A stretch of 60,225 nt of DNA, filler included, from Basidioascus undulatus (lineage: Eukaryota), in assembly GCA_000826855.1 (NCBI GenBank). It is 4 parts of 4 records of this genome, joined end to end, with 100 filler letters (N's around TTAATTAATTAA, not from the genome) between each part and the next. Parts side by side here need not be neighbours in the genome. Positions count along the whole stretch, not along the records: positions 10,110 to 20,084 come from JTLS01001188.1; 3 more parts are not named here. The stretch is one strand, 5' to 3'. Position numbers and translations under genes: made by a program. The notes beneath the pieces are model-generated. The model worked only from the letters and a program-made list of their open reading frames with translations. It was not told the DNA's origin and did no database searches. Position 1 is the stretch's first letter. The number at the start of each line of letters is the position of its first letter. Below, piece by piece: positions 1-60,225 of the stretch.

Positions 1-105
1 CCTGTGATGGCTCACTCTCTCCCCCACCGCATCAGTTCGCAGAATGCAGCATTTCCGCTCCCCCCACCGTTACGACACTCATGATTGCTCCGATGCCACT
101 TTCAG

Positions 106-1112
106 CTTGGGAAAACCGTCGTGGAGAAGAAGAAGAAGGACGTGGACGCCGACGCGGACGACTACGTCCCCCCGGAATGGGGGACGTTCTCTGCCGAGCA
201 GTTCAACGAGCTCCCGATCGGGCGGCAGGTCCGGTACTGCCTCTCGCGCATGCGCGAGGTGATGAACGGCGAGTATGGGCCTGCGCAGAAGCGGGTGCGT
301 CGTTTCTCTGTGCTTCTACGAAAAGGCAGCGGTCTGAGTCGTTATGGTGCGGGGCGGGGCGGATGACAGCACGCCGACTTTATCGCTGGCGGGAGCAGGA
401 GGGGCAAGCTTACGAAGCAGCCTATGTTCGGGCGGTACAGCCATAAGTTGGATGCGGTGACGGATGAGCTGATGCGGTTTGCACAGGTACGTCGTGTTTC
501 TCATCCCTTCCCTTCTCTTTTGTTCTCCCTTTCCCGTTCTCCCATTAAGCTACCATAGACTGATGCCGTTCTGATGCTTGTCTCGTGGGCAGCCGCAAGA
601 CCCGGCGCTCCAGCCACAGGGCGACGCAGGCTACGGGGAGCTCAGCGGCGAGCTGGTCAACTCCGTGCGTCGTCGCTTCACACACCCCTCGTTCCGTTTT
701 CTACGCTCTGAAGCTGACTCCTCCGCGTACCCGATTGAACGACAGTACGTCACCGCCGTGCTGCTCCCCGAGGTGCTTTTCCTCTCTTCTCCCCCACCCC
801 ACTTCCCGCCCAACGGCCCTTCGCTCATCCCTCCTCTCCCGACCGCAGATGCTCCTCCAGCTCCTTATGCAGTCCGAGGACCTGCGCGCCAGCCACGCGA
901 CGGAGGACGACGCGTACGCCGCAGCGGAGCAGTGCCTCGCGGACGACGCCGCGGAGAACTGGGTCCCCGCGCTCATGGCGCACCGGGAGATGCTGCTGCG
1001 GCAGGCGGGCGGGAAGGAGAAGGATGGTGGAGATGAGGACGATGACGTCGTTTATAGCAACACGGGGAGGGTCGTCAGAAAGACGGCGGGCGCGGCGAAG
1101 AAGGGACGATAG
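106..1112 (+). CDS. Hypothetical protein, multi-exon 3' portion; 5' end unresolved or outside the window
   Basis: GT-AG exons splice in frame: ...EWGTFSAEQFNELPIGRQVRYCLSRM...QKR | HADFIAGG...LMRFAQ | PQDPAL...ELVNS | YVTAVLLPE | MLLQLLMQSEDL...KKGR* (TAG 1110-1112). GC-rich third codon positions. Family not recognised. Confidence 0.6.
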
Positions 1113-1447
1113 GCGGGGAGCGTCATCAACTTTTCTCGTCGCATCGCCTGCGGTAGGTTTGTGATGGGCGGCAGACCTTAATATATGATCAGACCACTTG
1201 GGTATTATCCAAGATACAAGATATAAGATCGGTACATATGCAATCGTGCCCATCGCTTCATGCCGAGTTTCTGCTCGCTGTCTGAAGCCCGCAATGTCAA
1301 GCTTTCAGCGCGGACCGAATGTTTGCTGCCACGGCCATTGCGTCTCGCCGGGGGGATACGAGGTCGGCGCTCCGGGTACAGACGCTAATGAAGTGTGGTC
1401 GGTTGAGCTCCAGTTCTGATCATAGCGGCATGGGTAAGTCGGACGAC

Positions 1448-2551
1448 CTACGCTGCCATGCGAGCCAGGCAGGCGGCAGAGGCGCCGCCGGCTCGGAGTT
1501 CTTCTTCTTCTCCTGCGAAAGGACGTTCAGTACGAATCTTTAGAGCTGGACCAATGTTTGATAAAAATATCAGAATCCACTCACTTTCACAGGGGGTGCA
1601 CGCGGGTTGTAGACGATCGACGGGGAGAAGCCCGGCGGCGGTGTGCCCTAACGTGCCCGGCGATGAGCATGTAAGAGCAGTCAGCCAAGGAGGGACACGC
1701 ACATAAGCCCAGCCCTCAGACTTGAAGCGGTAAAGATCAGATATCTCCCTGCGATCGTCGCTTGTCAGCTTGCCTTCCGGGAAGACGCACTGCGGACCCG
1801 GCTCACCGCTGCAGCGCACTGCCGCAAGCCTAGCTTCAGCTCGCCGCCCGCTCACCAAAACAGCAGGAGGCTGGTCCCTACCTCTTCTGCTCATGAAGCT
1901 TCTGGATCTCCGCTAGCAACCCGCGCACCCTGTTCGTGCCGCGCACCAGTCAGTAAGCGCAGCGCGGCAATCGCGATAGCATGTAGGAAGGATGCACTCG
2001 GGCATCATCTCCTGCCTGATCTCCTGGCGGATGAGAGGCTCGTTTCCAGTTGAGCGGGATAGTGGGTAGCTTGAGTTGGTTAGGGCGGCTTGGATCTCTT
2101 GGACTGTGGCGCGGTGCCTGGGTTTGATGAGCCGCAAGTGAATCAGGACAAGGTCTGGGGGGCTCGAAGAAGGGAAGGAAGATGGACTGCGCGGTGTTGT
2201 GCAGAATTACATCTGCCCGAGAGCCATCTCAGAATCACATCACCGTGGACAGGAATGCACTCACCCGATGCGACCCTCTGAAACGACCGCACCAGCTCCT
2301 GTTTCTCCCTACTCCAGCTGTCGCCTCCTGTCGTCGTACTCTTTCCCCTCATCAGCCTTATCTCTCCCAAGCAGTCTTCTTTATTGGAGCTTGTAGTCTA
2401 GCTCACCGTCTCCCCATCCCCAAGGCCCCCTCGCTGGCGCCTCCGCCCACGCCCTGAGGTTTTCCATGTGCGTCCCGAGCGCTTCGACGGTGCGTTGCTC
2501 GGAGGACGTGATGAGGCGGTCGATATGGTCAAGCGTTGGCGGGTAAGACAT
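1448..2551 (-). CDS. Possible multi-exon hypothetical gene, possibly frameshifted or degenerate
   Basis: ATG at 2551 (MSYPPTLDHIDRLITSSEQRTVEALG...) followed by GTGAG donors and coding-like exons (SWSREKQELVRSFQRVAS; LRLIKPRHRATVQEIQAAL; DDRREISDLYRFKSEGWAY). The model needs a frameshift at the C/G run near 2157-2162. 3' end uncertain. Confidence 0.3.
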
Positions 2552-3245
2552 TGCTGCTCTGTCAGGAGATTGGTTAATTGTCGTGGAATGGGTGCTCGAG
2601 GCAGGATGCGAATGTGAGAATTGCTGGGGGCAAGAGTGGGGTGGCTGTTGGAATCGTTATCGAGGCGGGCCGTCGCAGTTCCGCTGCGAAGTCCCGCTGA
2701 AGTTTTACCGTCCGCATCTCGCGTGTGAAATCAATCTTGGGCATGTTCCCGGTGCAACTGAGAATGAGGACTTCCTGGAGGACTGCAACGCCTAGCCGGC
2801 ATTGCGAAGAGTCCACGATATTACATCAAGGACATCCCCTTTATATTAGGCTTTTATTATTTCAAAGCAGCCCCATAACTCGTTCAACTACGCAAACGAA
2901 GGCGTCGCTGTGCAAAGTTAGTTCAGAACGAGGCATCGCCGCTGTACCACACTTGTCGCTTTGCTTCCTTGCAACCCGCCGACGGTTTTTCTCATGTATG
3001 GTTGTGAAGGCTTGTATCAACGTTTTCTATTAAAGCAGTCCACGCCTTCGCTGGAGTGGTCCTGCGAACAATGACTTATACGAGGTCGAACCACGGTCCC
3101 ACCGCGGACATTGCTCCCTTTGTTCAACGCTTGCGACGCGTGCTCGTGATTACGAACGCCCAAGTGTCGCAGTGTCGCCATTGTTCGCCTCGACCGGTCC
3201 CGACTGCTCCGTTCTTCGTATTTAACCTTCATTTCTAGACCGTGC

Positions 3246-6200
3246 ATGATCGGCCTCTTGCACCGCTCCCGCCACCACCAACGGCAGCCCATCGCCGCCG
3301 CAGCCTTCGCCGTCGGACGACCCCACACGCGAGCGCTGTCCGCCACTGCATCGCTTCATACAACTGAAAGCGGTGGATCGCCGTCTTCTCGAAACACCAG
3401 GAACTCTCTGTAAGCCAATTTACACCTGGAGGGGTAGATCGACCATAGTTCGAGGTGCAGGAAATGATTTGGGTGCTCATGCTGCGTCTTCTGTTTGCGT
3501 AGATTCCAACAGCCTCGCACCCTTCTCTCATCCTCTACACTCTCCTCCGCGTGCGTGTTTTTATTCCATATGCTTTCCTTATCGCGCTCCTCATTCATTC
3601 TTGCCTCAGAATGACCGCCCGCCGCCTCTCCTCCCTCGCGGCTCCCCCCGTCTCTCCCACCTCCTCACCCGCAACCCCGGCCTCCTCAACCGCCTGGCAG
3701 CCGCACCCCACCCTCCCCTGCGAGGTCTTCACCGCGCCGATCGAAAAGTCGGCCAATGACGACCGGACGTACCGCCTCGTGCGGCTCCCCAACGGCCTCG
3801 AGGCCATGCTCATCCACGACGCGCACGCAGACAAGGCTGCCGCCGCGATGGACGTCGGCGTGGGGCACCTCAGCGATCCGGACAACTTGCCGGGTCTGGC
3901 ACACTTCAACGAGCACATGCTGTTCTTGGGGACGGAGAAGTACCCGCGGGAAAACGAGTACAACGAGGTGCCTCTTCACTAGGCTCCCCACTGGCTCTAG
4001 TCCGACTCAGACTCAACCTTCTCCTCTCACAGTACTTGACGCAAAACAACGGCGAGTCCAACGCCTACACCGACATGGCCGACACGAACTTCCACTTCTC
4101 CGTCTCGCCCTTCGCGCTCGAGGGCGCGCTCGACCGCTTCGCGCAGTTCTTCATCGCGCCGCTCTTCACGCCGTCCTGCACGGAGCGCGAGGTCCGCGCC
4201 GTCGAGTCCGAGAACAAGAAGAACCTCCAGGTGGACATGTGGCGGCTATTCCAGCTCGACAAGTCGCTCGTCCGCGAGGGCCACCCGCTTGCCAAGTTTG
4301 GCACGGGCAACTGGGAGACGCTGTGGGAGACCCCGCGCCGGGAGGGACGGGATCCGAGGCAGGAGCTGATCGACTGGTACAACACGCACTTCTCGGCGAG
4401 GATCATGAAGCTCGTTGTGCTGGGGACGGGTTAGTGCAGGCGCCGGAGACATGGAGGGGTGGGGTCGCTTAGAGCGAAGGAGGCTGAGTGGGGCTGTGGG
4501 TGTGCAGATTCACTCGACGAGCTCGAGAAGATGGTCGTCGACAAGTTCTCGCCGATTCAGAACCGCGACGTACCCGCCGTGCGGTTCCCGAGCGACGCGT
4601 GGGGTGCCGAGCACATGGGGGTGCGCATTCTGTCTTTCTTCCCCCTGCCTTTCTTCCCCCTTCTCACGACATCTGCTCATCATATTCCTTATCCCCAGAG
4701 CATCGTCTCGGTCAAAACCCTCAAGGACAGCCGGGTCATGGACATCACCTTCCGTGCGTCCATCCTTCCCCTTCCCGCTTCCCTTACTCCGCTCACAACC
4801 TTCTTGCGCCTACAGCCTTCCCCGAGCAGTCCCCCCTGCACCGCACCAAACCTGGCTCCTTCCTCTCGCACCTCCTCGGTCACGAGGGCTCCGGCTCGCT
4901 CCTCTCCTACCTCAAGTCCCTCGGGCTCACCAACGGCCTCTCGGCGGGCTTCGGGCACTCCGCGCCGGGGTTCGAGTTCTTCCGTGTGACAATCGACCTC
5001 TCCGCGCACGGGCTGGCGAACTGGCCGCTCGTCTACCTCGCGACGTTCCAGTACATCCGGATGCTGCGCGAGGGCGGGCCGCTGCCCGAGTGGGCGTTCA
5101 AGGAGGTCCTCGAGCTCGCGCACATCGGGTTCAGGTTCAAGGAGAAGGGTCAGCCCGCGGGCTACGCGAGCTCCACGGCCAGGCTCATGCAGAAGCCGTA
5201 CCCGCGCGAGTGGGTCCTCAGCGGCGCGCACCTCCCCCGCGTTTGGGACGAGAAGCTCGTCCGCGAGTGCCTGGACGCGCTCGTGCCCGAGCGGAGCAGG
5301 ATCACGATCGCGAGCCGGGAGGCTGCCCCCGGGCTGGGCCAGTGGGATAAGACGGAGAAGTGGTATGGGACGGAGTATCGGGTGGACCGCATCCCGGAGG
5401 AACTGCTGCAGAAGGTGCGGTTGAGTTTAATTGCCTACCTCGTCGTGTGGGGATGCTGATTTGAACGGACGGCAATGGCAACACAGATCAAAGAAATGTC
5501 CCTCATCCCCGAGCTCCACCTCCCCAAGCCCAACGCTTTCATCCCCGAAAACTTCTTCGTCGACAAGAAGGATGTGCCCGAGGTGCGTGGCCCCTTTGTT
5601 GCCCTTCGACAGCGCAGTCGCGTACAGCAAGGCTGACTCGTGCGCGTCGGGCTAGCCCGCAAAGCGCCCGACGCTCGTGCGCGACACGGAGCTCTCCCGG
5701 CTCTGGCACAAGAAGGACGACTGGTGGTGGGTCCCGAAGGCGAATGCGATGATCAACATGCGGAAGTGCGTGACGATTCCTTCAATTGCTCCTCCCCTCT
5801 CCGCATCCTTTCAGGTGAGCGAGGCTAAACTTCGGCGCGTGTCACAGTCCTATCATCGACTCCACTGTCGAAAACGCTGTCAAGTCGCGGTGCGTCCTCA
5901 TCCCCTTCAAAACTTTTCACAGTGTGCTCATCGCTCCCCTTCCTTCTCGCTTTTAGCCTCTTCGCCGACCTCCTTACCGACGCGCTCACGGAGTACTCCT
6001 ACGACGCCGAGGTCGCGGGGCTGTCCTACCGCATCGAGGGGCACGCCGACGGCCTGCTCCTCCAGCTGGGCGGGTACGACGACAAGCTGCCGGTGCTCCT
6101 CCGCGTCGTGATCGAGAAGATCCGCGACTTTGCCGCGCACGTTGACGACAAGCGATTCGACATCATCAAGGACATGACCGTCCGCGCGTACGCCAACTTC

Positions 6201-7657
6201 CAGATGGACGCGCCGTACACGCACGCGAACGTCGCGACGTACGAGGCGACGCAGGAGATCTTCTGGGCACCGAGGAAGAAGCTCAAGGCGCTCGAGGGTT
6301 CGTCGCGCTTTGGCCTCTGTTCGAATTGGGAGTGCGCAAGACTAATATCGAGCTTGTGGGACACAGGCATCACGGCTCAGGACGTCCGCGAGTTCATCCC
6401 GCAGATCATTAGCCGCCTGTGGATCGAGGGACTCGTGCACGGCAACATCGAGCGGGAGGTAAGCCGCAATCTCTTTCCAAGCATCGGAACCTTCCTAAAA
6501 AAACAGCTGACACGTTGCTTCCGCTTGAACAGGAGGCCGTCAAGTTGATCAAGTCCGTCGAGAACATACTCAAGCCCGCGCCTCTCACGCAGGATGAGAA
6601 GCGATCGCACCGGTCGTTGCTGGTCCCGCAAGGTGCGTTGAACATCCTATCGCTTCTCATTTGGCTGAGCTCGTACATGTCTTCATTACTGAATTTGTGT
6701 CTCTTCTCGTGCAGGCGAGCGCGTCTACAACCAAACCGTCCCCAACCCGCAGCAACCGAACTCTGCAATCGAGTATTACGTCGAGGTCGGCGATGCGACG
6801 GACGCGCCGCTGCGTGCGCGCCTCGCGCTCTTCGCGCACATCGTCTCTGAGCCAGTCTTCGACGTCCTGCGGACGAAGGAGCAGCTCGGGTACCTCGTCT
6901 TCTCTGGTGCGTATTCTTAGCATCTCCCATTCTCCAGCATCCCCCTTCGCGCGGCAACTCACACTCGCACGCGTGCGCTCCCGCACAGGCGCCCGCAAGC
7001 ACATCGGCGCTATGGGCTTCCGGATCATGATCCAGAGCGAGCGGGACCCGGTCTACCTGGAGTCGCGCGTGAACGCATTCCTCGAGGCCGTCAAGACGCT
7101 CCTCGAGAACATGCCCGCCGAGGAGTTTGAGAAGCTCAAGTCGGCTCTGATCGCGAGGAAGCTTGAGAAGGCTAAGAACCTCGCACAAGAATCGTCCCGG
7201 TACTGGTTCTGGATCCACAGTGGGACGTACCACTTCTGGAAGAGTGTGTTATTTCTTTATTCCGTCTTCACGATTAGTGAATGAGGATTGACTAACCCTT
7301 GCGGCGATCTTCTCGGGCAACAGATGAGCAGGACGCCGAGCAGCTGAGGCACATCACTCGCGAAGACGTCCTCTCGTTCTTCCTCCGATACATCCACGTA
7401 AGTATCTGTCCGCCCCAGCCATGTCACCATTCGCTCACGCAAGACATCCGGTACTTTTCCTTGCGTCGTAGCCCTCTTCCACCACGCGCCACAAGCTCTC
7501 GTCGCACCTCGTCTCCCAAGCGATCAAGGAACCCGCCGCGGACGCCTCGCTCCTCGACGGCACCGAGGTCTTCGAGGACATCGATGCGTACAAGCAGGGC
7601 ACAACGCCCGGTCCATACGCCGAGCCCGTCGAGCCGCTGGATCGGTCGAAGCTCTGA
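3246..7657 (+). CDS. STE23: Insulin-degrading enzyme / Ste23-like M16A zinc metallopeptidase
   Basis: Recognisable motifs: DDRTYRLVRLPNGLEAMLIHD, DKAAAAMDVGVGHLSDP, inverted zincin HxxEH (LAHFNEHMLFLGTEKYP), ALDRFAQFFIAPLF, KFGTGN, LGHEGSGSLLSYLK, EKWYGTEY, LRTKEQLGYLV. Many GT-AG introns. Ends ...EPLDRSKL* (TGA 7655-7657). Main ATG at 3611; an upstream in-frame exon starts at ATG 3246. Confidence 0.95.
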
Positions 7658-8575
7658 GGCCAACGGATCTCCTGTTTTCCTTTTCGACAATCGAAGGAGT
7701 AGCACAACGGTCTTTTTGTCCATAGACTCAAGGTCCTCTCCGCACGTCACGCCACTCACGCATGTGATACATGTGATTTGTACTAGTTCTCGCTGTTTGC
7801 ATCGCATCCATCTTTGTTCGCAAACTCGGAGTTGCGCTTGTAGTGAATGGGTTGACGCGGGAGATCAATTATCGACACAGCGAGTGGTAGGGAGTAAAAG
7901 ATCAGGACTAGGGAGGTTTCTGGCCGCTTGCGCTCTACACAAGACGGATCACAAGCGTAGGCTAAAACGAGTCGAAGGCGGCGCCGCGGTAAAGTTCTGT
8001 AGGAAGGGACAGCGAGAGCGATTGCAGTATAGGTGAAGTTTTCTTACTGTGTGAAGTGGCGAAGCCGATAGTGAATTAAAAGAGTGAAAAGTATTTATTA
8101 ATGCAGCTCCACAGGCCGAAGAATCTGAAAGGGACTCATGCGGCCACAGCCGTCAAAGCGGTCAGCAGGATCACCTTCAGGGGGTTTATTCACACGAATG
8201 CAGCGAGTCGATTATGCGGAGCACACTGACGCACACGCATAAACTTGAAGTGAATTGTTTAAGAATGTTCGCCGGTTATGAGGAGCCTCTGATACGGCGT
8301 TGGTGACATGACCAAAGCTGAACTGCTGTCGCTTTTCACCGCCTATGCGAACAGCGACCCCGCCGCTTGCTACAGTGTCACAACCTCGTTGGAAGCTCTA
8401 TCTAGACATAAGACCTTATAAACTTCACTTCCATTCAATAAGATGAGTTCCTTCTGTGCAGACGTTGAAAAGGAGGTCTTTGGTCGCACGCGATTTGGTA
8501 GAGGTCGGCATCCGAGTATATTGCACTATTCAAGTTCCATGCATACGCACACAAACGCGGCATTATACACCCGTA

Positions 8576-9137
8576 TTAGGCACCCCCGAACGAGCACCCG
8601 ACGTTTCCATAGGCCAGCCGAATGCCGTCGTCAAGCAATCGAGCAGCGATACGCTTGATCTCGTCCTGAGTGCCCGAATACGTTTGGTCTTGCATTGCTC
8701 CTACACCTATGTGTTTCAAATTGTGGAGGTCGTGACGGCAGATGGCGCGAAACCCGTCGAAAACGTTTGAGGCATTGGCGTCAGGAATGCCGAGGCTCAA
8801 CGTAACGACCGAACGCGGCAGAGCTTTCACGAGGGACATTCAAAGAGGTGGTAAATGAACAGGTTGGTGCATCGCAGCTCTGAAGAAAGCGAAACGATAC
8901 ACGGCAAAGCACCGTCGTCATCCGTCAACAGGTTAAGCGTAAGACTGTGCAGCTGGCGGTCGTGACGCTCCAGTAGCGGCCCAGCATAGAGTCTGCACTT
9001 TGGGCTGTTGATTTCAACTTTGCGCAATGATGGGAGCCGCATCGTACGAGCAGCGAGCCAAGCGAGCTGAGGTTCACCCCCTTGTCGATGTCAGATAATG
9101 TCAACGGAAAGAGCATAAAAGCTCGAGACAGGGACAA
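8576..9137 (-). pseudogene. Degenerate leucine-rich-repeat (RNI/F-box-LRR-like) coding remnant
   Basis: LxxLxL-like segments (LPSLRKVEINS, LHSLTLNLL, VVTLSLGI, LHNLKHIGV) spread over overlapping reading frames with no clear splice sites joining them. Confidence 0.3.
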
Positions 9138-9360
9138 GAGAGGAGAGGAAGGGGAACGAGGTCAGAACATCTTCCGCGGCAGGCGACTCCCGCTTCTTAC
9201 GCCCTCGCTGGCCAGTCGAGGATGAAAGGAGCTGGAGCCCCTTCCTGCCCCGGAAGGCAAACAGAGACCCAAAGAAGAAAAAAGTGCGACCAGTGCGAGA
9301 GAAAAGCGGCCGAGCTCCGAAGGGGAGATCAGGAGAAGAGCGCGCCCCCACGGCTCAGTG

Positions 9361-9780
9361 TGGGCCCGTTAGGGCGAGCAGTGTGCGCCCCCACGCGGCG
9401 GGCCCATTAAGGCGAAAAGTGTAGCGGGCCTGTGAAGGCGAGGAGTGCAGCGGGCTCGTGAGGGCAAGGAGTGCAGCGGGGCCGGCGAGGGCAAGGTGAG
9501 CGTCGGAACGCATGCGGGCCTGTGAAGGCGAGGGGATACTGCGGGCCCGTGAGGGCGAGGGAACAAGAGAGGTACCTACACTATCAGATCGCAGCCCTGG
9601 AAGTCGTTCTGTGAAGGGAAGGACGCGTGATTGAGAAGCGGGCCCCGTGAAGGCGAGATGGCGTGCGGGCCCGTGAAGGCGAGATGAGAGGCGGGCCGGT
9701 AAGGGTCGATAGAGCAGCGGGCCTGTGAGGGCGAGAGGGAATGCGGGCAGGGCTAGAGGGGAAGTGCAGGCCCGTGAGGA
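9361..9780. repeat. GC-rich minisatellite, 26-27 nt period, core GCGGGCCCGTGAAGGCGAG
   Basis: About 13 degenerate copies starting at ~9361, 9398, 9424, 9450, 9476, 9514, 9541, 9638, 9665, 9691, 9717, 9743 and 9766. Confidence 0.85.
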
Positions 9781-10009
9781 CTAGATCCCCCGCCCGACGG
9801 CCTGTCCGGGGGAAGGAACGGTCGCCCCGGCGACGGGTTGCGCGGGAGCGGTTCCCGCCGCGGGTGAGGCCAGGACGGGAGGGAGGGCGTGAGCGAGAGC
9901 GCGAGGTTAGTGTCAGTCGAGGAGTGGTGGTCCTGCAGAACAAGGAGCGTCAGCCGTGTTCGGGAAGGAAGGGAAGGTAGAGGGCGGAGGGGAAGGGGAG
10001 GGAAGGAGG

Positions 10010-10109
10010 NNNNNNNNNNNNNNNNNNNNNNNNNNNNNNNNNNNNNNNNNNNNTTAATTAATTAANNNNNNNNNNNNNNNNNNNNNNNNNNNNNNNNNNN
10101 NNNNNNNNN
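10010..10109. other. Artificial contig-join spacer N44-TTAATTAATTAA-N44
   Basis: Exactly 100 nt. The 12-mer places stop codons in all six frames. Identical spacers at 20085 and 30191. Confidence 0.98.
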
Positions 10110-12178
10110 GGGGTCACCGAACTCGAGGACAAGCTCGCCGCCGCCACGGACGCGTCGTCCGCATCCGCGTCCAAGATCGCCGAGCTCGAGGCGACCATCT
10201 CGGCGCACGGCGACCTCGCGACGCGCGGCGCGCAGCTCGAGAACGAACTGGCCGCAGCGCAAGAGCAAGCCTCTCGCGTCGCCGAGCTCGAGCGGCAGCT
10301 GGCTGAGTCGTCCGCGCACGCCGCGCGCGTCGCCGAGCTCGAGACGCAACTCGCCGAGCTGAGCGGCACGAGCGCGACGTCGAGCGCTGCGCACGCGCAG
10401 GAGGTCAAGCTCAAGGAGGCGACGATCTCGGCGCTGCAGGCGGAGATTGCCGAGCTCGGCGCGCTCCGGGACGAGAAGGCCGGGCTCGAGGCGCGCCTCG
10501 CCGCGGCGGAGAAGAGCGTGCGCGACGGGGAGGAGGCGCGCGAGGAGCTCCGCGCGCTTAAGGACGCGCATGGCGCGCTCGTGCAGAGCGCGAAGGACGA
10601 GAGGGAGGCGCTGGAGAGCGCGAAGGGCGAGCTGGAGAAGCTCCGCGCGGAGAGCGAGGCGCTGGAGAAGATCCATGCGGCCGCGCTGGAGGAGGTCCAG
10701 GCCAAGGTGCGGGCTGCGGAGGAGGAGGTGCGTTGCGGACTTCATTCTTCCCGCTTGTTTGATGATGGTGCCGTGGCTCATGCTGATGCGATTGATGAGA
10801 TTGACCAGGCCGCGAGCAAGGCGTCGGACCACTCGGCTGCGCTGTCCGAGGCGGACGAGCGGAGGCTCAAGGAGCTTGAGGAGCTGCGGGTCGACGCAGA
10901 GCGCAAGCTAAAGGAGGCGAGGGAGGAGGAGCTCACGAAGGCGGAGGAGATCCGGAAGGAGGCGGAGAGGCTCAAGGAGCAACTCGATGTGCGTATGCGC
11001 CGCTTTTTCCCCGAGTTTCACGTCGCCAAGTGCTGACTCTTAGTGTGCCTCGCAGACCCTCGAAGCCCGTAACGCCGCGGCGCTCAAGGCCGCGTTCGAC
11101 GACGCCAAGAACGAGGCGGGGTACGCGCACTCGCTCGAGTTGCAGGAGCTGCGCGGCGAGTCGGACGAGCTCGTCAAGCAGCTACGCGCAGGTCACGCGG
11201 ACGAGCTCGCCAGCGTGCGCCGCGAGGCGGAGGCAAAGCTTGCCGACGAGGTGCGCCGGCTAGAGGGCGCGCTGCGCGAGAAGGACGTCGAGAACGGCGC
11301 GCTCCGCGGAGACCTTGGGAAGGCGCGCGAGGCGCTCGTGCAAGCTACTAAGGAGATGGAGCGGGTGAGTGCGGGTAAGGTGAGAGGGAGGGAGAGGATG
11401 CAGAATGCTGATGGGGTCTGGGCTGGGGTGCTTCGACAGCTCAACGAGGAGCACGCCAACACCAAGGCAGCGCTGGACGAGGCGCGCCAGGCCGCAGCAT
11501 CCGCGTCCGCCACCGCCGCGGGCGCGTCGCCCGCCGACGCGGAGCGTCTGGCCAAGCTCGAGAAGGAGCTCGCGAACGCGCGCGAGGAAGTCGCGTCACT
11601 GCAGGAGGTGCACACCGTTTCGTCGCAGTCGTTCGCGGACCAGTTCGAGTCGCTCCAGGCTGCGCACGCGCGCGAGCTCGAGGACTCCGCCAAGGCGCGC
11701 GTGGAGGAGACGACGCGCCTGAAGAAGGAGTGGGGGGCGACGCGCGCGCAGCTCGAGCAGGCGGCGCATGACCTCGCGCGCGATGTCGAGTCGGAGCGCG
11801 AGGCCCGCAAGCAGGCCGAGGCGAAGCTCGTTGCCGCCCGGACGTCTGCATCTACCACCCCGCCCCCCAGCCCCGGCGCGACGGAGCTCCTCCACAAGGC
11901 GCACAACGCGAAGATCGCGGAGCTCGAGGGCGAGCATGAGCGCGCGCTCAAGGGCCTGAGGGAGCAACTCGAGGAGGTCAGCAAGGAGAAGGAGGAACAC
12001 GAGATGCTTTTGCGCTTTGCGGGGAGCGAGAGTAGGTGAACTTTGGCTCTGATGCGGAGGAGTATCTCGCCGTACATGAGCTGACTTTGGGCCGTTTGAT
12101 TGGGCAGAAGAGGAGCTGGAGCAGGAGATCGCGAACCTCAAGTCTCAGCTCCACCAGCACCAGGGCGTTGCGGCGTAA
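10110..12178 (+). CDS. Long coiled-coil protein of unknown identity; 5' truncated by the gap
   Basis: Ala/Glu/Lys/Leu-rich heptad sequence (ELEDKLAAA..., AELERQLAE...). Introns at ~10728-10808, 10989-11056, ~11364-11439 and 12032-12107. Last exon KEELEQEIANLKSQLHQHQGVAA* (TAA 12176-12178). Confidence 0.8.
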
Positions 12179-12936
12179 GGACAGATACGTGCGTCGCTCG
12201 AACTCTCACCGTCCCTCATGGGTTGTCGCCGCTCACACCTCCGCTGATCGCAGAAAATCAAAAGCACACTCCTAATACTCATTTGATCATTTCGTCTTTC
12301 GTTTTCCACCTACCCGTTTTTGTTCCTTCGGCACCTCCCTCTCGTTGAACGGCATGTTGGCGCCCCAACACTTCTTCTTCGCCTTCGGCAGTTCGAACCA
12401 TCCCGCTTTTTGCCTTTGCTCTCGTTCTTGCAGTAGTGCTCGCAGACTCAGAAACATACATCGCACACTGGTTACCCACTTCACGCTCACGATCACCCCT
12501 CGCCTACTTGGTCTTACGAATCGCTGCCGGTCAAACGAATCATGCATGGTTTCCTTGTGGTTTAGCCTGGATGCCGCTCACAGTTCCGGGTTTATTGGCC
12601 GTCGTGGAATGGTGACTTGCAGCAAGCGAGCACGTTCGACAGCACTGTAGATATGCCGCATGCATCGCTCAACAAACCAGCTGCACGTGGCTTACGACTT
12701 CTTGAAGCTGGTTCATGTGCATAGAATTTTAATCATCAAATGTGACAATGTGACAGTCTGACCAAGTCTGACTGGAAAACGCAGACATCCGATCCGGCGT
12801 CCCGGCAGCACTGACATTGCAGTTGCTCACCATCGCGTCGACGCCCACGCCCCTCCTTCGAAAGATCGCTAGTTGTACATATAGCTGTCCATGTGGGGTT
12901 TCAGGACTACAGTATCATGCCATGCCGAGTTGCTCA

Positions 12937-14037
12937 TTAAAGGTCCTTCCCCTCTCGCTTCTCCGCATCCAGCAGTGCCTTCTGCTTCTTCGCCCTGTAC
13001 CGCCGGACAACGTCAGTGATCTCCCGCGGCGTGGGCCGAAAGATACTTACCGCATGTTGAAGTAGGTTCCAAGAATGAAGGAAATGCTGTGGGAGAGGCT
13101 GTTAGTATAGAGTCTGCACGCAACGATAAACGCGAGACGCACAGGTTGAAGTAGGGCACCCAGAGCTGCCACCGCGCGTAAACTTAGTAGGACGGACGAC
13201 TTGGGAATGATTCTGAGCACGCACCTCGGGCGACAGGTAATTCTGCGCGACGATCAGCGCCAAGGGGCTCGTGATCCAAGTAATCTGTTCGCCTCGCCTC
13301 TGGTCAACAATGGTTGAAACTCGTCAGGACGAGTGGTCATGAACGCACCCTGATCATGGGGAAGAAGCCAAGCTTGACAGTCTTGATCACGTCTTGCACG
13401 GTCTTCGCGCCATTGATGATCGCTGTCGCGGAGAGGTAGACTGGGCCAGGGACTCTTGAGCATTGTGTCGCGCGGACGCGCGGGGTGTCCGAACGCACCA
13501 ACAGTCTGGATGGGCGCAACAAGGGCATTGCTGGCCACAATCTGCGCCACCTTTGCCCCCGTGCTCGTCCGTCCCTGGAACGTCTTCTGGAGCAGTCTAC
13601 CAGGGGCATGCGATTTCAGCGTGTCGCGCCCAATTGTCGCAGACAGAAGATAGACCCACCCAACCAGCGTGTGTCCCATTGGAGCACTGATGAAGAAGCC
13701 ATACGCAGCGAGCTTCAGTGCGCGGCTGTCAATACCAGCCTTCGCGAGCACCCGACCGAGCTCGCTCTTGCCCTGAGGCGACGGGCGAGCGTTTGCCAGG
13801 TTGACCGCGAGAATCTCTTGGAAGAAGCCAAGGGTGCCTGACGTGGCCTGATATGAGCTCGCGCAAAGTGAGTGGTGTGTATATTCCTCGCTCACCCGAA
13901 GTGATGCACTTCGTCAGAAGCGGACGGGTTGCCAAACGCAGCAGATACGCTGCTAGAAGCGGGTGGACTGCCGGCTTGGGCGGGAGAGCGGGAACGGCGG
14001 CCACGACGGGCTTGACGAGGGTCCCAGGAGCAGACAT
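12937..14037 (-). CDS. Mpv17/PMP22 family membrane protein (peroxisomal PXMP2-like)
   Basis: Spliced product: HPLLAAYLLRLATRPLLTKCITS...GTLGFFQEILA...RALKLAAYGFFISAPMGHTL...KVAQIVASNALVAPIQT...WITSPLALIVAQNYLSPELWVPYFNL...GTYFNM...EGKDL*. These match PMP22 hallmark motifs. Confidence 0.9.
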
Positions 14038-15877
14038 TTCGAAAGATGGATCAGATGCGGTATCCAGTGAATGAGCAGATGAAGGTGAGAATGAACGAGT
14101 GCTACTGTTCACCCAGGAACTAGGATGGACGATGATGGAGGTCGGGTCAGGTGTTCCTGATGGGCGAAGGGGCGAAGGTCGGCCCGGCGCGGTATCCGGT
14201 CCGGCCTGCATTTGCCGACGTTGCTGTGTTTTCTTGCTGTTCTCTTTGTTTGCTTTCTCGCATTTTGCAAGCTCAGTTCTGGGTACTCGCACACCTGCAA
14301 GTCGTGTAGAAAAAAGGGTGGGGGTGCGAGGCTTACAGCGGGGAAGCTATGTAGAGCGGAGCACGACAAGGAACAATTGGTCGAGACCACGGCTGAAACT
14401 GACTCCTCAACGCCTTCGCTCATCGTCAGCATAGCACATGAATGGTTCAACGATGGGCACAGCTCTATGTGTAGGTTGTGCCAAGTTGCGCTCACTCGGA
14501 AGCGGTGTCACAAACCATACTCTTCGCGGCTGTTGTCGATAACAGGCTGCTTACACCGACAAGGTTGCGTTCGTAGAAGCGCATGCAGAAGGCATGGGGA
14601 AGCTTGTGTGGAGTACAGACCGTAACAATTCTCGGAGTGAGCATGCTGTCAGCAAGCAGAATGAGGACCTCCCTGCCCTCGCACTGTCGTTGCATTGCTT
14701 CATTTACGCATGGCTGTACAACGCATCTCAAATGGAACGATCAGCCTGGGACTTGGTATTACTGTGGTTCTCCAATCGCCACATCTCGTTTATTTACACA
14801 GAAGTGGTTCCCCAACGCCGCATAAGCCAAAATGACTGTTTTGAAGCGTGATGCGTCGAGTTCGCCAGACCAAACGCATTCTTGCTTTAGGAAGTGGAAG
14901 GCGCGCCTAGCCTGCGCACGTCTGACCGACTCAGCACGAAAAAAGTCACGAATGTGGACTTGAGTGACACTAGAGCATGTACAAAACTGCATAAAGGCAA
15001 GTGGGGGAGCCATCCGGTTAGTTCTCGACTGTTGCCACTTACAGCTTCGCACCCAATGGGAGGGTACTTTCCGCGCGCTCTTGCTTGAAATATTCACCTG
15101 GAGCACCGTGAGAGTCTTGTTGAGAAGGGCGGACGGGGTTCACTTGTTCTTCTGCAAATTCCCATAAGAACACTGCAAAAGGGCAACTTGGATACCGCGC
15201 TCGCTGATGCAGCGCTCTCGGGCGGCTTGCAGTCCGATCTTGTCTCAGAACGCCATCTGCGCGTGTGTCCTTGGCTGGCTGAGGAAGCTGGTCGTAGGAA
15301 GTTCTCAGCAGGCCACTTTTATCATCTCTTACCACGTGTTTATCGGGCAGGCATGCAAAGCGAGTCGCGTCGTTACTTACGTCGGCTGTGCGAGGCGGGG
15401 GCCGCCCGACCAGCCGTCGGCATCCGCTCGTTGATCGCGAGCTCATCTTGATCGTTGCGCGGGGCCTCGACACCGTTCTGACAGGTGTGAGGGCTTGTTC
15501 GCCCCCGCTCCGCGGAGTCCTGCTTGTTCGCGGAGAACACTCGTCATTCTTCTGTGGGGCTTCGCTCTATAACAGACTGGCCCACCGCTGTGTTCTCTTT
15601 GGGATGCTGGCCCCGCCTGGGCTGACAACACTATCACGGCCGTTCCCCACGTCCCCCATACCATGCCAGACCATGCCGAGGCCTTCTCACCAACTCGGGA
15701 TGCGTGGCTCTGGGTGGGCTCCAAGAAGTGCTGAGATACTCCTCCTGTGTCGCTCTTCCCTCTCATCATTTCCTTCTTAACTCCCCCTCCCGCTCAACCA
15801 CGTCCTCCCTCTACCCACGACCGATCGACCTAATCTATCTACCTTCACCTTCTTTGTTTTGAACGCCGTCGCCCGTC

Positions 15878-18752
15878 ATGAGTGGGATGAAGAAGACCAC
15901 GATAAACTCCTCTCTTTTCCAGTCAGAGGCCGAGCAATCACACACTGAGGACGTCAGTGCGCCCTCTTCAACAAAGGTGAGGGCGTCGTGTAGTACTTTC
16001 GAAGCCTTGAGGACGAGTCTTGACGCCACATTTCACAGATCCAAGGCGAGCAGGACAAGATCGTGCTCATCCAATTCGAGGAGGGTGACCCCGAGAGTAA
16101 GACGGCACGCAGTCTGCATGAAGGTTCCGCAGCGCACTGATCGACTTGGCTTAATTAGATCCCATGAACTGGAGCAAGACTCAAAAATGGATTATCGTGA
16201 GTGGGCTACCATCGGCTTGGGCGTGGTGCTGGCAAGGGGTGCAGGACCTTGGCCTACGCACACAGTTGCAGTGGCGGCGTTTGGGAGGTTGCCGCCCACG
16301 GCGACCACTTCTTTTACCCCGTTTTGAGCCCTGCTGACAATGGCATCTCGGTCGTCATAGACGGCCCTGCTGTGTATGATGACTTGCTTCATTGGTCTGT
16401 CAACATCGGCATACAGTAACACGGTCACCCCGATGGCGCGGGAGTACGGCGTATCCACAGAGGCGGCGCAAGTGGGCATGTTCACGTACGTGTTTCTACT
16501 GCAATGATAGTAATCTCGGTGAATTATATAGCTTATACAACGTTGAATGCCGTGCGTCTACAGTTTCAACGCAGCCTGTGCCATCGCTCCTCTTTTCATA
16601 GCACCGTACGTGTTTATGGACCCTCTCCTTGATTATGCGATACCACTGACTACTCTTATGATCAATTCCCAGGCTTTGCGAGCTCGTCGGACGAAGAGAG
16701 ATCTATCTCGGCGCCTACACGTGCTTCGTGCTCATCTTCCTCATACTCGCGCTCGGCAAAAGCATCGGCACCCAGATCGTCGGCCGCCTTCTCAGCGGTA
16801 TCTTCGGTTCCTGCGGTACGATCCTCGTGGGAGGAACGCTTGCGGACATCTGGGACACCGCCGAGCGGTCGGTCCCCATGTCGTGCTTCACGTTCGTGGC
16901 GATCTTCGGTACCATTGCCGCCCCGATGTAAGCGCAGTCCATTCGCTCGAACTGTCCCAGTAGAACCAAAGCTAATATAGTACCCTCCAAAAGGTACTGC
17001 GGATACATCAGCCAGCCCATCGGGTGGCGCTGGATTGAGTGGGTGCACGTAAGTCTTCACATGCGTGGATTTCCCAAACGAGCTTGAGGCTTAAATCCAT
17101 CATTTGTATAGATGATCGCCAGCGGCGTCCTCCTCATTTTTGAGATCTTCCTCCTCAAGGAGACCCGTGGCGCTGTCATTCTCGCTCGTCGGGCGAAGAA
17201 GCTCCGCAAGGAGACGGGCGACAACCGCTTCCGCGCGCCGATCGAGCTCGAGAACGAGAGCCTCAAGGGTCTCTTCCACCAGTCGTGCACCCGCTCTATC
17301 TACCTCCTCATCCGCGAGCCTGTCGTCTTCTTCTTCGGCCTGTAAATTTCCCTCCTCACCGTCCCTGTGGGCTGCGTCATCCGTCGATTCATGAGCTGAT
17401 TTCGGGCCCTTGTTTTTTCAGGTTCATTGGTAGGTTTCCTATTACATTGTCTTCATGACGGGCTTTCCGACTTACGAGAAACCCCCCTCTAGCCTTCGCC
17501 TGGGGAATTACGTTCCTGGTAGGTTTCCTATCACATTGGCTTCATAAGGGACCCCAGATTGACAGAAAACCCCCCTGCGTCCTGTAGTTCTTCAGCGTCG
17601 TGAGTAGTCCGCTACAGCCTTCCCTGTAGCGTGGTTTCTGCACCAGAGACTCATATACATATGCATACGAGAGTCCCCAAGCTAACTGTCATATAATCCC
17701 CAGATTCCCCTCACGTTCCAAGGCAACCACGGCTGGAGCGAGGGCAACTCCGGCCTGCCCTACATCTCGCTCATGATCGGCTGTGTCCTCGGCTTCATCT
17801 CCGGCTTCTGGAGCGACAAAATATATGACCAGGCGACGGAGACGAACAACGGTAAGGCGGTCCCTGAGGCCCGCCTTTACGGTGCCATGTTCTTTGCTCC
17901 CTTCTTCCCCGTCGGTACGTGATTCCTGTCGCAGCGGGACTGCCTTGTGGCCGGTCTGCGCTGATGGTATCTTGTTGGGGAGTGTACAGGCCTCTACATA
18001 TTTTCCTTCACCCAGTACAGCCATATCCACTGGGTGCGAGACTTCATCCGTCTCAACGTCATGCAGTCTGAGCTGACGTTTCCACGTGCCGCACAGATCG
18101 CGCCCATCATCGCCCTCTGCCCCATCATTTTCGGTGTGTTTTGACTGGGATAACGCAGTGAAATGTTTCCGTCCTGACGCAATTCATCACATCTTAGGCA
18201 TCTACCACGTCTTCTTGGCTGTCTACAACTGTAGGCCGCATTTACACGACATCCTGGTCCGGAGAACTCTTCCACTGACGCCTCCTCTCACCTCACCAGA
18301 CACCTCGGACTCGTACGGCGAATACAGCTCGTCCGCAATCGCCGGGCAAGGGTACGTTCCCGTTCGCGATTACGGGCCAACTTGCGCTCTTTCGTGCTGA
18401 CGTTGCTATGTTCAGTCTCATGCGTAACATGCTCGCCGCCGCCTTCCCGCTCTTCGGTACTCAGATGTTCAACAAGTAAGCCTCCTCCTCCAACAACCCT
18501 GTGGGCGTCTGCTCATCCGCAACCACTCCCCAAAAGCATGGGCTACCAGTATGCTGGCCTGCTCTGCGCGCTCATCGCCACCCTGCTCGTCCCCCTCCCG
18601 TTCATCCTCTTCAAGTGGGGTGCGGTCATCCGCAAGAAGTCCAAGTTCGCTCGACCCAGACGGGCGCGAACGACGACGAGGAGGAGAAGAAGACGGACGT
18701 CGAGAAGGCCAACCTATCGCAGTTGGGCGAAGGCACGAAGCGGACTATCTAG
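15878..18752 (+). CDS. MFS transporter, DHA1 (drug:H+ antiporter-1) family, very intron-rich
   Basis: Motifs: FEEGDPE-PMNWS, motif A PLCELVGRR, GRLLSGIFGSCG...GGTLADIW, GWRWIEW, LKETRG, EPVVFFFGL, VPEARL, DSYGEYSSSAIAGQG, AAFPLFG, LPFILFKWGAVIRKKSKFA. The C-terminal tail needs a 1-nt frameshift at ~18650. Confidence 0.92.
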
Positions 18753-20084
18753 GTTTCTTACGACTGCATATTTTTACGACTGCATAGCCACTTTAACGCA
18801 CTACTACACTACTGCTAGGATGCGCTTTTGCTCTGTTCGTGTGCTCACGACTGCGCTGTGAGGTTGCCACATGTGAATTGATCTCGTTCCCTGCGTCGCA
18901 TGTCCAGCTGCACTACACAAATACACTGGCCATGTTTTATTTTGCCACTCAGTACTCTGTGATGGGCGTAACAACAGTGCAAGGACTGCAACATTGCGCC
19001 TTGCTTGCTCAAGGCGCTAACGCCGTCGCTTCACTCTCGGGCTTGTTTGGGTGTCGCGGCCGTCAGAGCTGCTTTGACCTGTATCGTTGAACTATGGATC
19101 CCAAAGATCAAAGAATTCCTTTATTTACTCCGTTCAAATCTTGAGGGAACGTCCCATAAAGAGGAACTGATATGGTGCAGTCTGTGCTGCACGGATGGGA
19201 AAGGCCACTGTACCACCATTTCGTGCCATTTAGGGTCGTCATCAACGGACGCAGATGCACAGTCGTAACTCATGCAATGAGTTCGTGATTTCACCAAGCA
19301 TACCGAAGGTCTTCTTCATTGGCTCCGGCTTCACGGAGTGACTGTGCGCGAGCCTGCAAGGGTTCAGCATATGTCAGATCGGTCGACAACGGTACCTTGA
19401 TTTATTGTGAATATTTACCTAAAGGCTCTTTTGATCTCAACAAAGCTGACTGTCGGAATGCGCGACCTGGGTGCGACCTGTAGGACCGACTGCTGCCAAC
19501 GACGCAGCAGTGGCCGCTTCACGGCTAACCTTGCCTCAGCAGGCATGACAGACAATCTGCTAGAAGAAAAGACGGCGGAGATTCTTTGAGAATATCTCTT
19601 ATCTCTGTTGAGATGAGAAGAGGCGCACAAGCGAGCCTGCGAGCTCGGAGCAGCAGCAACTAACTCAGTCGTGAACGTCCACCACTTCTTTTGGATGTTT
19701 AGTCGGACTTGAAGGCTTATATTATACCTGCAAACGCGAGCTGAACCCGGGCAGTGCAGGGCTCGTCATTTCGTATCGGTCTACGCCACAGCCTGAGCCA
19801 CACCTTTGCTTCGCTCATGGACCTCAAGTGAAGAAAGGTTGGAGTGGAGACTAGCAAGACTACAAGGAGAAGCAATTGTCTGTGCAAATGTGAATGTGCC
19901 AGTGAGAACAGGGGTGATGCGCCCACCAATCCTAAGGTGATATGGTCACAACCCCCATCACTAACCATATACATTTCAAATACTCTCCCAATACTGCCAT
20001 TTCGGCAGTCACAAGGGCAAGTGAAGTGTCGGGACGGACCAGGAGCTTCAGCAAACTCTTCCAGCTTTCCCCCCCACCCCCCCC

Positions 20085-20184
20085 NNNNNNNNNNNNNNNN
20101 NNNNNNNNNNNNNNNNNNNNNNNNNNNNTTAATTAATTAANNNNNNNNNNNNNNNNNNNNNNNNNNNNNNNNNNNNNNNNNNNN
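20085..20184. other. Artificial contig-join spacer N44-TTAATTAATTAA-N44
   Basis: Same 100-nt linker. Flanks are C- and G-runs, typical of assembly breaks. Confidence 0.98.
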
Positions 20185-20346
20185 GGGGTATCAGGGCATT
20201 GATGGTGGTATTTGGGGCTTGATCGTTGGCAACTAGCGTAAGGAGGGGGTCGGGGTCGTACTACAAGGTTCGTATTGGTGTGTTCCTTACTGATTCATGG
20301 CGGGAAGGTCCTGATTGGGGCGGGATCGTTGGCAACTTGCCTGCAG

Positions 20347-21661
20347 GCTGCCATGGCTTCGTCTGTGACGCCCGGCATGGACGAGCTCCAGACCCTCACG
20401 CCCGCTGTGCGCAACGAGGTCCTCTCGGGCCACTTTGCGAAGCGCATCGGCGATCTTCCCGAGCCGGTGCCTGCCGCCGAGCTCGATTCCATCCTCGACC
20501 GCCTGGTCGGCATGAAGCTCACCGATGTCGTGGAGAGCTTGGGCAACCAGGGCGAGCTTGCGCGAAAGGTGCGTTCCGAAACCTGGGGCTTGGCATCGCG
20601 TTAGAAGGGCCGGATGCTGAGGGTAATGAGGAATGGATAGGTTTCCGAGATTCGGGAGTCCTTGCACAGCTCGCCTGCCCGGGAAACGGGCACTGGTACG
20701 ACGACCTCCCCGCACGCGGGCACCCTCTCGGCCGACATCACCCCCTCCACGCCGCTTTCTCGCGTTCCCTCCGTCACCTCCTCGACTGCGACATCCCCCT
20801 CCCCCGCCTCCGAACGCGAGCGCCTCCTCGGCGCCGTCGAGAAGCTCAACGGGTCCGCACAATCCGAGGACATCGTCGACCTCCTCATGGGCCTGCCCAA
20901 GAAGGAGCGCGCGCTGTGCCTCTTCAACGGGGAGTACCTCGCTGAGAAGGTCCGCTCCGCGCGCGAAGTCCTCGACGCGGACGAGGAGGACGATGCGCGT
21001 GCGCCGTCAACGCACTCCGCGCCGGCGACCGAGTCGCCCAAGAAGACTTCCGAGCCGGCGCTCAAGGCGTCCTCGTCCGACCCCGCGCTCGTGCCCGCGG
21101 CTCAGGCCGGTGCCGGCGCGGCGCCCGTGACGCTCGCGACGCTGAGCGCGCTCCCCGCCAAGGAGATCCTCGAGCGCCTGCAGAGCGGCGTGCCCGAGAC
21201 CGGACTGCCCGTGCCCAAGGCTGACGCCGCTACGGCCAAGGAGACGGACGAGTTCGTCGACTCGATCGCGCACTTGAACGCTACCGGCCAGAAGCAGAAG
21301 GTCGGCGACAAGCTGTTCAAGATCGTCAAGAGCTTCGGGGTCAAGAACGCGGTGCGTCCTCATCCAAATCGTTTGTACCCAACTGCGAGCTGAGGCTGAG
21401 GTATTTTTTTATTTCTTTTTTTTGCTCTTTGGGTGGTACAGCCCAAGATCACCATCTTCCTCCTCGACCGGGAGGACCTCCGCTCGCTCGCGCACCTTAT
21501 GAACGAGTACCCCGTCGTCCTCAAGGAGAAGTACGTGTCTGTCCCGCACGCCCACTCCTCACAGCCACGGTTATTTTTGTCATTTGCTGTATCGTTGACT
21601 GACTTGAGCGTACGGGGACAGGGTCCAAGGCATCGTCGAGCGCGGCGAGATCAAGGCATAG
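20347..21661 (+). CDS. rrm4: Rrm4-like endosomal mRNA-transport RNA-binding protein, C-terminal half with three MLLE (PABC) domains; RRM part lost at the gap
   Basis: C-terminus QKQKVGDKLFKIVKSFGVKNA|PKITIFLLDREDLRSLAHLMNEYPVVLKEK|VQGIVERGEIKA* closely resembles the last MLLE of Ustilago Rrm4 as I recall it. Upstream MLLE-like blocks: LTPAVRNEVLSG...LVGMKLTDVV and ERERLLGAV...DLLMGLPKKERALCLFN. Confidence 0.85.
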
Positions 21662-21942
21662 ATCCGTCTCGGCCTTTCCCACCCTCCTCATAAAACTTTT
21701 ACACTGCATCATTCGGGGATCCTGCTTGCCCCACTCTCTTCCCGTACCTAATACTTAGCTCCGTTGCATAGCATCTCACATACGCATCGTCGCGCATCAC
21801 ACACACTCGCTTTTACTTTCTGCCACCCACACCCTTACGATCCAAGCGACGACGTTGCACGAACCCCCTTTCCTCATCTCGATTTCGTTTTCGCCTTCCT
21901 TCATCATACGGTCGATAGCGCGCTACGCTCATTGCGCGGCAA

Positions 21943-22030
21943 AGCGGTGCTCCCTTTCGTGGTCTTTGTGTCTTGCTTCTCTCGTAGCGGTGCTCCCTTT
22001 CGTGGTCTCTTTGTGTCTTGCTTCTCTCGT
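21943..22030 (+). repeat. Tandem duplication of 43 and 45 nt downstream of the rrm4 stop
   Basis: AGCGGTGCTCCCTTTCGTGGTCT(CT)TTGTGTCTTGCTTCTCTCGT occurs twice, differing only by a CT insertion. Confidence 0.95.
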
Positions 22031-22297
22031 TACACTTAGCTAGCTAGCTCCCCATACCCCCACACGTTGCTCACATTACCCCCGTCTTGCTTCCTCTTCG
22101 CCCATCTTGCTTTACAGTCGCCTTTCTTCTCTCCAGTTTGGCCTTTTGAGTGAAAGAGAAACAGTTAAACGCGCGGCAGCCGCCCGATATGAAATGAACA
22201 AATTGCGCTGGATATGACTGGTATGGATGCTTAGTTCGCAGTTTAGTGTATCATTCTACAAGGGTAACGGGTCCCTGAAACGTCCGGGTCCAGAAGA

Positions 22298-23777
22298 TCA
22301 AGCAGCGACAGCCTTGACGACGACGGCGAGCGCGCCACCGGTGTGCAGAGGGTACCGCCTGTGCCCCACCACGGCTAGTAGTGTTTTGATCGTCCCTGAG
22401 TGGGCGGTTATAGACACGACTGGGTGACCGATTTCGCACGTAAGCCGCTCGGCCTGTGAAGTCAAAAGGGAGCAGAATGCGTACAGGTATTCTTGTCGTC
22501 CTTGAACAGTTTGTCCAGCCCGGCTCGAACGCGCGCCTGCTCCTCTTCAAAAGTTTCGCGGACATCAGGAAGCCAGAGCACGTCAGGGTCGGAAAAGTTC
22601 GGCTCGAACGTGAACGCGGGGAAGCCTGCGAGGGACGATCGGCGGGCGTGTCGGCGACTGGAGAGGGAGTACGGACGCACGCTCGCGAAGGAGGGAGGCT
22701 GACCGGCGCTTGTCGCACGTGTGAATGCCGATGCTCTCTCTGAAGGCCTGCTGACACTCGCATAAGATAGTGAAATCTTGGAACGCAAGAAGATGTCATT
22801 CAACTGACCTCGACGAATCGCGGCGTCCGCTCATGGAAGATCACATCGCCGAACGTGAGCTCCGCAGTGTGCGCCGCACGCAAGAGGGGGCTCGAGTAGA
22901 GAGACTCCGGCAAGGGAACGCCAAGCGGCAGCTCTTCCTTCCATATGGCGTTGGCGCTGTGGGCTTGTGAGATACCGACCTCAGTCAAGTCAGGGTCAGG
23001 ACCTGGGAGCGTACAGGATTGCCCTTCGAGTCAGATCACGCAAGGCAGCGATATGATCATGGGCGAAAGATGCGCACCCCAGACGAGGTTCCCGTCAGTG
23101 TCGAGGTGGGACCAGTGGCTGGACAATCGGGAGGTCAGTGAAGTCTTGTGAAGAACAAGACTGATGAATGGGAATGACGGAACTCGTCCCAAGCCTAACA
23201 ATGAGAGAGCAACTTTTCAGCGCGGTTCCGAATCACTGTAAATTTGTGGCTTTATTCCGCCTACCTGCGTGCCATAAAAACTGCACATGACATCGAGAGC
23301 ATAGGCTGGTAAGAGGGTTGTGACGAACGTGGAAGCGAACATATCGCGACGCACGACTCCGCAACGTTATGGTATCCCTGACCTGAAAATGGACATCTGT
23401 TACGGAGACACCTCGAATGAATGTTTACGGCTTTTGAACACCTACCATGTCGTCCGAGGAAAAGGACCTTGTATGTCGTGCCCGGAGGAGCCTCCTTGTT
23501 CAACGCTGCAGGTAGCGGATCAGCATACGCAACGTCTCGCAGATCAACCGGAATCCCGTCGAACCTTCGATTCGATCGACAAACTTCTGCCAACGTGAAG
23601 TCGAGTCGTCAATCAGCCCGAGCCTCGGCAGGATAGCCGGCGACGTGAGCGGGTCGGTGGACGACTCGGATTGAGCAAAGAAGCCAGGCACAGTCTGAGG
23701 CCAACGATAGAGTCAGCACCGATCGAAAATGGTGAGCAATTCATGTAGTTTTAGCGTGCAGTGAAGTGGAAAGCCAT
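22298..23777 (-). CDS. Histidine phosphatase superfamily / phosphoglycerate-mutase-like protein (Pmu1-like)
   Basis: Motifs: YKVLFLGRHG|QGYHNVAE (RHG), PDLTEVGISQA, LYSSPLLRA, RESIGIHTCDKRR, TAHSGTI. Ends ...AVVVKAVAA* (TGA 22298-22300). Proposed first intron is GC-AG. Confidence 0.88.
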
Positions 23778-24201
23778 GACAGCTATGAAGTTGGTGTGAT
23801 GAAGGAACAAGGAAAAGCCCACCCTCGGCCCGCGCTGGCACGCACGGCCGTGCAAGCACAGCCCTTTCCGCCTTTAACGGCTATCGCCATTCCTCACTCG
23901 TGTCGCCTCATCTTTTGAATGGACATTGATATGACTTTGGAAGAAACAACTCGAGAACAATTCTTATCTCTTTCCGGTTGACCCAGACTGCGCCTTACGT
24001 GCACTCTCCGCCGCGTCGTCAGTCGATACAGCACAATCGCCGCTGACATCACGTGTGCCCAGCAGCTCGTTCCTCTTCTGGCCAATGGACCGGCATCATG
24101 AAAATACCTCCACTATTTTCGATCTATCCCTCTGCTTGCACTCCGACTCTCATCTTCTCAACACACCCGTTCTTAGAACCCTATACCGCCAATCATTCAC
24201 C

Positions 24202-25544
24202 ATGGCGGACCTCGCACGCTACCCCCTACGACCATTCGTACACGCCATCTGGCCCTTGTCGCACTTCATCGGGTACCGCCATCCGAACCATTCCCTCTGG
24301 CCTTCCCTGCCACCTCCTGAGAGCGGGCGCATCGCGCGATGGTTACACTCCGACCAAGGCCACAAGGCGGAGAAAACTGTGCGATGCATGATCGGGAGCT
24401 GGGTCATGATAGCAGTAATGTCTTTCGTGTCGAGGTCCTGTTCTTTCAGGGGGCACCATACGCCGATTGTGGTTGGAAGGTGAGCTACCAAAAATCTTCT
24501 TGAGCCAAGAGGAAAGGGGCGTAACTGATGATCTGGATGTAAGTTTCGGCGCTCAGGCCGTCGTGGTGCGTGTACTTTTGTGTCATGCTTCAGTCCGAGC
24601 TGACACAAAGAGCCATTTCTGCAGCTGCTAAGCAATCCAAAAAATCCGTTCGCGCAGGTGTATCGCTTCCAACTGCAGCACTGACACCGACATCGAGCTC
24701 ACTCACTGTCCCGCACAGCCCCGCGCTGCGATCCTGGGGAACACCTTCAGCGCAATTCTCGCAGTCGCCATTACGAAGCTGTTTCTAAAGTCATCGCATT
24801 TTATGCTCGGAACACCGGATGGGATCGCTTGGGCCAATGCTGCTGTATGTATACTAGTCTCCAGCTCGCACACTCTTTCGGCGGCTAAGCGATCACGTCC
24901 GGACAGCTTTGCATGGGTCTCAGCTTCGGTATGATGGAGCTCTTCAATATCGCTCATCCTCCGGGAGGTAAGTTCAGGGTCAAGCTTTTATTGACTCTGG
25001 ACGTCTGCTGAAAATCTTGTCTTACAACAGGCGCCACGGCGGTTCTGGCAGCCATTCTTCCTGAAAGTACGCAGTCTGTGTGATCTGTCCACATCCCGCA
25101 TGTCTCACCCCGTTCGAAACAGTCGTGCAAATGGGCTGGTTCTTCGTCGCTGTTATCCTGATCGACACGCTGATCATGGTCGGACTGTAAGTTTCATCTC
25201 CTCCGTTGTTCTTCTCCTTCGCGGGCTGACCCAGCGTGGGGGCCACCAGTGCGTTGATCATCAACAACCTCGGCCGTGACGTCTACCCGACGTACTGGAT
25301 ATCGCCTTCCCTGTTTAAAGACCGCGAGGAGAAAGAGCAGGCTGGCCCGTCAGGCTCGGAGAAGGGCAGCACCGATCGCGAAGGCGCGGGCGACACGACC
25401 GACTCTGCGCCGGATGGACTCTCGCTGCCTGAGCCGGCAGTGTGCAAAGGTGGCCGTCGCGTTTCGGTCGAGGAGGGGAAGAGGGTGCTGGCCCAAGAAA
25501 GGGCGCGGGATCGGTCGAGGTCTTCGGACAGAACGCTTATTTAA
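24202..25544 (+). CDS. HPP family integral membrane protein
   Basis: Motifs: PIVVGSFGAQAVV, QPRAAILGNTFSAILAVAITKLF, signature IAHPPG|GATAVLAA, LIINNLGRDVYPTYW. Confidence 0.9.
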
Positions 25545-26244
25545 TTGAGCATCGACAGGCTACGTTCTGCGTTCTGCCAGAGCTCTCGGGTGGCACTGGG
25601 CTTTAACACGCACGACATGCCTTACAATTGTCGTGCCAGCGAACGACGTAATACGCTCATTATCACATGCTGAAGTTCACGAAGAAGCGACGCAGCGCGC
25701 AAACACGGACTTCAAGAAGCTGCAGTCGAGAACCACCGGACAACGAGAAAATGCAAAAGGTTTTCAAGTAACACACAAAAGACATTCGATAATAATAATC
25801 GTGTTGAGCGGTACGGGTCACAAGAATAATCAGCACATGGTGCACTCGTCTTTCAACCCCAAACAAGCCGCCCGAGCTTCAGACGTTTGAGTCAACCGTT
25901 CCATCCAAAGCCTGTCAGCCGTTGTAAAGGCAGCAGCGGGACGTAGCGGCTGAGGCAGCGAGAAGACGCACGGTCCACGGAGCGACGAGCTTTCTCTCGT
26001 CTTCGGTGTCCCTTGGACCGTGGGTCGTCTCCGTCGTTGTCGAGACTTGAATGCCTCCGGCGAGAAGGCGCGGCACCTTGGTCGACGGGCTCTGTTATGG
26101 GAATCGAGGATTAAGCACGGTGAGGGTGTGTCAGCGTCGATCTGAGCAGGATGGACAGGCAGTCGAAGCGCACAGCGGAAGATGTCGACTTGTGCAGCAC
26201 GTATTGCCCTTCTCCAGTCTCGTAAAGTACGGAATGCTGGAAGG

Positions 26245-27243
26245 TTATCTTCCAGGACCTTTCGCGAGGCGCTCGCGGTGGGACTTGCGGGCGATGAGGT
26301 TGACCAAGAGGCCTGCAGTGCGATGTTGATGAGTCAAAGTCTGTACGCCGCCTACAGTGGAACGACGTACTCTGGCCATAGAAGACTCAGATTACCAGTT
26401 TTGTCGCGATGTAAACGCGGTTAATATGTAGAAGAGCGATGCGACGGTGCCGGCTGTTGGAATGCCGAGCAACGCGAATGCGAGAAACGCCATGGCCACT
26501 TTCAGGACAATTTCGTGTCAGCGAGATTCGGGAGTCTCTCATCGAGGGAGGAGATGATGAAACGACTCACTCAGGACGTGACCAGTCTTCTAAAGGCCGG
26601 TGCGAGACCTGACAAGGTAGACCATCATGGTAACTATGATAAAGCCGTCGAGGACTGGCGCCGCGGCCCGTTAGCCTACCCCACGCCCACATGAGCCACC
26701 CAATGCGACAGGCGTACTTGAGGCAACTGCAAGCCAGGCGATAACGAGGTCTCTGGTCTGTTCGGGAACAATCAGCAAGCGGACGAGGTGGTTGTCGCAG
26801 GGTGGGCACCCGTACAAAAAAAATCGTGTTCCTCGCTGAAGACGAGGAGCACAACGGTTCTAACACGGATTTACCGACGTAAGCAATCCCCCACCAAAAC
26901 TTACGGGCGATCGGAGACGTACGCGAGTCCCAACGCGAGGGTACTGAGGCCCCGACGAACGTGAGCACCCCCACATAGAAGTTCCGCTTCGCGATCTGCA
27001 CGACCATGCAAGGCTTGTAAGTAGGAAAAAGTGCAATACGGAAAAATATAAGACCGCCTTCCTGGCTAAGCACGCCTGCACCGTCGTGGAAGTGATGGTA
27101 GTGAGGGCGACCTTCAAGAATTCTGCGGCGTTGCCGTCGACCCCCACTTGCTGTGCGCAGTAACTTCCATCGAGTTCAGAACCTGACGAGAAAGAGAAGA
27201 CAAAGTGTTACCCCGAACCGTCGATGAAACAACTCCTCGCATC
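26245..27243 (-). pseudogene. Possible degenerate multi-TM membrane-protein gene with a DUF6534-like tail
   Basis: Hydrophobic exon-like pieces (FLKVALTTITSTT; ILKVAMAFLAFALLGIPTAGTVASLFYILTAF; LLVNLIARKSHRERL) with splice-like borders. Frames do not join without frameshifts. Confidence 0.25.
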
Positions 27244-30190
27244 CCTCGCTGGTCAATTGTGGAAAGGTCTCAGAGATGTGAAATTAAAGCTGGACGGACA
27301 AAGTAGCGCGAGCGTGCACGCCACTTGGCTGCTGTAATCCCTCGCGTACGCATGAGCTCGCCCTTCGATACACTCCATTGTGAGACATTATGGATAGCAG
27401 CACCTACCAGCACATGGCGAATACAGACACTACTACGATTCCCATGCGATGCTCGTCCGGGAACAGCTTGTAGGAGCGGTATACCTCGACAGTAAGCGTC
27501 CCCTGTTCGTCTCTTCAGATCAGATGATCTCCCTTCAATCTCAAACCAATTGCATCCCAATGCGGACCAGAGTGAACGTCTGCGCCTACGAGATCCTTCC
27601 AGCGCTCTGCAGGCGGACGGCAGAATCCGCCCAGCAGGAACGGCCCAAGATTCCCTCTCGCGGTATCTCCATCGAGGTCACGCGACATTCCTGTATTCGA
27701 GCGTTTAAAATGAAGTAAGCTAATTTTTCTGTAGGAGATGGGGGTGGGAGAGAAGGAGGAAGGCGGATCGACAGACCAGGTGAACGAGGTCGTCAAGGCC
27801 TTTCTGATGTTTGCGACGCCGTCGCGGACGAGGATAATTCATGGATCCAGCCTGCCTCGGTCCAAATTGAGTTTTTAAACCTTAGACGGGATATTCGACA
27901 GACCCGACCTGGACAAGATCTGTGGAAACGTTGGAAGCCAGGACTGCATGGATAGCCGTACGTGGTGAGGGGGATGGGATGTTGAGAAACGGCAGCCTGA
28001 GTACCTCTAAACAAATTGTTTTTGATCGCTTGGTCAATAAGCAGCTCCAGATGTAAAGAGCGATCTGCTCACACGCAGGTTCTTGTGTGAAGCAAATTGC
28101 GTGCCTGTCTTCGAGATCGCTTGCAGCACGGACCAGCCATGATGTCCGTAAAGAAGAGTAGATCTGTTGAGGTTCATGAAAGCTTCCAACCTTTTCGCTA
28201 TCTAACGAGCATCCGTGAACCAAGCAAAAAACACAATTCAGTAGCTGCCTGTCTAGCGAACTTGAAGCGTTCGTGGCCTTCCTTCCCGAGGGCCCTGACC
28301 TTGACCATTTCATAAGTACACAATTATCATATGCTAACGAAGTAATATTTAATTCACTTTCCTGTACTGCGCTGAAATAAGATCAGTTGGAGGTCGAGCA
28401 ACGCTCCAACGCCGCTGCTAGTGTGCAGTACGGCGCCGGCCCTTACGGCCTTGTGAGTAAGCAGGAACCTACAGTCTTTGTATACATGCCGAATATGGAG
28501 GAATGCTTGGACCCGTGGGTGTTGGGCGTCGGTTGCACATGGATCGAAACGAACTGCAAGTTCGCTGCATGAGCTGGTGACTGCCATTCGCAGAGTCTCT
28601 CTGCTGCCTGGCCTCTACTGGCTAGCAAAGTCCATTTCATTGCTGTGCCATTTCATTGCTGTGGAAATCATCAGAGTAGAATCTTGGGATGCCAGTTCTC
28701 CCTGCCAGTTGGGCGCTTTCTCAACCAGCAAGCGTACACTAGTTCTGCCGTCTCCTGCGGGCGGGTCCTGGAGTGCGTCCCTGCTTGTGTGGTCTGTGGC
28801 CAAGGCAGAGGACCTAAATAATGTACCTACCCCGATCTGGTCATCAAGTAAATCACATGCTTGATCCTCACCGAGGCACTGGACAGTAAGTGGAAATCCC
28901 GAGGGGACGAGGAGGATGTCGGCTCGGGACTCACCCTGCATCCTCCATCTTCTCGCACCCCTTCGCACCCCTTCGCATTTTCCCGCTGTTCTTACCGCAA
29001 TTTACTCATCCCTCCCCTAGCGCATCTCCGCCCGTTCTTGGCAAGCACGTTCTCATCATCCCCGCCTACCGCGCGCCCATGAGGCATGAACATCTCCAGG
29101 AGTGACGTCGGCGACCTCGCGCTCGCTCTACTACTCCTACACTACGCGTCACGCTTGCCCAGCGCAGCGAGCGTTCCTGAAGCAGAATAGACGTCGTGAT
29201 CGATGTTCTTGGTTCGAATTCCCGCTTTTCAGGCTCCCATCTCCGTCAACAACTCCATCTCTTCATCAACCACCTCTGTCTTCTCCGCAAAAGACAAAGA
29301 CACAGTGAGTGTGAGTGGAGGAAAAGGACAAGGCCGAGAGGCGAAGCGGAAGCTGACAGATGCCAGGTGCCTGAAACGATCCAGATCCGGGATCCGCTCA
29401 CTGCTGCTGTCTCGTCTAAATCTCAAACGTCCTCAGGCCTGGCCACCCACAAACATCTCAACACTCAACGACGAGCACGACTGCGCAGCCATCACATCTT
29501 GGACGCCCTCGAGGATCTCCCTTGGACTTGAACCACCACCACCACCATCAACCCGAGGCTCCACTTCCGCAGCCGGCCAACTCCGTCCCAGCCAGCTCGC
29601 GCGACCTCCCTCACTTCGTACCTTGCTCTTGGCCCGCTCGGTGAGACAGCCCCTGTGTCTATGCCCAGGAGAGCCAAATAGGCGGGAGGGGGTATGGCAA
29701 GAGTCATCATCGCTCTCCATGCTGGGACAAGTGCGCACGCGGGCGGGGCGGCCCGACCGCAGCGAGCGAGCGAGCGTGAAAAGCGGGAGACCGGGCGCTA
29801 GGCTCAGTGCCCAGTGCTTGTGCTGAGGTGGCTGTCAGCGAGCGTGGAGCTTGTACTCATTTAGATCGGGAACGGGCACAGATCTCTCTGGACTCAGCGG
29901 CCTCAGACTTCCGCTCGATCAGCGGCGACGAGGCGACGAGGCCACACCACTTCCACCTTCCACCCCCTAGAACCCCCTCCCGCTTCACCCGGATTGGGAT
30001 CTTGATTGACGAACTGGCGTAAATTTTGAATCCAACTTGTGAGTAGCTGATTGCGCTTTGGAGTTTGAGCGGCATCCGGAGGAGGCGAAAAGTCGCGCAG
30101 CGCTACGCTGTCGATCTCCTTCCTTCCCCTCTCCCCATCTCTAACCTAGCACCCTCCCTTTACCCACACTCCCAGGTCACACTCGCTCGC

Positions 30191-30290
30191 NNNNNNNNNN
30201 NNNNNNNNNNNNNNNNNNNNNNNNNNNNNNNNNNTTAATTAATTAANNNNNNNNNNNNNNNNNNNNNNNNNNNNNNNNNNNNNNNNNNNN
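30191..30290. other. Artificial contig-join spacer N44-TTAATTAATTAA-N44
   Basis: Same 100-nt linker. Confidence 0.98.
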
Positions 30291-30543
30291 CTTCTTGGGG
30301 GGCGGCGGGGGCTTTGGCTGACCCTTGCCGTGCTTCTTGGACGCCTTATTCTTCTTGGACTGCTGCTGCTGCTGGGGGTGGCCGGCGCCGTCGTCCTTTT
30401 CTGTGGCTTTGCGCGCCTGCTTCTTGCGCGCTGCATCCCGGGCGGTCGCTCAGTGGGCTCGGGACGGGAGGGAGAGGGACGTGGTGGATGGAGAAAGACG
30501 CACTGCCAGCGGACGCGGAGCTCTTTCCTTTGGCCTTGGCCAT
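30291..30543 (-). CDS. RKR1: 5' end of probable E3 ubiquitin ligase listerin (Ltn1/Rkr1); truncated by the gap
   Basis: One GTGCGT...CAG intron gives MAKAKGKSSASAGTRKKQARKATEKDDG...KKHGKGQPKPPPPPKK. This matches my recollection of the basidiomycete listerin N-terminus (GKSSASSATRKKHARKA...). No catalytic domain is visible. Confidence 0.55.
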
Positions 30544-31249
30544 CCTACGCGGATTTCTGTGCAATTATTGTGCTGCCTATGGAGTATAAATCGCCAGTGA
30601 GGCCAGAGCGAGCGAGAAGACGGTGTCGGTTGACGGAAGAAGCTCGTCTTGCGATCTCTCGTCTCTCAGCGCCGATGACGTTCAGAAGCCTGACTAAGAG
30701 GATTCCCCCGGATCGGCATGAACTGCCTGTGCTTTCAGCTGAAATGGTGTCCACCTCACGATCAGTCATCGCGCAGGGACCACAGAAAATTGTAGGTAGT
30801 TTCGAATACGATTGCAACAAGTACTAAAGTCACCAGTCACCTGTCAGAAGGAGTACTTGGTTATGGATCGGGGGAGGAGGGATCGGCGTCGTCTGCTCGA
30901 AAAAATCTGGCTTCATCGAGTGGTTTCTGAAAGTTTGCGCTCAACGTCGACATGTAGCAACTTTTCCCGAACCCTTTAGGGTGAGGTTTGAAGACCAATA
31001 ATTGACAGCGGCATGGACAGAAACCTGCGCGGACCCTGCAGTGGGTACGCCGGGTCCGTCTTCAGTACCCCTGTCCGGCAATATTGTTCTGGTGTTTCTT
31101 TACCGGCATACTTCGTCTTTCTGTCCTAAAATGGTTGAACGAATTACAATTAATAAAGGACATTTCAATTGACCATGTACTATGTAGTTCCAGCTCAGAT
31201 TTTTAGGCGGAACATCGGCGCTTAACTGTGCTCTTATATCTCGCTCCTT

Positions 31250-31780
31250 TCCCTTTGCTCGCTCCTCCTCTTTGTGTTTGACCAGCACTATTACCAACAG
31301 TGTAACAAATCCCACATTTTGGCCACGTTACTGCTCGCTGATGAACATAAAGTGGATGGGATCAGTCACCCAACTAGCTCCCATGTTCGCTGTGGTTGCT
31401 TTGCCGCACTCTTTCTCAACGGCCATGGGTGATTGGGGTAGGATTGGGGTGATTAGGTGAACAATCTATCTGTTCACTCCATATCTACTAGCGCCCTGAT
31501 GGTCTTCGCCCTACGGGTTGTCTTCAGGGTGGCTGGTTGCCAATGGTTGCCTTCCCGCTGCTCATCAGGTGCTGTCGCGCAGATCTCTTTCACTTCCCCT
31601 TGCTGTTTCCATACTTGACTCTTCATCTTACCTCAAGTGTTGTTAGAATGAGGCTAAGATACATTGGGACTGTATTTATTAAGATGGAAGCTCTGTCCAC
31701 TCCCAGCCGGAGTCAGGTTAGCCGCGAAGAGTCAGGCTGCCAGACGGAGGCCCAAGTAGCGGCCGGCACTGGCAGCCCTT
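31250..31780 (-). mobile_element. Possible highly decayed LTR-retroelement remnant
   Basis: AT-richer tract. Minus strand has AATAAA then ...CTAACAACA (TGTTG at 31638 on plus, like an LTR terminus), followed by a stop-interrupted KTIRALVD.. reminiscent of a retropepsin motif. No second LTR or target-site duplication found. Confidence 0.2.
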
Positions 31781-31857
31781 AGCAAGTAACCTTTGGTAAC
31801 AACTGCAGGCTGAGGCCCGTTACATCCCTCTGTAGAGGCAGCTCCTCGCTCGCACGC

Positions 31858-32255
31858 ACTCGCTGCAGATCATCAACTCTCACCACAAGCAACCAAACCC
31901 GCCCATAGCCGAAAAGATGACCGGGCTCCGGCGCTTCTCTTACGTTTCTGAACTTCGTAGTTGCCTGTGGAACTCTAGTCTGGAAGAGCTGTCCATGCCG
32001 ACCCAGCCATTCTCGCATCTTAGGTGGTTCCTCACGTCGGAGACCATTCAGCGGCTGGTTTTGAATAACATCCCATTTTAGAACGAGGAAGACATCCTCG
32101 AGTACCTCTTGACATTGCAGCATCTAACGCATCTTGTTGTTTATCATTCACGGCAAGACGAGCCATACCTAGCTGGCATGTCTCAATTGCTCGATCGTGC
32201 GCCGTTCGATGCGCAAGCTCATCTTGAGGGTTGGCTCGATAAAGGAGAAAGTTGA
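31858..32255 (+). pseudogene. Degenerate LRR (RNI-like) coding remnant
   Basis: One frame reads ...LRRFSY...SLEELSMP...TIQRLVLNNIPF*NEEDILEYLLTLQHLTHLVVY..., with an in-frame TAG at 32079-32081. Confidence 0.35.
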
Positions 32256-32334
32256 TCTACTGGGAAAGATATTTTCTTTGAAATTCCGGTAAGCGGGTAG
32301 CGCCAGAGGAGAATGTGATGGGTAGAATGCTCAC

Positions 32335-34070
32335 CCTGAAGGATAATCGGCAGGAAGTACGAGAATGCATAGACAGGCGCGGTCGACTGTTGAGCCTATT
32401 AGTCCTTCTCCTTTCCTACGGAAAATGAAACCACAACGGACGCCCATGAACATCAGCGCCGAAGCCCAGATCTTGAGGTCGAGCAGGTACCAGCCGACCT
32501 TCTTGAGCGTGAGCGCTGAGGGAACGATGACTGCGTCAGCCCCGGGGAGGGTCTGTCGCACAATCCGTCTTGATCATGACTCACCGTCGTGCACCTGGTC
32601 GCCGCGGTCGACCTCGATGCGATGCAGAACCAGCTTCGTCTGCTCGGGCGTGAGGTAGGTGTTCTGGCGCATGCCATACATGAACAATGGGTCTCCCGTC
32701 CGGGAACATGATCGATTCTTACTTTGTCTGGGAAGTCGGAGATGATAAACCATGAAAGGATGCCGAATGCGCAGGTGACGATCCCCTCTATGATGCTGAG
32801 TCGGACCAAGAGTTCAGCAAGGCTTCCGGAAAACGTTGCAGGGAGAAACGTACCAGATCCAGCGCCAGCCTCGAAGTCCTCCAGTCTCCTCACAAGGCTG
32901 ATCGCCCATACAAGAATAGCAGCAAACCCGCTCACACCCACAGACATGAGGTAGGAGGCGGCGAGGCTGGCGGTACAAAGCAGAGGGCCAGCTCGATGTG
33001 GCTTCCTCGGCCAGACGCAGCAGAATCACAACGTGACGAACTTGGACTTCGTAGGGGGTCTACCAGCAGGTAGTAAGGTACGGGCAACCTGGGAATAATC
33101 TGTGCACGGGAGTAGTAAGCACGACTGTGGCAAGCAGTTTCAGTTGAACAGGAGACGCACCCCGCCTCGAAGAAACCCAGCAGCGTGCGGCAGACGACGA
33201 GGACGCGCCAGTCGTGCACGAATCCCATTCCAACCAAAATACCAGCCAGTTTCGTGTCGAGGCAAGGGATCAATTGGGGAGGACCCCTCACTCATGACCG
33301 CCCCCCACGCCAGCAGATGAAGGCCAGCATGTTGGCAGTGCCAACCTTCCTAATCACGAGGTTGCCCGGCAGCTCCTGTAGTGTTGCATTCGAATTGGTT
33401 CATTTTCAATGTACTTCAGACGGGGTTCGAAGCAGCTATGGACGCACGAAGAAGAAGTAGGGAATGAAGAACATGAGCGCGGCGATCGAGTAGCGCTTGC
33501 CAACTTGGAGCTGGAGGTTGATCCCCATGCCCGCGATGCGCCTAGGGAAGGGTTAAAGCCAGATCAGTAACGTTTGAGGAGAGTATATGGGTGAGAAGGG
33601 GAAGGGGAAGGGGTTGCTTACGCGTTGGACAGGTTGGTACGATCAATCAACTGTAACCAGACGTCTATTAAGCACAGTGTTGTCGAGACGAAAGCCGTCC
33701 CACCGCAGGTTCAAGGGCTAACCGAAACCGCATAGAGTGCTCCAAGCATTGGAGCAAACGGAGGTCGACCTTACGCCTGTGTCAGTACAGGCTGTGGAAT
33801 GAGCTGGGCGAGGTGGACGCGAGGTTCAGAGTGCGGTGCAGTGCCGAACGTTGTTCAAGCGAAAAGGGAATCATGAAAGGATCATGGTCTGGAACGCTGT
33901 TGGCCCTTGTGCTAAGACGGGTTCAGTCCACTCACATTGTCTTCCTCTCAAACGCCTTGTCGAACTCGACATCGCTCCTCTCGCTGGCGGGAGGCTGTTC
34001 GTAGGCGTTGTCGACGTGTTCATATGCTGGCCTTCTCCGTGACCTGCTGGACGGGGTGCTTGTCGGCCAT
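32335..34070 (-). pseudogene. Pseudogenised, 3'-truncated paralog of the neighbouring ACS-family MFS transporter
   Basis: Similar exon structure and peptide to 37950-40568 (MADK...EFDKAFERKT, LIDRTNLSNA, WRVLVVCRTLLGFFEAG, DLKIWASALMFMG, AFSYFLPIIL). Lesions: +1 frameshift near 34022, -1 frameshift near 33750, in-frame TAG at 33060-33062, and no C-terminal half. Confidence 0.85.
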
Positions 34071-34912
34071 GGTGTCCCGTCAGTGGTCGTTCAGGTGGGT
34101 GTGTGATCTGGTAAAGATAGGACGTGTCGGAATAGGGAACTGGGTAAAGACCGGTCTTGTGAAATCTTGCTTGGAATATAAGGGCCCTGGGTCCAAAGCT
34201 GCCGGTCGTGCGCCCAAGTCAGGGATAGAGCTTGCGTTCAGTGATGGGGAGCGGGGCGGGCAGAATCTGAGAATGCTGGTCACACCGTAGATCACGCGGT
34301 GGAAGGCAGGACCTGCAAGCAATGAAACGCGGGGTGGACGGTATTGCATCCGAGTAAACTCTTGAGAACGGCCATGCCGACCCGCTGAGGTACTCTTGCA
34401 TCAATACGCCCATCGCATCAAGCTGTAACCACCCCGGTGAAACCAGGCCGGAGACCAGCCGGTGAAGCCGGGGCTCCGAACGCCTGTACTCAAAATGAAA
34501 AGTTGCTGGTTCAAGAAGCCAAGAAGCGGAAACGGAGATGAGCCGTCTCCGAGGAATAGGCACCGACCCCGTCACAGCAGCACGAGGTTCAGGATCAGCA
34601 CTGCCACTCAATCACCAACCCAGGGCAGGCATTCCCAAACCCTGTCAACGACGCCCAATTGAGGACCATGTCTGCTATCTTGTAGGTGAAGAGTCAGCAT
34701 TCGAAGTTTTAATCTGGGAAAACCTTTGGACGTGCCAGCTGACATTGTGAAAGAGAGGTCTCTCTTTGTGTGGTCGTTTAGCGTGGGCCGTGTCGCAGCG
34801 CAGCTTCCAACTACAGGCTCGGATGTGGGTCTTACTTTCGACAAGCAACACACAATGACAATACCCTGCTTGTAAGCCTCCGGAATTCGGAAACGAACAT
34901 AAATATCCCTCT

Positions 34913-35131
34913 TAGTAAACCGCTCAGTTCACGGAAGTGCGACCACCAGCTTCTCCACACGCGGAATACTGGATAACAGCCTCATATAACCAATGAAAAC
35001 AGACAGACCTATGTGTACAAATATATCTTCCAAATCATGTGGGTATCGTATCCGGCAAGTCCAAACGTCATGCTTCAAAGAGTGTAGCAGAAAGTAGGAG
35101 AACCCTCGATCTCGGTGCGCTTGCCTCGGTC
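34913..35131 (-). repeat. Orphan duplicate of the last codons and 3' UTR of the ACS transporter gene
   Basis: Encodes DRGKRTEIEGSPTFCYTL* versus DQGKRAEIEGSPTFRYTL* in the intact gene. UTR matches 37787-37940 (ATGTGGGTATCGTATCCGGCAAGTC, CGACCACCAG-TTCTCC, TAACAGCCT). Confidence 0.9.
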
Positions 35132-37949
35132 TGGTACTTAATATAAAGAGTTCAATAAATACCGCAGGCTATCTGACCTGAGAAAGAGAAACACATCACC
35201 CTACACACACACACACACCAGAACAGCATGACAGCTCCGACCAACAGATCCAAGAGTTGTTGCTGTTTCCATAGGTATACCGACTTTGAGATCCCAGATA
35301 AACATTCCAGAAGGTCTCCGAAACAAGGGGCAGCTTCCCGCGAGAGGTCATTGCGGACTTGCGTGGGCCACATCAAGCCTAGTTCGTTCAGTCCGCTTGC
35401 CCTTAGCCCGCCATCAATACTTTACCGTTAATGAAGGGGCGTAAAATGTTTAATTCAAGGATGGGCGCATTCTTTGAAAGCCCCGCCCGTGCCGAAGGCA
35501 GCCCGTCCAAGTGTAGGCATGGAAAGTCACGTAAAGGGTCCCGGACAAGTTCCTCAAATCCCAGAGCCGAGGTTCCAATTATAAAACACCCTTTACAGAG
35601 ACACAACCCAGAAGAAGTCCAGTCGCTACTGGTGGGCAACGGTACCTAAGGGGAGCACGCGGTGACTCGTCGCCGACGTAGTCCTTCAACTCTCCTTCCC
35701 TCTCACCAACCTCTTCCAAAGCCGCTTAATCCGCTGATAATTTACTCGTTAAAAGTTCTGCTTGGATGTACTCTCTACTTCTGCTCAAGTAATCTGCACA
35801 AAGGCACCATGCCCCGCGCCATTCGTTCTCGCCCGTTTGAGGGCTTCTAAGTACTTCATCAACGATACACACCAAGACCGCGTGGTGGACATCTACCAAT
35901 CCATTGCAACCACTTGATGTAGATATTCTAAAACATGACTGGCTGTGTGTAGCTCCGCGACGTCCTCGAGGAGGCAAGCGCCACAGACGTCTCGTCGAAC
36001 GCCTTTAAGTACAGCGTCGATGTGGACGTGGTCACGCACATCGTCACCAAGACCTTGGCTTCCGGAGATCAACCTTCTCGACCTTGGCAGAGTCCATATC
36101 ATCACGGTACGCTGTGAGGAGCGGGCGGGATGGGACCATGTCTGAGCCAGCTGCGCTGCACACTTTGCCCTCACGCAAGTGCTGCGCTGACGTCGTCGAG
36201 CGGGATTACTTGGCAGCCAGCCTGGGTCTACAAGACCCTCGCTCTCTAGAGCATAAACAACCTCCACAGGTCTCGCGGTGAGCGCAAGAAGTGCGACTCC
36301 TCACGTCCGACCCCCGAGCCGCCTTTGCCCAAGCGCTCGCGCTCAAGGGACAAGAGCAGGAGAGACGCAGCACGATCTACACTTCCAGGTTGACGCCCGA
36401 GTTCTCCCAAGAATGGTTTGCCCGACAGCGGGGGGGAAGGAGGGGCGGTGAAGGGGGCGGTGAAGGGGAAGGGAATGGACGTACCAAGGACGCTCTGGTG
36501 CGTACCTGCCTACATGTCGTTCTTTAACCTGTCCTCGACCCACTCAAGGACTTATTGTTTGCAGAAGCGGTCCTCGCAACGCCTTCAGACGCCTTCGTTT
36601 GGGCGATCGCCATCAATACCTTGGCCGGGGACGAAGAAGACGGCCAGGTGAGCCTCTTGCATTGGGAGCCTGCCACGAGCGTTGCGTGCCGATGGAGGAC
36701 TTACTGTAACGATGGTCTGGAAGTATTACGTCCCATACCATTATCTGACAGAGGTGCGGAGCAGTTCGTTCCCGCCGCCATAGCCGCCCGATACGCTAAC
36801 ACGACTGGGTGCGCAGATCGGTCGCTTGCTCACCCTCTACCCGCACGACAGGAACTTTGAGACCAGCTTCTATGCCCCGACACCCGCATCTGTGAGAACA
36901 ACCTGCGGCGTCTTGGTTCATCACTTGATGCTGTCAGTTTTGGGGTACAGACGGCTTCGTGACTTGCCTCTGCTTCAAGGACATCCCTTTCGGGCCGCAC
37001 CCCGACATGACGAGCGGTCGCACGCCCAACGGCCCCATCCATCTCCGACGTTACGAGGGTAGGCAGATGGCCCCAGATCTTTCGATCTTGGGCATGCACT
37101 AATGTCCGGTTACGAATAAACGTCGCCGGGGTACGCACGTCCACGTCGCGCGTGGGCCCGCTTCGACTCAACCCCGCAAGGTGCGCGTGGTACTTCAGCT
37201 TGCAGCTTCATTCCCTTACATGGAATGAATTCGGTTACCCTTAACGAATTTCCTTCCTCAAGAACCTTTCTCCGACGTGTCGGTGATATCGTTTCAGGCG
37301 CTGAGCTTTGCTTTGCCACCCATCTCTGCATCCGTCGCTGACAAGCCACCTTTAACTTTCCCCAGTCCGCCTTTCTTGCTGTCTGCCGTCCTAAAAAAGG
37401 TTAATGTTTGCCCTGTTAATAGCAAACAAGTCCTGTGTATTCCAATCGAGCTTCGTGATGACCTTCTTGGAATGTTAAGTGATTAGAAACCCGATGTCAC
37501 TCTGTTTGAGATATATGATACTTGACATACTTTAGAGGTCCGGTACCTCTGAGAAGATTCAGTCTGAAAGTTTTTACCACCCGGGATGCGTGCATGCGGT
37601 GCAGACACGGGTCAGAAATTGAGCGTGCATCATCGGCGTTGCATTGCAGCCTTGGCTTCTGGTGTGGACTGCATCGCAGCGCAATGTACGCTATTTCGTC
37701 CATGTAATTCTGACCGAAAAACTCATCCGTAACATATTTGATCATCGTTTTCCGTAGTGAGAATGGAGGATCCGCCTTCACTGTCCAGTAAAACGCTCAG
37801 GCATTGGAGTACGACCACCAGGTTCTCCGCACACGTACACCAGGGTAACAGCCTTGCATGAAGAATGAATAACAGATAACCGTAGTAGTACAAAATCTCT
37901 TCCAAATTATGTGGGTATCGTATCCGGCAAGTCGTGGCGCCGTGCGTAC

Positions 37950-40568
37950 TTAAAGGGTGTAGCGGAATGTAGGAGAACCCTCGATCTCGGCGCGCTTGCC
38001 CTGGTCGGCGCGCTTGTTCTGGATTGCGAAGTAGATCGCGCTGGCTCCCGCAATAGCGATGATCATGAGCTGGCATGCGATGGTCGCCCAGAGACCAGGG
38101 AGGCTGTTTCGGCAGCAACGCTGTCAGTTGGTAGTCTGTGGTCGGAGCTCTACTTCATACGCACTATGCAGGGGCATCTTGCTGACGGTAGACAGTGGAA
38201 GCGAAGATGCCGCCAATGGCACCTGGTGAATGGGCACGGTCGTCATCATGCCGTCCTAATTTAACATAACGCGGATGGATTGACGTACCGAAGCCGACCA
38301 CCAGGGCGCTGCTCACAGCGCGCTTAGATTGACCGCGGATGTTGTTGGCGTTCCAGGCCAGAACCTGAGACAAAATAAACATGAGTAAATGAAACCGGGG
38401 GGAGCGTTCAGCGGCAACACTCACAGCGGGGATGTTGCCCTGGCACCCAGCGATGCCGAGGACTGCGTGCAGCGCTCACAGCGTCAGCCTGCTTCTTCTG
38501 CCATACAGCCAGATTCTATCATTAAGCCTTGACCTACAAGTTCCGAAGTAGCGAACTCCGTTGTTCTTGTGGTAGGCCGTGATGGCAAGCCCAACGATCG
38601 AAATCGTCGCTTGGAGGATGATGAAGAGCGACCGGACGCTGTACTTGTCGGCGAGGCGGGCGAGGACCAAGCAGACGATGACGGTCTGATCAGGGGGAGG
38701 CGCGGGGGAGAGGAATGGAAGGAGTCGTATAAGCATGTGGATAGGAACGAGGTAGTGGGGATGAAGAGCAGCATTTGGGTCTCACCGTCACGTAAGGGGG
38801 CGCACTCAGGAGCTGGGAGTCGCGAACCGAGTAGCCGAACCCCCGGAGGATAATGGGCAGGAAGTAGGAGAACGCATATGCAGGCATGGTGCTCTAATTC
38901 ATGAAAGAAAGACATTAGTACCGGGTATGATCGAGGGCGGCGAAGGTGAAGAAGGCAGCGAGGGTGCCGAGGCTGCGGGCACGTGAGCGAAGGAATTGAA
39001 ACACGCACACCCATGAACATTAGAGCAGACGCCCAGAGCTTCAGGTCGCAAAGGTAACGGCCAGTCTTGGCAAGAGTGAGGGCTGCGGACGAGCAGTGTA
39101 AGCGATCCCAGCTTTGATGCCTACGCCTGCAACGCAAAGGCCACTCACGGTCGTGAACCTGGTCCCCACGGTCTTCCTCGATGCGGCGGAGGACGAGCTT
39201 CTTCTGTTCGGACGTGAGGTATGTGTTCTGCAGGCGGTGCCAGAAGTGAGCAAGCGTTATCGGAGCGGGAGAGGTAGAACGGCGGGTTCCCTACCCGGTC
39301 AGGGAAGTCGATGATCAAAAACCAGGCAAGGATTCCGAGAGCGCATGTAGCGACACCCTCGATGATGAAGATCCACCTAGTGAAAGGGCGTCAATTAGGC
39401 TCTCGAGCAGACCGGATCTGGGATGGAGTCTGGCACGAGAAGCTTACCGCCAGCCGCGAATGCCGGACGTGCCCTCCATGAGTGAAAGCGCCCAGGCGAT
39501 GATGGCGGCGAAGCCAGACACGCCGACAGACATGAGGTAGAAGAAAGCCAGCCTAGTAGATCAATGCTTTTCTAGTCAATGGTGCGCCGGCGTGCAGAAG
39601 TGAATAGTGGACGACTCACCGGACCTGGACCTCGTAACGGGTAAACCAGCAAGTGATCAAGAACGCGCAGCCGGGGAAGAATCTGTGGTTTATTAGTACA
39701 TGCCTTACCAGAGCGTAGGTGATCGACATACCCAGCCTCGAAGAGTCCCAGCAGAGTGCGACAGACGACGAGCATCCGCCAATCCTTCACGAAACCCATT
39801 CCGACTGTGGACGCAAGGCTCAGCGTTCCAAGCCTCAATCTGACACCGAAAATAGAGCAGCTTACTCATGACGGCCCCCCAGGCAAGGACGATGAAGGCA
39901 AGTAGGTTTCGCGGTCCAACTTTCCGAATCACCTGGACACGGCCTGAGGTCAGTCCTGATGCAGGCTGCGGTGCGTCCAAGCTGCTCACCATGTTGGCGG
40001 GAAGTTCCTGATTGGCGAAGCGTATTTCAGACTAGATACGAGATATACCCAGAAGACAAGTTAAACAAGCACTCACGAAAAGGAAGTAGGGCACGAAGAA
40101 AATGAGAGCTGCTGCCGAGTAGCGCTCACCGACGAACAGCTGCAAGTCCTTCTCCATGCCTACGCGTGCTTGTGAGCGTCTTAATCGATGGAGCAGTACA
40201 TCAGAACTTACCAGCAATGCGTGCATTGGACAAGTTGGTACGGTCTATCAACTACAGGAAACCGTCCGTTCAGCGGTGTAGTGGAGAGGAATGAGAATCA
40301 ACGCACCGAAACCGCATAGAGTGCCCCAAGAATTGGGAGCAAACGAAGGTCGACCTGGCGCCTAATGAAGCAGCAATGTCAGCACACAGTCCGCAGGATG
40401 AGCTCTGTTACAAGGGCTTGATCGTTAAACGCACATCGTCTTCCTTTCAAAGGCCTTGTCAAACTCGGGCTCGCTCCTTTCGCTGGCGGGCTCGCGAGCG
40501 AACGAGTCCTCGACATACTCGAGGCTCTCCTTGTCGCTGGCGTGTTGGCTAAGCTGCTTGTCGGCCAT
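37950..40568 (-). CDS. MFS transporter, anion:cation symporter (ACS; Dal5/Tna1-like) family
   Basis: Motifs: RQVDLRLLPILGALYAVSLIDRTNLSNARIAG, FFVPYFLFELPAN, RTLLGLFEAGFFPGC, GWRWIFIIEG, DFPD, AFSYFLPII, QLLSAPPY, NNIRGQSKRAV, YRQQDAP. Ends EGSPTFRYTL*. Confidence 0.93.
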
Positions 40569-41466
40569 CTCCTCAGCGCTGCGCTGTGTCGTCGCGTCGG
40601 TGTCGGGGGTGGTTTCGAGTTGTAGGTGTTGCTGACGCTCGGACGGGGGAAGGCGGGGAAGAACGCGGGGTGCGGGGAAGTTTGTAGGGAAAGGAACAGG
40701 TCTTGTCTTTGCAACTTTGCATATATCTCCTCCAGGGCACACTGTGCAGCGGACAAGGCACCCCCGAGCATGGCTATCGAGGCGCGAAGTAACTCGTATG
40801 GGCCAGCGAGCGGGTGCAGATCGGGTCCTTCCTTGGCCGTCCAGTCACGCGGGTGCGGTTTATCTCACCCGGGGCAGCTTGATTATGCGCTCCCACACCC
40901 AATCTTGTCCCGTATCTTTTGCCGAGGCTGATGACCAGGCCAGACAGTCCTGCAGCGAGGGAAGACGAACTGCGCCGGCCAAGCGGCGGACCGGCCAGCC
41001 GGCGAAGTCGGTGTCCCGCCAGGCTGTCTTTCTTTCCTTCAGCCAGAATTTGGGCGAGCTTCTTGCGCTGATCGAAGGCTAAGCAGGGGTAAAGAGACCA
41101 TGATCGACCTGTCCCGGTGGGGGTGGGGAGCGCCCAGATTCTTGCACTGTTACCCGCGTGACCCACACGTGAGGGCTTTCTTCCTCCACGACGTGCCTTG
41201 CAATCAGGATTCAGTAGTTACACGACCGGTTATCTTGAAAGGACCCGGCAATCACTGATGTGCCGGTTGACAGGCGGGAACTCTCCGCGACTGAATGATA
41301 CAGCCACGAGTTGGGGCGCGAGCGAGCGAGCAATCGGAGGATTCGCAACTCAATGGTCTATGCGGGACTGAGTGGGAGTGCGCGAGGGAGGGAAATTCCC
41401 ATTGTATCGTACAAGAAGCGGGTATCCGGGATCAATCAACTGAAACCCTACTGTCTCTCTCTCATC

Positions 41467-43138
41467 TCAGAACTTGTACTCCGCCTCGACCTCCCCGCCG
41501 AAGAGCGGGCCTATCGCGTTGCGCGCGGAGAGCAGCGCCATCGCCGTGCGCGTCTCGACGGTTGCGGATCCTGTTAACACGGTCACATGCAAGATGTTCA
41601 GAATAAAACTGAATCATACTGTTTGTGTGTCGAAAAGTGGGTTGCTCACCGATGTGCGGCAGGACGACGCAGCGGTCCTCCTTGACGAGCGGGTGGTCCG
41701 CGCCGATCGAAGGCTCGCCCTCGATGACGTCCAGGCCGGCGCCGGCAATCTGCCCCTCCTTGAGCGCCTTGGCCAGCGCGTCGTTATCCTATCCCACACG
41801 CCACTCCTCATAAGCCAAACTATCCTCCCACTCCCACCGGAGGCAACTCTCCCCTGGCACGGGCCACCGTGGACGAAACGACGACTCACCACGAGCCCCC
41901 CGCGCCCCACGTTAACGAGCACCGCAGTGCGCTTCATCTTCCCCAAAAAGTCAGAGGACACCACGTGCTTCGTCTCCGGCGTCAAGCCCGCGAGGAGGAT
42001 GACCGCGTCCGACTCGCTCGCGAGCGCGTCGAGCGAGGCAGCACGCGCGACTGGCACGCCCCACTTCTGGGACAGGCCGGCATCCCGCTCGGAGCGGTCG
42101 TGCCTCCCGGAGTCGATGTATGTGATGCTTGAGACGCCGAAACCGATCAGGCGCTACGATTTGGGGGTAAGAGTTAGAGGAAGAGGGAGGAGGGGGAAAG
42201 GAAGACGGAGAGGGAGAGGGAGACGTACGTTCGCGGTAGCCTGCGCGATCCGCCCGAACCCGAAGAACCCAATCTTCTTGCCCTTCGGCTCGTACCCCGC
42301 ATACAGCAGCGGGCCCCAGCCGACGCTCGGCCACTCTCCCCTCTCGACGAACCGCACAGCCTGCACTCACGGGGATCAGCGCGCTTGCCCTGACTGCGCT
42401 GGGAAGGCAAAGGCCCACCTCGCCAGCTCGCCGCGTCGCCATCAGGTAGAGCATGGCGGAAATGTCCGCTGTCGCGTCGGTCAGAAGCTCGGGCGTGTAG
42501 CCGAGCTTCACACCGCGCTTCTTGAAGGCTGCAAGTTCACAGTGGTCGTAACTGGAAAGAGAATGTCAGGACTTGCTCCAGAGGTCACACATCATTTTGA
42601 GAAACGTCTTACCCAACAGACAGCGTGGAGACGACCTTAAGGTCCGGTCCCGCTGGAGGTGCATGTGCAGGGTGAGCTCTTTGCATCGGTACGGCTGCGT
42701 GAGGCTGCCGGGAGCGCACCTGCTTCCAAAAGAGCCTCGTCCACCTTTACGAAGCGAGATGAAGACCCATCTCAGCCATTCCTGTTCAGTTTCCACTAAG
42801 GGATGATACAGTGCTCACCTTGTCAGACAGCATCACCAGCAGCCCCGACGCGCCCTTCGCATTCTCCAGCAGCCAGTCCCGGGGCGCTGACCGGTCTTCC
42901 GGCCAAGTGACGACCTAGTCACAAGCAAAGCGAATTCATCAGCTGCTCTCCTCTCCTCCCGGCTGTCGCTACGCACCTCGACGCCCTCCTTCTTTCGCAG
43001 CAGGTCCATCGCCTCGGGCATGAGCTCACGGGTGACGACGATCTTCTTCGCTGCACTCATAGTGTTGGTGGTGGAGAACAAGCGAGCGGGGGAGGGTGCA
43101 GCTCGGCGGAGGAAGGAGAGACGGGCGGCGGCGAGCAT
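41467..43138 (-). CDS. D-isomer-specific 2-hydroxyacid dehydrogenase (glyoxylate/hydroxypyruvate reductase-like)
   Basis: Motifs: KIVVTRELMPEA, GLLVMLSDK, KLGYTPELLTDATAD, Rossmann KIGFFGFGRIA, MKRTAVLVNVGRGGLV (catalytic Arg), GLDVIEGEP (Glu), VVLPHIGSATVETR (His). Ends EAEYKF*. Confidence 0.92.
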
Positions 43139-43498
43139 CCGGTAGGAGTTCAACGAGCGTGGAGCGTGCTCTATGTAATGTCGAGATTGAGGGGTCGATT
43201 GGCAGGCGAAGGAAGACGTAAACTGCCGCGGGAAGACGTGGGTAGGCGGCGCTTGCTTCCGGAGCGGCGCTCCCGGCCCGCAAGTCTCCGAGGCTCCAAG
43301 CGGGACGCCGAGCGGGCAATAACTTTCCAGGACACTTTGAGACGATAACGATACGAGTAAATAATCGCACTGATGTAATTTTGGTCCATAATTGATTGTA
43401 ACAGGGAGCTGGTCTGGGAAAACAAAAAATGGTTGCCTAGGTGCGAAGGACATTTGGGAAAGGGATTCTGAATGGTCCAATGTCAGCGTCTTCCAGAA

Positions 43499-43576
43499 GC
43501 TTGGCTGGGGTAGTGGTAACCTGGGTCGTTGCCACTAGAATTCGACCCGCCCCGTGTTCGATTCACGGGTCAAGCA
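43499..43576 (+). tRNA. tRNA-Gly(GCC) with a 7-nt intron
   Basis: Acceptor stem GCTTGGC/GTCAAGC plus discriminator A. D arm GGGT-AGTGGTA-ACCT. Anticodon arm GGTCG-TT GCC A[CTAGAAT]T-CGACC. T arm CCGTG-TTCGATT-CACGG. T-rich tract downstream. Confidence 0.9.
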
Positions 43577-43860
43577 TTATTTTGTATGGTGTCTCTCAAC
43601 ACCAGAGTTTACTTTTTGTACTTTATTTCATCCCTGCCATTTTTTATGTGAAGTGACTTGATATTTTGCCGGCACAAATCACTTAGGAAGCGCTACTGCA
43701 AAGTGTGGACGGACAAAATCCGCAACGAATTCATGCTGGGCCGAAAGCAATGCGAAATCTCACATTTCCCTTTCCTTGCCGTGCGTCTTCTCCGCCCGCC
43801 TACCCCCTTCCCTAGTCCTCCTCTCCTCACCCGCTCGTTCTCGAACTTTTTCTGGGGACG

Positions 43861-46098
43861 ATGCCCTCTCACGTCATTTTCGAGTCTAGCGCTGGCTACG
43901 GCCTGTTCGTCGTCGAGCAGGCCGAGGAGATCGGCGCAAAGACCAAGGCCGTCCAGGAGCAGATCCAAGACTACGCAAAGTTCTCCAAGATGGTCACCCT
44001 CAAGTCCTTTGCCCCCTTCCGCGACGCCGCCCACGCCCTCGACAACGCCAACGCCGTCAGCGAAGGTTAGACTGGCTGTTTTCCCGGGGATATCGGGCAG
44101 GAGGGCGGGTGGGAGGCGAGCGGGAGTGGAGCCGGGCGAAGGGGGAAGGAGCAAGATGAGGGACTGGTGCCATGGTCAGACTGCGAATCTGACACTTCCC
44201 CTACACACCCCGCTAGGCATTCTCCACGACCACCTCAAGTCCCTCCTTGAGCAGAACCTCCCCCGCGGCTCCAAGTCCGGTGTCGTCCTCGGTGTCTCCG
44301 ACCGCGCCCTTGCGACCTCGATCAAGCAGGAGCTCGCGATCGAGGGTGACGTCTCTGACCTCTCGCTCGAGATCATCCGCGGCGTCCGTCTCCACGCCGA
44401 GAAGCTCCTCGGCGCGTTCCAGGAGGGCGACCTCCGTCTTGCGCAGCTCGGTCTCGGTCACTCGTACTCTCGTGCGAAGGTCAAGGTACGCCTCTTTTCC
44501 TCGCAGTCCTGTGAAGAGGGTGTTTGTGAGACTGAGAGAGTGTTGGGACGTGACAGTTCAACGTCAACCGCTCCGACAACATGATCATCCAGGCGATCGC
44601 CCTCCTCGACCAGCTCGACAAGGACATCAACACGTTCGCGATGCGCGTGCGCGAGTGGTACGGCTGGCACTTCCCGGAGCTGGTCAAGATCGTGCCGGAC
44701 AACCACCAGTACGCGAAGGCTGCGAAGCTGATCGGCGACAAGTCGACGCTGTCGGAGGAGCACCTGCCCGCGCTGACGGAGCTGCTCGACGATGACGAGA
44801 CGCGGGCGCGCAACGTGCTCGACGCGGCGCGCAGCTCGATGGGCACCGATATCAGCCCGATCGACCTCATCAACATCTCCAACTTTGCCGAGCGCGTCGT
44901 CAACCTCGCCGACTACCGCAAGAGCCTCCATGCGTACCTCCTCGAGAAGATGCACCTCGTCGCGCCCAACCTCTCTGCGCTCATCGGCGAGACCGTCGGC
45001 GCCCGCCTCATCAGCCACGCGGGCTCCCTCACCAACTTGTCCAAGTACCCCGCGTCTACCGTCCAGATCCTCGGCGCTGAGAAGGCGCTCTTCCGCGCGC
45101 TCAAGACCAAGGGCAACACGCCCAAGGTGCGCCTCTCTTCAATCGCTTTTCCAAGCCCTTTACCACTGACGCATTGCTGCCTTACCCCAGTACGGTCTCA
45201 TCTTCCACTCCTCCTTCATCGGTCGCGCCGCGGCGAAGAACAAGGGCCGGATCTCCCGCTTCCTGGCCAACAAGGCTACCATCGCCTCCCGCATTGACTG
45301 CTTCACCGGTACGTCTTCGTTCCCGACCACAACCTCCTTCCGTATTGCGTTCTTAGCCTCGCCGTGCCTTTCAGACAACCCCACCACCAAGTTCGGCGAG
45401 GCGCTGAGGGGTCAGGTCGAGGAGCGGTTGGCGTTCTACGAGGTGCGCTTCCCCGCTCCCGACATCCTTCTCACCTCGACAGCGGCGCTGACATCGCTTG
45501 TCATTTGTAATGTTGTACAGACCGGCGCTGCCCCGTCCAAGAACAGCGATACGATGCGCAAGGTCCTGGACGCGCTGGCGCTGGACGAGGACGAGGGGTC
45601 GGACGACGAGATGAAGGTGGACGAGGAGAAGGCGGAGAAGAAGGACGAGAAGAAGGAGAAGGTGCGTTTCCCCCGTCCCCCATCTCCCTTCTCTCCTGGA
45701 AGCTGGACTGACCTTGTACGGTACCGTTGATACAGAAGGACAAGAAGAAGCGGAAGAGCGAAGCGATGGACGTCGACGAGCCTGCAGAGGCTGCGGAGAC
45801 GCCCAAGCTGTCCAAGGAGGAGCGCAAGGCAGCTAAGAAGGCCCGCAAAAGTGCTGTTGCTGAGGTCCGTTCGCATTCCCTCCTCACCCCTCCATTCCCT
45901 CGTTCAAGATTGAATCTGACCTGGTTGTGATCCGCAGCTCGAGACCCCTGCCGAAGCGACGCCGTCCAAGAAGGAGAAGAAGGAGAAGAAGGAGAAGAAG
46001 GAGAAGCGTGCGTCTTCTCTCCCCCTTCCCTCCCTCTCCACTCAATCCCCCAAGACTGACCTTGTCTCCGTCGCAACACAGGGAAATCCATCGCATAG
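43861..46098 (+). CDS. NOP56: Nucleolar protein 56 (box C/D snoRNP core protein)
   Basis: Motifs: [123 protein letters not shown]-repeat tail. Ends RKSIA*. Confidence 0.97.
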
Positions 46099-46529
46099 AA
46101 CATTCCGTCTCACCATCCTCCTTCCTTCCCTCTGCTCAAACCTCCTCTTCTCCCGTCCTTTGCTCGTTCTCATTCTTTTCGCTGGCCTATTCTTCGCTTC
46201 GATGCTTGTATAACAATTTCCGTTACCTTTTTTTTCTTTTGCACTGCTTGATATATCTACTGCACGCCTCTCTCACCGGTTGAACACCTGACAACTTTCT
46301 GTTTGATCCGACGGGCATTTGCTTGATGCCGCACTGGAGCTCCGACTACGTCGCAACGACAAATTTGACTCTGCAAATTCCTATGGTATCCGCGCTCCTG
46401 CCATGGACGCAGCAAGAAAATAACGACGGATCATGCCGGGTGTGTTCAAGTGTGTTCGCCGCGTCTCAAGTCTTCCGTCAGCCACTTGGGCGCAAGGAGC
46501 GGTGACACTTTCCTCTCTTCCCGCCACCA

Positions 46530-47057
46530 TCACGACGAACCTACCTTTACTCGCGATCCGATCCTGCCACTATGCCTCTTTAGTTTGTTCGCCAGGCCAT
46601 CGGAGGGAACGACCCGCGCACTGGTGCACCTCTCGTGCGCGTTGCCCTGCCGCGCAGCGATGATGGCGCCGTCGGCATCCTCTTTCCCGTGCTCGATAGC
46701 TTCGAAGTCGTCCCATACTGCGCTGCGCTGCTCGATCATTCGGTGAGAACTCGGCAGCTGCTCATGCAAGGGCTGGAGCTCGACGAGGTCATTATCATCA
46801 TTCGCCTGCTCGATCGGGTACTCGTCATCCGGCAGGGAGCTCGCATAGGCCTTTTGCAGTTCGACGGCCTCTTCCCGCAGAACGACGATCCTTCGCAGGA
46901 GCCGCCTGAACTGCTCATGCTTTGGGCAGTGGACGATACCGAAGACCGCGTAGAGGAGTTGATGAAGAAGGCTGCTGCTGGGTTTGAGAGGTCCGCCATT
47001 GCGACGCTGGGCATCGTCACTTGCGTCTTTCCTGTCGTCCTCGACATCGGATCTCAT
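46530..47057 (-). CDS. Possible hypothetical protein, unrecognised
   Basis: 175-aa ORF with helical, charged composition (FRRLLRRIVVLREEAVELQKAY). No motif recognised; an antisense ORF of similar length also exists. Confidence 0.25.
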   Translation of the reverse strand: MRSDVEDDRKDASDDAQRRNGGPLKPSSSLLHQLLYAVFGIVHCPKHEQFRRLLRRIVVLREEAVELQKAYASSLPDDEYPIEQANDDNDLVELQPLHEQLPSSHRMIEQRSAVWDDFEAIEHGKEDADGAIIAARQGNAHERCTSARVVPSDGLANKLKRHSGRIGSRVKVGSS

Positions 47058-49134
47058 CGGCGCGTTCCCCTCAAAACCTGCTTGACCATTTCAGCAGACG
47101 GTAATGTTACAGCTCTATGCGCACAAAGGCTCACTGACCGTGTGCACCTTTTCAATCCCAATCCAACCGCCCTCGCTACCAGCGTCGACCTGGCATGATA
47201 TGCTCGCCTGCACCGGTACATCTATTGCTTGACAGAAAAGCCGGTAGAGACATGGCTCGCATTCGACTGTAATCGCCTCCCGCCGCCTCCGCCTCCTGAT
47301 GATCTTTACGCGTGCGCTGCTGCGGAGTGTTCGCTTGCGCGAGCCGCGCAAACCCTGCCTTGAGCTTCTAAGACGTGCAGCTATCTTGTCACCAGCACTC
47401 AGCTATCACGGATAACTTCAAGAGCCTTATCGCTGGACGAGATGTTGGCACACGGTCCGTCGTGGCGAGAGGTATGCGGTGCACACTGCAACTCGATGTG
47501 TCAGCGGTGCGCGGGTGCGGCTATTGCTCCTTGGCGCATTAGCGCGAGGACTGGCAAAAGGACAAGAAGGTTCGCCAAGTTGTCGTTAATGGCCTCTGAG
47601 GAATCGCATGCGCTGACGGCCGGTAAACAGTGGTGCAAAGCAAACCGCCTCCCTTTAGCTGAACAAGTTGGCTGGGTGTCTTCGATGGGTGCGCTGTTGA
47701 CGACTGAGAATATATCAAGCTTGTGATAGACATTTTTGGAAGCTTGGCATTCAGTTGAAGCGGAAGTCTTGCTCGGAAGGCCCGAATCAACCTCCACCGC
47801 GACTGCGCCTTGTGGTGCGGTGCAGGCTTATGGTGGATGCAACCTATTCCACGACTCTGAACAGTGATACTGTTGGCAGCTTTGGAGATTTGAGATGGAT
47901 TGCAAAAGATGCGGTGGTCCTTCCTGGCTTTGGGAACGGCTGCGCTGATTTCGCAGAGAGACCGGTTACGAAGCTACAAAGCGGTAGTCGCTGGGCCCAT
48001 CGCAAGAGGTGCAGACTCGAACTTTAACAAAATGCGGTGAGCATGTCTGGTGCACTCATGCCTCGAACACTCGGAGACAGACAGAATGGATGGCCCTTGA
48101 ATGACCCGAGCCTAAAAGTCCTCCAAAGAAACACATCCGAGCTGCCCTCCTCTCCAAGGGGAACGTCTGCGCACCTATCCACCCAACTAGCAACTTCCAA
48201 AAGGTGTCACCGCGCTGTCCAAACCCAACCACGCTAGTGCGCTTGAGAACTCCTCGACGGACGACGGCGTATCACGCCTTTCTTCAGGTCGCGCGTGTGC
48301 GCTGAGCATAGCAGCTCGGTCGACTGGAGCGCAGGGGGGAAGATGTGTATGTATATCTGTGCGTTTTCACTCCGCAAGTCAAGTGAGCAATTGAGCTGTA
48401 CGGCAAAGATCGAGCAACATCCACTCCCAGAATCTGACTTGCCCTGCACACGGTACCACGAGCACAGGAATGTTACACCCAGCTGATGTGACGAGCGCAC
48501 CCGCGCGACCTCGAAGAAGGGATGACATCGTCCCCCGTCTGGAAGTTCTCAAGAACATTTGTGATGTTATCTCGGATGGAATGGAGAGCTTTGGCAGCTC
48601 GGCCCCACGATTGCATGTCAAACAGCTCGCGGCCGTCGAAAGCCATACATCTTAAACAATCAGAGCTACGAGCCGCATTTAGTTGAGAAATATCAAAAGC
48701 GTTGTTTTCAAACATTCTCAGTCTTCTCATAATCCTCCTTGTGGTCATCGCTGTGCGCAGTTTTGGAACACCCCTCCTACTGTTTCTACTCGGCCCGCTC
48801 CGATATCTGACCAACACTAGTACTGGCGGCTTCTGGCAGCTTTTCAGTTTTCAGCTTGGCGCGGTGTCTAACCGGAACTGATATGAAACATCCTGCACGA
48901 GTAGGCTGCGTTCTCTTTCTGTTCTCCTGCCGTCACAATTGTTTCCCAGGATGTTCACACCACACCCCAGAAAGCTTATGCAAGTCTTCGCGTGCCCCGA
49001 ACCCTTTGCAACATCACCCACCACCACGTCAGCGAGAAGACCTGCTACACTTGCCAAAGGCTAGTTGGTCTGTAAAGTAGCACGAAAGAGGCATGTCGGT
49101 GCGGAATGTTGAAAACTCACAGAGCCGACTACCT

Positions 49135-49485
49135 TCAGTACCACGGACCCGGGTAAGGGTAAGGCGGCCTCGGGAAGGGCGGGTAGTGCGGGAACGGTGG
49201 GCGGTAGGGAGGATACCCGCCGTAGGGAGGCCGCGGGTAGGGGCCGGGCAACGGCGGGTGGTAGGGTGGGTGGTAAGGCGAACGGAAGGCACCGCCAGCC
49301 GGTGCAAACTGCCGCGCGTGCAGGTCCGGGTCCGAGTGCTCACCGTCGTCCTCGTGAAAGGGGTACGCGACGGGGTCGCCAGAATCATGGCGGGCGCCGA
49401 GGTCGTCCGTGTCCGGCGTGGGACCAGCGAGGCCGAGATGAGCGGCAAGTGCAACGAGGACAAGGAAGACGGTGCGGTTCGCCAT
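49135..49485 (-). CDS. Small secreted prepro-protein (116 aa) with a Pro/Tyr/Arg-rich C-terminal peptide
   Basis: Single exon, CACCATGG start context. Signal-peptide-like MANRTVFLVLVALAAHLGLA, then acidic segments ending DLGAR and DLHAR, then QFAPAGGAFRSPYHPPYHPPLPGPYPRPPYGGYPPYRPPFPHYPPFPRPPYPYPGPWY*. Confidence 0.8.
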   Translation of the reverse strand: MANRTVFLVLVALAAHLGLAGPTPDTDDLGARHDSGDPVAYPFHEDDGEHSDPDLHARQFAPAGGAFRSPYHPPYHPPLPGPYPRPPYGGYPPYRPPFPHYPPFPRPPYPYPGPWY

Positions 49486-49543
49486 GGTGATGGGGGAACT
49501 ATTGCCAAGTGCTGTTGTGGATTGAGAGCGTCGACAAAGTCTG

Positions 49544-49549
49544 TATATA
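49544..49549 (-). promoter_or_regulatory. Putative TATA box of the Pro-rich secreted peptide gene
   Basis: TATATA about 60 nt upstream of the ATG at 49485. Confidence 0.5.
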
Positions 49550-50564
49550 TCCCTTTTTCCAAGCTCCGACAGAGCTGCTGCAGCGCTTGGCAGCGCGACG
49601 GGTGCAGTGTGATCCATACATGTTGAAAGCATTGCTCTTCGTCATGTTCACAGTTCAATCCACCGTTCCCGTCTACAATGACTTCTTGTACTAGACGGTG
49701 ATGCATGTTGCACATGTTCAAGGCTGACACTGCGAAAGCAGGGCCACGGGTCGAGTCTATGTGCATCACTCTCCGTGGCTGTCAGCTTGGCAACCACCGA
49801 TCGATTGGCTACTAGGAGGCCCCTGTATGTCCGCGGAGGCTGAGCCTGCACATAAAATACTGGCACCCAGATGCTGGAGCAGCGACCTCTGAGCATGCAC
49901 GGGCGAGCACGGGCTGGTCGCGTCTCTAGGTTTGCTGTCCTGGTTTGCCGATCTCTTCTGCTCGATTTGTCGGTCTATTGTACTCGAACATGGACTGAAA
50001 GCATATGAAAGGCAATTAAGACCCAAGAATTGTACGAGTCGGTTGAGATTACCGAGCTTGCTCTATGCTCATGCGAGTGCCGAATCAGGCACCTTAGCCC
50101 CTTGGCAGCGAAGCCGCTTGCCTTTCCCTCGGCGTTGCGGCGTCGGAACGACCATGTACGAACTATCGAACTTTTGACGGGAACAGTAAATAGAGTTAGC
50201 GTAGCTCATCCAATCCGGATATTTGCTAAGTCACATCCTTGCAGCCGCTGCAGGAAGCTCCTTCTCGCCCGCCCGACCATCTGTGCGCTTACTCCCACAG
50301 ACCACGCCGATAGAGGCACAGTGAACAGCGTATATGATGGTCCGCGGGTACAGAAACGGTCAAAGTACGTAAACCAGGTCAAAGGGTCCTTCAGTGTATG
50401 TCAACCCAGCACAATCAGGAAAAAGGAAACAGATCGTAAGGGGGTAGGGTGTCGTCGAGAGGCGTCAGGTACATTATCGTAGCATTAATAAGTTAAAACG
50501 AGGAGGAGAAAATCGAATACGGAGTACAAAGCGCAGAAGTGAAGAGAACCACCGCATCAACCCA

Positions 50565-51365
50565 TCACACCTTCCACCGGGGCAGGCGTTCCCTGCCATC
50601 CTCCAGCTCCTCATCCCTCCCATGGCCTACTGCGGCCCCACGCCCCGAACGCAGCGAGCGCGTCGTCGGCGGTGGCGGGGTAAGAGGGTAGGCGTCTCGC
50701 TCCCCGTTCCCAGGGCTCGACCACGCCCGCGCTCGACGCCGACGGTCCGCCTGGTGCAGGCTCGAGGTCTCCGAGGAGTGCGCGTGCGAATGCGAGTGAA
50801 AATGAGCGTGGTGGGAGGGAGGGATGTCGACCACCTCCAGTCCGAGCTCAGGCTGCACCTCGTCCCTCCACCGAACCGTGCCCGTCCCCCGGCGCGGGTG
50901 AGTCCGGCTCTGCGTCTGCGCGGGCGGGCGGCCGGGGGAGAAGTCCTTATGCTCGTAGGGGTACTTCTCGTCATGGCCGAGAATGATGACGCGGCGCCCC
51001 GTCGTCGTGGCCGAGCGCGGGCGCGAGCGCCTGGCGGACGCGGACGGCGCGGGGTAGAACACCAGCGGCTCGGGAAACTTGAGGATATCGCTGAGCCCCG
51101 CGGGGACGGAGAACGACGGCCAGAGGCCTGCACCTCGATCGGCGCTGCTGCTGCCGTGAGAAGTAGAGGGAGTAGGCGACTCGCGGGTGGCGGAGAAGCG
51201 CGCGTAGAGCTTCTGGAAACACGCGTTCAGGCCCTGAGCGGAGAAGGTGGAGGAAGCGGGCGTGCGAGCGCGCTCGTGACGCTCGATGATGGTTGTGAGG
51301 GAGTCAAGCGCGGACGGAGAGGAATGGATCGAGGGAGACGTCGGGCGCGAGGAGGAGCGGCGCAT
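50565..51365 (-). CDS. Hypothetical low-complexity Ser/Pro/Arg-rich protein, single exon, ~266 aa
   Basis: Open frame from MRRSSSRPTSPS... to ...RLPRWKV*, GC-rich codon usage, pyrimidine-rich 5' leader. Overlapping ORFs in other frames lower confidence. Confidence 0.55.
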   Translation of the reverse strand: MRRSSSRPTSPSIHSSPSALDSLTTIIERHERARTPASSTFSAQGLNACFQKLYARFSATRESPTPSTSHGSSSADRGAGLWPSFSVPAGLSDILKFPEPLVFYPAPSASARRSRPRSATTTGRRVIILGHDEKYPYEHKDFSPGRPPAQTQSRTHPRRGTGTVRWRDEVQPELGLEVVDIPPSHHAHFHSHSHAHSSETSSLHQADRRRRARAWSSPGNGERDAYPLTPPPPTTRSLRSGRGAAVGHGRDEELEDGRERLPRWKV

Positions 51366-52455
51366 TGACGGAGGGGGGCAGCGGCCCTGCGCTGGAGGGT
51401 CGCAGAGAAGGCGAGCGGGGGGAAGGGAAAAAAATATAGAATGGTTGATAAAGATAACGAGATATGTATGCGCCCGCACTGCCAGCGTAGCGAGGCGAGG
51501 CGAGGCGGGGCGGGCGAGCAAGGAGATGGTGAGCCAACGACGAGCGAGCGGCGAGCAGGGGTCGGTTTGAATCTGCGGTCGCAGTTCTCGTTCAAAGAAG
51601 GGGAATAGAAAAATGATGTATGTTGGTCAGTCTCGATAAAAAATTTGTGAGATGGCTGACAGGCTAGCCAGCCAGTTCGACCAGAGTCAGTCCAGCTCGA
51701 GGAGGTCGGTCAGCACAAGCACACCCAAATGCTGAGTGAGGCTGACGCCAAAGCGCCTTTGACAGTGAAATCTGGTTATTGCGCTGTGAGTTGAGAGTGG
51801 AATTGATGCGAGTAGATAATCCAGCAACGGACGCTGTGAGCTGTATGTACCGAGCGATGCGGCATGTCGAAGCTCAACAGGCGCAGAGGCGTTGGGGGCA
51901 ATTTCGACGGCGCATGCCTGCCTCGAGCGTAAGGTTAAATGAATACCTTCTCACGGACCAATACTTTGGGGGATGCAGTTGGCAATGAAATAAAGGGTAA
52001 ACATTAATAAGTCCCTCGGGAGCCCGTCCACAGCTTCGTTCATGGTCGGGTGACTCGCACACCATCTCAGTCCCTTCCTTCCGGCAGCCAAGCAGCGCTT
52101 AAATGATGAAATGCATGACATGGGGCGTAGGACAAGGTATCCGGGTTGGCCTCAAACGATGCGAGGCAAAGTATGGTGTGGGAGCGGCAGGTTTGGGGGG
52201 GGGGGTAACATGTAACGAGAACAGGACAAAGCAAAGCGAGATGGAGACACAGGGAACAGGCACGAGTGTCGATCATTATACGAGAAGGAAACAGAGCAGA
52301 GCTCGGGATGGTTTTAGACGTAAAGGCGTAAGAGGACGTATAGTATTGGCGTTAAGAGTGTTGAAGTAGTGTATGCAGATGCGATTGTGGGAGGGCGGAG
52401 GGAGGAAGGAGGAAGAGTGGGGGCAATGCGAGATTTGGATGGGAATACGCGACGA

Positions 52456-55400
52456 TCACCGGATGAAAAGCGAGAGCACCTGCGCCTGGACGGCCTGCCA
52501 GAACGGAAGCTCTGGATGCGGGCCCATGCACGGCGCGCCGCCGAGCGTCGCGAGCGACGACTTAGACGTGCCCCCGACGTACGTGACGTCGTCGTCGTGG
52601 CTCTCGTTGCGGGAAGGAGCTGCAAGTGCGAGCGTGCGTCGTCAGCATTCTGCTGGGAACTTCAAGAGAGTGCAAGCGAAGAGAGACCCACCAAAGTAGA
52701 AGCCGGAGACGAGGACGAGGTAGCTGAGGATGAGGATCGAGCCACGGTAGTAGTTGCTGCGGCTCTCGGTCATGACGTAGGTGAGGAGACTGCGATGCGC
52801 AGGGCGGCGGCGATTTGTTAGAAGACGGCGCTGTAACTCAAGACGAAATAAAGGCAACGCACAAGACGGAGAAGATAAACGCAATCGCGTCCCAGCGGGA
52901 GAAGATGAGGCTGCCGAAAGAACAAGCGTTTGTCAGCTGCTGATTGCCTCCTCCGCTGAAGAGCCTCTGTACGTACACAAACACGTTGTCAGCGGGCGTC
53001 GCCGCGGTGCTGGTGAACGCCGAGATGGCGACCATGGCCGGGATCTGCAGCAAGCAGACCTGCAGCGCGTACGCGGAACCCTGCAAGCCGAAGTCAACAC
53101 GTCGTCTCGGTGCGGTAGAAAGGGAAGGAGAAACGCACGATCTCAATCGAGAGTGCAATGTTGCCGTTGATTGCGAACGACATGGCGTTCATGAACTCTG
53201 TCGTGTTGGGCACGAGCGCGAACAGCGTGATACCGAGGAACTTCTCGTCGATGCCCGAGCCCTCGAGGACAACGTCTACGACGTCGACAAGGATCTCTGT
53301 CCGCCATCGATACGCGGGTCAGCTATTTACGGTTACCCAAGACGCCCACGAGAGACGCAACGCACCGGCAATAGCAGCGTACAGCGCCGTGCAAGCGAGC
53401 AGCACGCTCGCGCTCGTGAGCCTGCTCCACTCGGGCGCATCGTGGCCTCCGTGGCCTTCCCCGCCGGCGCCATGGGCCGCCGCGTCGCCAGGCGCACCAC
53501 CGCCGCCGGTCGAAGCCGTGCGGGCGTGCTGCTGCTGGCGCATCGCGCTGGCCGTCGCGGCCGCGACGGCGCGGTTGGAGTCCTCGTGCGTCATCTTCTG
53601 CGGGAGCTGGAGCGTCGCGGCCTGCTGCTGCTGCTGCTGGGGCTGGTGGTCGACCGGCGACGGCTGCGTGCCAGTCGGCGCGACGGACATGCGGCGGTTG
53701 GCGGGGGAGACGGTGGACGTGCTCGGCCCGCCGAAGGCGACGGACTGCCTACTCCCGGCCGGCGCGGACGTGGGCAGCGAGCCCTTGTCGATGCGCTTGT
53801 AGACCGATGCACGCTGTGCCGGCGGAAGGTGGCCGAGCGCGCCCTGCGCGGCGCCGGGGCCCGTCGTGTCGAGGTGCTGCATCAGCTGCTGCGGGTTTTG
53901 CCAAATCTGTGAGGCATGCGTGCGGAGCGAGAACCAGAGGCCGATGAGGTACGACTGTTCATAAGGGAAGGCGAATGGGGAGCAGTGTCAGCTGGCGCGC
54001 GGAGTTTGTTGCACGCGAAGAGAAACGCACGAGGACGAGAATGGCCGCACAGAAGTACATGAGGTGCTTGACGTTCTCCTGGTAGAAGGGGTCGGTGTGC
54101 GGGTCGATGTGCTGGTAGTAGCACCGCTGGCAGCGCCACGGCTGGTCGCTCGGCTGCTCCTTCGGGCACCCGCGACAGACGAGCTGAGACTGTTACCCAG
54201 AGCCCAACGACTTCATTACTATGCGCGCGACAGGACACAACGCGGGACGAGCGCAGGCCAACGCACCGAGCCGTAGGTCTGGTAGAAGAGTGTGGGCGTG
54301 AGCGTGCCGATGATGGCCATGATGAGCATCGTGCTCGTGACGCCGGCGGACTTTGCGTTGAAGCGCTGCTCCTTCCTCTTGAGTGCGCCGGAGCACATCG
54401 ACGCGCCGGGCATGAGGAGGACGCCGGCGAGGAAGCTTCCGACGAGGGAACCCTCGACAAGATGGCTCTTGCCCTCGGCGAGCGCAAATGTGTACAGGAG
54501 GATCTCGATGATGGAGCCGAAGGTGGCGTTGATGACTGCGCCGACGCCGATGGACGACTGGGCCGAGATGGACGCGACGGCCATGCCGATGAAGTAGCTG
54601 AGGGGGATGACGGACGCGAGCGCGAGGACGAAGATGACCGCGCGGGAGGCGACGACGGCGAGGAAGCCGTGCTCGATGTGCCTGCGCTCGACGTAGGGGA
54701 GGACGACGAGCGCGTCGATGATGACGAGGAAGACGAGTGGCATGAGGTTGACAAAGAGGATGTTGACGCCGCCGACGGTGTACTTGAGGTACTGCAGCCC
54801 GCCCGCGCGGTACGTGCAGATGAGGACCGTGCTCGTGTCGCCCGTCTTGGTCGGGAGCGTCTGCCCCGCCGTCAGGCGCGCGACCTTGAACGTGCCGCTC
54901 GGGCTGCCCACGCCGCCGTTGCCGTTGTCGGCCTTGGTGCTCGAGCTCGCCTCATCCCCGTCTTCCTCCGCGCGGCCTGAGCCCTCCTCCTCCTCTTCCT
55001 CCTCCTCGTCGGGAACGAGGATGCGCGGTGCGCGCCGGAAGCGGACGTGGGTCGGGTGGCGCCAGAGGTGCTTGACGAGCGCAAAGAGGAGCTTGCCCAT
55101 GGGGATCGGGAGCGCGAAGAAGTAGCAGAGGAGTCCGACAGCGAGGAAGACGGGGCCGACGACGACTGTGAGGACAGTGTAGAACGCGATCCGCGCGGGC
55201 GAGACCTTCGACTCGGCGTCGTTGTCAAACTTCTCGCCCTCCGCCGCAGTCGGGGACACGGCCGAGCCGTTGCCCGCCGTAGCGCCGTACGAGTCGGGGC
55301 CCTTGCCCTTGCCGACGGGCGAGCCGTAGTCGATGAGGGACGTGCGCTCGTCGATGTGCCGTTGGAGGCCGGTAGGCGTGATCGTCTGCGTCTGTTCGAG

Positions 55401-56857
55401 CGGCGCGCCGGCGCTCTCGTCGTTCGGGGTGCTCGGCATGCGGATCGCCGTGGGCGGGCCGTTGTCGTCGTCGAACTTCCAAGCGCCCTGCGCCTGGCGC
55501 GGCGTGCGCGCGCCCTCCTCGTCGACGTCCTCAGCCGCGGCGCGCTCCGACTCGAGCTGGTCGAGCGCGCGGCCCTCGACGTACTTGCCGCCGAAGGGCC
55601 AGACAATGTACCAGCCGAGGCCAGCGAGCACCGTCGTCCAGGTGCCGTAGCGGCAGCCCTCGGCGACGTAGACGATCGCCGCACCGATCAGGCAGAGGAT
55701 CGAGAGCCACCAGCCGGCCAGGACGAGCCAGAGGACGTTGGAGAGCAGGAAGGAGGTCGTGAGCGCGGAGGGGACAGCGTGAAGAGCGCTCTCGGCAGCA
55801 CGGGTGACGGAGCGAGACTTTTTGTAGAGCGCGGGCTTCCAGATGGGAAGACCGAAGGGGTGCTCGATGTTGATGGCCTGTACAGCACCGAGGAGAACGC
55901 AGTGAGCTTCACGACCATAAACTTGTCGAAGCAGCAACTCACGTCCTGGCGGTCCTTGAGCGTAATGTCCTCAATTTCGCCCGACGTGTCGTCCTCCTCA
56001 TCTTCCTCCTCGTCGTCATGCATCTCCGGCTCGTTCCCGAGCTCGTCGGCCGGGCCCTCTAGGATCTCCGCCTCCTCATCGTCGCCGTCCCTGACCCTGG
56101 TCGACGCCCTGCTAGGCGCGCGATCATGCCAGTCGGACTCCTCCGCCTCGGAGAAGTATCCGTGCCAGGACTGGCCCTGCGCGACGCGGGGCGACGACGG
56201 GCCCGCGGTGCCGGTCGCGCTGGACGCGACGGACGACGCGAGCGACGGCCTGCGGACGTCGAGCTGCGGGCGGTTGGAGTTCTGGCGGGGGAACGTCGGC
56301 CGCTGCGGGTCGCCGAGCGGGCCGGGCTGGGGCGGGACGGAGAGGGACGAGTCAGAGAGAATGGACTGGCGCGCGCGCTCCTTCTCTTTCGCGCGCTTCT
56401 CCTTCTTGCGCTCGCGCTGCCGGCGGCGGATGAGCGCTTCGCCCCGGTCCTGCGGGACATCTTCGTCGTCGTCCACGCCCAGGTCGTCCTCGACGCGGCG
56501 CGAGCGCGGGGCAATGCGGCTGGAGGTCGCTGTGCGGGTGTGCGTGGACGACGGCGCGGCGGGGGGCGGGCGCCGGCCCTCGTCCGAGTCGTATGCGGAC
56601 TCGGCGGCGGAGGAGAGGTCGGCGCGTGAGGACGCGGTCGAGAGCTCGCGGCTGCGCTCGTGCGGGGTCAAGGTGGACTGGGACTGAGGCAGGGAGGACG
56701 GCGGGAAGGCCTTGGACGTCGGGCGCCCGCGAATAGTAGAGATGGGGGGTGCTTCGCGCGTGGGAGAGGGCGCGGCGGAGGAGGCGTGCGAAGGAGAGGG
56801 TGGGGGGTGGCCGGGGTAGCCGCGGACGGTGGACCCCGATGGGGTACGATCGACCAT
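52456..56857 (-). CDS. VNX1: Vnx1-like (CAX type II) vacuolar cation/H+ exchanger
   Basis: Motifs: EDITLKDRQD|AINIEHPFGLPIWKPALYKKSRSV, ICTYRAGGLQYLKYTVGGVNI, IGMAVASISAQSSIGVGAVINATFGSIIE, GHGGHDAPEWS, VPNTTEFMNAMSFA, GSAYALQVCLLQIPA, SNYYRGSILILSY. Ends LSLFIR*. Confidence 0.95.
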
Positions 56858-58446
56858 GGCGGGAGTCGGAGGGCTGTTTGAGGAAGAGACGGAGTCTGAG
56901 TTTCAAGAGATGCTGGTAGAATGCCGCTGGGGGGATGAAAAAGAAGGACAATGGCAGCTTGGTGCTTTGTTCCGTTCGTCCTCCTCTTTCACCCGGGCGC
57001 CGAACAAAGGGGTACCCACGGGTAGGTCGACAGGAGGTCCAGGAGCCGCGGAATGAGCTCAGAGTAGATGAATCGGAGTAAAGCTAGACAATGGAAACAC
57101 GTGGTATGTGAGCGGGTTCCTTCGTGGACCGAGTGCGAGCAGAAAGGTGAGGAGACGGGGACGGGGATCAGCATCCGTCTGCAACCGGCCCTGCTCATCC
57201 TGAGCGCCTCGGGGGCCACCACAGATCCCCAACAGCTCCAGAATCCACCAACGGTCCTCCTGGGTCCATTCCTGCTCCCCGCCAGCCCGCCCGAGCTTCG
57301 ACTCCCGCAAACTCACCTCTCACAGAGCGCGCTCAGACCGTGTTCAACCAGCGCCTCAGTGACTGCGAGCTGCGATCGAATAAGGGCGGCAGAGGGCAAG
57401 AGTCGTGAGTGTTCGTAAGAGTCGTAAGCGATATTGTAAGCAAATTCGAGGTCTGGCAAAGGCACACGTACAGAACGGGAGGAGGGCAAATTCAAGAAGC
57501 TGCACGATGCGCAGGCCGACAGGGGTGGCTCGGTCCCAGTTGGTCCCAGGTCCCGCTAAATGGGCGCTATTGGCGGCGCTGACAAAGAATTTCGGGCGTG
57601 GATAGTCGATGTACCCGAAATATATATCAGTGGTCAGTAAAGAGGGGCAAATCGTGCAGTTGTGATGATGAGGCGGAGAGTCCAAGCGGCGAGAGGGGCT
57701 CAAGCGCACGCGCCGGGGGTTGTCTTGACTTCGCTGCGACACATGTCCTCCTTGGGTGTCATCTAGCCAGAAACAGGTTTGACCTTTGAGCATCCCTTAT
57801 TTTCCATGGTCATCTGGCCATGGTACGGTCTACGCGAAAGGGTACGAAACGGAGGGTGGGGGATACCGGTGGCAGGAAAGAGGGTGGGCACCGCCGATTG
57901 GCAGCCGCCCGCAGCCGTTTCATGTCTGTTGCAACAGCACGTCTCTTACACTGAAGTTTACTATCCTCAGCTCCATGAAAACAGAGCGTTAAGATCAACT
58001 TCGTTGTTGTTAAGCAGCTGTAACAAAGCAGAGACCAACGGAGACGCTCGAAAAAGGACAAGTCTGTATACACCTTAATCATGAGTACTCGGGTACCTGA
58101 CATTTGCCCGTTCAATACTCCGACACTACTATGAAAGCGGAAGGGCTTTTACCCAATGATCGCCCAGCTACTGTCAAAACAAGCGGATCAGCCCCTACCC
58201 TTCCTAGTACTATACATCGGGCATTACAACAGCAACATGATTCGCCGTCGCCGATGCCGCCGCTTGATGGCTTGGCATGAAGGAAGGCCGCACAGCAATT
58301 TGCACAGTTTGCTCACCGCCCATGATGCTCCGAGGAGTACCTCGCCTTTGAGGACGGATATTCAGGAGCGTAGTAGTCTGGCCACCCGGGGGAAGCCACA
58401 CGCGACCGTTATCAACCTCCCACCACCCGAAGCGACTCATGTGAGG

Positions 58447-59491
58447 ATGCAGCTGTCCGTGCGACCCGCGATCATCGGTCTCCACAGTGGGCCCATCTTC
58501 TTCAGCCGCTTCCAGGTTGGCCTCCTTCTAGCTGACATGACCCCCACGAACGATAGCCTTCCACCTTGCAGCGAGCGTAGCCCAAGCAATCGTCGCGGGC
58601 GTGGCCCTGCCCACGACATGGCAGGGCACGTACACTTACAACCCCGTCACAAAAGAGACAGAAGTCTTGCGATCCTGGTTGACAAGTGCGTTCATCTCCT
58701 TCTCTTCTTTTTCTCATTCTCAGTGAGACTCACATTGAACTACCGCACCACACAGTGGGGATCTTCATTACGTTCCTCACACTCGCACCACTCTCTATCA
58801 TCGTGTCCAGCATTTTGTGCGTCTTCTCGCAGTCCTACTCATAAGATAACCAAGTTTACCTTGCCAATTCACAGGCTCGCTTACTCCGACCTCAAGAAGG
58901 ATGCATGGATGAGCCGCATCGGCGTGCAGATCGTCTGGCTGGGCGTCGTCGCTGCTATCTGGCTCGGCAAGTCTCCCTGCCAATCCTTACATCCATGGTT
59001 CTCACTGACCTGGAACCTTACCCGATTCTCGTGCTCAGGCGCTTCAATACTTTGCGCGGTAGCGCTACCCGTGGTGAACTGCTCCACTGTCGGTTTCTGG
59101 CGGCCCGACGGGTCCATAGGTGCACTGCTCCCTCACCTCAATCCGAGCAGCAGCTTCTAACCCTTTCGTTGCAACTCCGTGTTAGAATCTGCGCAAGGCG
59201 CCTGCTCCGTCGCCCAGGCGGTCCACGCGCTCGCGTGGATCTGCTTCGTCGCCTGTGCGTCTTCTCGTCTCCCAGTCTCAAGTTCCCAAGTCTCACACAC
59301 CCGACCCAGATGGTACCGCCTTCGCCGTGATCCTTGCCAGGTCCATGTTCCACCCAGCCCGAAGCAAAGCGTGGTGGAAGTCGGAAGTCGCATGTCTCGC
59401 GGGCGTTCTCCCAGGGCCAGCCACTCCTCAAGGAACCGCCCGCGTCGCTTCCGGGGCCGTTCAACACTGTTCGGATCTGGCTATACAGTAA
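58447..59491 (+). CDS. Small multi-TM membrane protein, MARVEL-like; 5' end approximate
   Basis: Spliced hydrophobic exons: SVAQAIVAGVALP; WMSRIGVQIVWLGVVAAIWL|GASILCAVAL...CS; CSVAQAVHALAWICFVA; GTAFAVILARSM...WWKSEV. One GCAAGT donor. Confidence 0.6.
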
Positions 59492-60189
59492 GCTTTTGGG
59501 ATTGACCACTGTACTGTGCCATATTTCGAAACTGAACCTTACATTCCCAAACGATGGTCAGGCCTCATGCTCGTGTTCGCGATAATCGAAAATGCTTTGA
59601 TGCCCGTTATTGCAATGGGTGCGTCTCTTCTCTTTTGCACATCATCTCGCGAACTATTTTACTCAATACTTACGTATACTTTACCACAGTCATCGGGTTT
59701 CAGGACGGCCTTTTCGGGGAGCGAATAGACGTCCGAGTAGGTACGCAGCTGAATAGTCGCCTTCACGCCCTGCCCTCTCCCGCCTTCCTCTCCCTGCATC
59801 GCGAATGACCCAGCTGTTTTACCCAAATTAGTCTGGGTCTTTACTGCCTGCGCCGGACTGGCCTTCTTCGCCTGGATCTGGATGTCGGTGCTGCAAGTCT
59901 CCTCGTCTTGCGCTCTTCAGCTGTGCAGTCAAGCTGAAAGCACTCCTTTTATCGCCTGTACGCAACGGTAGGCTGGGGTTCAGCAAACCCCACCAACGAG
60001 AGTTGATGGCCACATTGTCCGCGCATGCGGGCGTCACGGGCACCTTGACTTTGGGCTGGCTGGGTACGTTCTTCTGACGTGCAGTGATTCTTCACCAGGC
60101 TTACATTACAGCCTCCCGGGCTTTAAGTCCTTTCAATACTAGCCGTTGTCTTCGGAGGCCCTCTGCACGGGAATGCCAACGCTGGTGCG

Positions 60190-60192
<3 letters not shown>

Positions 60193-60225
<33 letters not shown>
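60193..60225. repeat. (TC)n microsatellite running to the window end
   Basis: Perfect TC dinucleotide run. Confidence 0.95.

Follow-up and report, generated by a model that had tools for sequence, protein, structure and literature searches.

The window analysed here, a stretch of 60,225 nucleotides of Basidioascus undulatus DNA (filler included), carries at positions 15878–18753 of its plus strand a predicted gene for an MFS-type transporter that is interrupted by 17 GT-AG introns, with a modelled start codon and 3′ limit and a tentative C-terminal frame. Its nearest proteins place the host among the basidiomycetes. The gene, which the earlier note had assigned to DHA1 (a drug:H+ antiporter subfamily), probably encodes a transporter of the MFS_1 superfamily type, an assignment made from sequence and at the family level. 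The corresponding Pfam family (PF07690) was present in 30 of the 31 protein-search matches of the gene, and homologue P0005 (66% identical to the modelled protein) scored 102.7 bits against it, while the exon at 16674–16925, scanned as a single exon rather than as part of the spliced protein, reached 30.1 bits (cut-off of 33.4). The density of introns is unusual, with 17 of them in a coding sequence of about 1.7 kb.

Four of these introns, all on the plus strand, are situated inside only 46 coding bases and thereby delimit micro-exons of 8, 26 and 12 nt. In order, the cluster consists of intron 8 (17342–17421; 80 nt, residue 300, phase 2), the 8-nt micro-exon (17422–17429), intron A (17430–17492; 63 nt, phase 1, after residue 303), the 26-nt micro-exon (17493–17518, coding for part of a conserved transmembrane stretch), intron B (17519–17587; 69 nt, phase 0, after residue 312), the 12-nt micro-exon (17588–17599), and intron 11 (17600–17703; 104 nt, phase 0, after residue 316). 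The lengths of A and B lie within the usual range of the gene, in which 14 of the 15 other introns measure 60–104 nt and the remaining one 164 nt.

Splicing of the cluster was evident from a 1901-nt contig of run X3 (depth of 79), from which all 17 modelled introns were removed exactly, so that both junction pairs taken by the earlier note to bound A and B are indeed used. The 8-, 26- and 12-nt micro-exons are consecutive in this contig, with the 8-nt micro-exon (also required for collinearity with homologues) and all 12 letters of the 12-nt micro-exon lying between joints, and the joined form was absent from the DNA runs X1 and X2. Run X3 is labelled “DNA?” yet contains this fully spliced contig, and the splicing evidence consists of contigs, which do not report on the efficiency of splicing, on intron retention or on skipped exons. 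Two DNA assemblies showed 0 differences from the window and thus gave no sign of mis-assembly.

The earlier note had described A and B as copies of one another, and alignment and a repeat search recovered their coordinates, their lengths, their shared start and a later shared C-rich segment as claimed. Both introns start with GTAGGT and finish with TAG, and 25 of their first 27 bases match. The likeness already begins in the exon, where the same TG directly precedes each intron. Counting these two bases, the 5′ repeat block at 17428–17456 is identical to its second copy at 17517–17545 in 27 of 29 positions, and the repeat search extended the match to 17428–17461 versus 17517–17550 (30 of 34 identical, with a start-to-start spacing of 89). 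At a distance of 22 nt (A) or 21 nt (B) from this block, over which branch-like motifs align in both introns, an exact C-rich box of 10 nt recurs (17479–17488 in A, directly 3′ of the likely branch site, and 17567–17576 in B). When everything between the 5′ splice site and the end of the box was aligned locally with gaps, the alignment comprised 61 columns (48 identical, 8 mismatches, 5 gap), bringing identity from 93% over 29 nt to 79% over 61 columns. Altogether, A is separated from B by 8 substitutions, 4 small indel events and 8 more nt ahead of the 3′ splice site. The similar exon ends in front of the two introns and the spliced peptide also proved to be as the earlier note had read them.

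The homology of the two introns was borne out statistically. Within the window, blastn-short aligned A and B with an E-value of 1e-5, and a pattern of the 27-mer allowing up to 3 mismatches found the A and B sites only (0 expected in 100 shuffles). Among the 136 pairs that can be formed from the 17 introns of the gene, A/B ranked first with a score of 50 (second 30, median 13), and after trimming of the splice-site bases its score of 38 was reached in 0 of 5000 shuffles (maximum of 23). Across the same region, the spliced protein was collinear without gaps with 13 of 13 homologues, so that no coding sequence was duplicated, in line with the earlier claim that a plain tandem duplication of coding sequence does not apply.

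It is therefore probable, in our judgement, that A and B represent a same-gene intron duplication without exon duplication, i.e., an intron gain by local intron transposition that placed a copy 26 coding bases away. One of the two would have been copied from the other, or both from one common copy since lost; either could be the parent. A 5′ splice site, a branch region and a C-rich tract came with the copy, and the spliceosome removes both introns precisely. After copying, the 8 substitutions and a few indels of 1–2 nt would have accumulated, and the end of the intron next to the 3′ splice site would have been remodelled.

As for the mechanism, we tentatively infer templated copying at the DNA level, in which break repair or a replication template switch may have drawn its filler from the intron 89 nt away. 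The short similarity between the exon ends preceding A and B might have primed such copying, with selection retaining only the cleanly spliced product. Consistent with a DNA-level route are the same TG and a similar heptamer before A and B, as well as the survival of the sister intron and of both neighbours, introns 8 and 11. The textbook alternative, i.e., reverse splicing into the same transcript followed by reverse transcription and recombination, is rated somewhat lower because a cDNA of the mature mRNA would erase three neighbouring introns, 8, 26 and 12 coding bases off. Neither the DNA-level nor the RNA-level route has left a direct signature.

The earlier note regarded the pair as a possible recent intron gain, which bears on how old the two positions are. 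Intron positions were compared with those of 80 metagenomic loci, all of them distant relatives (flanking exon at most 68% identical; best protein fragment 76.5%), and an intron exactly at A or exactly at B occurred in 0 of the 80. No intron at all was situated between residues 293 and 320 in 53 of the 80 loci, nor in 27 of the 29 best-aligned, orthologue-like ones. These counts favour a gain, a claim that is weakened by the distance of the relatives and by the presence of introns 1–4 nt away. The word “recent” is not borne out, the two copies being separated by 8 substitutions, 4 indel events and 8 further nt.

Alternatively, both positions might be old and the likeness might have arisen later by ectopic transfer, i.e., by short-tract gene conversion or a template switch partly overwriting one intron, a reading we consider unlikely. 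In its favour are the relatives' introns 1–4 nt from A (L033, L037 and L004) and 1–2 nt from B (L003, L050 and L064), together with the neighbouring intron 11, whose exact position recurs in L004 and which is the sole one of the four clustered introns with an exact match. Both the A and B positions could thus be old, if introns slide. Nevertheless, the relatives hold 16 distinct intron positions within 26 codons, so that such near-misses are expected by chance, and the exact sites were found in none of the loci. Being distant, these relatives cannot provide a date or a direction for the copying.

The same reading could also draw on a possibly patchy identity, since two near-perfect blocks (2 mismatches over 37 nt) flank a poorer middle (8 over 20 ungapped columns; Fisher p = 0.002). 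This test was made post hoc on a hand alignment, with p-values of 0.002, 0.03 or 0.08 depending on where the blocks were cut, and the contrast became much weaker under the gapped alignment. Taken at face value, the uneven identity would be easier to reconcile with selective constraint or with partial homogenisation at a later time than with a single copy event, a post hoc observation on which nothing further is built. Conversion, however, requires prior homology, and two unrelated 65-nt introns around a 26-nt exon offer only 4–7 nt of exon similarity. Moreover, the blocks and the branch motif have kept their order and spacing, which speaks for homology along the full length.

It is likewise improbable that A and B belong to a dispersed family, either of low-copy introns or of degenerate introner-like elements (ILEs), and reached their sites by independent insertions from other parts of the genome. 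Such families are typified by homologous introns (PMC3609843, PMC4457414), the host gene is unusually rich in introns, and the search for copies spanned the 60-kb window, with the rest of the genome lying beyond it. Within that window, none of four methods (blastn-short, a Smith-Waterman scan, a pattern search and an nhmmer profile) revealed a third copy, and the best nhmmer match after A and B themselves had an E-value of 3.6. Repeats within 400 nt of each other and a self-blast indicated no other neighbouring look-alike introns in the window, and Rfam yielded 0 matches at E-values up to 1. Two independent insertions 26 nt apart would in any case be unlikely unless insertion was local.

The features of the introns themselves also speak against an introner-like origin, which the earlier note had raised and which found no support. 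Their predicted folds (–12.8 kcal/mol for A and –13.0 kcal/mol for B; z = –1.15 and +0.10) were ordinary, as 23 of 200 and 100 of 200 shuffles, respectively, were at least as stable, whereas reported ILEs are longer and more stable (PMC3609843). As read from the sequence, neither copy has a flanking direct repeat compatible with the coding sequence that could be a target-site duplication, and the only candidate for terminal inverted repeats is a stretch of 6 nt at the 5′ end that matches the C-rich box in inverted orientation, a complementarity from which no unusual fold resulted. Given their normal length, unremarkable fold, and lack of a flanking duplication or clear terminal repeats, A and B are not introner-like in these respects. 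Furthermore, in the excerpts of Gozashti et al. 2022 (PMC9860276), Pezizomycotina are named as the sole fungal Introner group, and the string “Basidiomyc” is absent from the main text there.

A tandem segmental duplication of 89 bp, comprising an intron plus flanking exon and followed by loss of the surplus coding sequence, is largely refuted and retains very little probability. The start-to-start spacing of 89 nt and a repeat that starts 2 nt inside the exon are what it would predict, and this type makes up half of the same-gene duplications in print (PMC3609843). Against it, the protein contains neither repeated nor extra residues, its alignment to all 13 homologues is free of gaps, 89 is not a multiple of 3, and B exceeds A by 6 nt only, so that 26 surplus bases are not hidden there. 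In addition, Tandem Repeats Finder returned 0 rows, and the two units could not be aligned past the C-rich box. The model in which an intron is created when an exonic AGGT segment is duplicated in tandem was rejected as well, the likeness being between the 5′ ends of two introns and not between the two ends of one.

Finally, an origin of A and B unrelated by descent, with a likeness due to chance or to selection that made the splicing signals beside a micro-exon converge, is very unlikely on shuffle and pattern statistics: both introns do flank the 26-nt micro-exon, and their first 6 nt and pyrimidine tract are constrained as signals, but 19 of 21 bases past the hexamer are identical, the exact 10-nt box lies at the same distance, the trimmed score was never reached by shuffling, and the other introns that flank micro-exons share nothing with A or B (shuffles did as well for 8-A in 758, for 8-B in 706, for A-11 in 263 and for B-11 in 816 of 2000 cases each).

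The origin of new spliceosomal introns is still debated, and most well-documented gains belong to high-copy introner families. Intron copies within one gene that lack exon duplication are few, amounting to about 40 introns across 24 fungi (PMC3609843), and same-gene intron copying is a rare, already described route to an extra intron. Same-gene intron duplication at A and B would be a compact case of it, with confirmed splicing and with copies that are immediate neighbours. Because the host gene is highly conserved, the sequence before insertion is known, and because a route via mature-mRNA cDNA should erase the adjacent introns, their survival constrains the mechanism. On its own, the pair does not change what is known; with a full genome and sister species, it could discriminate between RNA-level and DNA-level intron transposition.

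A wider and doubtful extension of this reading would be that A and B are the footprint of active local intron copy-and-paste in an intron-dense basidiomycete lineage, through reverse splicing into the nascent transcript or templated break repair, and that the four-intron cluster is a hotspot built in this way. If so, the genome should contain further pairs of neighbouring copies, and the lineage would offer a tractable system for intron multiplication without transposon-like introners.

Among known systems, the same-gene intron duplications (SGD) of fungi come first, and the survey by Collemare et al. 2013 is said to build on that of van der Burgt et al. 2012. Cryptococcus neoformans is the basidiomycete of the 2013 survey, its remaining species being ascomycetes. 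SGD were found in 11 of the 24 species, with 0 SGD given for C. neoformans in the table, and the introns concerned resemble ordinary ones in length and folding energy (PMC3609843). A and B likewise are similar introns of ordinary length and fold in one gene, with a flanking exon that is not duplicated, as in the subtype without exon duplication. On the best reading, they add one case to this class already described in ascomycetes. In contrast to that set, A and B come from a basidiomycete and adjoin one another, with 26 nt between them, within a cluster of four introns and three micro-exons, and their confinement to one gene was seen within the 60-kb window only. Moreover, the SGD set was defined as “near-identical” by BlastN (PMC3609843), as opposed to A/B, whose identity of 93% across 29 nt drops to 79% across 61 columns.

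In Dothideomycetes and other ascomycetes, ILEs number tens to hundreds of copies spread over unrelated genes, have about twice the regular intron length and adopt stable predicted structures (PMC3609843, PMC4457414). Like them, A and B are homologous spliceosomal introns with canonical signals, proposed as a source of new introns; unlike them, they form two copies in one gene within the window, of normal length (63 and 69 nt) and unremarkable in fold. Transposon-type Introners are marked by target-site duplications, terminal inverted repeats or both (Gozashti et al. 2022, PMC9860276), and share with A/B a copy-and-paste origin of introns, but A/B show no target-site duplication, only the 6-nt inverted match and no family in the window.

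Homologous intron pairs taken as propagation of an existing intron also exist outside fungi, in the animal lineage of Oikopleura dioica. For some of its pairs, both members reportedly occupy one gene and were interpreted as propagation by reverse splicing (Denoeud et al. 2010), and in a C. neoformans gene similar introns are said to have been attributed to duplication of exonic repeats (Sharpton et al. 2008). The near-identical introns of O. dioica are mentioned in PMC3609843, and the C. neoformans gene with several similar introns is a case cited in PMC3514964 and PMC3609843. The latter, too, is a basidiomycete gene with homologous introns, whereas no exon or peptide repeat is present at A/B.

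In Daphnia, introns have reportedly been gained by repair of double-strand breaks, with short flanking repeats (Li et al. 2009). Spliceable filler at the DNA level and short similar junction sequences are common to that model and the DNA-level route considered here, although the filler there is not a copy of a neighbouring intron and the microhomology at A/B comprises 2 exact nt (TG) and an imperfect heptamer. Apart from the A/B repeat, the 362-nt region contained 0 exact direct repeats of at least 8 nt, an ordinary count among 643 other windows, and a patchwork of local templated insertions was rejected. No clear microhomology was seen at the 3′ junction, and the B-specific 3′ tail was not significantly alike to its flanks (p = 0.05 and 0.41). 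The 3′ junction of A, in a comparison chosen by eye, resembled the inside of intron 11 (p = 0.007).

Introns A (17430–17492, 63 nt) and B (17519–17587, 69 nt) lie on the + strand of the MFS-type transporter gene, separated by a 26-nt micro-exon, and the sequence of 17430–17587 is as the earlier note had read it. Both introns start with GTAGGT, end with TAG and are preceded by the identical exon dinucleotide TG. A repeat search returned the direct repeat 17428–17461 vs. 17517–17550 (30 of 34 positions identical, start-to-start spacing 89 nt), and 25 of the first 27 intron bases agree. An exact 10-nt box (17479–17488 in A, 17567–17576 in B) follows this first block at a distance of 22 nt in A and 21 nt in B, and a gapped local alignment that starts at the 5′ splice site and stops where the box ends spans 61 columns (48 identical, 8 mismatches, and 5 gap). 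Downstream of the box the introns diverge, with 4 nt to the 3′ end in A and 11 nt in B. Apparent unevenness of the identity along the pair varied with the alignment used.

With blastn-short, the A/B match in the window had an E-value of 1e-5, and a 27-nt pattern that tolerated at most 3 mismatches matched only these two sites in the window (0 expected from 100 shuffles). Moreover, the A–B alignment score of 50 was the highest of all 136 pairings that the 17 introns of the gene allow (runner-up 30, median 13), and the score of 38 obtained without the splice-site bases was reached by none of 5000 shuffles (largest 23). The observation is real, and A and B are real, homologous introns.

The exon model, made by eye and script, starts at the ATG at 15878 (+ strand) and holds 17 GT-AG introns in about 1.7 kb of coding sequence; besides A and B, 14 of the 15 introns measure 60–104 nt and one measures 164 nt. 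The peptide of exon 17112–17339 matched basidiomycete MFS transporters (Wallemia 74–75%, Stereum 74%, Rhodotorula 72–74%), with PF07690 present in 30 of 31 matches, and the gene's own protein was absent from the protein collection searched with this peptide. For the whole model, the closest proteins were a metagenome fragment (76.5%) and one from Wallemia mellicola (67.5%). Intron 8 (17342–17421), A, B, and intron 11 (17600–17703) fall inside 46 coding bases (17342–17703), leaving consecutive micro-exons of 8, 26, and 12 nt. Since the spliced protein across the A/B region aligned without gaps to 13 of 13 homologues, all four introns are needed at exactly these borders and there is no repeated peptide, which bears out the earlier claim that none was duplicated.

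Three sequencing runs (X1, X2, and X3) matched the window, with RNA on record for none. X1 (2014) and X2 (2025), two separate assemblies that may be the source of the window and hence not independent of it, each contained the entire 3-kb stretch as DNA in a single contig, identical to the window. Because these assemblies agree and the longest exact repeat in the stretch is only 15 nt, the mis-assembly that the earlier note had wanted checked is unlikely. X3, from the same sample as X2, contained a fraction of 0.38 of the sampled words, which by hand count is about the share of 31-mers lying wholly within exons. Its 1901-nt contig (depth 79) skips all 17 model introns: 13 joints appear as GT..AG skips at the exon-model coordinates, and the remaining two enclose the interior letters of the 8-nt micro-exon together with all 12 letters of the 12-nt one. 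Such leftover letters are the expected aligner output when exons are too small to place, and all three micro-exons (8, 26, and 12 nt) are present in the spliced contig. Since X3 skips the introns and the joined form was not found in X1 or X2, X3 is cDNA-like and A and B are both excised exactly, so that both proposed junctions are used; being contigs, these data are silent on splicing efficiency and minor isoforms.

Towards the 3′ end of the gene (about 18640–18753), the frame from the last confirmed splice junction enters an arginine-rich tail and continues beyond where the transcript contig stops. In a different frame from that of this junction sits an acidic tail, terminated by a stop codon at 18751–18753; the start of this tail loosely matches the consensus of the homologues over the part that this consensus covers. 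Since X1, X2, and the cDNA-like X3 contig are identical to the window here, sequencing error is disfavoured, and the oddity looks like a real frameshift or altered C-terminus.

No third copy of A/B was found in the 60-kb window with blastn-short (word size 7), with Smith-Waterman alignment of 180-nt chunks on both strands (best other score 22–24; the sister intron scored 44 in the single chunk that held its 5′ part), with the mismatch-tolerant 27-nt pattern, or with an nhmmer profile of A and B (next match E = 3.6). A short-range direct-repeat scan and self-blast of the whole window yielded no other neighbouring look-alike introns, and introns 8 and 11 showed no relatedness to A or B. Furthermore, the predicted folds of A and B were no more stable than those of shuffled sequences (z = –1.15 and +0.10, respectively), an Rfam search gave no match, the intron ends had a single inverted match, 6 nt long, and the flanks of A and B held no target-site duplication compatible with the coding sequence. 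That A and B belong to a dispersed low-copy intron family is conceivable but less likely, given the lack of a third copy by four search methods across the 60-kb window. The label "introner-like" is not supported, given this lack, the ordinary intron length, and the absence of a stable fold.

Introner-like elements, being many-copied, longer, and stably folded, do not match the tested features of A/B. These features agree instead with the same-gene duplications characterized by Collemare et al. 2013 (PMC3609843), i.e., 82 introns in 11 of 24 fungi, with normal length and folding energy. For Cryptococcus and Fusarium, Croll and McDonald 2012 (PMC3514964) describe gained or lost introns without mutual sequence similarity, and cite a C. 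neoformans gene with similar introns derived from exonic repeats. Gozashti et al. 2022 (PMC9860276) name Pezizomycotina as a fungal Introner-bearing group, and the stem "Basidiomyc" has 0 occurrences in their main text.

Intron positions in relatives were taken from 80 loci (L001–L080) returned by a single metagenome scan, in which the exon-8 peptide headed the query alignment. The loci were analyzed with our own spliced protein-to-DNA aligner after a control on the window had recovered all four introns exactly. Expressed as residue completed and phase, these introns are intron 8 (300,2), A (303,1), B (312,0), and intron 11 (316,0). None of the 80 loci had an intron at (300,2), (303,1), or (312,0), and one (L004) had an intron at (316,0). 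Between residues 293 and 320, 53 of the 80 loci were intronless, as were 27 of the 29 orthologue-like loci (score of at least 200). The exceptions, checked by eye, were L003 with (312,2) and L004 with (304,2), beside a one-residue insertion, and (316,0). Distant paralogue-like loci carried (300,0) in 12 cases, (303,2) in 2, and (311,2) in 2; the poorly aligned loci (score <90; L007, L052, L074, L076, L079, and L080) were given little weight. The relatives' introns lay 1–4 nt off A and 1–2 nt off B, never in the same place, and such near-misses are expected by chance because there were 16 distinct positions within 26 codons. In whole-protein alignments of six loci, exact sharing occurred only at (65,0) with L002, (106,2) with L002 and L004, and (316,0) with L004, i.e., at 3 of 17 positions. 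These borders, as predicted by our aligner, show that the positions of A and B are not widely conserved; the relatives are all distant and cannot date the event, leaving "recent" unsupported.

Many introns of L001–L006 and L042 lay 1–5 nt from those of this gene in a different phase (for example, at residues 412/413, 423/424, 461/461, 224/225, and 385/386); the borders in the relatives are aligner predictions. The contig end of L004 (2955–2992) resembles what we take to be sequencing-adapter sequence, and its last bases are therefore probably non-genomic.

Among explanations for the pair, conversion between two old, unrelated introns would have had no homology on which to initiate, though template switching could conceivably have overwritten part of one of them. 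The protein is intact and collinear and B exceeds A by just 6 nt, which rules out that a segment of intron plus exon was duplicated in tandem; the alignment and shuffle statistics rule out chance or convergence. What remains, and what we consider somewhat the better bet, is a local intron duplication in which one intron was copied and inserted 26 coding bases away without exon sequence. This would place the pair in the known, rare class of same-gene duplications. Of what the earlier note proposed, local duplication is the best-supported part, while its "recent" and "introner-like" parts are not supported.

The usual proposal for intron copying is reverse splicing, with subsequent reverse transcription and recombination. 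Had this route made the A/B copy, cDNA from mature mRNA would have erased the introns 8, 26, and 12 coding bases away, yet all survive; the route would therefore require a largely unspliced template. We tentatively lean towards a DNA-level event, since survival of the neighbouring introns poses no problem for it and the remodelled 3′ end of B would be consistent with it. The neighbouring intron may have been copied as filler during break repair or through a template switch in replication, with copying possibly initiated on the short exon similarity that precedes both introns. Searches for further templated-patchwork traces in the region around A/B gave results that were negative or post hoc.

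In the same gene, intron 8 (17351–17383) and intron 17 (18484–18519) gave a 37-column gapped alignment with a score of 30, second of the 136 pairs and reached by 0 of 5000 shuffles. Since unrelated places in the window score 28–29 against intron 8, this likeness is borderline, and may represent a second, older same-gene pair. Around its branch site, an apparent intron of another gene (12033–12107) agrees with intron 8 at 19 of 22 nt, probably by chance given the blastn E-value of 0.8.

Elsewhere in the window, diverged duplicated segments (32334–33991 vs. 38841–40490) lie about 6.5 kb apart and are 65–90% identical in pieces, and a second duplicated pair (34914–35131 vs. 37787–38006) lies 2.9 kb apart with 77% identity. 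The stretch 9350–9800 is a GC-rich minisatellite; its unit measures about 26 nt, and it includes several repeat families. Around 20085–20185, two N runs are separated by a 12-nt TTAA-type linker, and a 37-nt direct repeat with 78% identity (20201–20237 vs. 20304–20340) adjoins them. Finally, at 21943–22030 a short segment of about 44 nt is duplicated in tandem, and its copies are 93–100% identical.

Follow-up and report, generated by a model that had tools for sequence, protein, structure and literature searches.

A candidate single-exon gene for a pre-pro-peptide with a proline- and tyrosine-rich basic tail in Basidioascus undulatus

We analyzed a 60,225-nt stretch of Basidioascus undulatus DNA (assembly GCA_000826855.1; "the window"), which consists of four parts joined end to end with filler between them, and whose positions 30,291 to 60,225 come from JTLS01000119.1. 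Pfam scans of the window covered 18 + 78 + 100 ORFs, a procedure in which short exons may be missed. The domains found were M16 peptidase, 2-Hacid_dh, Nop, Na_Ca_ex/YccF, and one weak match to KCTD18_C (Table 1). The M16 peptidase, Nop56 and Na/Ca exchanger genes are made of many short exons, in agreement with a first-pass annotation of this DNA that had described most genes of this genome as intron-rich. Within a 7.4-kb stretch that lacks recognizable domains, the minus strand carries an ORF of 116 residues (49135-49485; ATG at 49485-49483, stop codon TGA at 49137-49135). The scanned ORFs beside it include no oxidase, methyltransferase, peptidase or tailoring gene recognizable by Pfam. Neither an Rfam match nor direct repeats were found in the interval 46000-53000, and a transposon or RNA gene was rejected on these grounds.

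Table 1. Coordinates of the ORF, its predicted parts and the domain-bearing genes of the window
Feature	Position	Strand	Remarks
TATATA box	49544..49549	-	64 nt 5' of ATG (-64)
Start context CACCATGG	49482..49489	-	ATG 49483-49485
Residues 1-20 MANRTVFLVLVALAAHLGLA, predicted signal peptide	49426..49485	-	heuristic and AlphaFold2 helix
Residues 21-32 GPTPDTDDLGAR, putative first acidic pro-segment	49390..49425	-	LxxR site LGAR (49390-49401) at end
Residues 33-58 HDSGDPVAYPFHEDDGEHSDPDLHAR, putative second acidic Asp/His-rich pro-segment	49312..49389	-	LxxR site LHAR (49312-49323) at end
Residues 59-116, Gln-initiated 58-residue Pro/Tyr-rich basic peptide	49138..49311	-	composition count, script
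Stop codon TGA	49135..49137	-	ORF translation
M16 peptidase	about 3.5-7.3 kb		several short exons, Pfam
2-hydroxyacid dehydrogenase	about 41.6-42.2 kb		several short exons, Pfam
Nop56	about 43.6-46.2 kb	+	several short exons, Pfam
Na/Ca-exchanger-type membrane protein	about 53.1-56 kb	-	several short exons, Pfam

The segmentation first proposed for the 116-residue ORF, a leader followed by two segments ending in D-L-x-A-R and then a 58-residue peptide (the 58-mer), was reproduced, and the TATATA element and start context reported with it were both located. The hand counts for the 58-mer (24 Pro, 10 Tyr, 4 Arg, 3 His, no acidic residues or Cys) agree exactly with a scripted count of P24, Y10, G6, F4, R4, A3 and H3, plus one each of Q, S, L and W; Asp, Glu, Cys and Lys are all zero. 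The peptide is 41% Pro, 17% Tyr and 26% aromatic, with a pI of 9.6 and a net charge of +4. It contains three x-R-P-P-[YF] units, two PRP motifs (residues 84 and 105) and a single Y-x-Y unit (residues 109-111). Pro follows three of the four Arg, and aromatic residues are spaced at i, i+3 and i+6 in Y88-Y91-Y94 and F98-Y101-F104. The 38-residue pro part (residues 21-58) has a net charge of -9 (-8.9) and a pI of 4.2, and both of its Arg share the D-L-x-A-R context. Two DNA runs span the ORF with zero differing letters, so its DNA sequence is sound.

In high-GC DNA, long open frames and Pro-rich translations arise by chance. The DNA at the ORF is 69% G+C and four overlapping frames are open there, each for at least 125 codons; the length of the ORF is therefore no evidence for a gene. 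These open frames fit a reading, rather unlikely in our judgment, in which the ORF is a chance product of GC-rich intergenic DNA between two real genes, and its leader, TATA box and motifs occur together by accident and stand out only in hindsight. Codon usage argues against it. When a codon log-likelihood model was trained on two exons with Pfam support (Nop and Na_Ca_ex), the ORF frame scored +34.2 bits versus -38 to -99 bits in the five other frames, which places it within the top 2.2% when compared with 16724 windows of 348 nt. An independently trained model, built from 752 codons of other Pfam-supported exons, gave +15.1 bits versus -41 to -111 bits in the other frames (top 3.3% of 23416 windows). 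Under both trainings the score is positive in the ORF frame alone, and it turns from negative to positive right at the ATG. Upstream of this codon, the in-frame stretch reaching to 49641 gives -39.8 bits with the first model and -49.9 bits with the second, so the coding signal begins at ATG 49485-49483. A 165-codon ORF starting from ATG 49632 was rejected on the same two scores for its extra part, which also includes the TATA box.

The coding signal is real but modest, since the score per codon (0.13-0.30 bits) is lower than that of held-out housekeeping exons (0.52-0.77 bits; with the second model, 0.13 bits for the ORF versus 0.52-0.56 bits for the two held-out exons) and the Pro-rich half scores -2.8 bits with the second model. 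Even the +9.5 bits that this half reaches with the first model is a value that a chance ORF could accommodate, as is the fact that 16% of stop-free 348-nt windows score as high as the ORF, although most of these windows are presumably real exons. The signal is carried mainly by the non-repetitive N-terminal half, where G+C at codon positions 1/2/3 is 0.83/0.45/0.78; by our own arithmetic the dip at position 2 lies about four standard deviations from uniform, and this fall to 0.45 is a further point against chance. All four Pro codons are in use in the Pro/Tyr motifs, and the sole DNA repeat that Tandem Repeats Finder detects on the ORF is 9 bp x 2.7 copies; the periodicity thus resides in the protein, not in the DNA. 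Mixed Pro codons without a larger DNA repeat point to constraint at the protein level.

Signals around the start codon bear on the same question. Across the 1646 ATGs of the window, TATAWA occurs at -120..-30 in 14 cases, and there are 13 MAMMATGG sites on the two strands; the two coincide at a single ATG, that of this ORF. A simple signal-peptide heuristic is passed by 3 of the 232 Met starts that are followed by 80 codons or more, including this one. If independence is assumed, our own arithmetic gives an expectation of about 0.0015 ATGs per window that combine TATA box, start context and leader, which argues against coincidence. We consider that the ORF is probably a real gene, most likely a lineage-restricted basidiomycete gene with a predicted single exon.

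Homologs were sought in several collections. Searches of the ORF protein against Pfam and against PDB sequences (both at E up to 10) gave zero matches, as did the ESM Atlas for the whole protein and for residues 59-116. A word-indexed protein search produced 34 candidates and zero matches at E up to 10, and none of the 330 pattern matches in metagenome contigs was confirmed. The single match from an exhaustive phmmer search of 1.84 billion representatives (E 2.4e-4, residues 17-57) is to a 657-residue tandem-repeat protein and was set aside as a repeat artefact. A tblastn search for a paralog within the window returned the self-match only; a candidate at 10594-10833 (E 8.8e-5 with composition correction off) was discarded as an off-frame Pro/Arg/Ala-rich translation with stops.

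Three controls help to interpret these blanks. A highly conserved Nop56 exon found Basidiomycota sequences at 79-87% identity, the best at 87% and none near 100% among the 120 matches listed. An adjoining 266-codon ORF gave zero matches among 7327 candidates, and exact look-up of five local ORFs in a collection of 15 billion proteins located none of them. The protein collections therefore lack both the source genome and its close relatives, and for that reason the blanks say little about homologs. A fast-evolving small secreted protein would be undetectable at such a distance, and "orphan" here equals "unsampled". Thus, the term "orphan" in the first-pass annotation has little weight. A chance origin would likewise predict the blank in every collection searched, and the absence of the ORF and three overlapping ORFs from the 15-billion collection, but missing homologs are uninformative here. 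More generally, "no homolog" tells little when a lineage is absent from the databases. The adjoining ORF itself (50568-51365, minus strand) is the upstream neighbor; it is rich in Ser, Pro and Arg, and includes a His-rich run (HHAHFHSHSHAH), and its codon score is positive but weak (+20 bits when taken over the stop-to-stop frame).

The ORF could also be a young proto-gene, born de novo where GC-rich DNA that once coded for nothing came to be transcribed and perhaps translated; its start would be leader-like and its function not yet settled. It is short, single-exon and predicted to be disordered, its codon signal is weaker than that of conserved genes, and relatives were found neither for it nor for the adjoining 266-codon ORF. 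However, poor sampling accounts for the missing relatives, and the organized features of the locus (TATA box, start context, leader, two sites of identical context, and a pro-piece and tail of complementary charge) are not expected in combination in a proto-gene. We regard this origin as improbable.

If the ORF is a real gene, its product is likely to enter the secretory pathway through the predicted leader. This has an n-region MANR (with Arg4), an 11-residue uncharged hydrophobic core and a c-region HLGLA; the latter places Gly at position -3 and Ala at position -1 ahead of Gly21, which fits the usual signal-peptidase rule. In a single-sequence AlphaFold2 model (pTM 0.19, mean pLDDT 67), a helix at residues 2-16 is the sole regular structure, and residues 21-58 are without secondary structure (pLDDT 54-58). 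The composition of the pro part is disorder-promoting (47% A/R/G/Q/S/P/E/K, plus Asp at 9 of 38 positions). Along the 96-residue post-signal chain, LGAR ends at position 12 and LHAR at position 38, with 58 of the 96 residues beyond the second site. A lone LxxR motif is frequent by chance; shuffling yields two such motifs in 0.12% of cases for the pro part and in 0.9% for the post-signal chain, and a recurring 4-of-5 pentamer ending in Arg occurs in 0.27% of shuffles, all of these being post hoc comparisons.

LxxR, with Leu at P4 and Arg at P1, has been described for fungal effectors as an extended Kex2 motif at which the pro-domain is removed (bioRxiv 10.1101/2020.05.27.120113; PMC8528282). 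As presented there, the motif was derived from SnTox3, ToxA and SIX1/4/6, and it defines the K2PP (Kex2-processed pro-domain) class of fungal secreted proteins. Arg at P1 and Leu at P4 of both sites fit the Kex2 motif, whereas Ala at P2 fits less well, as Ala is not among the favored P2 residues given in PMC8528282. The original proposal of a pre-pro layout with Kex2-type sites is thus borne out in its layout and its LxxR fit, with P2 Ala as the exception. By prediction, the ORF product has the features by which K2PP proteins are recognized in silico, namely a signal peptide, LxxR sites and a disordered pro-domain. In the K2PP effectors described (SnTox3, ToxA, SIX1/4/6), the pro-domain helps a folded mature domain (PMC8528282), whereas the mature part of this ORF is Cys-free and predicted to be unstructured, and its precursor has two sites, both carrying Ala at P2. 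None of the K2PP members shows sequence similarity to the ORF.

We propose that the 20-residue leader would mediate ER entry and be removed after Ala20, and that a Kex2-type convertase of the late secretory pathway would then cut after Arg32 and/or Arg58 at the two L-x-A-R sites. Cutting would free the disordered acidic pro-piece (net -9), which may neutralize the basic tail in transit, and yield the 58-residue peptide, devoid of Cys, Lys and acidic residues. N-terminal Gln can cyclize to pyroglutamate, and that of the 58-mer may do so. Its Arg-Pro bonds, which involve three of the four Arg, should withstand trypsin-like proteases. The chain would be extended and polyproline-II-like; as a polyproline-II helix has three residues per turn, aromatics at i, i+3 and i+6 could form stripes on one face. 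Outside the cell, such a 58-mer may serve as a protease-resistant binding peptide. We infer each of these steps from the sequence, and would give secretion and processing as proposed close to an even chance. A real single-exon, lineage-restricted gene that encodes a pre-pro-peptide is the best explanation of the locus as a whole, at a probability a little short of even.

Different products are expected if the ORF is a class-1 Kex2 precursor, in which activity would reside in short peptides liberated between the sites (the 12-mer and the 26-mer, or an N-terminal piece of the tail) that serve as Qsp1-like signals, or if it is an exon of a larger spliced gene; we consider both very improbable. 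Signals that mature from secreted pro-peptides are known in basidiomycetes, and Qsp1 is described as matured by a protease (PMC7537855). The class-1 Kex2 repeat effectors and RiPPs, as characterized in PMC8528282, resemble the ORF in having a secreted precursor with Kex2-type sites. Their cores are near-identical repeats, whereas repeated core peptides are absent from the ORF: its three segments (12, 26 and 58 residues) do not resemble one another, and the spacers differ except at their D-x-D-L-x-A-R ends. Class-1 and RiPP genes also have tailoring enzymes nearby, and none was found beside the ORF in the three sets of scanned ORFs; Pfam recognized no modification enzyme on the 78 ORFs (70 aa or longer) within ~4 kb or on the 100 ORFs (125 aa or longer) elsewhere in the window, a result to be read with the possible loss of short exons in mind.

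The best match to the Qsp1 11-mer of Cryptococcus neoformans (sequence from PMC5959073) starts exactly at residue 59, where 4 of 11 residues, including a GGA core, are shared with the N-terminus of the 58-mer (score 18). However, shuffled sequences reach the best score 31-38% of the time (P 0.31 and 0.38), which is not significant, and the Qsp1 link was rejected; Qsp1 is moreover an 11-mer, whereas the ORF product has 58 residues. For a larger gene model, inspection by eye revealed a GTCCGT located three codons ahead of the stop and, beyond the stop, a GTGAGT...CAG element, but the alternative donor is weak and would gain 13 residues only. The element after the stop is 51 nt long (49070-49120, minus strand), starts with GTGAGT 14 nt beyond the stop codon, ends with CAG and, again by eye, resembles a short fungal 3' UTR intron.

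Returning to a pre-pro-peptide that releases the 58-mer, several extracellular roles can be weighed. Animal proline-rich antimicrobial peptides (PrAMPs) are a class of interest as non-lytic antibiotics. Their definition, as given in Box 1 of PMC7736402, comprises at least 25% Pro and a net charge of at least +1, with the PRP motif as indicative, and the same source treats two further items as essential, that the peptide is antimicrobial and that its target is intracellular (DnaK or the 70S ribosome). All of the items that can be read from sequence are present in the 58-mer (24/58 Pro, or 41%; a charge of +4; PRP at 84 and 105). The earlier description of a PrAMP-type tail is therefore sustained for these items, but its term "cationic" was generous, because Arg makes up 7% of the 58-mer versus a mean of 19% in the known PrAMPs of that source. 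Abaecin, with a net charge of +4 and 6% Arg (PMC7736402), is close to the 58-mer in both respects. The "Xaa-R-P-P repeat" reported for Bac5/P9 resembles the three x-R-P-P units of the 58-mer, and PrAMPs such as the Bac5/P9-type cathelicidins and abaecin are described as arising, like the proposed product of the ORF, from a precursor with a removed pro-piece.

Other properties set the 58-mer apart from PrAMPs. In addition to its low Arg content, its 17% Tyr is atypical of the PrAMPs described in the sources consulted, whose producers are animals plus one plant case and none of them fungal, whereas the ORF is fungal. The 58-mer shows no homology to PrAMPs. Word searches of the literature found nothing on a fungal secreted, Kex2-processed proline-rich antimicrobial peptide, and nothing relevant by title or abstract on proline- or tyrosine-rich small secreted proteins of basidiomycetes; word searches of this kind are not proof of absence. 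Among extracellular roles we nonetheless favor that of a PrAMP-like antimicrobial or competition peptide, which on present sequence evidence would have a low probability. The stronger version of this idea, in which the 58-mer would be the first fungal PrAMP, masked by its pro-piece until secretion, directed, like animal PrAMPs, at an intracellular target in competing bacteria and invented independently outside animals, is unlikely. Should the peptide prove antimicrobial, fungi would have a counterpart of the animal PrAMPs.

Pro/Tyr-rich proteins are typical substrates of oxidative cross-linking. The 58-mer might therefore have a structural role, on the hyphal surface or in the matrix, where secreted phenol oxidases would cross-link its Tyr residues, or as an adhesive or polyphenol-binding coat. 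Its 41% Pro, 17% Tyr and 26% aromatic residues, its one Y-x-Y unit (109-111) and its lack of Cys suit such a role, as does the extended, unstructured AlphaFold2 model. Against it, the peptide is just 58 residues long, occurs as a single copy in the window and is without a tandem repeat; with one Ser and no Thr it has no O-glycosylated stalk, and both Lys and a hydrophobic C-terminal anchor signal are absent. We hold a Tyr-cross-linked surface or adhesive role to be unlikely too, although nearly as likely as the PrAMP-like one. A partner-directed effector role ranks below both of these and seems improbable.

Plant extensins and PRPs share with the 58-mer a secreted, Pro/Tyr-rich character and the Y-x-Y unit. 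They are defined by tandem repeats of Ser-Pro or of the Pro-Pro-Val-Tyr-Lys type, whereas the 58-mer has no Ser-Pro blocks (one Ser in all), no Lys, no Val, no tandem repeats and a length of 58 residues only. The suggestion that it mimics an extensin or PRP does not survive these simple comparisons.

The layout of the ORF is already known, and the unusual part is the unstructured Pro/Tyr-rich product; the locus, plausible as a pre-pro-peptide gene, does not amount to a demonstrably new system. To call the locus the best candidate for a novel system in the window, as was first done, was an overstatement for an unverified small secreted protein gene. If the gene is expressed and its product processed, the Kex2 pro-domain layout would be extended from folded plant-pathogen effectors to an unstructured, Cys-free Pro/Tyr peptide of a basidiomycete lineage that is poorly sampled. 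Fungal genomes encode many lineage-restricted small secreted proteins, and if the peptide is not antimicrobial, the ORF would add one more orphan to these.

Several further observations concern the surroundings of the ORF. Converging on its 3' end is a 64-codon open frame on the plus strand (48687-48878), with a strongly hydrophobic stretch and a codon score of +15.4 bits, which may be an exon of an unrecognized membrane-protein gene. A Lys/Glu repeat at 45920-46210 (plus strand) is probably the C-terminal tail exon of Nop56. On the exchanger side, a 583-codon frame (54222-55970, minus strand) combines a YccF inner-membrane domain (E 3.3e-9) with Na_Ca_ex (E 1.4e-6), and a further Na_Ca_ex exon lies at 53097-53318; the pairing of YccF with Na_Ca_ex is unusual for a fungal exchanger gene. 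Two dispersed repeats were also seen, one at 43496-43583 with a ~20-fold excess of contig depth (900 vs 45) and many contig ends and loose ends, and one at 47462-47571 that matches another contig with 14 differences. Pairs of 44-base N-runs at ~10-kb intervals (10010-10053/10066-10109, 20085-20128/20141-20184, and 30191-30234/30247-30290) are masked or withheld stretches, not biology.
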